The notes under the pieces: model-generated
What the model was told of the DNA's origin: nothing
The model's input: the letters and a program-made list of their open reading frames with translations, nothing else
Database searches by the model: none
In this document: positions 1-64,000 of the stretch, piece after piece
How the letters are laid out: each line of letters opens with the position of its first letter
Position numbering within the stretch: position 1 is the stretch's first letter
Origin: Octopus vulgaris
Taxonomy: Eukaryota
Assembly (NCBI GenBank): GCA_951406725.2
Contig: OX597835.1
Location: 39,246,001-39,310,000 of the forward strand
Length of the DNA: 64,000 nucleotides
Reading direction: 5' to 3'
Program-made: the position numbers and the translations under genes

Positions 1-146
1 TCGTATTTGATGAGTCTAAATTGAATGATGTTCTCCAACAGGAAATTGGAAAATGTCAATCTTCTGAATAAGGAAATGAAGACATATTAGATGGGTTAAG
101 ATCCATAGACACACAAGTACACACAGCACACATTTACACAGACACA

Positions 147-180
<34 letters not shown>

Positions 181-339
181 CACACATATATACCTACTTA
201 CGCACAAACACACGCACATGCATACATAAACACCTGTGCGCGCTGGCACACAAGAAGTACGCATGCGCCCACACATACACAAACGATTCCCGGATTTGAA
301 CCAGAATTTCAATAGCAAATGATTAAAGATTATGTATCA

Positions 340-1660
340 CAGGTTGACATTTATAAACTGTGTTTATCCATTCATTCAATATCTACACACTTCGTCTATC
401 TATCCAGTCAACATCTACACACTGTGTCTATAAATCCACTCTACATCTACACATTGTGTCCATCTATCCTGTCAACATCTATACACTCTATCTACATGAG
501 GTGAAAATCTATACCCTCTGTCGATCTATCCAGTCAGCATCTACACGCTGTCTTTCTATCTAGTCAACATCTACACACTGCATCAATCTTGTCAACATCT
601 ACACTCTACGTCTATCTATCCAGGCAAAATCTACACAATATGGCTATCTATCCAGTTAACAACTACGTGCTGTGTCAATATTTCTATCTTTCCAGTCAAC
701 ATCTACACCACACAGTGTCAATATTTCCAGTCTATCTTTCCTGTCAATATCTACACACTGTGTCTATGTTTCCAGTCAATATCTACACACTGTGTCAATA
801 TTTCCTGTCAATATCTACACAAAGTGTCAATATTTCCAGTCAATATCTACACACTGTGTCAATATTTCCAGTCAATATCTACACACTATGTCAATATTTC
901 CAGTCAATATCTACACACTGTGTCAATATTTCCAGTCAATATCTACACACTATGTCAATATTTCCAGTCAATATCTACACACTGTGTCTATCTTTCCTAT
1001 CAATATTTACACACAGTGTCAATATTCCTAGTCAATATCTATACACTGTGTCAATATTTCCTGTCAATATCTACACAAAGTGTCAATATTTCCAGTCAAT
1101 ATCTACACACTGTGTCAATATTTCCAGTCAATATCTACACACTATGTCAATATTTCCAGTCAATATCTACACACTGTGTCAATATTTCCAGTCAATATCT
1201 ACACACTATGTCAATATTTCCAGTCAATATCTACACACTGTGTCTATCTTTCCTGCCAATATCTACACACTGTGTCTATCTTTCCTATCAATATTTACAC
1301 ACAGTGTCAATATTTCTAGTCAATATCTACACACTGTGTCAATATTTCCAGTCAATATCTACACACAGTGTCTATCTTTCCTGCCAATATCTACACACAG
1401 TGTCTATGTTTCCAGTCAATATCTACACACTGTCAATATTTTCAGTCAATATCTACACACTGTGTCTATCTACACTCATAACATTTGCATTCTCTGTCTA
1501 TCAGTCCTGTCAGCGTCTACATACTGCGTCTATTTAACCAGTCAACATCAAGATATTGTGTGTGTATCTATCCAATCAAAATCTACACACTGTATCTATT
1601 TATGCAGTCACCATCTGTACTGTGAGTATATCAGCTCATCTACACTCTGCGTCTGTAACT
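340..1660 (+). repeat. Minisatellite, 32-bp unit CCAGTCAATATCTACACACTGTGTCAATATTT; homogeneous core about 700-1470 with degenerate edges
   Basis: Direct tandem repetition. It explains the 389-aa and 237-aa repetitive ORFs (VNISSQYLHTVSIFPVNIYTLCQYFQSISTH). Confidence 0.95.
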
Positions 1661-1859
1661 CTAGTCAACATGTTCTGTGCAAACACACACACATACACAC
1701 ACAAACACACTCAAACACACAAACATACGTTGTTGACATAATTCTGTTAGGGAAATAACTCATGTTAAATTGTAGATATACTACCACAAAAATTACAGTG
1801 AAACGTATTAATGCCTATACATACATACATACATGCATACATACATACATACTACATAA

Positions 1860-1961
<102 letters not shown>

Positions 1962-2082
1962 GCACAGGTGCGGTTGTGTGGCAAGAAACTTACTTCCCAA
2001 CCACATCGTTGCGGGTCTAGTCCCCTTGCGTGGCTCCTTGGGCAAGTGATTTTACTAGACGGTAACTGAAAGAACCCCGTCG

Positions 2083-2139
<57 letters not shown>

Positions 2140-2548
2140 TTTCAGCAAAAACAATTAAGATTCAAGTGAATTTCAATGAATTCAAATGAATATGGTACTT
2201 AACTTAGATGCACCAGAATTGTTTATGGTATTAACCATAAAAAATGTGGGGCGATTATAACCAAGAAAAAAGCAACAAGAATGGATTAGTAGTTTGGTAC
2301 AATTGTTTCATACTAAGAACAATTTTATTTAAAGCTGCAAGTATTGCAGCAAATACAAATGTCCAGTATTCATCAGCTAAATCACATATATGTTTTCCAG
2401 ACATCCTAGAGAGTGTGTCTATCCTCATGAAGTATTAGGAGTGAGTTCTATGAAATTTAGCTAGAGAATTGAACCATTTTAATACTTCATCAGTATTTAG
2501 CCAAAGAGTCCGCCTCCGAACCCACTCCTGGAAAATTTCGAAAAAGAT

Positions 2549-3084
2549 TTGCTGGACCTTATAGAGGATATTAAATTCAAGGAACATCCGTTGAGATATA
2601 ATCCTCACCTTAAACATCTCAGGAATTTTATTTATTCAACTCGGAATAAGCAAGGAATCTTAGTGCCAGCGGATAAAACTGGTAATCTTTATAGATTAGA
2701 TTACACACTTTATAGTAGACTAATTAAGAAAGAGCTCAACTCTAAATATAAAATAACAACCAGGAATAATTTGAAGGAAATAAATCTGGAAATGAAAAGA
2801 ATCATAGAGAAGTACAATTTATCGGATAGAACAGAGCCTCTTAAACCGTGTGAACCTAAAATCAACCTTAAGGTTGATTTTACTACAAAAGAAATTTCTT
2901 GGAAAACCCTTCGGTAAGGCTTATTTGTCCAACTAAGTTAGACCTTGGTCGACTTAGTAAATCTATCTTGGATACTGTTCTACCCCAAATAACCCCGATC
3001 CTTCCCTTAAGTCTTTGGCTAAATACTGATGAAGTATTAAAATGGTTCAATTCTCTAGCTAGATTTCATAGAACTCACTCCTAA
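2549..3084 (+). pseudogene. Frameshifted N-terminal fragment of a PLE reverse transcriptase ORF
   Basis: ORFs 2549-2917 and 2899-3084 join across a frameshift. PADKT, RLIxPxKxxxGxxSKxILD and WxNTxxVxxWF motifs present. Confidence 0.8.
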
Positions 3085-3135
3085 TACTTCATGAGGATAG
3101 ACACACTCTCTAGGATGTCTGGAAAACATATGTGA

Positions 3136-3224
3136 TTTAGCTGATGAATACTGGACATTTGTATTTGCTGCAATACTTGCAGCTTTAAATAAAATTGTTC
3201 TTAGTATGAAACAATTGTACTAAA
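3136..3224 (+). ncRNA. Minimal type I hammerhead ribozyme (mirror copy on - strand at 2293-2381)
   Basis: tttag CTGATGA atact...agtat GAAAC aatt GTA ctaaa: stems I and II pair, and stem III is the palindrome ACAATTGT. Confidence 0.85.
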
Positions 3225-3324
3225 CTACTAATCCATTCTTGTTGCTTTTTTCTTGGTTATCTCCCAGTACTGTTTTATATATAATTATGACGCGAAATTC
3301 TTTCTCTCTTTGCTTTACCTTCCC

Positions 3325-3356
<32 letters not shown>

Positions 3357-4291
3357 TCCTCATCTCTCTCTCAGCCGCTTGTCTTCCTCTATCTCTCTCT
3401 CTCTCACTCCTCCTCATCTTTGCCACTTCCTTTTACACGCGGCTTTCAAACTATAAAGACACACATTTGTGTTCTCATGCGCTGCTAGAATCTCCTTCGT
3501 CTCAGCCAGAAAAAAAGGCCTTTTCGTTTGTTTTCTTGTTTGTTTTCTTGTTTATTTTTATTTTTATTTCTCGTATTCTATTTTCTTTTTATTTCTCGTA
3601 TTGTATTTTCTTGTACATGGATTTTTATCTTGTATTTTATTTTGTAGTTTTATTTGTATCGTTTTTACGTCCTGTTTGTGATACATTTTTCTTGCTTGTT
3701 TTTACCCCTCTGCGAGGCAATTTTATTTTAATTCTCTCGCAGGAAGGACTAGTTTAGTGAGTCGTGTCCTGTCTTGCCTTCGAAACACGCTGGAGCCGAA
3801 CTAGTGACAGCTGATGATAGGGGATTTTTCCTTGTGTAGTATGTCCTGTACTTGTTTTTTCTGTTGTAAAAAAATGTTTTTTCCGTTTTCGTTTCTCGTT
3901 GAGTTCTACGTCTAGTTGTGGTGTCCTGTACTCAAGTGTATATATATTTATATATGCATGTATATATACATGTAGATGTAGGTACGTACATATATGTTTG
4001 TATGTATGCATATATTTTATTTATTACACCATATATATATATATATATATATATATAGGGGGGTCTGTCTATGTCTGTGCTTGTCCCTCACTAGCACATG
4101 GCAACTGGCATTGGTATATTTACGTCCCCGTAACCTAGTGGTTCGGCAAAATCGACCGATAGAATAAGTGCTAGGCTTAAAAACAGTAAGTATTGGTATC
4201 AATTCATTCGACTAACAATTCTCCAGAACGGTGCCCAAGCATGGCCTCAGTCAAATACATTCAACAGTATGTGCACCAAGCAGAGATTAGG

Positions 4292-4456
4292 CATACGCGA
4301 ACTTTTTAGTTAGTTAAAATATATCTGTGACATTTCAATTTGTAAAGGCAAATTCACTGCAGTTATCGTGGTCCACGGAAACTGCAGTGAATTTGCCTTT
4401 GGAAGTTAATATATATATATCGCAAATATATTTTTAACTAACCAAATGTTCGAGTA
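4292..4456. repeat. About 165-bp fold-back palindrome (MITE-like)
   Basis: Perfect inner arms aaaggcaaattcactgcagtt / aactgcagtgaatttgccttt, plus imperfect outer arms (cgaac..ttagttaaaa / ttttaactaa..gttcg). Confidence 0.7.
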
Positions 4457-4882
4457 TATATATATTTATGCGAATGAGGAGTCCAACGTAGGTTTTATAT
4501 CAGCAGAAGGGATATATAAAATATCCAAGAAACAGCTGTAAGACCTTCTACTTATAAAGGTTCTGAAATCTTTAACAGCCTTGGATTTTTATCTCATTCT
4601 GCTAATTACTATACATATATACTAGCTTAAGGGAAGGAAGGAAAGAGAGAGATCGAGGAAGACAGGGTGATATCCGAAAGTGAGAAACGACAAACACTTG
4701 TCAAAGTCGGGGTTGTGTTGCCCTAGTAACAACAGCTTTTGAGATAGGAGTTTCTAACCTAGTCCAGTCGCTTCCTCGCCTCTTTTTACATGTCCCTCTA
4801 AATTTTGGAGCCAATCCTACCCCATCTAACGGCCCTTAAACCGTTCCCATCCCAAAATGAGACAAATTTTTTGCATTTCAGC

Positions 4883-4940
<58 letters not shown>

Positions 4941-4944
4941 ACAA

Positions 4945-5120
4945 TGCTTAGTCTCATTTCGTCTGTCTTTACGTTCTGGGGTTCAAATACCGCCGGGGTT
5001 GACTTTGCTTTTCGTCCCGTTAGATGTCAATAAAATAAGCACCAGTTGAGTACTGGGGGTCAATCTAATTGACTAAGCCCCTCACCTGAAATTGCTGGTC
5101 TTGTGCCAAACTTAGAAGCT
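4945..5120 (+). mobile_element. Diverged SINE family B copy
   Basis: cgttctggggttcaaataccgccggggttgactttgcttttcgtcc...taaaataagcaccagt matches family B. Confidence 0.75.
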
Positions 5121-5432
5121 AATATACATTGTAATCCCTCGCCATATCGCGCACTGAGTACATCGCGCTTCACCTGTCACGCACTCAGTACCTCTCGGAC
5201 TTTTCTCGCTAATATATGTAAATTTATATCGCGGGTGTCTGCGGCCGATAGGAATCTATATTCTTTTTAGATTTTAAATATTTCTGTGAATAAGCATTTT
5301 CACACCTGAAAATTAATAAATTAATAAAAATAGAGTACTGCACTGAATAACACATTTATAAAAAATATATTAAAAGAAAATACGTAGTGTGAAAATAAAC
5401 GTACTCAACTTGATTTATGTCAAATAAAATAT

Positions 5433-5762
5433 AGGAGATGTACTTGCATAGCAAGTGATTTGATCTGAGATCGTGTGCTGAAACGAAAACACTTGCAGCG
5501 TGGAAGGTGTTTGTAAGCCATTTAAGAAACACACAAAAGCCGTTCGATTCACTTCAACATTTAAGTTTAATTTGTCAAAATATTTTCGTCGCTTTAAGAC
5601 CGCGACCTGTTCACTGACAAAAATCCGTGCTGCATCTTTTTGTCAGTGAACAGGTCGCGGTCTTAAAGCGACGAAAATATTTTGACAAATTAAACTTAAA
5701 TGTTGAAGTGAATCGAACGGCTTGTGTGTGTTTCTTAAATGGCTTACAAACACCTTCCACGC
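5433..5762. mobile_element. PLE-like fold-back: about 125-bp near-perfect inverted arms (5498-5622 / 5636-5762), each with a variant HHR
   Basis: Arms are reverse complements with a loop of about 13 nt. HHR-like fold in each arm. Confidence 0.8.
5639..5689 (+). ncRNA. Variant hammerhead ribozyme with G3:C8 swap (mirror copy on - strand at 5571-5621)
   Basis: tttgtca GTGAACA g gtcgc ggtcttaaa gcgac GAAA a ta t TT tgacaaa: 7-bp stem I, 5-bp stem II, palindromic stem III. Confidence 0.65.
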
Positions 5763-6036
5763 GGCAAATAAAATATAATATTTTGAAAAATTTTTGCACA
5801 CTTGCCATGGAAACAGTAGGTCAATGGTAAAATTTGCAAGTAAGTTGTGGCATTGAGATCTCCATAACCCATTGTGAGATTTTACTCAAATTTGTTTTAA
5901 ATGAAAGATCTTAGTTAGGTCTGTGAAGTGTCATTAAAGTTATATACTGACTTAGGATAGGGATTAGATTGCTAGTATTCTAACCCTAACAGCTTCTTGT
6001 AAGAAAGTCCACTTAATGTAGAACGCATAACCCATA

Positions 6037-6443
6037 GGCGCAGGAGTGGCTGTGTGGTAAGTAGCTTACTTACCAACCTCATGGTTCCGGGCTCAGTCCC
6101 ACTGCGTGGTATCTTGGGCAAATGTCTTCTACTATAGCTTCGGGCCAACCAAAGCCTTGCGAGTGAATCTGGTAGACGGAAACCGAAAGAAGCCCGTCGT
6201 ATATATGTATATATGTATGTATGTGTGTATATGTTTCTGTGTTTGTCCCCCCAGTATCGCTTGACAACCGATGCTGGTGTGTTTACGTCCCCGTAACTTA
6301 GCGGTTCGGCAAAAGAGACCGATAGAATAAGTACTAGGCTTCCAAAGAATAAGTCTTGGGGTCGATTTGCTCGACTAAAGGCGGTGCTCCAGCATGGCCG
6401 CAGTCAAACGACTGAAACAAGTAAAGGAGAGTAAAAGAGTAAA
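6037..6443 (+). mobile_element. Full-length tRNA-derived SINE family A (CORE-like box, internal microsatellite, (GTAAAAGA)n tail)
   Basis: A box tggctgtgtgg, B-box-like gggctcagtccc (gggttcagtccc in other copies), cttgggcaa segment, and tail ggcggtgctccagcatggccgcagtc. About 30 copies in the window. Confidence 0.92.
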
Positions 6444-6680
6444 GTGTGTACCGCAGATGAGGGATCAAAGAATCGCACATACTGTGTGGAAAACGAAATT
6501 CGGGGAGCGGGTGTGTGGTATTGTTTTGTATTTATAATAAAATAAATATATACAAATTATAATAATGATAAAAAAATATATACAGTACTGCTTCTACTTC
6601 GCGGAGTTTCACTTATCGCGGGAGGTTTTGGAACGTAACACACGCGATAGTCGAGGAATTACTGTATGTATACTTGCATA

Positions 6681-7193
<513 letters not shown>

Positions 7194-7889
7194 ATATTTC
7201 TTTCCTCCTACTCTTTCTCTTTCCCCCTTGCTCTCGCATTCTCTCAAATACACAAACAAACACACACACACACAACACACTTTCATCTTCCAACGCCATT
7301 ACTGTTCTCTTTAATGCTACCGAACAGAGGATAGATGCTACCAGGATTTGGTTCATTTATACTCACAGCATGACAAACTTTCAATCACATTCGTTTCGCC
7401 CACTGCATCAAACTAGCTGCACCTCTAACTACTACAGCTGCACCCATTGCACCGAGCTAGGTGCAGCTATAACAACTACAGCCATTAATTCTTGTTTCAC
7501 TACTTCCTGACAATTAGTTCCTTCCCCTCGTTTTTGTTCTTCGAAACCCGGACCTTCTTTCGCATGAATCATTTCTCAGCTTCTAATTCACAAATCGCTG
7601 CTCCACTTGCCTTCCTTAATCCAATCCTGTTGTTTATCTATCTTAATCCAATCCCAAACAGATAGAACATCACGGATCTATAAACCTACGTCATCCTAAT
7701 ATACGGTACACTGCCATGATTGTGTATCACACTGACACTTTATGTTCAGGGTTCGAATCCTGTTAAAGCCAGCTTTTTTGCTTTTCGTCCTTTTACGCTT
7801 GATAAAATAAAACATCAGTCAAGTACTGCAGCTGATTTAACCAATATAAACACTCTTAGGAAATTCAATCTTTGTGCTTGAATAGGAAG

Positions 7890-7899
7890 AAGCTCGTCG

Positions 7900-7946
<47 letters not shown>

Positions 7947-7964
7947 ACACACACACATATACAT

Positions 7965-8031
<67 letters not shown>

Positions 8032-8072
8032 TGTATGTATGTATGTGTGTATGTATGTATTTGTGTGTGTGT

Positions 8073-8127
<55 letters not shown>

Positions 8128-8325
8128 CGCCATCGCTTGACAGCTGATGATGGTGTGTTTATGTCCCCGTAACCTGGCGGTTCAGCAAAAGAGACCGATA
8201 GAATAAGTACTAGGCTTACAAAGAACAAGTCCTGTGAGTCGATTTCTTCGACTAAACACTCTTTAAGGTGGTGCTCCAGCGTGGCCGCAGTCAAATGACG
8301 GAAACAAATAAAAGAATAAAAGAAT
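7890..8325 (+). mobile_element. SINE family A, 5' truncated
   Basis: Internal microsatellite plus 3' half and tail. Confidence 0.85.
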
Positions 8326-8429
8326 GAGAAAAAATATTCTAAACTTTTTTTTTTCCTTATTTACTGTAGTGTCTTGCTGAAAGATGAGGCTTTTAGCAAC
8401 GGTTTCAAATTTTGGCACAAGGCCAGCAA

Positions 8430-8570
8430 TTTCATTGATCTCAATGCAGTTATTTTATCGACTTCGAAATGACGAAAGGCAAACTGGACCGCAGCGGAAT
8501 TTGAACCCAGAACGTAAAGACAGACGAAACGATGCCAAGCATTTTGCTAATGGTTCTACCAGCTCGGCGC
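8430..8570 (-). mobile_element. SINE family B, diverged
   Basis: gaaaggcaaactggaccgcagcggaatttgaacccagaacgtaaagacagacgaaa. Confidence 0.75.
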
Positions 8571-8709
8571 CAGTTGCAGTCTGCAAAACTTGGTAAGCAA
8601 CAGAAATGACAAGAGTGAATAAAGAAGTCTGTGCCATGGACTATTTCTTGGACTTGTGTCGAGACTGATTTAAGATGTTTTTTTTTGCTTTGTGTGTAAT
8701 TGAATTAGA

Positions 8710-8852
8710 CACACACACACACACACACACACATACACACACATACACACATATGTAAAATTCACTCCAATTTGTGTGTGTATGTGTGCGTGTGTTTGCA
8801 CATGTTTATACCGTTCCTCATGTGTGTATGTGTGTACCAGTGTGTGTATTTG

Positions 8853-8903
<51 letters not shown>

Positions 8904-9649
8904 GTGTCTGCCTGTTTGTGTGTGTATCTGTGTATGTGTGTGCTTTTGTGTGCGTGTCTGTGTGCGTATGTATATATGTGTGTATTTGCACGTGTCTGTA
9001 TTGTTCGTGTGAGTGTATGTGTATGTTTCCCCATATTTGTGTTGTTCGTGCCTCTGTGTGTGTATGTGTGTGTCTTTGTCTTTGTCTATGTGTGTGAGCG
9101 TGTATCTGTGTATATGTGTGTTTTGTGTTTGTGTGTGTGTGTGCATGTGCGTGTGTGTCTGTATGTATGTGTATTTGTGTGCATGTATGTTCATGTGTCT
9201 CTCGATACATGTGTGTGCGTTTGTGTATGTGATTTTGCGTGTGTTCGTGTGTGTTGGTATGTGTGTATGTCTTTGTAAGAGTATGTGTGTCTTTGTCTGC
9301 CTATGTGGATGTGTGCGTATGTGGATGTGTGTGCATGTGTGTATGTGTTTGTGTTCTGTGTATGTATGAATGCGTGACTTGTGTGTGTATGAATGCGTGA
9401 CTGTGTGTGTGTGCATGTGTGTGTGTGTTTGTGTATGTGTATGTATGAATGCATGACTCTGTGTGTGTGTGTGTGTGCATATGTGTGTGTGTGTGTGAAT
9501 GTATGAATGCGTGACTGTGTGTGTGTGCATGTGTGTGAATGTATGAATGCGTGACTGTGTGTGTGTGTGTGTGTGCATGTGTGTGTGTTTGTATGTGCAT
9601 GTATGTATGAATGCGTGACTCTGTGTGTGTGTGTGTGTATGAATGCGTG

Positions 9650-9684
<35 letters not shown>

Positions 9685-9712
9685 CTCTGTGTGTGCATGT
9701 GTATGTGTGCGT
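8710..9712. repeat. Compound (TG)n-rich tract with a gtatgaatgcgtgactgtg sub-repeat
   Basis: Direct inspection. Source of the 365-aa His/Thr ORF. Confidence 0.9.
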
Positions 9713-10239
9713 AATTATGTATTTGTCTTTTCCGAATTAAAAAAAAAACCCACACAGTCATCCGCAACGTTTATTACACAGCCAACAGTGAAGTAAATCA
9801 TATCAGATGTGAAGTCATCCATATATTCCACAGCAGTCATTGTTCGACAAGAAATAAACAAAATCTTAGACATTCGAATTAAATGTCAGGTTTGTAATTA
9901 TCAATTTTTATGTGGATTGTCATTAATTCTTGATAATTGAAAAATATAAATATTTCACTGTTACAATTAATTGCGTAAAGTAATTAGAGAGTTAGGCAAT
10001 ATTTCCTTGTCTTAAAAGCACAGTTTCCGATGTTGCCATTGTTGTTGTTGTTGTTATTGTTGTTGTTGTTCTTGTTGTTGTTGATAATGTAATAATAAAG
10101 ATGTTGAAGTCAGTTAATTGTTGATAGTTAATTGATTTCACAGGGTGATTTAATTTTAGGAATGGTGGTGGGTGCGGGTGGCAGAGGTGGCAATGGGGTG
10201 AAGGGCAGGGTGTTTTGGGTTTCTTGTCTCTTATTTCAT

Positions 10240-11022
10240 ATCTTTTACTTGTTTCATATCTTTTACTTGTTTCAATTCATCAAACTGCGGCCATGCTGGA
10301 GGCACCGACTCGAAGAATTTTCTTTCTATTTTTCTTTTTTTTTTTGTCGAATAAATTGACTCCCGGTACTAAAATTTTTCTTTGGTTTTCTTTTCAGGCA
10401 TGGTACTAATTCTATCGAACTCTTTAAATCGAACCGCTATGTTACGGGGACGTAAACGTACAAACACCGGTTGTCAGGCGATGGCGGGGGACAGACAATG
10501 ACATGAAACATACGCAGATACATACATACGTACGTACGTACATGCATACATACGTACGTACATACATATACATACATATATACATACATAAATACATACA
10601 TACGCACATGTATACATACACACATACATGCACACATACATACACATATGCATGCATACATACATACGTACATACATATACATATATACATACATACATA
10701 AATACATACATATACATACCTACATACATACATATACACATACATACATACATACATAAACACATACATATACATACGTACATACATATATATATACACA
10801 GACTACGTACATACGAACATACATACATATATAGATGCACACACACATACACGTATGCATGCATACATAAATACATACAAACATACGTACATATGATGAC
10901 CGTCTTTCGGTTTGCGTCTACAAAGTCCAAGAAAACACTTGCCCAAGGTGCCACGCACTGGGACTGAACCCGGAAGCATGCAGTTCGGAAAAAGCTTCTT
11001 ACCACACAGCCACGCTTGTGCC
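10240..11022 (-). mobile_element. SINE family A with about 400-bp expanded internal (TACA)n region
   Basis: Tail at 10240-10500 and head at 10895-11022 are collinear. Confidence 0.8.
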
Positions 11023-11108
11023 TATGTTTACTTCCTTAAATTAAGGTGCGTAGATGTAGATAATACAAAGAGATGCGGTGTATGTATGCCAATATATATA
11101 TATACGTA

Positions 11109-11273
11109 GGCGTAGGAGTGGATGTGTGGTAAGTAGCTTGCTTGCGAACCACATCGTTCCGGGTTCAGTCCCACTGCGTGGCACCTTGGGCAAGTGCCTT
11201 CTACCGGAGCCTCGGGCCGCCCAAAGGCTTGTGAGTTGATTTGGTAGACGGAAACTGAAAGAAGCCTGTCGTA

Positions 11274-11317
<44 letters not shown>

Positions 11318-11485
11318 CATATGTGGGTGTGTATATGTTTGTGTGTCTGTGTTTGTCCCCCACCCCCCAACATCGCTTGACAACCGATGCTGGTGTGTTT
11401 GCGTCACCGTAACTTAGCGGTTCGTCAAAAAGAGACCGATAGAATAAGTACTAGGCTTGCAAAGAATAAGTCCTGGGGTCGATTT
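11109..11485 (+). mobile_element. SINE family A, 3' end missing
   Basis: Head, internal microsatellite and most of the 3' half present. Confidence 0.9.
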
Positions 11486-11504
11486 GTAAAAGTGAATATA
11501 TATA

Positions 11505-11538
<34 letters not shown>

Positions 11539-11560
11539 AATATATATATATCCATGTACG

Positions 11561-11597
<37 letters not shown>

Positions 11598-12029
11598 TTA
11601 TATATGTGTATGTGTGTGTATACATACATGCACACACTTATGACGAATAATATATATATATATAAATATGCATTAGGCATAATCTGGTTCGATTTGTCAA
11701 TGTAATTTTCTATCGAAGTAAAGGCGTCTAACTGTATATGTACTGTGTGTATGTATATCTCTCTCTATCTCTCTATCTCTCTATCACTCTCTCACTATAT
11801 ATAAACACACACACACAAGCATGCACACACACACACACACACACAAGCGCGCACATACATGTCTGATTCTGTGTGTACATGTGTCTTTATGTGTGTGTGT
11901 GTGTGTGCGTGTGTGTCTTTATGTGTGTGTGTGTATGTGTGTGTGTGTGTGTGTGTGCAGAGGGGGAAAAGAAACATGCATACACATGTTTCTATTCATA
12001 TATCTTCCCTCCCTCACTCTCCACTCTCT

Positions 12030-12498
12030 TTCTCCGCTCTCTCTCTCTCCGTTTCTCTCTCTCTCTCTCCGTTTCTCTCTCTCTCCGTTTCTCTCTCTCT
12101 CCGTTTCTCTCTCTCTCCGTTTCTCTCTCTCTCTCCGTTTCTCTCTCTCTCCGTTTCTCTCTCTCTCTCCGTTTCTCTCTCTCTCTCTCCGTTTCTCTCT
12201 CTCTCCCCGTTTCTCTCTCTCTCCGTTTCTCTCTCTCTCCGTTTCTCTCTCTCTCTCTCTCCGTTTCTCTCTCTCTCTCCGTTTCTCTCTCTCTCCGTTT
12301 CTCTCTCTCTCCGTTTCTCTCTCTCTCTCTCCGTTTCTCTCTCTCTCTCCGTTTCTCTCTCTCTCTCCGTTTCTCTCTCTCTCTCCGTTTCTCTCTCTCT
12401 CCGTTTCTCTCTCTCTCCGTTTCTCTCTCTCTCCGTTTCTCTCTTTCTCTCCGTTTCTCTCTCTCTCTCCGTTTCTCTCTCTCTCTCTCTTTCTCTCT
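12030..12498. repeat. Minisatellite of (CT)n interrupted by CCGTTT, unit about 16-22 bp
   Basis: Direct tandem repetition. Explains the ERETER / SLSLRF ORFs. Confidence 0.95.
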
Positions 12499-12600
12499 GC
12501 AAAAAGTATAAGACAAGATGGCGACAATTTGTTCCTCCAAGGACAAACGTATCAACACACACATAGCAAAGTACAGACACACCCCAACATACAAAGATAC

Positions 12601-12636
<36 letters not shown>

Positions 12637-12843
12637 TCAATACCCACCATGCACAGTCAACAATACATACATATGCTAATACAGACACATACACACACGC
12701 ACCAATAGATACATAGTAAGATACAGATACATACACACACACACATACAGAGATACACACATACATACACATACACCAATAAATACATACTAGTAAACAG
12801 ACGCACACATATACATATACATACACATATACATATAGATATA

Positions 12844-12905
<62 letters not shown>

Positions 12906-13006
12906 CACATACACAGTCATATACACACCAATAAATACTTAATAGTATGCACTTACTCATTCGCACATACATGTACACATACACACATCACACATACATG
13001 CGCAGA

Positions 13007-13063
<57 letters not shown>

Positions 13064-13249
13064 ATGTGTGTGTGTGTATATATATATATACAAGCAAGTT
13101 ATGCACATACACACACACACGTACACATGTATGTACACAGAAGCACATAAACATACTCAGACACTCCCTCACACATCCCTGAAAAGAGTAAAGCAGCAAT
13201 GATTTAAACATTAAAATCCAGCCAATAATCATTATCAAACATTTCAATA

Positions 13250-13250
13250 T

Positions 13251-13287
<37 letters not shown>

Positions 13288-13358
13288 AAGAGCTATATAA
13301 CATTAATAGCCACAACAAGGAGAACAACGACCACAAACAGTAACAAAAAAGCAACAGC

Positions 13359-13389
<31 letters not shown>

Positions 13390-13410
13390 AATAATAGTAA
13401 TAATAATAAC

Positions 13411-13464
<54 letters not shown>

Positions 13465-13551
13465 CATATTAATAACAATAACCATAATAATAATAATAAT
13501 AATAATAATAACGATAATAATAATAATAACAATAATGACGATAATAATGAC

Positions 13552-13607
<56 letters not shown>

Positions 13608-13681
13608 TGATAACGATAATAATGATGATGATGATGATGATGATGATAATGATGATGATGATGATGATGATGAATATGAAT

Positions 13682-13734
<53 letters not shown>

Positions 13735-13810
13735 ACAGCGTCAACATGAGCTATAACATTTATAGGAACAACAATAAAAATGATCAACGACAACAACAAC
13801 AACAACAATA
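13250..13810. repeat. Compound trinucleotide tract (ACT)n-(AAT)n-(GAT)n-(AAC)n
   Basis: Direct inspection. Confidence 0.95.
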
Positions 13811-14254
13811 TTAATAAAACAACATCAACGACTACGATAATGGCGATGGTGGGGTGGGGTGGGGGCGATGGCCGCGACTAATAAATAAATAAATAATTGA
13901 ATGAATGAATAAATAAAAATGGAATTAAAAATGAAACGTGAAAAATTTAATTATGTTAGTTTATTAACGAGTTTCAAATTGCTGGAACTCTAATTAACCA
14001 CATAAAATTGCAATTTTCCAAAACAACAATAATAGCAATGAAATAAATTTAATGATGGCATAAAAAAAAAAACGAAGTAATAAAAAAAAATGATTTCTGT
14101 ATTTGCTAAATGCAAGAAAAATGTGATACGAAATTTAGATTGAAAAATAAAATTAATTTATATTTCTAATGGTTGCGCAGACGTAACGAGGCCGCACCTT
14201 GCAAGCTGGAGCAAGCAGAAGCGCAGAAGATTTCAGTTAGACATACACACATAA

Positions 14255-14538
14255 ACATATGTGTGTGTGTGGTGCGTGTGTCTGTGTGCATACATATATA
14301 TATACATATACGTGTGTGTGTATATATACATATATACACTCATATATCTATCCATACATGTGTATGGATCTGTGTTTGAGTGTGTGTGTGTGTGTGTGTG
14401 TGCATACATATATATACATATACGTGTGTGTGTGTATATATACATATATATACACTCATACATTCATCCAAACATGTGTATTGATGTTTGTTTGAGTGTG
14501 TGTGTGTGCATACATATATATATACATATACATGTGTG

Positions 14539-14578
<40 letters not shown>

Positions 14579-14815
14579 AGCATATATGTGTACATATAGA
14601 CGTACATACATAGATATTCAATATATATATATATTAATATATATATATACACTCATACATACATCCATACATGTGTATGGATGTGTGTTTGAGTGTGTGT
14701 GTGTGCATACATATATATACACATACATGTGTGTATGTGTGTATATATATATATATATATATTTACAAGCATATATGTGTACACATAGACGTACATACAT
14801 AGATATTCAAAACAT
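14255..14815. repeat. Higher-order tandem duplication of a microsatellite-derived unit of about 100-300 bp
   Basis: cactcata...atccatacatgtgtatggat..tgtttgagtgtg recurs 3 times, and caagcatatatgtgtac..agacgtacatacatagatattcaa recurs twice. Confidence 0.8.
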
Positions 14816-14816
14816 A

Positions 14817-15741
14817 TGATTGATTGATTGATTGATTGATTCTAGTTTCAGCTTATGAGCTGTGGCCATGCTGGGGCACCGCCATTTGGTGTTGCTACTT
14901 GGTTTCACTTCACGAAAGCTTTCTAGCAACTGCCATTTGGTGCATGAGAGAGTTCGATGCAGCTGCCCTCATCTGCCCCTCCTGCCGTGAAGTTGGTTCA
15001 TCTGGGACACCTGACAGGAAGAGATCCAGCTTCATTTTAAAGACATCTGCATCCACCCCATGCAGGTCTCTCAGGTTCTTCGGGAGGATATTGAAGAGCT
15101 GTGGGCCTCGGAAGCCCAGGCTATCACAGAATCTTATCCTACATCTTGATGGCAAGTTTGGAGTCCTAGGCACCACGCAGTGGCGCCCAGTTCTGGCATT
15201 TGCGTAACTCTCGATGCCAAAGTTCAGGACACGTCCCTCCAGGATCTTCCAGATGTATATTATGGCATATCGTTCCCGCCTACGCTCCAGGGAATATAGT
15301 TTTAATCTCTTGAGTCTTTCCCAGTAGCTTACATTCTGCATAGAGGCTATCTTCTTCGTGTAGCTACGTTGGATCGCCTCGAGCTCTGTGATCAACTTGA
15401 CACTGGATGGTGACCATAACTGAGAGCAGTAGTCAAAGTGGCTTAGGACAAGTGTCCTCCAGAGGACCATCATGGTTTCTTGTTCTCTTGTTCTAAAGGT
15501 TCTGAGGATCCATCCGGCCAGTCGTCTACATTTTCATTGCCAATTTAGCAACATGTACACGAAAGGTCGCGTCATCACTCATGTAAATACCTAGGTCACG
15601 CACTGATTGTGCCTCTGGGATTGCTATTCCTCCGGGTCCAGTGTATTCATTGGGTATTGCATTTAGTTTTGCATGCTGATAGTATAGAGCTTGAAACTTT
15701 TCAGCATTGAACTGCATGCTATTCTTTTCGGCCCACTTGTA
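14817..15741 (-). mobile_element. 5'-truncated CR1-group LINE (RT C-terminal region, 3' UTR, (AATC)n tail)
   Basis: MQFNAEKFQ, VRDLGI, DYCSQLWSP, LEAIQR, YWERLKRLKLYSLERRRER and FNILP motifs. One frameshift near 15526. Confidence 0.92.
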
Positions 15742-15789
15742 TATATATATATATATATATATATATTACGTTTTTATATTTGTTTTGCA

Positions 15790-16000
15790 AAATGGCTGGC
15801 CGTTAGTAAGGAGAGACACACAAATAAGAAAGAAGAAAGCAAAGGACCACTGATGCGGTCACAGGAGTGTGACGAAAGAACTCTGGCCGAAATAAGATTA
15901 AGATTAATGTAAAAAATAAATAACACTGAAGCAAAGTAGCACCAAATATATAGTGCGTGTGTTTTTATTGGCTAAACTGGCAAAATGACCATTCCTAAAT

Positions 16001-16005
<5 letters not shown>
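15790..16005 (+). mobile_element. PLE-type terminal repeat with a variant HHR at 15844-15888 (second copy at 29068-29270, - strand)
   Basis: gga cca CTGATGC g gtcac aggagt gtgac GAAA g aa c TC tgg cc. Both copies end in (TA)n. Confidence 0.7.
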
Positions 16006-16067
<62 letters not shown>

Positions 16068-16533
16068 TCATACATCCATACATACATGTTTATGCATGTG
16101 TGTGTGTGTGTAAACAGCGTTGAGGTAACAAAGACTTGAAGATTAGCTAAGCTGGTTTTGTATTTGTAATAACTTATGTAACAACCTTCACTTTGTTTGG
16201 AAACAATTGTAGTCCCACTTTGCCTGCTCCTCTCCTTACCTTTCGGATTTTGATTCGAATTCTTAGCTGTGAGCGTCAGCCTATCGAAATTCCTTTTGTG
16301 TGTGTGTGTGTGTGTATGTGTGTGTGCGTGTGTGTGATTGCGCGTGTGTGTGTGTACAGATACAGATGTTTGTTCTTCTGTCGAATTTTAATGTTAGTTG
16401 AAGAATTACTGAATCATTTTCGTAAAGAACATATTTATTGCACTTTTACAAGTAGAGTGTTGACAGAGACTGATATGTTTCAGCCTGCTAGCTATCATGA
16501 GACAATCCGACATTGAAGACGCCTCTTGTAAAA

Positions 16534-16589
<56 letters not shown>

Positions 16590-16590
16590 T

Positions 16591-16810
16591 TACTTTTACT
16601 CTTTTACTTGTTTCAGTCATTTGACTGCGGCCATGCTGGAGCACCGCCTTTAATCGAGCAACTCGACCCCGGGACTTATTCTTTGTAAGCCCAGTACTTA
16701 TTCTATCGGTCTCTCTGCCGAACCGCTAAGTGACGGGGACGTAAACACACCAGCATCGGTTGTCAAGCAATGCTAGGGGAACAAACACAGACACACAAAC
16801 ATACACACAC

Positions 16811-16853
<43 letters not shown>

Positions 16854-17022
16854 CATATATACGACAGGCTTCTTTCAGTTTCCGTCCACCAAATCCACTC
16901 ACAATCCTTTGGTCGGCCCGCGGCTATAGCAGAAGACACTTGCCCAAGATGCCACGCAGTGGGACTGAACCCGGAACCATGTGGTTGGTAAGCAAGCTAC
17001 TTACCACACAGCCACTCCTGCG

Positions 17023-17024
<2 letters not shown>
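16591..17024 (-). mobile_element. SINE family A, full length
   Basis: Near-consensus copy. Confidence 0.92.
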
Positions 17025-17087
<63 letters not shown>

Positions 17088-17120
17088 ATATACATATATA
17101 TGTATGTATATATATATACG

Positions 17121-17188
<68 letters not shown>

Positions 17189-17223
17189 CATACATATACT
17201 TTATTTAAAAGCAGCAGAAATAT

Positions 17224-17276
17224 AACAAAAGCTGTTACTCAGAGTTTCACGTTCCCGTTCGTCGGACAGTTTTGTT
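17224..17276 (-). ncRNA. Minimal hammerhead ribozyme, U4C core variant
   Basis: Minus strand: aacaaaactgt CCGACGA acg ggaa cgt GAAA ctc t gag TA acagcttttgtt. Confidence 0.65.
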
Positions 17277-17376
17277 AAAATATTTTAATACATTACTCTA
17301 CCTCTGATATTTGAGTACTCTTTTTTCCACCTTGTTTCACATTTATATGCTAACCGGTATACATACATATATACAT

Positions 17377-17840
17377 GTGTGGTTAGAAACTTGCTTCCCA
17401 ACCAGATGGTTCCGGGTTCAGTCCCACTACTTGGCTCCTTGGTCAAGTGTCTTCTACAATAGCCTCGAGCCGACTAAAGCCTTGTAAGTAGATTTGGTAG
17501 AGGGAAGCTGAAAGAAGCCCGTCGTATATATATATGTGTGTGTGTGTATGAATGTGTGTGTGTGTATGTATGTATGTATGTATGTATGTATGTATGTATG
17601 TATGTATGTATGTATATGTGTATGTGTGTCAGTGTCTGCTCTTGTCCCCACCACCGTCGTTTGACAACCGATGTTTGTGTTCGTGTCTCTGTAACTTAGC
17701 GGTTCGGCAAAGAGACCGATAGAAAAAGCATTCAACTTACAAAGAATAAGTCCTCGTGTGGATTTTTTCGACTAAAACTCTTTAAGGCTGTGCTACAGCA
17801 TGGCTGCAGTGATTTGACTGAAAATATAAAAAAATAAAAG
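17377..17840 (+). mobile_element. SINE family A, diverged
   Basis: Head, internal (TATG)n and tail. Confidence 0.85.
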
Positions 17841-18405
17841 AATATATATCAGGTGTTCTTGCTTCAATAGTATCGCCAGTATTTATGGAGAAATCCCTTA
17901 AATTCGTATAGTTTTAATTCCCTATGACAGCCTCTGGCTCACTTTGAATCTACACATTCTTTTATCGAGAGAATCATACCTCCGCTTATACTCTTTTTCT
18001 GTTAGCTTACAGTCATTGTTGTTGATATTTTGATTCTACGCTTCCTCACTCTCTCTAGGAAGACTACACGGCTCAGCACTGCAACTTTCCTTTATTTACT
18101 TCCATATTTTTCAGGTATTTCCCTTTACTGAGTTTCCTTTTGTCGTTTTTTATCTTCATATTCCGTAGCTGCATTTCAATTTAGGCGTTTTACATTTTTC
18201 CACCTCTTTTGTTGTTGGTTCTTTTTTTTTATTGAAAGCGATTTGCCACTTCAACCCTATTTTTTTTTTTTTTTTCTTACCTTATTATATAAACAGAAAG
18301 CGCACTTCTGCTACATAATGAAAGTTTCCTTCTATGAAATATCAATGTTTTGCTTGTTTTGTATCTATTTGTATTTGTAAGCCATTATTCTTTGCTAGAG
18401 TTTTA

Positions 18406-18802
18406 GGCGGAGTGGCTGTGTGGTAAGTAGCTTGCTTACCAACCACATGGTTCCGGGTTCAGTCCCACTGACTGGCACTTTGGGCAAGTATCTTCTACCA
18501 TCACCTCGGGCCGACCAAAGCTTTGTGAGGGGATTTGGTAGACGGAAACTGAAAGAAGCCCGTCGTATATTTGTTTACATATACATATATGTGTGTGTAT
18601 GTTTGTGTGTCTGTGTTTGTCCCCCTAGCATTGCTTGACAACCAATGCTGGTGTGCTTACGTCCCCGTAACTTAATGGTTCGGCAAGAGAGACCGATAGA
18701 ATAAGTACTAGGCTTACAAAGAACAAGTCCTTGGGTCGATTTGCTCGACTAAAGGCAGTGCTCCAGCATGGCCACAGTCAAATGACTGAAACAAGTAAAA
18801 GA
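18406..18802 (+). mobile_element. SINE family A, full length
   Basis: Matches the consensus throughout. Confidence 0.92.
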
Positions 18803-19289
18803 GACATAAATGCAGTTGTGTATTGTGTATTCCAAAATGATTTTAAATTTTACTTGCATAAACTCTTTGAATTCATCCTAAACATAATCGTTTTATATCA
18901 CGTTGCGGGACGAAGTATTTCAAAAGCAATCATTTTTTCCCCCTTGTTTTTTTCCTTTTCTGACCAGTCTTACTAATTTGCTTATCTTCATTTTGGTTTA
19001 AGATACCAAATTGAGAACATTGTTGATTACAAGCATTGCGATGCAGCAATTGTTCTGACGAAGACGGAAATGGATACGAAAGAATCAAACCGAAAACAAA
19101 ATGGTATTATAACTATAATTTATATCATAGTTACGGCTGTATCGTAACTTATAGATTATTACTACGCCAGTTAGAGAATTGATACCTATTATCTTATTTT
19201 TTGTATTTAACTGTATTCTAAGTATTAATCTAATGCATCTTTAATATTCTTTTATAACTTTTTTCCATTGGTGTATGTTGTTTTCTATC

Positions 19290-19560
19290 TACTTTATTGA
19301 TTCCCAAATATTTAAAACTCTGTGTTTGGTCAAATTATCGTTTTGGGTTGTTGTTTTTTTTATCCTAATGTTCTTACTTTTTATCTCTTTCTCTTTAAAG
19401 TTACTCCAGCTCAATTTTCTTTTCTGAATCTCATAAACATTCTGTTAATAAATTCCTGTACTGTGTATAATAGATCTCTAGATCTTTTATCACCTGCAGC
19501 CAACAACATCGAGGTCGTCCATAAACAAAATGGTTTATTATCCTGTCATATTATATTTTC
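19290..19560 (-). pseudogene. Degenerate non-LTR RT fragment (R4/Dong-like)
   Basis: Minus strand shows INH..FMDDL (with an indel) and downstream FKYLGI. Confidence 0.5.
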
Positions 19561-20501
19561 TTCTAGCTTCAGTTTTGTTTAAGGCGCTAAACTAAGAATG
19601 TAGTTCATTCTAAGCATTACGATGCAGCAATTGCTCTGACGAAGACGAAGAGAGATACGAAACAGTAAAACCAAAAAAGAAAAAAAACGGTATTTGGTTT
19701 AAACCACAATCATAAAAGGGTACGTCTCTTTCTAACTTTGAATAGAAACCTAGGGTTTTTTTCTATGTGATAACTTACGTAAATGTTCCTTCCCTTATAT
19801 CAGTCATTGGCTTGCAGCCATGCTGGAGCACTATCTTAAAGAGTTTTATGAAAAAAATTCACACCAGAATATATTCTTTTTTTTTAAGTTCGTACTTAAT
19901 CTATTGTAAACGGTTGCCGAGCCATTAAGTTACGGGGACGAAACAAACTAACACCGGTTACGAATCGGTGTAGAGTGTGTCTGCATACTGACACACACAT
20001 GCACACACATATACACACACAAACACACATACAAACACACACACACATACACACAAAGACACACAAAGGCACACACAAACACACACACACGCACATACAA
20101 ATACACACATACACACAAACACGCATACAATCAAACACACACACATACACAGGCACAAACACACACACACACAAACACAGGCACACACTCACTTACAGAC
20201 CATCACACAAACAGATATGGTTGACTTTAGTACAGCTTCTATCTAACAAATTTATTTACTAACCATTGGTTAATCCGGGATTATAATAGAAGATACTTGA
20301 TCAAAGTCCCGGGTTCAATCCTTCTGCGTGGCGCGTGTCTTCTACTATCGTCAGGGGATGAGTAAAGCCTTGTGAGCGAACTTTGTACACGAAAACCGCT
20401 TGGAATCCTGTCATATTTATACATATGCGTTTGTGTGAGTGTGAACGTGTGTGAGAATACGCATGCACGTGTCTGCGTGTCTTTTTGTTTGTGTATAAAC
20501 A

Positions 20502-20890
20502 TGTGGTAAGTATCTTGCTTACCAACCACATGGTTCCGGGTTCAGTCCCACTGCGTGGCACCTTGGGCAAGTGTCTTCAACTATAGCCTCGGGCCGACCA
20601 AAGCATTGTGAGTAGATTTGGTAGACGGAAACTGGAAGAAGCCCGTCGTATATATGTATATGTATGTGTGTGTATATGTTTGTGTGTCTGTGTTTGTCGC
20701 CCCAACATCGCTTGACAACTGATGCTGGTGTGTTTATGACTCCGAAACTAGCGGTTCAGCAAAAAGAGGTCGATAGAATAAGTACTAGGCTTACAAAGAA
20801 TAAATCCTGGGGTCGATTTGCTCGACTAAAGGCGGTGCTCCAGCATGGCCGCAGTCAAATGACTGAAACAAGTAAAAAGAAAAAGGAAAA
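20502..20890 (+). mobile_element. SINE family A (older copies at 19800-20290 - and 20307-20410 +)
   Basis: Matches the consensus. Confidence 0.9.
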
Positions 20891-21002
20891 AAGAAAATTA
20901 CTTTTTAGAAGTCGACTGATATATACACTCAAATGGCAAATTATTTTATACAACCAAGCCTATTGTTATTACTAAAAGGACATAGATATGTGTGTGTGTG
21001 TG

Positions 21003-21365
21003 TGTAGAGCAATCTTCAGCTGCACAAAGACATAGGATTTAATTAAATTAGGACATATTAGTATAATTTTACCCAAAATCTCCAAGTGGATAAGGAGATA
21101 GACAAAGAATATGTTTTACCAACATCATAGTTGTAACTATGATGTTGTTACTAAAACATGTTCTTTGTCTATCTCCTTATCCTCTTGGAGATTTTAGGTA
21201 AAATTATACTAATGTGTCCTAATTCAATTAAATTCTACGTCTTTGTGCAGCTGAAGATTGCTCTACATTTTAAATTAATGTAATGATTGCATTGTTCAAT
21301 TAAATGGAGTCGCATGAAACGATCGTACTGCATTAGCTCTGGATATCCTTGTTACTTATTTTGAT
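21003..21365 (+). mobile_element. PLE-like fold-back (arms 21003-21132 / 21135-21268) with HHR at 21246-21332
   Basis: tgcag CTGAAGA ttgc...gcat GAAAC gatc GTA ctgca, with palindromic ACGATCGT stem III. Embedded in (TG)n. Confidence 0.82.
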
Positions 21366-21375
21366 GTGAGTGTGT

Positions 21376-21432
<57 letters not shown>

Positions 21433-22502
21433 TCTATTTTTCCGTTTGCTATTCCTTGGAGGAATGTGGACAGAGTCTGCTGGTATCTCCTCTATAGCGT
21501 CTCATCAGAAGCAACTGTCATTTCCCTTTCCGGATAGATTCCCAAGCGTGACCGACCGAGACTATGGATACTAGCCAACCTTAGTCTGCCTCTCGACCTC
21601 TGAGTGGTTTTCTCAGCTTCAAAAATCTGTCCTGTAACTTTTTTTCCTGTGACATTCTAATCACACATCCTTCGTGTCTCTTATTTGGGAGAATTTAAAA
21701 CAGCTTTTATAAATTTTCTTTTTAGTAAATAAACTGCTTTTCTTGTAGGTGAAAACTCATTCTTAATTTCAAAATGTTTGTTTTACATGTCTCCTCACTG
21801 TGAAATTAATTACTCTATAACACAAATATTTATTCATTGTTATCTAGCAGTGAACGACTTGAAATTATTTTATTTCTATTCTTTTTTCTACCATTTTGCA
21901 AATGCCTTCTTACTTCAAAACGTTGATGTGTTTTTGCGCCCGGAATTCTTTCTGCGAATTTAAGCGCTTATAAAAGGACATTCATTATACGGTGTCTCTA
22001 CGGCTAATAAAGTGTTTTAACATCACGTATTTCGACAGTAAAATTGATGTTATTAAATTCTATCCAGACTGCTTCTTATTTCCTGTAACGTTATTTATTT
22101 ATGTAATAAACGCATTAAAACAAATCACTTCCTAAATAATGTAAAATTCAAAATAGCAGTATCTCATTTCCGCGAGAATACCGTCATTTGAGAAGTTTAT
22201 AGCATATATGTGCGTCAGTATGTATGTATGTATGTATGTATGTATGTATGTATGTATGTGTGTATACACACACAAACACACATACGCACACACGCACGCA
22301 CACACACACACACACACACATATATAATGAAGTCGTGAGAGTTAAAATGATTGTGGTACAGGCAGTTGGTTAGCATCAAGCAGAGACACGGTTTCTAAAT
22401 ATAACACAAAGCGGATAAAATTCGATCAATAAAGTTTATTAATCAATGTATGTCATACGCTTTGTCCCATATCGAATTAGATAGTGTATATGTGTATGTC
22501 TT

Positions 22503-22552
<50 letters not shown>

Positions 22553-22555
<3 letters not shown>

Positions 22556-22998
22556 AAATAAGCAACAAGGATATCCAGAGGTAATGCAGTACGATCGTTT
22601 CATGCGACTCCATTTAATTGAACAATGCAATCATTTCATTACATCAATTTAAAATGTAGAGCAATCTTCAGTTGCACAAAGACATAGAATTTAATTAAAT
22701 TAGAAGGACACATTAAGAGGATAAGGAGATAGACAAAGAACATGTTTTACCAACAACATCATAGTTGTAACTCTAATTTAATTAAATTCTATGTCTTTGT
22801 GCAGCTGAAGATTGCTATACATCTTAAACTGATGTAATTCATTGTTCAATTAAAAGGAGTCGCCTGAAACGATCGTACTGCATTACCTCTGGATATCCTT
22901 GCTGCTTATTTTGATTTTAATCACCTTATTTTGAAATTGTATGGATAATACCGTACTAAATTCTGTTGCCTCAGCTTAAGTACCATATTCATCAGAAT
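22553..22998 (+). mobile_element. Second member of the 21003 family; inverted arms 22553-22703 / 22772-22915; HHRs at 22585-22676 (-) and 22800-22882 (+)
   Basis: Same sequence family but a different inversion breakpoint. (TA)n on both sides. Confidence 0.82.
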
Positions 22999-23216
22999 AT
23001 ATATATATATATATTTAAGTAGTTGAATGAATTATCCTAGTATGGATAATTCGGTTAACCGATACCTGGGTAGCAAATTCACGTCAGAAAACACGGTTGA
23101 AACTACATGCCAAGAGCAGAGATCACGTGCTTTCGTGTGGAAATTTGTGTGTGTTTTTTTAACTATAAATAAATGAAAGAATGGAGTCGAACGATGATTT
23201 AACAAAATTTCTTTAT

Positions 23217-23297
23217 TCTCGACATATGTTTCGAAGACTGCATATTCCTAATCCCGAAGGAATAAGTGGTGCATTATGCCGCCTTCTCATCAGGAAA
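23217..23297 (-). ncRNA. Canonical type I hammerhead ribozyme (GUC triplet)
   Basis: tttc CTGATGA gaaggc...gtcttc GAAAC atat GTC gaga, with palindromic ACATATGT stem III. Confidence 0.88.
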
Positions 23298-23874
23298 GAC
23301 AAGGAACTTATGTCAGCATCATGACGAACAAAATTTTTTTAGATGACTGCCCACACGGAGTCCATAGTGATAATGAGTGTTTCTTTAAAATATTCCGTTA
23401 TAAGCAGTGACGTCAAAATTGGTTGAATGGAGAAGATTCTAGAAAGTTCAAGAATTCAAAAAAGGTTGGAAGGGGAGATTTCTAAGAATAGGAAGGTGAC
23501 AGGGTGCAAGTCGTATGTATGGTGATGTGTTTGTCTTTGCTTATGCTAATGAGATTGAGTGCCTATGTGTGTGTATGTATATAACTGCATTCGTGTCTAT
23601 GTGTGTGTATGTGTGTGCGTGATTGTGTGTGTGGGGGGGATAGATGCCAAATACAACTAGTGGTGAAGTGACAGGTTTGTGTCTGTGTATTTGATTGTGC
23701 TTACGGTAGAGAGAGGGAGAGAGAGAGGGGGAGAGGTAGAGAGACAAAGGTAAAACATACCCCAACGAATTTGGTAGTAGTCCTTCATGAAATGGATTAC
23801 AAAAATTTGTCTATGGTGGTGTTGTAGAAGTGGAACCAAATTATTAAATTTAAGGAGGTTATCTATATTAATCA

Positions 23875-24231
23875 TCATTCATATGAGTTGAAGGTGTATT
23901 TCTGCCAGTGCATGCACCTATAGGATTTTTCTACCATTGTGTTTACTAAAGGGAATTTGGCGAAAAGTATATGGAAAAGTTCGGAATTACAGACGCCACA
24001 AAATTTTCTGCCTTTATCAAACGGAAAGGATACAGACAATATGGACCATTCCAGCTTGAAAGTTATATTGCTGTCCTTAAGGCGCCAAACTAATTTACTT
24101 ACTCCTGTGCTTTGTTGTTTTCTCTTATCTCGGGAAGTTGAATAATGATTGGAAATCCTCTGGGATAATCTAGAAGTAGTCGCCCCAATGTAGAAGAAGA
24201 CACCGGTACCGGAAGAAATTTTACACTTATA
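23875..24231 (-). pseudogene. GIY-YIG endonuclease domain of a PLE; 118 uninterrupted codons plus stop, no start codon, absent from the ORF track
   Basis: YKCKISSGTGVFFYIGATTSRLSQRISNHYSTSRDKRKQQSTGVSKLVWRLKDSNITFKLEWSIL...FCGVCNSELFHILF...VNTMVEKSYRCMHWQKYTFNSYE*. Confidence 0.88.
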
Positions 24232-24236
24232 ATTTC

Positions 24237-24277
<41 letters not shown>

Positions 24278-24284
24278 TTTTTTT

Positions 24285-24497
24285 AATTCCTTTATTGTTT
24301 CAGTTATTTGACTGCGGCTATGCTGGAGCACCACCTTTAGTCGAGCAAGTCGACCCCAGAACCTATTCTTTGTAAGCCTAGTACTTATTCTATCGGTCTC
24401 TTTTGCCGAACCAGAAACACACCAGCATCGGTTGTCAAGCGATGTTGGGGTGAGTGGGACAAACACAGACACACAAAAATATACACGCACATACATG

Positions 24498-24551
<54 letters not shown>

Positions 24552-24581
24552 CATACATACATACATACATACATACATACA

Positions 24582-24614
<33 letters not shown>

Positions 24615-24769
24615 GATGGGCTTCTTTCAGTTTCCGTCTACTAAATCCACTCGCAAGGCTTTGGTTGGCCCGAGGCTATAGCAGAAGACGCTTGCCCAAG
24701 GTGCCAGTCAGTGGCACTGGACCCTGAATCATGTGGTTGGCAAGCAAGATACTTACCACACAGCCATTC

Positions 24770-24770
<1 letters not shown>
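24285..24770 (-). mobile_element. SINE family A
   Basis: Matches the consensus. Confidence 0.9.
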
Positions 24771-24802
<32 letters not shown>

Positions 24803-24899
24803 ACACGCACACACACACACATATATATATACATAGTTATCAATGTATGTATATATGTTTGTATGTGTATACGCATACACACATTATATGTGTATAAAG

Positions 24900-25200
24900 G
24901 TGCGTTGCTTGATGCTTATAGTACTTGGGTCATGATCATGAGGCTGTGAGTTCGATTCCCGGTGCTTTGTATCCTTGAGCAAGACACTTCATTTAACGTG
25001 GCACCAGCCCACTCCGTTGGCAAAAATAAGCTGTACCTGTAATTAATTCAAACGGTCAGCCTCGTCACATTTGGTGTATCATGCTGAGTCTTCCTGGAAA
25101 TTTCTATAAAGATACGAGTACCTTTGGTGTGCTGAGCCATATGCCTGTTAATTTTGAGGCGAAGATTGTTCCGTTGATCGGATCACGCGTCGTCGTAACC
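24900..25200 (+). mobile_element. Old tRNA-derived SINE family D with CORE-like ccttgagcaagacactt (other copies: 47830-48510 - split by a SINE A, and 51780-52010 -)
   Basis: B box gagttcgattccc followed by the CORE-like segment. Shared ggcaaaaat segment. Confidence 0.65.
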
Positions 25201-25204
25201 GACG

Positions 25205-25437
25205 AAGAAGAGAAGTTTTGTACAGTTGTGGAAATCAGATTCTCAGTGGATGTTAAGTATATATAAGCTAAAGATCAGCGGTAAGAAAATACCTGCGCTG
25301 GACTATTGAGGAATTTACAGCTATTCTATCCAGATTACAAGTTCGGGTTTAAACCTGTAATTATTGAGACACTATGATATGTAATATACTGCCTAAATAC
25401 CAGTCTTGACAAATAAGGCTTCTCAAAACCAGAAAGG
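25205..25437 (+). pseudogene. Restriction-like endonuclease C-terminal fragment of an R4/Dong-like LINE
   Basis: FCTVVEI..VDV..K..ENT..GLLRNLQLFYPDYKFGFKPVII with stops. Related pieces at 40060-40140, 53740-53935 and 55310-55450. Confidence 0.65.
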
Positions 25438-26180
25438 ACCAATGACGGCAGCATTTCCAACAGCACCCGAGACAGTCACTTTTGGGCTGTACAGTGGTTT
25501 TTCGTGGAGATCTCTCGGATTTTCAAGAGCTCAATAACGACAGTTCTGTTGGTTCACCATGCCACTGAGATGAAAATGAGCTTCATCGCTCATTAACAAA
25601 ATAAAGTTGTCAGTTGCTTCAAAAACTGCATCCATCTGACGTGCGAAGTTAAGCCGCTGTGCATAGTCCCATGGTTTCAATTGTTGTCCAATGACCAATT
25701 TGTACGGGTAGAAATTCAGGCCTTCATGCAAAATACACCTTACCAAGTTCAGTGCAATGCCTCTGAACAGAGCGATTCGGACTCTGTATCAAAGCTTGTC
25801 TGACGCGTTCCACATTTTCCGGGGTCCGTACCATTCCTGACGCCCCCATCAGTCTCCTATGTGTTATAGTGTACCTCGTGTACGAATTGCATTTACCGAA
25901 CGTAAGATTGTGTTACGGGTGGGAACAGCCTGATTTCGGTGAATGCTGAAGTGGCGCCGAAACTCACGCTGAACTGCTATGACAGACTCGTTATTCTTCA
26001 CATAACTGTCGTTGGCAAACACGCGATGCTCTATCGTCCACAGCACCATGGCTTCACCTGAAAAGAAATAAAAATAACTAAGACACCACGGACCGAATTG
26101 GCACTTGTTGGACATATGTCCCTTCCACTGGGGCTGAGAAATAGACACTTCAAAAGCGTCCGTCCTCTCTCTGCCCCAAG
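25438..26180 (-). pseudogene. IS630-Tc1-mariner transposase relic (maT/rosa-like, DUF4817-type N-terminus)
   Basis: WTIEHRVFA..YVKNNESVIAVQREFRRHF..VPTRNTI, RTPENVERVR, LNFYPYKL, MSDEAHFHLSGMVNQQNCRY. Frameshifted and 3' truncated. Confidence 0.85.
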
Positions 26181-26283
26181 ACAAGGCGTAAATAATGATC
26201 ATTATATATTTCTCCTTTATTGGAGTAAATTAGACTAATAACAGAAAAAATATGTAATGACCGCGTGTATGTATGTACATATA

Positions 26284-26849
26284 TTGGGTTGTCCGGAAAG
26301 TTCGTGCCGATTTATAGTAGCTTACATTTCGACTTATTTTAGAACATGATTGAGTCCATAAAATAGGATCTGACTACACCTCCATTTAGAGCACAGTTTA
26401 AGCTATCTTTTCGTGGAAGAAGGTTTATGTTCCTATAACCTGTGTTAATTCTGTAACCCTTTAAAATGGAAGATAAGAAAGTTCAATTTCGGCACTTGAT
26501 GCTTTGGGAACCAGACAAAAATTGCTGCAGCTCGGCTGGGGTGTGTTACCCCACCCTCCATATTCACCAGATATTGCTCCTTCGGATTTCCACTTATTCA
26601 GGTCTCTGCAGAATAGTCTTAATGGTAAAAATTTCATTTCTTTGGATGACGTAAAAAGATACCTTGATGAACTCTTTGCCATGAAACCACCTCAGTTCTG
26701 GGAAGAGAGTATTTTCAAGTTAAAGGAAAGATGGAGATGCATTGTGCAACAAAATGGTTCATATTTGGTTGATTAAAAATGTAATGGCAAGTGCTTATTG
26801 ACCTTTTTCTTTCCTTTAAAAATCGGCACGAACTTTCCGGACAACCCAA
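26284..26849 (+). mobile_element. Internally deleted mariner element with perfect 30-bp TIRs and TA TSD
   Basis: ttgggttgtccggaaagttcgtgccgattt ... aaatcggcacgaactttccggacaacccaa. MEDKKVQFRH N-terminus is fused to the HPPYSPDIAPSDFHLF C-terminus. Confidence 0.95.
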
Positions 26850-27455
26850 TATATAACACAGAATTTATGTTGTATGGTGTTTAATATACCTGCATTTGTC
26901 TATGTTTTTCTAATCCATACCACTGGCCATGCACAGCTACTTTTCTTAGCTCGGTTTTGTATTGTTTACCTATATCTGCAAGTGTCTGACTTGTTTGAAT
27001 ATAACACATTTGTAAACTATGTCACATTAACAGAAAACAAAACAAAACGAATCGAACTCATAGAACGCGATAGATTATAAATCAAACAGGTTCTTTTTTA
27101 TTGTTTTTTCAATAAGCCATGTCTCCTTTACACAAATAGTGCCAAGCAACTTGCTCAAGGTCGCAAATACCATTGTTAGCTGGAGACATTGATCTTAGTC
27201 TAAAGTTATCACTTATTATACTTGACATAAGAGTGCAAGGTTTCTCGTGTTGCCATGGAGAAAAAATCTATAAATAACACAACATTGCAGACATGGTCGT
27301 ATGGTTAAAGAGTTTGCTTTCCAGCCACATGGTTTCGGGTTCAATCCCACAGCATGGCAACTTGGGCAAACATCTTGTACAATAGCCCCGGGCCGAATAA
27401 TGCCCTAAGAGTGAATGTGATAGACGGGAAAAGTATCTAAAACAGTAACATATAA

Positions 27456-27525
<70 letters not shown>

Positions 27526-27884
27526 GTGTGTGTGTGTGTGTTTATCTCTGACCACCGCTTGATAACCACCGTTGGTTATCAAGAACTCCAAAATATTAAT
27601 TCATGAAACAGGATACTCGTATAATTTAATATGAATAAATAATTCAACATTATAATATCCGAAAGTTGATGAACAAACTAAATTGCTTCTCCATTTTCTT
27701 ATTTGTATTATAAATTAATGGTAAAATATTTCTTTACCTTCACCCGTTTAATACAATAAATAAGTTAATTGCATTGCAATTAAAAGCATTTATGTATTAA
27801 GAATTTGGGTACTTTACCAACAGTATATTGGATAAATACTATCCCTTAGTGGGTTGCACCCATAACCCCTAACTTATTTTGTGG

Positions 27885-28070
27885 TATAGATCGTTAGCTC
27901 CTACACGCATTTTTTTTCTCTCCTTGTTTTTTCTGTGTATCTTTCTGTCGAAGAGCGTAGGCTCGAAACGTAAAAGACTTTTTCTATTCCTGAGCGCTAT
28001 ACTAATACATTTGTTTGTTTGTACTCCACCTGCCTTCGTCTTTTGCTTATTTTCGTAAACTTTCCCTTTA
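27885..28070 (+). mobile_element. Repeat family C: short HHR-like element ending at (TA)n (motif at 27940-27977)
   Basis: tcttt CTGTCGA a gagc gtag gctc GAAAC GTA aaaga. Seven copies in the window. Confidence 0.8.
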
Positions 28071-28869
28071 TATATATAATGTAATATGATATAATATAAT
28101 ATATGTGTGTGTATACATATGTACATGTATGTGTGTGTATCGAGGTAAATTTCATAAGAGTTTAAAGAAATCATGTGACCCGTTTTTATGCTTCGCAAAT
28201 TATTCAAACAAGTAATTGCTTAAACCAAACTCCTAGAATTGACTCTGAGTTTTTTGGGTTTTTTTCTTTTGCTGGGCCGCTATGACTCATAAAACCAGTT
28301 ACCCGATTCTGAACGGTATGTACATGAGCAACATCGCACCATTTCACTAGAGCAGAACGCTGATCCCTTGCAAGTTTCATGGCTAGGAATACTTGACAGG
28401 TATTATGTATTATTGATCTCGGAAGGGATGAAAAGTAAATGGATAGTAAATTTGACATCGGTGGGATTTGAACCCAAAAGCTAAATAGCCTGAAGAAATA
28501 TCGCTCAAAATTTTCTCCAGCGTGCTACCAATTCTGCCAACTCGCCGACTTCGAAATTTTTATTTGGAGGTAATTTTCTTCACAAGGTTTTCTTAGCAGG
28601 GACGGTACTAGAAAGTGAGGGGCCATTTTCAGAGAATAGTCAGTGGGACCCTCTACTCTATAAATGCTGAAGATTTATTGAGTGACCGTTGCTGCTAACA
28701 TAGCGCTGAGGTATTTGAATGGGTTAATGGAAATAAGTAGACATTTTCCCAGACTGTTTTTCTTGACATTTCCCAGTCTAGACATTTCTTCTAAGGATTG
28801 GCCTTTGCGCCTGTAATATAAAGCTTTTGTTAAACATTCCGCATTGTCATATATATATATATATATATA

Positions 28870-29007
28870 TAAAGGGAAAGTTTACGAAAATAAACAAAAG
28901 ACGAAGGCAGATGGAGTACAAACAAACAAATGTATTAGTATAGCACTCAGGAATAGAAAGAATCTTTTACGTTTCGAGCCTACGCTCTTCGACAGAAAGA
29001 TACAGAA

Positions 29008-29010
<3 letters not shown>
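28870..29010 (-). mobile_element. Repeat family C copy
   Basis: Motif at 28963-29000, (TA)n on both sides. Confidence 0.8.
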
Positions 29011-29071
<61 letters not shown>

Positions 29072-29434
29072 ATATTTCGGAATGGTCATTTTTGCCAGTT
29101 TAGCCAATAAAAACACACGCACTATATATTTGGTGTTACTTTGCTTCAGTGTTATTTATTTTTTACATTAATCTTAATCTTATTTCGGCCAGAGTTCTTT
29201 CGTCACACTCCTGTGACCGCATCAGTGGTCCTTTGTTTTCTTCTTTCTTATTTGTGTCTCTCCTTACTAAACATTTGCGCATGCTTATATCTCTATGTGC
29301 GTTTATGTTTATTTAGTGTGTGTATGTGGGGGATGCCTGTAATATTTGTATCTTCTGTTTATATATATTCATGTAATTTGTATTTTGTTTTTTGTTTTTG
29401 TTGTTTTTGTTTATTCTTATCAGTGAGAGGCTAA

Positions 29435-30739
29435 TAAGCTTGTGGATGATATCAACTAGGTATATAATTTTCACAGGCAGAATGCAGCTAAATCAAGAAA
29501 ATTATGGCCGTGTGAAGTAAGGATGTGCAGAGCGCGCATTCAGGCGATGGCTGAGGAGGTCCCATTAGAAATAGTATCTGCCACAGGGGAACACTTTCAC
29601 AGTACTATTGTGAATAATGTGAAATCGAGAATTGTCCTCTGTTTTATAAAAGCCAAAATCTTGTCATCAAAAGAAACCACGAGAATTGTAATTGCTACAG
29701 AATGTTCTTCTCTACAAGATGAGGCGTTGGCTGGACTGCCAGCAACATCAAGTTTATCATGAAGTATACGTCGATGGAGACAGCAGAATAGTAATGCTCC
29801 CCTATTCCATCAGAAGGATATGGTTTTGATATCCCACTAGAGTACTGCAAATTTGAATCAGGGGAAGTATTTTTGCAATTTGATAATGATACTGGCGCAG
29901 AAGATAAGGAAAGAATGCTAATTTTCGCCTCATCAACAGGGCTGGGTGAGCTGTCTTGTTAAAATTCATGACTGAACTGTCGATGGAACATTTAAAGTTT
30001 GTCCATCTATGTTTGTCCACCAGTTATATACAATCATCATTCAAATAGATAATTTCAATGTACCTCTTGTTTTTGCAAGCAACTTATGATTGGTTGTTTT
30101 CTCAGCTAGTTTCTCTTCGCCCTGATGTCTAGCCTAAACGGTATATGATGAACTTCGAAAAAGCCCCCACGAAGAGCCTTATTTCAGGATTTCCTGACAT
30201 AGAGGTAATTGGTTGTTGATTTGATCTTCTCAAAACCTCTACCGAAAAATTGTCCAGTCAGGTCATAAAGTCCAATATAATAGAGATGAAGTATTTCGTC
30301 TGAAGATAAAGTGCATTACATCACTTACTGTTTTTTTTTTACCAGTGACTGATGTTATTGTTGCATACGAAGAACTGTCCGATGGCGATGGTTTGCCACA
30401 AGAATTTGTGTCTAACAGCAGAAGCGTGAACTACAACGGGCTTGTTCCACAGAGAACGTTTCCGCTTACTTTTGGGTACCTCCGACTAAGGCCAGAGGGC
30501 AGAAACTTCGAAGTCACTATCACCCCTCTTTTACTCTTTTACTTGTTTCAGTCATTTGACTGCGGCCATGCTGGAGCACCGCCTTTAATCGAGCAACTCG
30601 ACTTATTCTTTTGTAAGCCCAGTACTTATTCTATCGGTCTCTTTTGCCGAACCGCTAAGTAACGGGGACATAAACACACCAGCATCGGTTGTCAAGCAAT
30701 GCTAGGGAGACAAACACAGACACACAAACATACACGCAT

Positions 30740-30794
<55 letters not shown>

Positions 30795-30990
30795 TACGAC
30801 GGGCTTCTTTCAGTTTCCGTCTACCAAGTGACATAAATAGGACCCGAAAGAAGAAGAGGCGCTACAAGACATCGTCTGGTTCCAATAATTCCAATTGACG
30901 TATGAAATATTTCAGAGAGGACTTGAGACTAACATGACTAGAACTAATAATAAATAGCCTTGAAGGCTTCCATAATGCCTTACAAAATTC
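29435..30990 (+). pseudogene. Mutator-like (MULE) transposase relic with FLYWCH-type N-terminus, interrupted at 30412-30826
   Basis: WPCEVRMCRARI..GEHFH, VDGTFKVCPSMF.HQLYTI, FEKA..FP..IGC*F, LPVTDVIVAYEEL and RTNN.LEGFHNAL, with many stops and frameshifts. Confidence 0.8.
30527..30826 (-). mobile_element. SINE family A, 5' truncated
   Basis: Shares a private deletion with the 30992 copy. Confidence 0.9.
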
Positions 30991-30991
30991 A

Positions 30992-31150
30992 AGTGGCTGT
31001 GTGGTAAGGAGCTAGTTTACCAACCACATCGGCCCGGGTTCAGTCCCACTGCGTGGCACCTTGGGCAAGTGTCTTCTACTATAGCCTCGGGCCGACCAAA
31101 TCCTTGTGAGTGGATTTGGTAGACGGAAACTGAAAGAAGCCCATCGTATA

Positions 31151-31212
<62 letters not shown>

Positions 31213-31432
31213 TGTGTGTGTTTGTGTGTCTGTGTTTGTTCCCCTAGCATTGCTTGACAACCGATGCTAGTGTGTTTATGTCCTCGTTACTTAGCGGTTC
31301 GGCAAAAGAGACCGATGGAAGAAGTACTGGGCTTACAAAAGAATAAGTCGAGTTGCTCGATTAAAGGCGGTGCTCCAGCATGGCCGCAGTCAAACGACTG
31401 AAACAAGTAAAAGAGTAAAAGAGTAAAAGAGT
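30992..31432 (+). mobile_element. SINE family A
   Basis: Matches the consensus except that the cctgggg segment is missing. Confidence 0.9.
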
Positions 31433-31489
31433 ATACCCATCTAGTTAAGGAATATTCCCTGAGTAGGTGGGCGTATAACAACATGGCAG

Positions 31490-32435
31490 CCGACACTCAA
31501 GATCTTTAGTGAGACTTAGCTTGATGAGGACCAGACTGCAAAATCGATGCAACACATGTTGAACTGCCAGGTAAAATCTCTGGTTAACAAATTTCATCAG
31601 GAGGAATAAATTCTGTGTGGACAATTCCTTTCGCATCGGTGAAACAAATCAGCGTCGTCTTGATATTGGACTTCACTTGGCAAACTTTTGGTGGGGCATG
31701 GAGACATTGAATGCGTCCATTGACTTGATTGCTGCTTCGTTTCTGGGTCGTATCCGTCGTACCAGCTTTCGTCATCAGTGATGACCATCGCAAAAAGGTT
31801 CGGATCAACTTTCAACTGTTTTTTCAGTTCACGATTCCCATTTAGTCGTAACCGCTTTTGATCTTCCGTGAGCAAGCGAGGCACAAATTTTGCTGCATCT
31901 CTTTTCATTCGCAATTTCCTCGCTCAAAATTCGTTGGCAGAAGCTCCAGATATTGCCAGCCATATCAACAAATTCGTCGATTGTTCGATAATGGTCCTCT
32001 AAGATCTGTTCATGAATTTTCATGATGTTTTCATTCGTTGGGGAGGACGACGATCGTCCTAAAGAAGAATGGTCTTCAAGCGAGAAGTGGTCGTTCTTAA
32101 AGCGTGGAAACCACCCATAAGCTTGTGTATTGTTCATGACAGCGACCTTATAAGCAATTTAAAGTATGACAACGGTTTCGGCTGCCATTTTCCCCAGCAG
32201 AAGACAGAATTTCACGGAGGCATGCTGTCCCTACGTTTCAGCCATCGCAAAAATCGACGAACTGGGGAGAAGAACAGCATACAAAGCCGCATTGCGTGAC
32301 AGTGCGACTTAACACGACGACTCTGGTCGACAGACTGATGCTTGAGGATCGCTTCAAGTGGCTTCTAACAGCAGAAGCGTGAACTACAACGAGCTTGTTC
32401 CACAGAGGACGTTTCCGCTTACTTTTGGGTACCCC
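31490..32435 (-). pseudogene. Mariner transposase relic (irritans-like)
   Basis: WFPRFK..SLED..GR, AAKFVPRLLT, ITDDESW..YDPETKQQSSQW, KGIVHTEFIP. Frameshifted. A related fragment lies at 56090-56310 (+). Confidence 0.88.
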
Positions 32436-32573
32436 TACTAAGGCCAGAGAGCAGAAACTTCGAAGTCACTATCACGTCTCTTTTTTTTTTTTTTTTGGTC
32501 TTTTGTATTCTGCAAATACAATTATTGAGTAAATACTTCAATTTAAGGCTACACAATTTTCATTAGTTAATCT

Positions 32574-32860
32574 TTTGGCTCATAAAGCAAAAAGCAAGGC
32601 CATTTAGGGGGACATGGAGTTATGTACAGGGTGGTGTTCATGCAAAGAGTTTAGGCCACTTGTGGTCAAGAGAGATTTTGAACCGAGCGGTCGTCGGCAT
32701 CTTCACTATCTCGTCCGGCAGCTTATTCCACGGATCCGCAACTCGAACGGAGAAAGCCCCTATCCTTCGATTGAGATGAAATAATCGCAGATAGAGCTTT
32801 TCGGAGTGACCCCGCAGCCGACACTCTGGAGCAGGTGTGAAGAACAGTTCTTTCGAGGGG
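32574..32860 (-). mobile_element. 3' end of a second CR1-type LINE
   Basis: HSEKLYLRLFHLNRRIGAFSVRVADPWNKLPDEIVKMPTTARFKISLD..*. Confidence 0.8.
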
Positions 32861-34289
32861 TTACACTTTCCGCTTATGATGTTGTGAGCGAGAATGAGAT
32901 CACCACGGCGTCGTCGTTTTTCTATAGAATAAAGGTTTCGTTGTGTCTAGGGAGGGTCATTATGCCAATGTTTTCATTAGAATTCAACATAAAAAGCATT
33001 TACACCACACACACACACACACGCGCGCGCGCAACATACATAAAACCGCTGTAACACAACGATTGGACAAAGAATTTGATTCGCTAAACCAGAAATTTCA
33101 AATAAGTATTGTGGTTGATTAGTTCCACAAACATCTTGATGGTGTTGCTCCAGCGTAGCCGTTGTTTATTTTCACTTCGAACAAGCAAAACAATAAAAAG
33201 CAATTGAAAGCATATCTCATACAAGCAAAAACATGAAGATTTTTTTAAAAAATGGTTTTCAAGGGAAATAACTTTGAAGTAAAATATGGAGAGTTATTTC
33301 CCTTGAAAAATTCACACTATATACTTGTTTAAATGTTGTTTTGGTGAAAAGAGTAAAAATCATACGGACGAAATTTAAATGACAGACAGACAGACTGACA
33401 GATAGATAGATAAATAAAGTGGGTGAGTGAGAAAGAGAGAGTGGGAGATGTGTGGAGGTGTATGTACGATGTCCTGTGTATGGCTTTAAACTGCATCCTG
33501 TAGTAGAGCCCTGATCCGGTAATTCCCGGGTTTTGAGAAGTGTGGAACCACCTCTTAGACACCATTCTCCCCAGTTCTACTCTGACCCAGAATAGCTCTT
33601 GTTGGGATCCCAGCTGCAGATTTACGAGAATTTGAACTACAGGAAGTAAAGAACCCTTATTTTTGGTACAAAAGGCAACCTCTTATAAAAAGGACCTGAA
33701 ATCGAATCTGGGTCCTTCATATTATGAATCTGGGTTTCCTTCTGTGAATCCCTAGTGGCTGCAACGGTCTTTGCCTTCTTGATGGTGATTTCTAGACAGA
33801 ATTCATTAGAGACACGATCCCAATTTGATTAATTAGTTGTAATGGTACTTATTTTATCGACCCGGAAATGGTGAAGAGCGAAGTCGATCGCGGTGTAATT
33901 TGAACTGAGAACCTGGAATACATTTGGTTTCTGGTCGTCTCAACCTCTGTTGTGCCACTGATTTTATCGCTAATTACTCTGAAAAATAGGTTCTGTGTTG
34001 TGACACACTTTATCTACTCAAAACGAATTCACAGAAACTACTTTTATGAACTTACAGACTTTAGGAAGAGGATATATTTGGTCACGAGTTGACTTCCTCG
34101 ATGTACGATATATGTATGAACGATGCACGGTCATTGCAGACATCCTTTGTCTTTAGTATTAAGGCTAAGATCATTTCTGTCAGTGATGGTCATACTCGTC
34201 TACCAGACGACAGCCACCATGTACGCTGTGTTTATATATATTTATATATTTATATATATTGTATCTATGTGTATTGTATTTATATATAT

Positions 34290-34490
34290 ATTTCTTTATT
34301 GTCCACAAGAGGCTAAACACAGAGAGGACAAACAAGGACAGAAAAATGGATTAAGTCGATTACATCGATCCCAGTGCGTAACTGGTACTTTATTTATCGA
34401 CCCCGAAAAGATGAAAGGCAAAGTCGACCTCGGCGGAATTTGAACTCACAACGTAACGACAGACGAAATACCACTACGCATTTCGCCCGT
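34290..34490 (-). mobile_element. SINE family B
   Basis: Matches the family B consensus. Confidence 0.88.
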
Positions 34491-34819
34491 ATGTTTGTGT
34501 TCATGTGTGTGGATATGTATGTATACATACATGTGTGTGCACCGCGCGCGTGTCTGTATACGGAGAAAGAGAAAGAGAGAGGCAGACATATAGACAGGCA
34601 GACAGACCGATAGGAAAAGAGGTTGACGACTGAAAACTGCATAGCTGTACAAATCTCTGCGCAATAACAACGTTGCTCGTCACAAGTTGTAATATCGCCT
34701 AAAGAGTTAAATTTAGAATCCACAACGACGAACCAATAACTTTTTAACAGGGATCTCAGCCCACATCTAATGTCTGTACATATATGTGCAGGTATAGGAA
34801 GATTTCACAAACATTTTTT

Positions 34820-35005
34820 AAAAAAGACGAAGACAGGTGGTGGAGACAACAAACAGATGTATTAGTATAACGCTCGAAAAGTGGAAAAGTCTTTAACGTT
34901 TCGAGCTTACGCTCTTCTACAGAAAGAGACACAGAATAAAAACACAGGAAGAAACAATGAGAGAAAATAAAGAATGTGTAGTGGTTAGCAATCTGTCATG
35001 GCGAT
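34820..35005 (-). mobile_element. Repeat family C copy
   Basis: Motif at 34890-34927 (CTGTAGA a gagc gtaa gctc GAAAC GTT). Confidence 0.78.
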
Positions 35006-35063
<58 letters not shown>

Positions 35064-35119
35064 ATAGTATGTATGTATATATGTATGTATGTATGTATAT
35101 ATGTATGTATGTATATATG

Positions 35120-35173
<54 letters not shown>

Positions 35174-35291
35174 CATGTATATATGTATGTATGTATATAT
35201 GGATGTATGTATATATGGATGTATGTATATATGGATGTATGTATATATGTATGTATATATGTATGTATATGTATATATATATATATATATA

Positions 35292-36209
35292 TTTAAAAAT
35301 TAAGGGTAAAAATTGATATTAGTCAATTAAAACCAGTGGTCTAGCATATTAAAAAGAATCCGAAGATTAAAATATTTATATATACCAATAAAGGACTGAA
35401 CACGAAAAAGTGGACAGTCAACATGCTAGATATAGACGTCAAATTGTCATTCTCCACAAAGATTATGTTCTCAAATAAAATAAAATTCAGCACGACCCAA
35501 AGCAATAAATAAGACAAAAGAAATATACGAAATGGAATAATCACCTGTGTACCGAACGGTTTCAGTTATTAATATCACAAGGATATCTGTAACTTCGTCA
35601 GCACAGTTTGTTGAGAACATAATCTTTGTGGAGAATGGCGATTTGACGTCTATATCTAGCATGTTGACTGTCCACTTTTTTGTGTTCAGTCCTTAATTGG
35701 TATATATAAATATTTTAATCTTCGGATTCTTTTTAATATGCTAGACCACTGGTTTTAATTGACTAATATCAATTTTTACCCTTAATTTTTAAATATGAAA
35801 TATATGTTCTTAAACCGATAAATTGACTGCTGCTAATTATTAGCTGCAGGCTGGTTTTTCGAGTCTCAGCGCGCCAAAAGTAAAGGCATTTGAAAGATAC
35901 ATTCGAACTTAATCGGTTGTACTTTTTTGCATACGAGACCCCGGTATCGTTTTTCATCTAGTCCAGCAAATTATGTTCATAACAAACTGTGCTGACGAAG
36001 TTACAGATATCCTTGTGATATTAATAACTGAAACCGTTCGGTACACAGGTGATTATTCCATTTCTTATATTTCTTTTGTCTTATTTATTGCTTTGGGTCG
36101 TGCTGAATTTTATTTTATTTGAGAACATAATCTTTGTGGAGAATGGCGATTTGACGTCTATATCTAGCATGTTGACTGTCCACTTTTTCGTGTTCAGTCC
36201 TTAATTGGT
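35292..36209. mobile_element. PLE-like element with inverted plus tandem terminal repeats (35292-35610 -, 35611-35794 +, 35980-36209 +); HHRs at 35545-35606 (-) and 35987-36048 (+)
   Basis: ctgtg CTGACGA agtta...taact GAAAC cg tt cg GTA cacag. (TA)n on both sides. Confidence 0.85.
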
Positions 36210-36281
36210 ATATATATATATATATATACCTCCACAAATATACACATACATGAACATATATCTACACATACACACATATAT

Positions 36282-36330
<49 letters not shown>

Positions 36331-36444
36331 CATACATATATATTTATATGTATATATATATATACATATATATATATACATATGTATATATATGTATGTA
36401 TGTATATATGTGTATATATATATACATACTCTCTTATACACACG

Positions 36445-36735
36445 CACACCTTTGTGTTGGGGGCACCTTCGTATTGGAAGTCACTTGACCCTGTTATCTC
36501 CCCTACTGTCCCTCTCGCGTCTGACCATTGTCCGAAGTCAGTACACCATGATAGATCGTTAGCTACTACACGCATTTTTTCTCTCCTTGTTTTTTTTCTG
36601 TGTATCTTTCTGTCGAAGAGCGTAGGCTCGAAACGTTAAAGACTTTTTCTATTCCTGAGCGTTATACTAATACATTTGTTTGTTTTGTACACCACCTGCC
36701 TTCGTCTTTTGTTTATTTTCGTAAACCTTCCCTTT
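36445..36735 (+). mobile_element. Repeat family C, long copy
   Basis: Motif at 36605-36642. Extra 5' sequence is shared with 62625-62945. Confidence 0.8.
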
Positions 36736-37020
36736 ATATATACATACATACATACACACACACACAAACACACACACACATATACATACATACATACATA
36801 CATACATACATACATACATACATACATACATACATACACATACATGCACATACTAATACAATTGTTTGTTTGTATTCCACCTGCCTTCGTCTTTGTTTAT
36901 TTCCGTAAACCTGCCTTCGTCTTTTGTCTATTTTCATAAAGCTTCCCGTTATATATATATATATATATATATATATACGCGCTATCTATCTATATATATA
37001 TATATATATATATATACGCG

Positions 37021-37062
<42 letters not shown>

Positions 37063-37754
37063 GCGCTATATATATATATATATACGCGCTATATATATAT
37101 ATATATATATACATATATGCGCGCTGGCGTGGCTATGTGGTAAGAAGCTTGTTCCCCAACTACATGGTTCCGGGTTCAGTCCCACTGCGTGGTACCTTGG
37201 GCAAGTGTCTTCTGCTAAAGCCGCAGACCCACCAAAGCCTTCTATAAATACAATACACATAGACGGAAACTAAACAAAAAGCCCGTGATGTAGATAACTT
37301 CGATTGGTTTCGGCCATTATTGTCCCAGGCCATGACTAACTCAATAGCACCACCTGGAAAAGTTTTTTCATTAATTATTTCGTGATACCATGGACCATTC
37401 AGAGAGTTGTTGTTCGCTCTGAGACGTGTCCGGGTGTAGGTGGCTTATCCGGTATTTCCTAGAGGAATTTATTCAGATACCGTTTGGAAGTTGTTGGGGT
37501 TTTTTTCTACTTAAATTTCTTTCGGAATAACATTGATAAGAGCAGGACCGTGTCTTTGTGTCTGTTTTTGTCCCGTCCCCACCCACCATAGCTTGGCAAC
37601 CGTTGTTGTGTTTAAGTCTTAAGTGTTCTGCAAAAGAGACCGATTAGAATAAGGACTAGGCTTACAAAGAAGAAGTCCTGGGTTCGATTTCTTTGATCAA
37701 AAACCCTCTAAGGTGATGCTCCTGCATGGCCACGGTCAAACTAGTTATATATAC

Positions 37755-37805
<51 letters not shown>

Positions 37806-37810
<5 letters not shown>

Positions 37811-38786
37811 GAAGGACTAAATGGCAGCATAGTTGCTCCCCTATTTGTTTATCTATGTGCTAGTTGTTGCTTGTGGTTATGTATGTGTATAAGTGTATGT
37901 GTGTGTGTATACATATAATTATGTGTGTATGTGCGATTGATCTGTGGATGCGCGTGTGAATATTGGCGTTCCTTGACTAACTAACCGTAAAATTTCTTTT
38001 GTGATTTAAATTTCAAACTACTAGCCAATCGAATTAATCTAAATTATCTTTACCTAGTGGTCAGAATTTCTAAACTCATAGTTATTTCGATCTTGAAAGG
38101 ATAGACTTGGTGCAAACTTAACTGTATCTATTATTATTATTATTATTATTGTTAATATTAATAGTAATTTTTATTGACTTTTATAGCTTTATAATTTTAT
38201 GAACTGAACCATGGTTTTAATTATTATTTTTCATCTCCCTATGTGTTAGTTTTTTAAAAACTATTAGCCAAATATGTATAATAACTGTGCTTATTAATAT
38301 TAATATATACACTGATATATATTTTGTTTTATTTTGTTTTGTTTACCTTGCATTATTGTACCAATGAGTATTATATTATACAAGTGTAGCATTATGAAGT
38401 TATGCATAAGTTTTTATATTTTACATTTTTATATTTTTATATTTATATGTATATGGAAAAATAATTTTTTCACAATTATAACAAATTTAATTCTCTGAAG
38501 AGGCCGTGGGGCATCCTTGTTAATGCCTCATTTATACCTGCCTTTATGGCTTATAGGTTAAATGAGGTATGACTGCCCTTGCTGCCGAAACAGCTGTCAG
38601 ATATGATTTAATTACATATTATATTTGAAATTTTATACTTACATCTCTTTGTCTATTTACCTTTACTGTATATTTTGTATAATGCCTTTACTGATATGTA
38701 ATGGTGTAATAAAGTATTGAGTGGGTATCATCTGATAGTTGATGTTTTATTGATTTAAGTATGTTTCTCCATTTTCTAATTTTGTA

Positions 38787-38788
<2 letters not shown>
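37806..38788 (+). mobile_element. AT-rich PLE-like 3' region between (TA)n tracts, with a canonical HHR at 38492-38601
   Basis: tct CTGAAGA ggc [long hairpin] gcc GAAAC agct GTC aga, with palindromic ACAGCTGT stem III. Confidence 0.75.
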
Positions 38789-38839
<51 letters not shown>

Positions 38840-38906
38840 CACACACACACACACACATATATATATACATATATATGTATATATATATATATGTGTGTGT
38901 GTATAC

Positions 38907-38946
<40 letters not shown>

Positions 38947-39342
38947 ATATATATGTATGTATATATATACACACACACATACACACACACATACATACAC
39001 GCGCGCGCACATATATTTTTGTTTTCTGTTTGGATGGGGATTAGTGGATATCCTCCCAATTAGAACCAATTTCGATAGAAAAAAATTCGAAGACTCCCTG
39101 AGCAACTTGAACCCACAACTCCTGTAAACATAATAAACGTTCTACCATTGGACAAACGACTTGTTAATTCTTAAAAGTTTGGATCTCACCTGCGATATTC
39201 GAACGCCGTGATTGTTGTAAATTCTTAGGTTATCAGCCGTTACTGTTGGCCATCCACAGCCATACACTGTTATTACACAAACCTCTAAATTACTAGGAGT
39301 CGCAATATGTTTATTTAAGGAGAAAGTATGTAAGACGAGAGA

Positions 39343-39767
39343 GGGATCTTTTCGGTTTGAACGGCAGTTTTTAACATGATTAATTTCTAGGTAACTAAAA
39401 AATTTTAAACTTGGTATACTGGTAGAATGTGTTTATAAAACATCTTTTTCTCTTGGTTTTATTGAGAAAATTCTATAGTTTGTAAGATATTTGTTGTCTT
39501 TTTTTTCTTCAATTTCTGCAATTTCAACCAATCAATGACGTCCATTGAGGTAAAAAAAAAAAACATTCTGTGCCGTATGAATATGTCCCTTGTTTAAGAA
39601 ACGAGGGACATGGGTTTATTTACATTTCTGAAGAAAAAAATACCCTTCCCCCACCCCTAACCCTAAAATAGATTGAAATGTAATAGATCGATACTAGGGT
39701 CATAATTATGGGTGAATTTTCATATGACAGCGCTAGAAAAAACTGCCGTTCAAACCGAAAAGATCCC
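39343..39767. mobile_element. MITE, 425 bp, perfect 30-bp TIRs
   Basis: gggatcttttcggtttgaacggcagttttt ... aaaaactgccgttcaaaccgaaaagatccc, flanked by gagaga on both sides. Internal ccctaaccctaa. Confidence 0.92.
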
Positions 39768-40141
39768 GAGAGAGATTTACTACCATTTCTAGCAGGTCGT
39801 GTAACTGATAAAACTTCCACCTCCACTCGATATTGGTGTTCATTTGTAAGGGAGATAACAAATACTATTTTCGAGCTGCTGGTACTAAAAATTATTTCCC
39901 TTCAAAAATGCAAGAGTTGTCTCCCGTCTTCTAATTTCTCCGTCGTTTCTGTTTCATGTGGGGAAAATGTGTTGTAGATTGTACATGTATTTTTGTGTTG
40001 GCGCATTCGTTTGTGTTTGCATCAGTTGGAATGTCGAGTATGCGAAGAGTAAGATACCACTGACAATGATAATTTTGCAAATCCATTACCCAAGACACAC
40101 TTTCAGCTTTGGACCCATTATTGGGGCAACAGAATACATAC

Positions 40142-40356
40142 CTGTTTCTTTACTACCCACAAGGGGCTAAACATAGAGAGGACAAACAAGGACAGACAAA
40201 CAGATTAAGTCGATTATATCGATCCCGTGCGTAACTGGTACTTATTTAATCGACCCCGAAATGATGAAAGGCAAAGTCGACCTCGGCGGAATTTGAACTC
40301 AGAACATAGCGGCAGACGAAATACCGCTAAGCTAACGTTTCTGCCAGCTCGCCGCC
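40142..40356 (-). mobile_element. SINE family B
   Basis: Matches the consensus with an internal deletion. Confidence 0.88.
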
Positions 40357-40421
40357 TAAACAGAATACATACCAACCCATCTGGAACTAAGCATGGCTGA
40401 ACTTGATTTCTTGGTGAGAGA

Positions 40422-40485
<64 letters not shown>

Positions 40486-40544
40486 ACAACTCTTTAATTC
40501 ACACACTACAAATGATCGCGATATCTGGGACTATGAAAATATAA

Positions 40545-40777
40545 AAGGCGGCGATCTGGCAGTAACGTTAGCATGCCCGGCGAAATGCTTTGTGGTATTT
40601 CGTCTGCCGCTACGTTCTGAGTTCAAATTCCGCCGAGGTCGACTTTGCCTTTCATCCTCTCGGGGTCGATTAAATAAGTACCAGTTACACACTGTGGTTT
40701 ATGTAATCGACTTAATCCGTTTGTCTGTCCTTGTTTGTCCCCTCTATGTTTAACCCCTTGTGGGTAGTAAAGAAATA
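40545..40777 (+). mobile_element. SINE family B, full length, with a 23-bp target-site duplication
   Basis: gatatctgggactatgaaaatat at 40520-40542 and 40778-40800. B box gagttcaaattcc. Central gactttgcctttcatcct..ggggtcgat..aagtaccag domain. Confidence 0.93.
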
Positions 40778-41104
40778 GATATCTGGGACTATGAAAATAT
40801 TTTCCTTCACAACCTTGCAACCAAATAGATAAAGAAATGAAATAGGACCAGTGCGTGTGCTAATTATTGACATAATGACCCTCCTTAGAAAACAACAAAA
40901 TTATATTATATATTTTCTTATAAATTTCAATTGAGATACCACGTATAAAACAGGCGCTGTTCTAATGGGCGAGTGGTTTTGTTTTTTATTAAGCAAGAGT
41001 TCTACTGCAGTGTTCTATCTATGGACCCCTTTAATTTCTATTTTACTTTGTTGGACCTCCGTAGCCATTCGATGCATAAAAAGACTATTACATTTTTATA
41101 ATTA

Positions 41105-41422
41105 GACGTGGCTGTGTGGTAAGATTCTTGCTTCCCAACCACATGGTTCCGGGTTCAGTTCCACTGCGTAGCAATTTGGCCGAGTATCTTCTACTCGAGC
41201 CTTGCGAGTGCATTTGGTTGACGGAAAATGTTTGGACCGCTGAAATCTACAAATTTTAAAAATTCTATCTCGAATTTCTTTTATTCCTTTCTGTCGAAGA
41301 GCGTAGGCTCGAAACGTAAGAGACTTTTCCATTTCTCCAGAGCGTCAAACTAATACACTTGCTTGTTGTTCCTACACCTGTCTTCGTCTTTTGTTTTTCT
41401 ATAAATTTCTTTCAACTGTATA

Positions 41423-41492
<70 letters not shown>

Positions 41493-41690
41493 ACCATCAA
41501 CGCTTAACTATTGTTGGTATGTTTATGTTCCCGTAATTTAGCGGTTCGGCAACAAGATCGATAGAATAGGTACTAGGCTTTAAAAAAAATATGTCCTGAT
41601 GTCGATTTTTCCGATTAAAACCTTTGAAGGCAGTGCTCCAGCATGGCCGCGGTCAAAATGACTGAAACAAGTTAAAGAATAAAAGAATAA
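41105..41690 (+). mobile_element. Old SINE family A with a family C element (41285-41410) nested at its microsatellite
   Basis: SINE head and tail flank the family C motif at 41286-41323. Confidence 0.8.
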
Positions 41691-41860
41691 AATATTATTA
41701 GGAATTGCATCAAAACACAAATTATAATTACGGAGATGTACCTGCATACGGACATCTTTTCTTCCTCCTTATTTTGGTTGACAAAATGTCTTTCGTCATC
41801 ATCTTGGTGATGATAGCAAAAACAATCGGAGATTGAGCAACTGAGCAGAAGGTAGAAAAC

Positions 41861-42260
41861 AGGCGGCGAGCTGGCAGTAACGTTAGCACGCCGGGCGAAA
41901 TGCTTAGCGGTATTTCGTCTGCCATTACGTGCTGAGTTCAAATTTCGCCAAGGTCGACTTTGCCTTTCATCCTTTCGGGGTCGATTAAATAAGTACCAGT
42001 TACGAACTGGGGTCGATGTAATAGACTTAATCCGTGTGTCTGTCCTTGTTTGTCCCTTCTGTGTTTAGCCCCTTGTGGGTAGTAAAGAAATAGGTATTTC
42101 GTCTGCCGTTACGTTCTGAGTTCAAATTCCGCCGAGATCGACTTTGTCTTTCATCCTTTCGGGGTCGATAAATAAAGTACCAGTTTCGCACTGGGGTCGA
42201 TGTAATCAACTTAATCATTTTGTTTGTTCTTGTTTGTCCTCTCTGTGTTTATCCCCTTGT
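41861..42260 (+). mobile_element. SINE family B tandem dimer
   Basis: Second unit starts at ggtatttcgtctg directly after ...gtagtaaagaaata. Confidence 0.9.
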
Positions 42261-42651
42261 AGAAAACATTATGGTTTGGTAACTGTGAGATCTCAGACTC
42301 TCTTCTAAGACACTGCATCATCATCATCATCCAAGGACCATCTTTCCAGGCAAACTTTGCCTTATATTTTCACAGACAAATCAAGGAAATTCTTCAGTTC
42401 CTGGAATGAGTCGGACAGAAATATTGTGCATGAACTGTCAGAGATTTAAGCAGGGTATTAAATTTCCTCACTTAAAAATCAGGCGCAGGCATGGCTGTGT
42501 GGTTAAGATAGTCGCTAAGCATCTATATGGTTTCATGTTCAGTCCCACTGCGCAGCACCATGGACAAGTGTTTTCTACTATAATCCCGGGTCAACCAATG
42601 ACTTGTGAGGGAATTTGGTAGACAAAAACTGAAAGAAACCTGCCATATATG

Positions 42652-42797
<146 letters not shown>

Positions 42798-42930
42798 GTA
42801 AATAGATCGTTAGCCACTACATAAATATTTTTCTCTCCTATGTATGTATGTATATATATATATATATATATGTATGTATATATATGTGTGTATGTCTAGA
42901 TATATGTTCATGTATGTGTATATTTGTGGA

Positions 42931-42996
<66 letters not shown>

Positions 42997-43056
42997 CATA
43001 CATATATACATACATATATACATACATCCATATATACATACATACATATATACATG

Positions 43057-43102
<46 letters not shown>

Positions 43103-43112
43103 CATACATATA

Positions 43113-43410
43113 TATTTCTTTATTGCCCGCAATGGGCTAAACATAGAGGGAACAAACAAGGACAGACAAAGGGATTAAGTCGATTACATCGACTCCAGTG
43201 TGAAACTGGTACTTTATTTATCGACCCCGAAAGGATGAAAGGTAAAGTCGACCTCGGCGGAATTTGAACTCAGAACGTAACGACAGACGAAATACCGCTA
43301 AGCATTTCGCCCGGCGCGCTAAATGCTTAGCGGTATTTCGTCTGTCGTTACGTTCTGAGTTCAAATTCCGCCGAGGTCGACTTTACCTTTCATCCTTTCG
43401 GGGTCGATAA
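43113..43410. mobile_element. SINE family B with a perfect 90-bp fold-back (43218-43307 / 43321-43410)
   Basis: Arms are exact reverse complements and share a private ggtaaag variant. Confidence 0.9.
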
Positions 43411-43448
43411 GGATATATACATACATATATACATACATACATATATAC

Positions 43449-43785
<337 letters not shown>

Positions 43786-43786
43786 T

Positions 43787-43851
<65 letters not shown>

Positions 43852-44103
43852 GTAAAAAGTAAAAGAGTCAAAAGGAAGATTATGTAGAGTTAGGCAGCTT
43901 TTTAATTGCTACAAATGTTTTGATACATACAGATCCTCATATCTACAGGATATAAAATTTAACTTTAAATTAAATTATTTAACGATTTACCTGTATAAGA
44001 AGATCTATATATATCTCCTCAGGCAATACTTAGTAGTTGTCTCCTTAAGAAAATTTAGATTTCCATGCTACAACTGACTATATATATATGTGTGTGTGTG
44101 TGT

Positions 44104-44169
<66 letters not shown>

Positions 44170-44404
44170 CTAGAAACAATGGATACTGGAAACTTTATAA
44201 TCACTACGATCGTTTCGGCACATCCTGCATTGCTCCGTCGCAAGTGGGAAACTCTACAATGAATTACAGCGCATCTCATGGGGAAGAAGCATCTCTTCAG
44301 GTGAAGTAACACAGTTTCTCATTACGTAATTGACGTTTCACTCTTAAGCATAACTAGACCATGTTGATAGTAGTTTATATATACAGTTCGAATTCGGAAG
44401 TTCG

Positions 44405-44692
44405 GAAAGTTGACCTCGGCGGAATTTGAACTCAGAACGTAACAGCAGACAAAATACCTATTTCTTTACTACCCACAAAGGGGCTAAACACAGAGGGGAC
44501 AAACAAGGACAGATAAAGGGATTAAGTCGATTACATCGACCCCAGTGCGTAACTGGTACTTAATTTATCGACCTAGGAAGGATGAAAGGCAAAGTCGACC
44601 TCGGTGGAATTTGAACTCAGAACGTAACGGCAGACGAAATACAGCTAAGCATTTCACCCGGCGTGCTAACGTTTCTGCCAGCTCGCCGCCTT
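44405..44692 (-). mobile_element. SINE family B with a partial second unit
   Basis: Same junction as the 41861 copy. Confidence 0.9.
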
Positions 44693-45147
44693 GTGTGTAA
44701 TACTAACATCCTCGCCCTCTTTGATTGCAGAAAGCTCATTAAATACAACTGGTTTAGAAGAAAATAACAGAAAATATGTCAATGTCAGTAAGACAGCAAC
44801 TTAATCAGGCACAGGTGGTTCCCTCCAGTTCGATAAAAGAAACTTGTCCATGTGTCAGCAGCTATTAAAAATTTCAGATCTCCGAAATAAGCTGTGTGTA
44901 GGAATTGCTGGATCTAAGAAGAATATGATATCTTGAGAAATGCAATTATTATCTGCGGTGAGCAGATGCAACGTATGCGTAGCATAAAGTTGCATTCCCT
45001 AGATCCATTAAGATTGCTTTAAGATACATGATGTATTTTATAAGTACGTCTTTTCAAGTATCATAAATGCACGAAACTGTTAGTAGCTCTTTCGGTTGTG
45101 TATTTAAATTGATATATATATATATATAAATATATATGTATATATAA

Positions 45148-45222
<75 letters not shown>

Positions 45223-45223
45223 A

Positions 45224-45261
<38 letters not shown>

Positions 45262-45499
45262 AATATATTCTTTTATCCCTTTATTTGTTTCAGTCATATT
45301 TGACTACGGCTATGATGGAGCATCGCCTTTAATCGAACGAATCGACCCCAGGACTTATTCTTTGTAAGCCTAATACTTATTGTATCGGTCTCTTTTGCCG
45401 AACCGCTAATACTTTCTTATATATTTTCATATATAATGTGAAAGCATAACAGAGAAATTTGCTTATATTGTTACGAGGTAATATCAACCGTCATATATG

Positions 45500-45539
<40 letters not shown>

Positions 45540-45672
45540 GCACGTTACACACACACAACACACACACTCACACACTCACTCACTCACTCACTCACTCACT
45601 CACTCACTCACTCACATACTCACTCACTCATACACTCACACACACACACCAATTCAAATACACAACTAGTAC

Positions 45673-45943
45673 TGAATTTGAACTCAGAACGTAGCGGCAG
45701 ACAAAATACCTATTTCTTTACTACCCACAAGGGGCTAAACACAGAGGGGACAAACAAGGACAGACAAACGGATTAAGTCGATTATATCGACCCCAGTGCG
45801 TAACTGGTACTTAATTTATCGACCCCGAAAGGATGAAAGGCAAATTCGACCTCGGTGGAATTTGAACTCAGAACGTAGCGACAGACGAAATACGGCTACG
45901 CATTTCACCCGGCGTGCTAACGTTTCTGCCAGCTCGCCGCCTT
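45673..45943 (-). mobile_element. SINE family B with a partial second unit
   Basis: Same junction as the 41861 copy. Confidence 0.9.
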
Positions 45944-46288
45944 AAATTTAGCTATTCTCACATCTACTGACCGTATTTCTCTAAGCAGTTCTTTCTAATT
46001 TTTGCACAAGGCTCACAATTTTAGGAGATGCTACAAGTCGATTATATCAATCCCATTGCTCAACTGATACTCGTTTAATCGACACCGAAAGAATGAAAGG
46101 AAAATTTGGTTTCGGCAGCATTTTCTCTCATAGCCGGAAGAAACGCCGCTAAGCATTTAGTCCGGTGCGGTAATGTTCTGCCATCTCACCGCCTCGGTAA
46201 CGATTTTGCTGTGTCGCCGCCTTGTTAACAACTCTGCCATCTCACCACCTTAGTGATGATTCTGCTAGTTCGCTTCTTTAAATAATAT

Positions 46289-46732
46289 TATGTGAAAGGC
46301 CTCTCCGAAAAAATAGAAAAGATATGACATCAGGGCAGTATTCAAGAGTAATACAACACTTCGCAAATATCTCCGAGTAAAACCACCAATAGAAGAGAAT
46401 ATGGCCGAAGACTGCGTATACTCCATCCCATGCAGCTGTGGTAGGTTATACAAAGGCGAAACATGCCGCCCCCTCATAATAAGGGTAGACGAACATCACG
46501 AGGAGAAATTGATAAATCGGGTATAGCTGATCATGTATGGAAAACTGGAGATAACCTCTCCCTTTGGGGTGAAGTTAAAATAATAGACAGAGAACACCAC
46601 TGGAAAATACGAAAACTAAAAGAAGCAGCACATATGCTAGGACACAACAACCCCCTAAGCAGACCGAGAGCAGATATGAACAGCATATGGGAACCGGTAT
46701 TAAGGAAGGATAGAAGAATATTGGATTTATAA
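46289..46732 (+). pseudogene. Penelope/Poseidon-type PLE linker plus GIY-YIG endonuclease, frameshifted
   Basis: YVKGLSEKI, FKSNTTLRKYL, DCVYSIPCSCGRLYKGETCRPL..R..EH, KSGIADHVW, RKLKEAAH and NSIWEPVL. Confidence 0.88.
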
Positions 46733-46761
46733 TCCCTAAAATTCACTCCATAATAACGCAC

Positions 46762-46826
46762 GGGGCATATGGCGTAGTGGTCAAAAGCGCGGGCTATTAA
46801 CCCCAAGATTCCGAGTTCAATTCCAG
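46762..46826 (+). promoter_or_regulatory. tRNA-like segment with Pol III A and B boxes inside the PLE 3' region
   Basis: ggggcata TGGCGTAGTGG tcaaaagc gcggg ctattaa cccc aagattcc GAGTTCAATTCC. No complete acceptor stem. Confidence 0.65.
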
Positions 46827-46829
46827 TGA

Positions 46830-46876
<47 letters not shown>

Positions 46877-47489
46877 GCAACAACACCTTAGGAAGGAGAA
46901 CCCTGGTTCGAAATTTCCCCAAGACATTTAATGAAGGCTGGAGGGTATATCAGCCGAAACACTGAGTTAACAACAAAGATGAGGACAAATATCCGTCAAT
47001 TGTAAATAATGTACATAATTCCTCATCTTTTAAATATAGAACTCTAAATAATATTGTCTGTTTATTTGTATGTATTTGCAACTGGGACTCGAGGCAGAAC
47101 CATGTCTAAGGCATCTGGTCAAAGGAAATCTGCTCAACAAATTTCCAAGCATGGAAAAATTGAACATTAAAACAATGATGATGAAGATGAAGAATTTAGT
47201 ATACCAACTTTGTCTTTATTAAGCTGGTATTCGGAACGTAAATTAACATGAAATTTTAATTGATGGTTTGAATTTAGATCGCTAAAGCTTGTATCAAAGA
47301 ACCAGGATCTCTTACAGGTTGATATCGAAACAGTTACCAAAACGGAACTGACTTATAATGATACATTTCTAGTTTTGCTTTGACGGGATTTGTGGGGCTG
47401 TAACCCCTAATTGATCAATAACAACCCTATCTCATTTCAATATTGTAGTGTGTCCTTCCTTTTCTTTTGAAATAACCAGAAGTGATTTG

Positions 47490-47555
47490 AAGGTGGTGGT
47501 TGTGGTGGTGGTGGTGGTGGTCGTCGTCGTGGTAGTGGTCGTGGTCGTGGTCGTG

Positions 47556-47590
<35 letters not shown>

Positions 47591-47675
47591 GGTCGTCGTC
47601 GTCGTTGTGGTCGTGGTGGTGGTGGTCGTTGTCGTCGTCGTGGTGATGGTGGTCGTGGTCGTGGTGGTCGTGGTG
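47490..47675. repeat. (GTG/GTC)n trinucleotide tract
   Basis: Direct inspection. Confidence 0.95.
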
Positions 47676-47916
47676 GAGGAGGAGAGGGGAGAGTAGGAAG
47701 AGGGGGAGGAGACGAGGGGCGCAGGACGACGATGATGATGATGATGACCATGTTGATGCTTATAGCCAGATCGTCTCTGATCCGTCAGATCAATAATCAA
47801 AACCACTCGAGTTACTACTACCAATCATACGACGACGAGTGTTGCAGTTAATCTGATTAACGGAACAGCTTACTCGTCAAATTAGCGTGAATGTGGCTGA
47901 GTATTCCACAGACATA

Positions 47917-48322
47917 GGCGTAGGAGTGGGTGTGTGGTAAGTAGCTTGCTTACCAACCACATAGTTCTGGGTTCATTCCCACTGCGTAGCACCTTGGGCA
48001 AGTGTCTTCTACTATAGCCTCGGGCCGACCAAAGCCTTGTGAGTGGATCTGGTAAACGGAAACTGAAAGAAGCCCGTCGCATATATGTATATATATGTGT
48101 GTATTTGTGTGTCTGTGTTTGTTCCCCTAGCATTGCTTGACAACCAATGCTGGTGTGTTTATGTCCCCGTCACTTAGCGGTTCGGCAAAAGAGACCGATA
48201 GAATAAGTACTAGGCTTACAAAGAATAAGTCCTGTTGTCGATTTGCTCGACTAAAAGGTGGTACTCCAGCATGGCCACAGTCAAATTACTGAATCAATAA
48301 AATAGTAAAAAGAGAGTAAAGA
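47917..48322 (+). mobile_element. SINE family A nested in a family D SINE
   Basis: Matches the consensus. Family D halves lie on both sides. Confidence 0.9.
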
Positions 48323-48629
48323 GACAAATTTACCTTTTACGTGGTTCTCAGACAGATTCAGTGTAACACAGAAAGTGACGAAACAGGCCATTTTTGAGTT
48401 ACAGGCAGAACTCATTTTTGCCAGCTGAGTAGACTGGAGCAAAATGAATTAAAGTGCATTGCCCGAAGTTCACAGCGCGTCACTGGGAATCGAACTCACG
48501 ACGAATATCTCGGATACATTAACTAATGTGACGTTCCTTTTTTTAAAGACGTTAACGTGTGATTTGAGGAAAATTTTGCTGTTATTTCAATCAAAGGCTG
48601 CATAGCGCCTCTTCTCTACCTCCCACTCA

Positions 48630-48928
48630 TTATCTCTCTCCTTCCTTATATATCTCTCTCCTTCCTTTCATCTCTCTCTCCTTCCTTACATCTATCTCTC
48701 CCTCCTTTCATCTCTCTCTCCTTCCTTATATATCTCTCTCCTTCCTTTCATCTCTCTCTCCTTCCTTACATCTATCTCTCCCTCCTTTCATCTCTCTCTC
48801 CTTCCTTATATATCTCTCTCCTTCCTTACATCTCTCTCTCCTTCCTTGCATCTCTCTCTCCATCCTTACATCTCTCTCTCCTTCCTTACATCTCTCTCTC
48901 CCGCCTTTCATCTCTCTCTCCTTCCTTA

Positions 48929-48972
<44 letters not shown>

Positions 48973-48975
48973 TCC
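48630..48975. repeat. 20-bp polypyrimidine minisatellite (atctctctctccttccttac)
   Basis: About 15 tandem units. Confidence 0.92.
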
Positions 48976-49701
48976 TCCTCCAATATTGAGTGTAGCATTG
49001 ATATGTTTACTCACAATGTTAGACAGGTAAGTTAAATTAACTTGCCGTGCAGCGAGGCGGAATCGAAACCGAATGGGTCACAGTCGTGCGTCGGCATAAA
49101 TTAGTTTACCTCATGTTCTACATACAACACTTGCCCTACTTTCCAGCATGAAGAACCAAATACATATAAAAAGAACGAAAAAGAAAACTAAAACATAAAC
49201 AAATATCAAATAAACCATAAAAGCCCAAGATAATTATTGCATTTCTTTTTAAAAGATAAAAAAGACAAACAAGAAACAGCAAAGACAAAAGAGAGAGCCG
49301 AAAGCATCGCCATATTTTCACACTCGTCTCATTAGCTAGTTAATGGAGGACTGAATGTAAAACAAACATAAAATAAAGCGAAAAGAAACGAACAGTGGCG
49401 GTTGTATAGAATGACAGCAGCATTCTCCCTTTTCATCAAAATAATCTTGGGAAAAGCTCGCAAAGTCATTCATTCAGCCATTTATATTTACGATTTGATT
49501 GACGCTTGTGAGACACATAACACCGCAATTCAACATGGCTGACAAAGTCGTCTGCTCTCTCTATCACCGCTCATTTCGTATCGTTTTCCGCCGTTCGCAG
49601 TTTTCAAGACACAAACATTTGAAGAGAAAAGATACCTCTGTTGTTGATGTTGTTGTTGTTGCTATTGTTCATCATCATCATCATCATCATCAACTTTTTC
49701 T

Positions 49702-49736
<35 letters not shown>

Positions 49737-50345
49737 TTCCTCTTCTTCTTCTTCGTCTTCTTTTTCTTCTTTGTCCTATTGACTATTACAGATTTTTAGT
49801 ATGTCTACGCGAACACACCCACACACACATATATATACATATATACATACATATGCATATATTTACATATATGCATTTGTATGTATGCATGTATATATAC
49901 ATATACATACATATATATAACTATATTTACATACATATATACATGCATAAAACATACCTATATACACCACCGTGTGTATGTGTGTGTGTGAATGCATGTG
50001 TATGTGTATGTACATGCCACATTGTATATTACAACTGAAACTTTTAATTAGCGGAGGAAAGTTCTTGTTGCGTTTATGACTATTATTACTGTTGTTCTTG
50101 TTGTTGTTGTTACTGTCGATAGTTTCTTCCCTTTACTTCTCTCCCACTTTTGCCTTTCTCTCTCTTTTCCCTCTTCCTCTTCTTTATTGCTTCTCTTCCT
50201 CCTCCTTCCCCTCACCTCACACCTTGTACACTAGCGAGTTCATACAACGGTACTTATCACATGTGCATTAATTTCATCAGTCCAAGGTGCCCCCCCACTC
50301 TTTTTCTCTTTCTCCTTTTCTCTCTTCCTCTATATCTATCTCTCT

Positions 50346-50398
<53 letters not shown>

Positions 50399-50656
50399 TA
50401 GATGTGTGTGTGTTTCCATGTCTATATTTTTCTGTCTGTTGAACTGACTCGCTCTCCGAGGACCTCTCTTTGTCTGTCTTTAACAGGTACGGGCCTCTCT
50501 CCCTCTCTCTCTCCCTTTCTCTTCCTTCTCTCCCTTCTCTCCCATCTCTCCCCCATTTCGCTCTCTCTCCTTCTGGGTATCTTTAATAGTCTTGGCCCCT
50601 CTTCTCTCACTCTCATTCTCTCTCACATTCACTCTCTCTTCCTCTCCTTCTTTCTC

Positions 50657-50689
<33 letters not shown>

Positions 50690-51464
50690 TCCTCTCCTTC
50701 TTTCTCTCTCTTTCTTTCTCTCTCCCTCTCTCTCTTTCTCTGACTACCTTTAATAATCTTGATCCCTCATCTCTTATTCTCATTCTCTCTCACACATTCA
50801 CACTCTCTTTCTCTCCCATTCTCTCTCTCTTTTATGCCCCTCCCTTCCTTCCTTCCTTCCTCCCTCTCTCTCTCTCTCTTTCAATCTCTTTGTTACACAT
50901 GCAGATATAGTTTCACTTTCACCGCCAAAATCTCATAAACTTTGTTACCGTTAAATTCACCCCACCTCCGTAGCCACTTCCACTTCTACCACTTCTACCT
51001 CCACAAACACTACTCTTACCGCCACCTTCATTAACACAGTTATCAATCCCCTAAAACCGTTAACATGAGCCAACAAGAGAGAGAGAGAGACCAAGTGCGG
51101 TCACTCAACCTCCTAGAAATAGCAGTCAAATCACAATCTACCGTCCTAACAATGGCACATACTGGGTAATCTGCTATAGTAAACTTAAGGAGAAATTGTT
51201 GTATACTAAAATAAAGGCTAACCATCCTCCAATCATCTTTAAAAATTTAGTCATTGGCGTATAGGCGTGACTGAATGATAAGAAGTATTTTCCCAACCAC
51301 ATGGTTCCGGGTTCAGTGCGAATGCGTGGGACCTAGGGCAAGTGTCTTCTTCTATAGCCTCGGACTGATTAAAGGTTTGTATGTGGATTTGATGAACGGA
51401 AACTAAACGAAGCCTAGATAGATAGATAGATAGATAGATAGATACATACATACATACATACATA

Positions 51465-51757
51465 CAGTGGTTAGAGCAGCAGACTCGCGGTCGAGGGATC
51501 ATGGGTTCGAATCTCACACCGGGTGATGCGTATGTTTATGAGCGAAACACCTAAAATCCACGTGGCTCCGGCAGAAGGTAATGGCGAAACTTCTGCTGAC
51601 TCTTTCGCCACAACTTTCTCTCACTCTTTCCTCCTGCATCTTGCAGCTCACCTGCGACGAACCGGCGTCCCATCCAGGTGGGGAACCTATACGCCAAGGA
51701 AACCGGGAAACTGGCCCTTATGAGCCAGGTATGGCTTGAGAAGGAACAAACAAAACA
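51465..51757 (+). mobile_element. tRNA-Arg-like SINE family E
   Basis: agtggttagagcagcagac TCG cggtc..ggttcgaatc. Shares head and gagcgaaacacctaaaa..ggctccggcag with the 63575 copy. Confidence 0.78.
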
Positions 51758-52030
51758 TATAAAAGAGCAAAAAGTCTCCTTCTCGAGCTATGCCGATTCA
51801 CAAGGGCCGGTTTGCCGGCGTATATATTCACACCTGGACGGAACGGCGGTCAGTCGCAGGATTACACATTTTTGCCAGCTGAGAGAACTGGAGCCACGAG
51901 AAATTTGAGTCTTTTGCTCCAGAACACAACGCGTCGCCCGGTCTAGGAATCGAAACCACAATCTTACGATCATGAATCCAATACTCTAAACACTAAGCGA
52001 CGTGCCTCCACTTACAAAGTAACATTGAAT

Positions 52031-52468
<438 letters not shown>

Positions 52469-52762
52469 CCCAAAAGCAGTAAACGACATGGTACAATCGT
52501 CTTCATAGGGAGGATTGTACCATGTCTCTCTAATATTATCAAGATTTTCCTATTTGCAAACATTTCATCAGTAGCCAGTATAAACCAAAGAAAGTTTTCC
52601 AATTCGAAATGGAAAAATTTCTTGTGTTTACACTGGTTATAAAATATAGCCTCTGTTTGATGAATGAAATAATGTCTTGTTTAATGAAATAATGTCTGGC
52701 GAATGAAATAATGTCTTGAGAATGAAATAATTTCTTGTGAATGAAATAATGTCTGGCGAATG

Positions 52763-52990
52763 AAGGCGGCGAGCTGACAAACACGTTAACGCGCCGGGCA
52801 AATTGCTTAGCGGTATTTCGTCTGTCGTTACGTTCTGAGTTCAAATTAACCGAGGTCGACTTTGCCTTTCATCCTTTCGGGGTCGATAAATTAAGTACCA
52901 GTTATGCACGGGGGTCGATATAATCGACTTAATCCGGTTGTCTGTCCTTGTTCGTCCTCTCTGTGTTTAGCCCCTTGTGGGTAGTAATGA
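52763..52990 (+). mobile_element. SINE family B inserted in a short tandem array of about 20 bp (gaatgaaataatgtctg)
   Basis: Array units lie at 52661-52763 and 52995-53023. Confidence 0.88.
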
Positions 52991-53229
52991 ACAAGAAATA
53001 ATGTCTGGTGAATGAAATAATGTGGTAGCCATAAACTGTGCGGAAGGTTGTCGTGTGGACGGGTTTTGAGAACCACCTTGTGGCACTTAGTGAACCCTTA
53101 CTGAATAGCAAAGGCAGAAAAGTGTACACGGCGTGTATACAGAACACTGAAGGTCATCATGAGATTAACATATAGTCTGAGTGTAATAGCTGTTCCGTGT
53201 GAACCAAGGAAGGCTGAAATAAATACTGC

Positions 53230-53403
53230 CTTGAAGAACTTTTGGTCAACTGAATGAATCAAACCTAGAACTTAAAACCTGCTTCTTATTCTATCAGTCT
53301 GTTTCGCCTAACCATTAAGCTACGGGGACGTAAACACACCAACACCGGTTGTCAAGCGGTGGTGGGGATAAACACAGACACAAAGATACACACACACTCA
53401 CAC

Positions 53404-53438
<35 letters not shown>

Positions 53439-53439
53439 T

Positions 53440-53480
<41 letters not shown>

Positions 53481-53589
53481 TACACATATATATATGTATA
53501 TACGATGGGCTTTCAGTTTCCGTCTCTCAAATCCATGCACAAAGTTTTGGTCGGCCTGAAGTTTTAGTGGAAGACACTTGCCGAAAGTG
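53230..53589 (-). mobile_element. SINE family A, inverted duplicate of the 53960-54740 copy
   Basis: Shared private variants. Confidence 0.85.
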
Positions 53590-53959
53590 ACCGATAGAAT
53601 AAGTACTACGCTTACAAAGACTAAGTCCTGGGGGCGATTTGCTCGACTAAAGGCGGTGCTCCAGCATGGCCGCAGACAAATGACTGAAACAAGTAAAAGA
53701 GTAAAAGAGTAAACACAATAAAAATTAAATACATACTTTGAAGAGAAATATTCATTACAGGAGTAGAAAGTAATGCACGGGTAGATATCTCGCAAACTAA
53801 AGAATACCAGCAACATTGACAAGAATGATAGCCTCTCCTGGACTGGCGATGAATGATTCCCATCTCACCTAGAGGGCCATACCATTGCAATGCAAGAACA
53901 AGAGATTGCTGCAAAAGACGTTCATTTTGATGAACAAAAAAAGAATATCACTCATATCA

Positions 53960-54740
<781 letters not shown>

Positions 54741-54848
54741 ACGCAGAAACGATAAACAGATACTAACTTCCCACCTTGCCACCTTCCATTGAGTTAACAT
54801 AACTTTGAGGTTAAGACAGTCTACGATGCAATGCGCAAGAAGGATTGT

Positions 54849-55240
54849 GCAGGAGTGGCTGTATGCTATGTAGCTTGCTCACCAACCACATGGTTCCGGG
54901 TTCACTCCCACTGCGTGACACCTTGGGCAAGTGTCTTCTACTATAGCCTCGAGGCGACCAAAGCCTTGTGAGTGGATTCGGTAGACGGAAACTGAAAGAA
55001 GCCCGTCGTATATATGTATATATATATATATGAATATGTGTGTTTGTTTCCCAACATCGCTTGACAACCGATGCTGGTGTGTTTACATCCCTGTAACTTA
55101 GTGGCTCGGCAAAAGAGACCGATAGAATAAGTACTAGGCTCCCAAAGAATATGTCCTGGGGTTGATTTGATCGACTAAAGGCGGTGCTCCTGCATGGCCG
55201 CAGTCAAATGACTGAAACAAGTAAAAGAGTAAAAGAGTAA
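54849..55240 (+). mobile_element. SINE family A
   Basis: Matches the consensus. Confidence 0.9.
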
Positions 55241-55473
55241 TAATAAAAGAGTTATAATAAAGGAGCCCCAGAACCAGAATATACTCACCTTTATAATTAC
55301 AGAAAACTGATGGACGTAGAGGTATCAAACTGGGAGCTGGATGTGAATGTCTCTTCAAAAAAACAGGAAAAGAACATCTATGGAGGACTGATGAGAAACC
55401 TAAAGATCTTTTATCGAGGGTATAGATTTTCATTTGTTCCGATGATATTATAGATCTGTTGAGCAATGTAAAA

Positions 55474-55623
55474 GCAGAATGTGTATACGCAGAATGTGTA
55501 TACGCAGAATGTGTATACGCAGAATGTGTATACGCAGAATGTGTATACGCAGAATGTGTATACGCAGAATGTGTATACGCAGAATGTGTATACGCAGAAT
55601 GTGTATACGCAGAATGTGTATAC
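55474..55623 (+). repeat. Perfect 15-bp minisatellite, GCAGAATGTGTATAC x10
   Basis: 150 bp, no mismatches seen. Confidence 0.97.
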
Positions 55624-55669
55624 AGTCGTAAACATCGAAAGGTAAAACTCAGCAAAGGATATAAACTTT

Positions 55670-56057
55670 AATTCTTTTTAGTCTTGTTTTAGTCATTTGA
55701 CTGCGGCCATGCTGGAGCAGCACATTAATCTTTTTTTTAGTCGAAGAAACCTACCCCAAGACTTATTCTATTGGACTCTTTTACTGAACCGCTAAGTGAC
55801 GGGGATGTAAATACACTAACATATGTTGTCAAGCGATGGCGGGGTGGGGGAACAAACACAAACACAAAGTGTGTATGTGTCTGTGTGTGTATGAAGAGCT
55901 TCTTTCAGTTTCCGTCTACCAAATCCATTCACAAGACTTTGGTCGGCCTGAGGCTATAGCAGAAAACACTAACCCAAGGTGCCCCGAAAGATGTGGTTGG
56001 GAACCCTGATCGATGTGGTTGGGAAGCCAGAATCTTATCACAGCAACGCCTGCGCCT
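55670..56057 (-). mobile_element. SINE family A, diverged
   Basis: Matches the consensus. Confidence 0.85.
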
Positions 56058-57018
56058 GTATAAGAGATATATTTATCTACTCTAGAAAATGTATTGAGTT
56101 CTTAGAGGATGTGAGTTATTAGAAGATGTGCAGATTAGTTACAGTTCAGTTCAGTTCAGTCCATTATTGCTGAAGATTTGGGTATGAGACATGTGTCTGC
56201 CAAGTTTGTGCCAAAACTGCTTTCAGTTAACCGAAAAGACCCTAGGGATTCAATTGCACAAAATCTCCTTGATTATGTCGAGAACGATGAAAACCTTTTT
56301 GAAAATGAGACGATCACATGCTACACATGTTCCTTCCAAGCACTGCTGTAAACACCGGAAGCGAGCTAGAATGTTAAAGAGTAACTTAGCGGTTCGGCGA
56401 AAGAGACCGATAGAATAAGTACTAGGCTTCCAAAGAATAAGTCCTGGGGTTGATTTGATCGACTAAAGGCGGTGCTCCAGCATGGCCGCAGTCAAATGAC
56501 TGAAACAAGTAAAAGAGTAAAAGAGTAAAGGAGCCCCAGAACCAGAATATACTCACCTTTATAATCATGCCAATATAATCAGGTCAATCTGTGCCAAGCG
56601 GTTTCACTTTGAATGCTTTAGCTTCGTCACTACGGCAACAGTCCGGATACTTATTGATCAGACCTACCTACAAACATATACATTTATGCTCTCTTCAGTT
56701 GTACAAGATGTCAATGAAGTTTCTATGTACAGAAGTGAATAACAGACTTCTATTCTTCACTGATTCAAACTCCAGAGAATGTTTCTTTACTGGGGAAGTA
56801 TACTTACATAGTAACTAGCGTGCTATCCCAGGGTGGAACGGCAGATTTGCTGCTGTTGTTGTTGTTGCTCTTCTTCTTCTTTTCTTCTTCTTCTTCTTCT
56901 TCTTCTTCTTCTTCTTCTTCTTCTTCTTCTTCTTCTTCTTCTTCTTCTTCTTCTTCTTCTTCTTCTTCTTCTCTTTCTCTCTCTATCTTTCTCTTTCTCT
57001 CTCGATCTTTCTCTTTCT

Positions 57019-57053
<35 letters not shown>

Positions 57054-57148
57054 CAATCTAATCTAATTTGACGTTCCAGAATTGACCACAACCGGAGTTC
57101 CTCTTCTGCATCATCTATGCACCTCACTTTCTTTCTCTCTCCCATATG

Positions 57149-57192
<44 letters not shown>

Positions 57193-57352
57193 TACACGTA
57201 TCACTCTGTCTTTCATTCTTACAAATACTCCTCCCACACACATAAATATACTCCCATAGACAACGAACAAACATATATATACATATATATACACATAAAT
57301 ACACACACGCAAACAAACACACTAACACGCTCGCGCAGACCTACGCATACAC

Positions 57353-57397
<45 letters not shown>

Positions 57398-57476
57398 CAC
57401 ACTCACATATACACACATACACGCACAAGCACAACAACTCACGTACACAAACACAAAAAAAGACACAAACAAACGA

Positions 57477-57525
<49 letters not shown>

Positions 57526-57904
57526 GTTATTGGAAATACTTAATTAGAGACCGGAGGAGACACGGTGTCTATAGCAGAAATCAGAAATGTGAAAATCGAT
57601 AACAGCCGAATTAATACCGAGGAACACCAGGTCGTAACAGGATGGAATTGGGCGTTCCTGCCGGGAGATTAAATAGGCTTATCAAAGAAAAGTACCACGT
57701 GATCACTGTGATGAATACCCAGTTAAATTGAATACCCGTTTTGCTGTGCAAATTAGATTTAATGCAACGAATAAGCCAAATCGAACTTAATCGAAGTTAA
57801 TCGAAGTTAATTGGTTGAAATTTGCTTCCAGATCGGAGGAATTTACTGCTAAAATGGCTCCGTACTTTTGGCGTCGGGAATATTACATTGCGGGGCAATA
57901 GGTT

Positions 57905-58025
<121 letters not shown>

Positions 58026-58073
58026 TAAATACATATATACATAATATATATGTACTATGTATATATCTATCTA

Positions 58074-58116
<43 letters not shown>

Positions 58117-58262
58117 ATATGCGTATACATATACGTATATATGTATATAATATATACATATATGTTTTCATATAATGTATATATGTATATGCGAGCATAT
58201 TATATATATATAGTTATATATACATCAGTGTGCATGTGCTCACGTGCTCATGTGTGTGTATA

Positions 58263-58317
<55 letters not shown>

Positions 58318-58902
58318 TTATATATATATATATGTATGTATATATATATATATACGCGCACACACAGACATATATATATATGCTTGTATTCAATGTATGT
58401 ATGTATGTATGTATGTATAGATATACATACATACATACATACTTACATATGTACGCATACAATATTCATTACATGCACACACACACACACGAACACACAT
58501 ATACATACATCCATGCATAGACATAACACAGACATACAGAGTTTACTCAAGCATATCATTTAAAGTCTATGTGTTTTCAGTCAAATGTTTGCCCCTCACC
58601 CCCAAACACGCCCATCCCACCCCCATCAACCACTTCCTACACACTCTCAAACACGCACGCGCAAATACGAACACACGCGCACGCGCACAAGCAGAATGTT
58701 TCATTATCAATGTCAGAGCCATTAGTAAGACTAGCATTATATATTATTACACACACACACACACACACGCACGCACACACACACAAACACACACAAACAC
58801 ACACACATACACACACACTCTCTCGTACACACATACGGACATATATAGACGTACCTACATACATACACATGCACACATAAATATATATATATATATGTAT
58901 AT

Positions 58903-59050
<148 letters not shown>

Positions 59051-60085
59051 TATAGCAAGACAGTGATCGATGGTCATTTGTATAGGCATAAACCGCTTAT
59101 AGAGACAGACTGTGTGTCTATAGGCTAACAGCATGTGATGGTAGACATATATAGGCAAATTTGCGCTGATTAGTTTGGCCGTCATTTTGAAGATAAAACA
59201 TTACTTGTTGTTGTTGTTGTTGTTGTTGTTGTCGTCGTCGTCGTTGCTTCGCTCTAGTTCAAATACGTGAAGCAGACCTGTGCTGAAAGATGTTCCAGCT
59301 AGTATCACCGTATCTCAGAAGATCTATCTACTAATCTTCATTTTTTATCTTTTAAGACCAATGTGTATGATTGGAAAGAGTCTTGGCTGTTACTTCTGCC
59401 AGATTGAAAGATCCACAATGTGGCCCCGTCGTGTATCTTCAGAAAGAGAAACGTGTGAATCGAAGAACATTTCGTTACTTTTTCTAGCGATTTGAGTATC
59501 CACTCACTGGACAGTTGCTCCCAAAAGGGTTTTGAAACTGATGATAGGATGAGGATCGAAATTGTTTCGGCTGCTATATCTAACACTTCAAGCATCCACG
59601 AAGAGTCACTCCTCGTTAATTCTTCATGAAGTGCCTTATTCTTAACGCCTGTTCAAACTTCATTAATTAGCCGCATGATCAAAGCTGTTCTATCTATGAC
59701 CCTCCTGTCTTTTTCCCCCCTCTGTGCAAGGAATCGCAGTACACATTATACACTGTGACTATTTTTAAGCCGGGTTGTTATGATTTAAAGGAGATTTGGC
59801 TGCCATTTCATGCAGATCAAGAGTCACGTTAAGGCTTTCTCGCATCTCTTATTAAATATTCTAGAAAACACAATATGCAAATCAGCAACCCCAGTCCTCT
59901 GAGGCTAATAGATATGATGTGTACATAAACAGAATGAGCAGCCGTCAAGTGATGGAGACATCTCTGATGATCGCACAAGAGGTGAAAATCGATAAGGGCT
60001 GTTTGTCCTTTATTTTTTCAATCTATAGAGCAATAGATAAATTTGACATGTTTCTATCTCCTACGATGAAGGTTTATCTCATATA

Positions 60086-60300
60086 AAATCTGTTCTGTCT
60101 GTCTGTGTGTGTGGCTTCTAGGATCTCGGGCATCCTCCATCTGATTGCGCTCAAATTTCATATGTACATACAGACGGTATCAGGGCGTGTATAAGTCTTG
60201 AAAAAATTGCAAAAATCGATTCCAGGTGAGAATGCAATCGATAAAGCCGTGGGAAATCGTTTTTCTTTGGAATAGAAAAAACTATATCTTTATATCTTCT
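60086..60300 (+). mobile_element. Possible Helitron-type 5' end
   Basis: atctcatataaaa...(ctgt)n(gt)n...tctgattgcgctcaaattt layout resembles non-autonomous Helitrons. No 3' CTRR end located. Confidence 0.35.
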
Positions 60301-60467
60301 TTTGCTGGTGTCTCAAATTTAGGTTAAATCAGTGTTTCTCAAGGGGGAGGCCTATGGGACGGTCAACAAGTTGTTTTGAGAAAATTTGGTTTAAATGTTT
60401 GACAACTCAGCAACGTCCATTTTGCTCGTACACACATAAGTCAATAATGCACAAATAAATGAATATA

Positions 60468-62558
60468 TAGGTGTGGGCACCGCTAATCGAAAAGTTAACT
60501 TCGTTAATTATTAATCCGTTAACAATAAGTTAACTTCGTTAATCGTTAATCCGTTAATTCTTTGAAAATGTAACGGAAGTTAGCGTTAATCCGTTAACGT
60601 TAACGTTTATTGAAAAAGGCATATCTACAGTTTAATACCCCACCGACTTTGTTGCCTCATGACTTCTAGAAAGATGGATACTTTTTAATGAAACTTTCAC
60701 CAAATAATCGTTTATAACCTGTAGATTGAATATATGTAAAGATTTGTTGGACAAAAATTTTCCAAGGGGTTTGGGAGAGGAATTTTGGAAATTTACAGGA
60801 TCCGACATTTCCACCCGCTTCATAACTTTCTGGAAAATAGGTATTTTTTAATGAAATTTTATACAAACACCTTTCAAACGGTGTCGATTACGATTACGAA
60901 GAAATTAGTAGGCAAAATTTTTGTGGAAGGAGTTTCTGGAAAAAGGGGTTCCAATGTTTTCCACCAAAGTCTTCAGAATAATGCTAGGCATCTTTTCACG
61001 AAAAAAAAAAAAAGAAAAAGGTTTGAAAATTTTTTCACTCCAGCCACCCCTTCACCACCCCAGTCCGAAACGATTTTGGCCATTTTTCTCACTACGCACT
61101 TAAGACCCGTGAGAGAAACGTTTTCGGTTTTTAAAAAAATGTTAATAATTTCAGAGGAAGATTTGGCTGTTGTTTCTAGCACACTCCAAAACCACCGTCC
61201 TCGTTTCTTTCTTACACATCTATTGATACTTTTCAATATTTTTCTCCCCATAAACAAAGTAACACACGGTTAGTCCCAACCGAGCGAGGCTGTGTTATGT
61301 GTGTGTATAAGAAAAGAAAATACCAAAAAGCATCTTTAGTGTTCATATCAATCTGTCAAATGTAATACTTTTTTGTTCGCGTTATTTTGAATTATTCAGA
61401 TTCAAGAGAGATGTTCAAAATATCTGCTTGTAATTTTGTAGACTTTTTACATACAGGTTTGAAATTTTGTCAGTGGGTGCTTTATATACCACTGATTTAT
61501 AGCTATGTAATTTTAGCTGATCCTGCTGAGTTAATCTGAATTTTATGAGCTGGTAAATTTAATTAACAGGTGTAAAAGCAATAACATTATGGATAAACAC
61601 TAAAATTGAAATTCGTAATGCATCTTATCTGTTTGATTTGTTACTAAAATTATCTCAGATGGCAACCGACAAAAATTTTGCCACTTTTCAAGATGTGGTG
61701 CATTAATTTGAATTAATTTAAAAACAAGTATAATCGGTACAAGATTTCATTCTTTCGGTAAATATTTCATACCTCGGTGTTGAATAATTTTTCCACAGTT
61801 TTTTTTTTCGGTTGCATTCAACGTATCTGACCTCCAAACCCTCCGCAAGCCACTTTTTTCCGGCAAAGAAATGGTGGTGGGAACCTCGATGTTTCCCCAC
61901 CAAGGGCGTTTATTTCACGGGTCTTTTTTTCTTTCCCAGGTTATTTTGCATGCTTTCAACGAACGTGACATCGAAATCACGTGTAAACGGCTCCTTTTTC
62001 CAGAAAAGAAAAGATTCGGCAGTTATTTCTAGCATACACTGCTATCACGCAACAGCTGTTTACGTTCACACCGAAATATTTGGGTTCACATCGAAATATT
62101 TACCAACTTTTTTCTTCCATTTATTTTTTACACTTTATGGAAGTCAATATTTTCTCTGTTGATTTTCACTTCAGCGAGGTCACGGATCAAGCGGAAACGC
62201 ATCAATCACTGTTCCCTCTCGACAGGACAAAAATTCCCGCTGTCTTTGCAAGCAACAAGCGGATTGATTTGATTTCAAATCCAAACGTGGTCCTATAAAT
62301 TATTTATAATAATAACTGGCGTTATATCGAAGTGAAGGAAGGACGCGTACAATATTAAATATGCTAAGACAATCTGAAACCAATAGAAACTTTTAAACGT
62401 TTACCAGATTTTATGAAATTCTTGTGTTAACGGAAGCTAAATGTAACGGAAGTTCATTAGTCCGATAATGACTTTCAAAGTTAACTTAAAAGTTAAATCG
62501 TTAACGAAAATGTTAACTTCGTTAATTAACGATTAACACATTAACGAACCTACACCTA
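60468..62558. mobile_element. Non-autonomous hAT-like element with subterminal GTTAAC/TAACG arrays
   Basis: Short TIR taggtgt(g/a)gg. Dense gttaac/ccgttaa motifs at 60490-60606 and 62425-62548. No TSD found. Confidence 0.6.
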
Positions 62559-62560
62559 GC

Positions 62561-62624
<64 letters not shown>

Positions 62625-62938
62625 ACGGGGAGGTTTACGAAAATAAACAAAAGACGAAGGTAGGTGGAGTACAAACAAACAAATGTATTAGTATGGCACT
62701 CAGGAATAGAAATAGAACAAGTCTTTTACGTTTCGAGCCTACGCTCTTCGACAGAAAGATACACAGAAAAGAAACAAGGAGAGAAACAAGGAGAGAAAAA
62801 AATGCGTGTAGGAGCTAACGGTCTATCATGGCGTTCTGACTTCAGGCAGAGGTCAGACATTAGACACTAGAGGGATAGTAGGAGAGATAACAGGGTCAAG
62901 TGACTTCCAAAACGAAGGTGGCCCCAACACGAAGGTGC

Positions 62939-62945
<7 letters not shown>
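62625..62945 (-). mobile_element. Repeat family C, long copy
   Basis: Motif at 62722-62759, ends at (TA)n. Confidence 0.8.
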
Positions 62946-62990
<45 letters not shown>

Positions 62991-63060
62991 GTGTATACAT
63001 ATATATTTCGTTTTGAGATTTGGTCTGCAAGATTCTTTATGAGAGTTCATGTGTTGAAGC

Positions 63061-63238
63061 ATATTCTGTTGTTTCTGGGGAATGTTATTCTCTTTTAGTG
63101 CCTTATAATTTAACACACTCACCGGTAAAATTTCAACTTTTCTTTTTTTAAATAAGAAATAAGTGGAAATTTTACCGGTGAGTGTGTTAAATTATAAGAC
63201 ACAAAAAGAAAATGACTCTCCCCAGACACAACAGTATA
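63061..63238. repeat. Fold-back inverted repeat (about 80-bp arms) between short (TA)n tracts
   Basis: Core cttataatttaacacactcaccggtaaaatttc / gaaattttaccggtgagtgtgttaaattataag. Confidence 0.85.
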
Positions 63239-63477
63239 TATATACATCTTTTATCTTTTAATTCTTATTTGTTTCAGTCATTTGACTGCGGCCATGCTGG
63301 GGCACCGCCATGATTAGTTTTATTCGAACAAATCTAGCCCAGGACTTTTCTTTTTAACCTAGTACTTATTCTATCGGTCTCTTTTGCCGAACCACTAAGT
63401 TACGGGGACTTAAGCAAACCAACATCGGTTGTCAAGCGCTAGTGGGAGACAACATAGACACAATGAAACACATACGC

Positions 63478-63574
<97 letters not shown>

Positions 63575-63576
<2 letters not shown>

Positions 63577-63860
63577 GAGGCGCAATGGCCTAATGGTTAG
63601 GGCAGCGGACTCGCGGTCGCAGGATCGCGGTTTCGATTCCCAGACCGGGCGTTGTGAGTGTTTATTGAGCGAAAACACCTAAAAGCTCCACGAGGCTCCG
63701 GCAGGGGGTGATGGCAATCCCTGCCGTACTCTTTCACCACTCTTTCTTCTGTTGGCCTGCTCGCTTAGTCAGCGGGGTGGCGTCATTCGAAGGCTAAAAC
63801 AATGCGAACGCGATGTGTAACAACGTCTGATGGTCTGGTCGGTCACGTGATCATGTGATA
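63575..63860 (+). mobile_element. tRNA-Arg-like SINE family E with a different 3' tail
   Basis: A box tggcctaatgg, gcggac TCG cggtcgc, B box ggtttcgattccc. Confidence 0.8.
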
Positions 63861-63865
63861 TATAA

Positions 63866-63897
<32 letters not shown>

Positions 63898-64000
63898 ATG
63901 TATATATGTATATAGATGCGTCTGTGTGTGTGTATACATATATACACACACGCATACACACACTCAAACACACACACACACACACACACACATGACGCGC

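Follow-up and report, generated by a model that had tools for sequence, protein, structure and literature searches.

A uridine at core position 6 in the hammerhead motif of an abundant Penelope-like element of Octopus vulgaris

The pseudo-LTRs (pLTRs) of metazoan Penelope-like elements (PLEs), those of Neptune included, carry minimal hammerheads, ribozyme motifs that have no loop III and are expected to act as dimers, and the dimer cleavage measured for them was low (PMC4209133). Such motifs have an extra base after A9, a G10.1-C11.1 pair and a palindromic 15.2-16.2 step; many of 56 of them end in GAAAC-GU-H, all 56 published motifs of Figure S3 have A at position 6, which the descriptor used there required, and the only core variant reported is U3-A8 (PMC4209133). 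Changes at the core are known from elsewhere. Natural A6C hammerheads are slow in Mg2+ yet active (PMC3088659, PMC7151607), cutting well in Mn2+ and falling nearly silent in low Mg2+ (PMC7151607), and natural A6C and U4C variants both retain some activity (PMC3088659). For the element that houses the motif, the closest descriptions are those of the Neptune and Nematis EN+ PLEs (Craig et al. 2021, PMC8557442), and the same source reports that Naiads thrive without canonical hammerheads. In the PAc Poseidon element of the green anole (Frangieh et al. 2024, PMC11167929), the protein takes uncut RNA as its template and initiates reverse transcription at an internal point downstream of the hammerhead; the hammerhead cut only with its protein bound; and cutting is not needed for insertion, catalytic mutants being without effect in vitro.

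Against these systems we set family C of Octopus vulgaris. What is unusual in it is the A6U core; the rest of the motif is of the PLE type already described. We found neither a natural A6U hammerhead nor a rate for A6U in the literature searched, which did not extend to the largest survey of these motifs, and A6U is absent from the text and Figure S3 of PMC4209133. How, then, should a hammerhead be read that has spread through a genome with the wrong letter at one position of its core?

The motif and its copies in the window

By the window we mean the whole 64-kb stretch of DNA that was analysed. Exact matching of CTGTNGANGAGC-N3-8-GCTCGAAAC across it gave seven hits (27945+, 28971-, 34898-, 36610+, 41291+, 43662+ and 62730-), and 100 shuffles gave none. 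These are the seven copies that a first-pass annotation, made from the letters alone, had listed, each in its place, and most of what it said of them holds: all seven have U6; the variable positions are N7 (C/A), loop II (GUAG/GUAA), H17 (A/U) and one stem I wobble, a U.G pair in the copy at 41291; stem III is ACGU with no loop; and the 5' ends vary. Other parts of that description stand only in trimmed form. The conserved part of stem I is 4 bp, a fifth pair being broken in 11 of 17 distinct sequences. The common 3' end, counted from C3, falls at about +122 to +130 in six copies of the seven, and the (TA)n that had been placed there is found in five, while the copies at 34898 and 41291 meet a short TA-containing sequence; the 3' TATA is partly the element's own, continuing TATATATTATG into the 5' UTR of full-length copies.

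The first copy may stand for the rest. Its minimal type I hammerhead motif (27941..27976, +) has a stem I of 4 bp, C3 at 27945, U6 at 27948, an extra A9.1, stem II GAGC/GCUC, the ACGU stem III and H17 at 27972, and it lies in a PLE end piece (27888..28068, +) that starts 57 nt upstream of C3 and ends at (TA)n. The second end piece (28866..29010, -; C3 28995, U6 28992, H17 28968) is flanked by two (TA)n tracts, its ends being approximate, and the third (34797..34991, -; C3 34922) has A at N7, loop GUAA and U at H17. Copy 4 (36438..36734, +; C3 36610) keeps a longer 5' part of the pseudo-LTR; downstream of it is a piece of the family's tail alone, internally duplicated and lacking a hammerhead (36849..36958, +). 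Copy 5 (41229..41410, +, 3' end approximate; C3 41291) carries the wobble and belongs to an old subfamily, copy 6 (43595..43783, +; C3 43662) again has A at N7, and copy 7 (62625..62955, -, 5' end approximate; C3 62754) is the longest in the window. Compared with the window, the full element gave no match beyond its last 290 nt: the window carries only ends of the family C element.

Set against the hammerhead core C3-U4-G5-A6-N7-G8-A9, the motif has U at position 6 and agrees at the other six positions; G12-A13-A14, A15.1-U16.1, H17, the extra base 9.1, G10.1-C11.1, the palindromic 15.2-16.2 step and the location in PLE pLTRs are all those of the PLE minimal hammerhead. With the motifs of PMC4209133 it shares the type I topology, the short stem I, the extra base between 9 and 10.1, G10.1-C11.1, GAAAC-GU-H without loop III, a predicted dimer, presence in both pLTRs and mostly solitary copies, and it differs from them in its U6. 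The loopless stem III and the need for a dimer, which the first-pass annotation had singled out, are thus present but not novel, being the norm for metazoan PLE hammerheads (PMC4209133), and since PLE dimer hammerheads have been described (Cervera and de la Pena 2014), the obligate dimer is an ordinary trait.

The window holds other hammerhead-like sequences. A different family has two copies here, in inverted orientation at 35601 (-) and 35992 (+), of a canonical type I hammerhead with A6, a long stem II and a palindromic stem III, and related CTGACGAAGACG...GATACGAAA motifs without an intact stem II lie 580 nt apart at 19055 and 19636 (+); the latter are possibly a decayed or differently wired hammerhead. 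Rfam was of no help, the 150 best of its 479 window matches being microsatellite matches with no hammerhead among them, and an Rfam search of a 201-nt piece found no hammerhead at E 10. Elsewhere there are a GIY-YIG piece of another PLE protein (23878-24234, -; Pfam E 3e-4, below cut-off) and an N-terminal piece of another PLE protein with ADKT (2501-2917, +), neither similar to the family C ORF, and a near-perfect, MITE-like inverted repeat of 160 nt (5550-5710). Short ORFs at 14910-15533 (-) and 32638-32946 (-), without a Pfam match, resemble what we take to be C-terminal pieces of LINE reverse transcriptases. The window contains no tRNA and therefore no SINE head.

The parent element and its abundance

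Followed upstream, as the first-pass annotation had proposed, the longest copies run into an ORF whose product combines the thumb of a PLE, the linker CSRPRCxTC and an endonuclease with YIGQT. A protein search for relatives returned 16,141 candidates, of which 150 were scored, and 20 loci were picked for long open frames. Nine of these 20 have the arrangement pLTR-ORF-pLTR with a U6 motif in each repeat, the two motifs 4.44-4.58 kb apart and the pLTRs 97.2-99.8% identical; in the remaining 11 a motif is present on the 3' side alone, likewise with U6. Anchoring on the ORF found a downstream motif in 24 of 30 loci, every one U6, and none in the remaining six. In six of the nine two-repeat elements DKGG, YIDD, CSRPRC and YIGQT stand together in one open frame, and the nine differ from one another by only 0.2-1.5% (mean 0.8%), so the U6 lineage moved recently.

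The protein of one element (L083) has 1,064 aa. In Pfam the ORF protein matches RVT_1 above the cut-off (E 1e-7) and GIY-YIG below it (E 0.007), with the YIGQT motif visible; the ORF has no PDB match. A single ORF with RT and C-terminal GIY-YIG is what EN+ PLEs have, the tandem or partial-tandem copies form pseudo-LTRs as those of PLEs do, and the linker, CSRPRCRTC (CX4CxxC), fits the CX2-5CxxC of the Neptune/Nematis type. With these PLEs (PMC8557442) family C further shares the DKG motif of the RT, tandem and inverted insertions and (TA)n targets; it differs in its non-canonical core, and its placement with Neptune or Nematis is by linker motif, not by an RT tree. In L083 and its relatives the sense strand is strongly C/T-rich, and beyond the endonuclease the ORF goes on for about 90 codons, entering a low-complexity, pyrimidine-rich tract whose length varies.

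How abundant is it? The exact 27-nt core with U6 occurs 16,012 times in the 2.8-Gb genome, the reversed core, our control, not once genome-wide, and the core with A, C or G at position 6 occurs 622 times, the first 100 of those being 71 C, 18 A and 11 G. A downstream anchor matches at 20,661 places; among 92 copies picked by it the exact core is present in 37 and the hammerhead region is kept in 77, which puts the family at about 33,000 or more motif-bearing copies. Contigs of four sequencing runs (which hold no information on RNA ends) also contain family C, and in them no variant of 5% or more appears at U6.

Tandem copies, which the first-pass annotation had recommended looking for, are few: three of 60 loci scored tandem, one of them a miscall, against 51 single copies and six inverted pairs. 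Its guess of a successful Penelope-like family is borne out by the copy number, the two-pLTR loci and the intact elements, and its alternative of a short retrozyme-like element falls, the window copies being the ends of an autonomous 4.5-kb PLE. Family C has an autonomous ORF and mostly single, dispersed copies and so departs from the animal non-LTR retrozymes (PMC7229834; bioRxiv 10.64898/2026.07.22.740005), which are non-coding short tandem units; the likeness to them is limited to a few short tandem derivatives. One such derivative (L423, G000:C8:18599000-18605000) has a 492-nt period and five U6 motifs, another (L422) a period of about 466 nt with a U6 motif in each unit, and both arrays are retrozyme-like and derived from a PLE end. 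At L424-L425 (G000:C6:117387000-117406999), four U6 motifs spaced by about 4.47 kb mark a tandem array of full-length units. Family C itself is a very abundant, recently active autonomous Penelope-type element of the Neptune/Nematis type.

Selection on the fold and the ancestry of position 6

That the hammerhead fold is under selection is borne out by a site test that needs no tree. From the 92 anchor-picked copies, 13 that were cut short and two intact ones that failed a flank filter were dropped, leaving 77, and a site was called variable when a non-CpG minor allele was present in five or more copies. None of 30 hammerhead-constrained sites is variable, as against 18 of 50 downstream (p 6e-5) and 39 of 99 in all flanks (p 6e-6); with CpG decay counted, the figures are 2 of 30 and 19 of 50 downstream (p 0.002). 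The excess of core conservation over flanks, whose absence the first-pass annotation had named as grounds for giving up its reading, is thus present. U6 is found in 73 of the 76 copies with a letter at position 6, and taken by itself this constancy does not reach significance, as some 60% of the flank sites are unchanged too.

The pattern within the motif is as follows. Across six subfamily majorities, only N7 and H17 vary among the 28 columns from C3 to H17, and on the tree N7 changed four times, H17 three times (A/U only) and 11 fixed core sites not at all; this tree was built on flank columns, which makes the tree-based test partly circular, and we have therefore relied on the tree-free one. 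In 17 distinct sequences, sister families included, the stem I pair 2.4-1.4 is C-G in 11, G-C in three, G-U in two and A-U in one, never broken, which gives a compensatory pair between sister families. In stem II there is no covariation, all four pairs being invariant.

Where did the uridine come from? Position 6 was left free in a scan of related PLEs on metagenome contigs, 80 loci in all, and the 30 motifs found (in 28 of the loci; shuffles gave 0.4 per set) all have A6. Within the genome, sister families have the same stem II and homologous flanks; CUGA motifs with that stem II match 5,238 times, about 240 of the matches being family C, and 40 of 40 anchor-picked sister motifs are A6. In the oldest subfamily of family C, position 6 among the first 100 of 594 matches is U in 79, C in 14, A in six and G in one, above the background there of 3.9% for T>C and 1.4% for T>A (p 4e-5 and 0.003), and no A6 or C6 clade is resolved in its star-like tree. 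In the younger clusters every copy that was not picked for a non-U base has U6. Taken together, the A6 of the relatives, the mixture in the oldest subfamily and the U6 of the younger clusters make A6 ancestral, labile early and U since. Other U6 families with a different stem II were sought among the first 100 of 649 matches, and nearly all of these are mutated family C copies; nine belong to another family, which is also seen with A6.

The sister family has a core change of its own. Its anchor matches 8,453 times genome-wide, and at the sampled loci (L483-L532, none in the window) 31 of 40 motifs have U4C and eight have U4, a second core variant at high copy number. No ORF was found upstream in 27 of its loci, so its identity as a PLE rests on the shared motif and flanks. 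The core has drifted twice in this genome (A6U and U4C), and this does not separate a slowed ribozyme from a dead one.

Insertion ends, uncut templates and the state of the ribozyme

Copying of cut RNA would produce insertions that begin at +28. In the young subfamily, 50 TA-joined starts fall at the cut site (56 matches, six internal indels dropped) and 39 at a matched control site in loop II (41 matches, two dropped), with 22:18 expected, so there is no excess (p 0.83). Starts at +25 to +30 number one among 79 anchor-picked copies and starts at +28 one among 95 junctions with 5' UTR; of these junctions about 42 extended to the limit of the sequence compared. The sister family is unfit as an active-core control for this test because it is mostly U4C. 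The 5' ends accumulate instead at a landmark, CGCCATG, which precedes C3 by 64-79 nt: of the 51 copies that extend as far as this landmark, 33 terminate no more than 25 nt from it, the density of ends there is 2.6% per nt (0.3% downstream, 0.6% upstream), four of the seven window copies start at it, and seven loci of the 5'-UTR set, the 492-nt five-motif tandem included, restart at -63 to -73, mostly at -68. We read this pile-up as the RNA 5' end, though reverse transcriptase may instead stall strongly there. The copied templates are uncut, which does not mean that the RNA never cuts, for cut RNA may not be copied.

We argue, with a little better than even confidence (about 0.52), that the U6 motif, set in a pseudo-LTR of the autonomous PLE, acts as a slowed ribozyme, probably one assisted by protein, and that most of the transcripts stay uncut. 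The lineage fixed A6U while keeping all other core and stem positions. Transcription would likely start some 70-80 nt upstream of C3, and reverse transcription would likely begin at an internal site near +125 to +135, with (TA)n as the target; copying back through the uncut hammerhead to the RNA 5' end would then yield the short copies. Two tandem pseudo-LTRs may pair through ACGU/ACGU into a double hammerhead, whose rate U6 would lower both because the contacts made by A6 are lost and because a competing helix (U4.G16.2, G5-C15.2, U6-A15.1) is predicted, which would hide the ACGU palindrome. Model predictions on 40-nt pieces give this helix a probability of 0.44-0.98 when position 6 is U (three sequences) and of 0.00-0.11 when it is A or C (four sequences); pieces of 126-136 nt fold no better than shuffles (z about 0.2-0.5), with no stable long-range structure. 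The anatomy of the element, whose 3' end is fixed within its own TATA, near +125 to +135, and whose targets are (TA)n, fits the Poseidon model. Family C and PAc Poseidon have in common a PLE hammerhead, uncut RNA as the main template and, as family C appears to work, an internal start of reverse transcription downstream of the hammerhead; they differ in clade, and protein-assisted cutting was measured only in Poseidon (PMC11167929). With the Bcep176 phage A6C hammerhead (Perreault et al. 2011, PMC3088659), family C shares a natural change at position 6 in an otherwise intact hammerhead; there the letter is C, at one locus, with normal stems and an assayed slow rate, while family C has U6 in tens of thousands of copies of a minimal motif of the dimer type.

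The strongest rival, to which we give appreciably less credence, is that the fold is catalytically dead and is retained because the element's protein or some other step of transposition recognises it. The genome shows no cleavage footprint, two large sister lineages became fixed for separate changes in the uridine turn (A6U and U4C), and the spread of the sister with U4C in 31 of 40 motifs fits dispensable catalysis equally well; the still-inserting catalytic mutants of Poseidon in vitro (PMC11167929) and the Naiads (PMC8557442) point the same way. Yet the 11 core sites without a lineage change, the free N7 and an H17 confined to A/U form the pattern of a catalytic core, the unchanged sites include C3, G8, A9, G12, A13, A14 and U16.1, which are unpaired in both predicted folds, and hammerheads with a natural A6C or U4C are still somewhat active (PMC3088659). 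The slow A6C, the Poseidon precedent and the predicted U6 helix lead us to favour the slowed ribozyme over the dead fold.

It is improbable that the motif is fully active in the cell, with the ORF protein or another metal compensating for U6, cutting at roughly the pace of the A6 relatives and the cut RNAs never copied into the genome. Rescue of A6C by Mn2+ (PMC7151607) would allow it, and the lineage grew to at least 16,012 exact copies after A6U; however, relative to the A6 sister motif there is no compensating change in core or stem, U6 is predicted to add a misfold, and the reverse-transcribed templates mostly hold an uncut motif. Least probable of all is conservation at the level of DNA, an internal promoter just downstream of the start site with an inherited hammerhead look, for although the likely 5' end of the RNA is some 70 nt upstream of the motif and stem II does not covary, a DNA site predicts neither free positions at exactly N7 and H17 nor the compensatory pair in stem I.

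Returning to the slowed ribozyme, one may speculate, and we hold the idea only tentatively, that two sister PLE lineages independently tuned their hammerheads down, by A6U and U4C, to slow but working forms, since only uncut RNA could be copied through the pseudo-LTR, and that A6U is active with the element's protein or with another metal. PLE hammerheads cut poorly in vitro and proved dispensable in the one reconstituted system, and family C offers a natural experiment on their role, with intact young elements, the ancestral A6 state and a U4C sister in one genome. Hammerhead searches that require CUGANGA overlook entire families whose copies run to tens of thousands.
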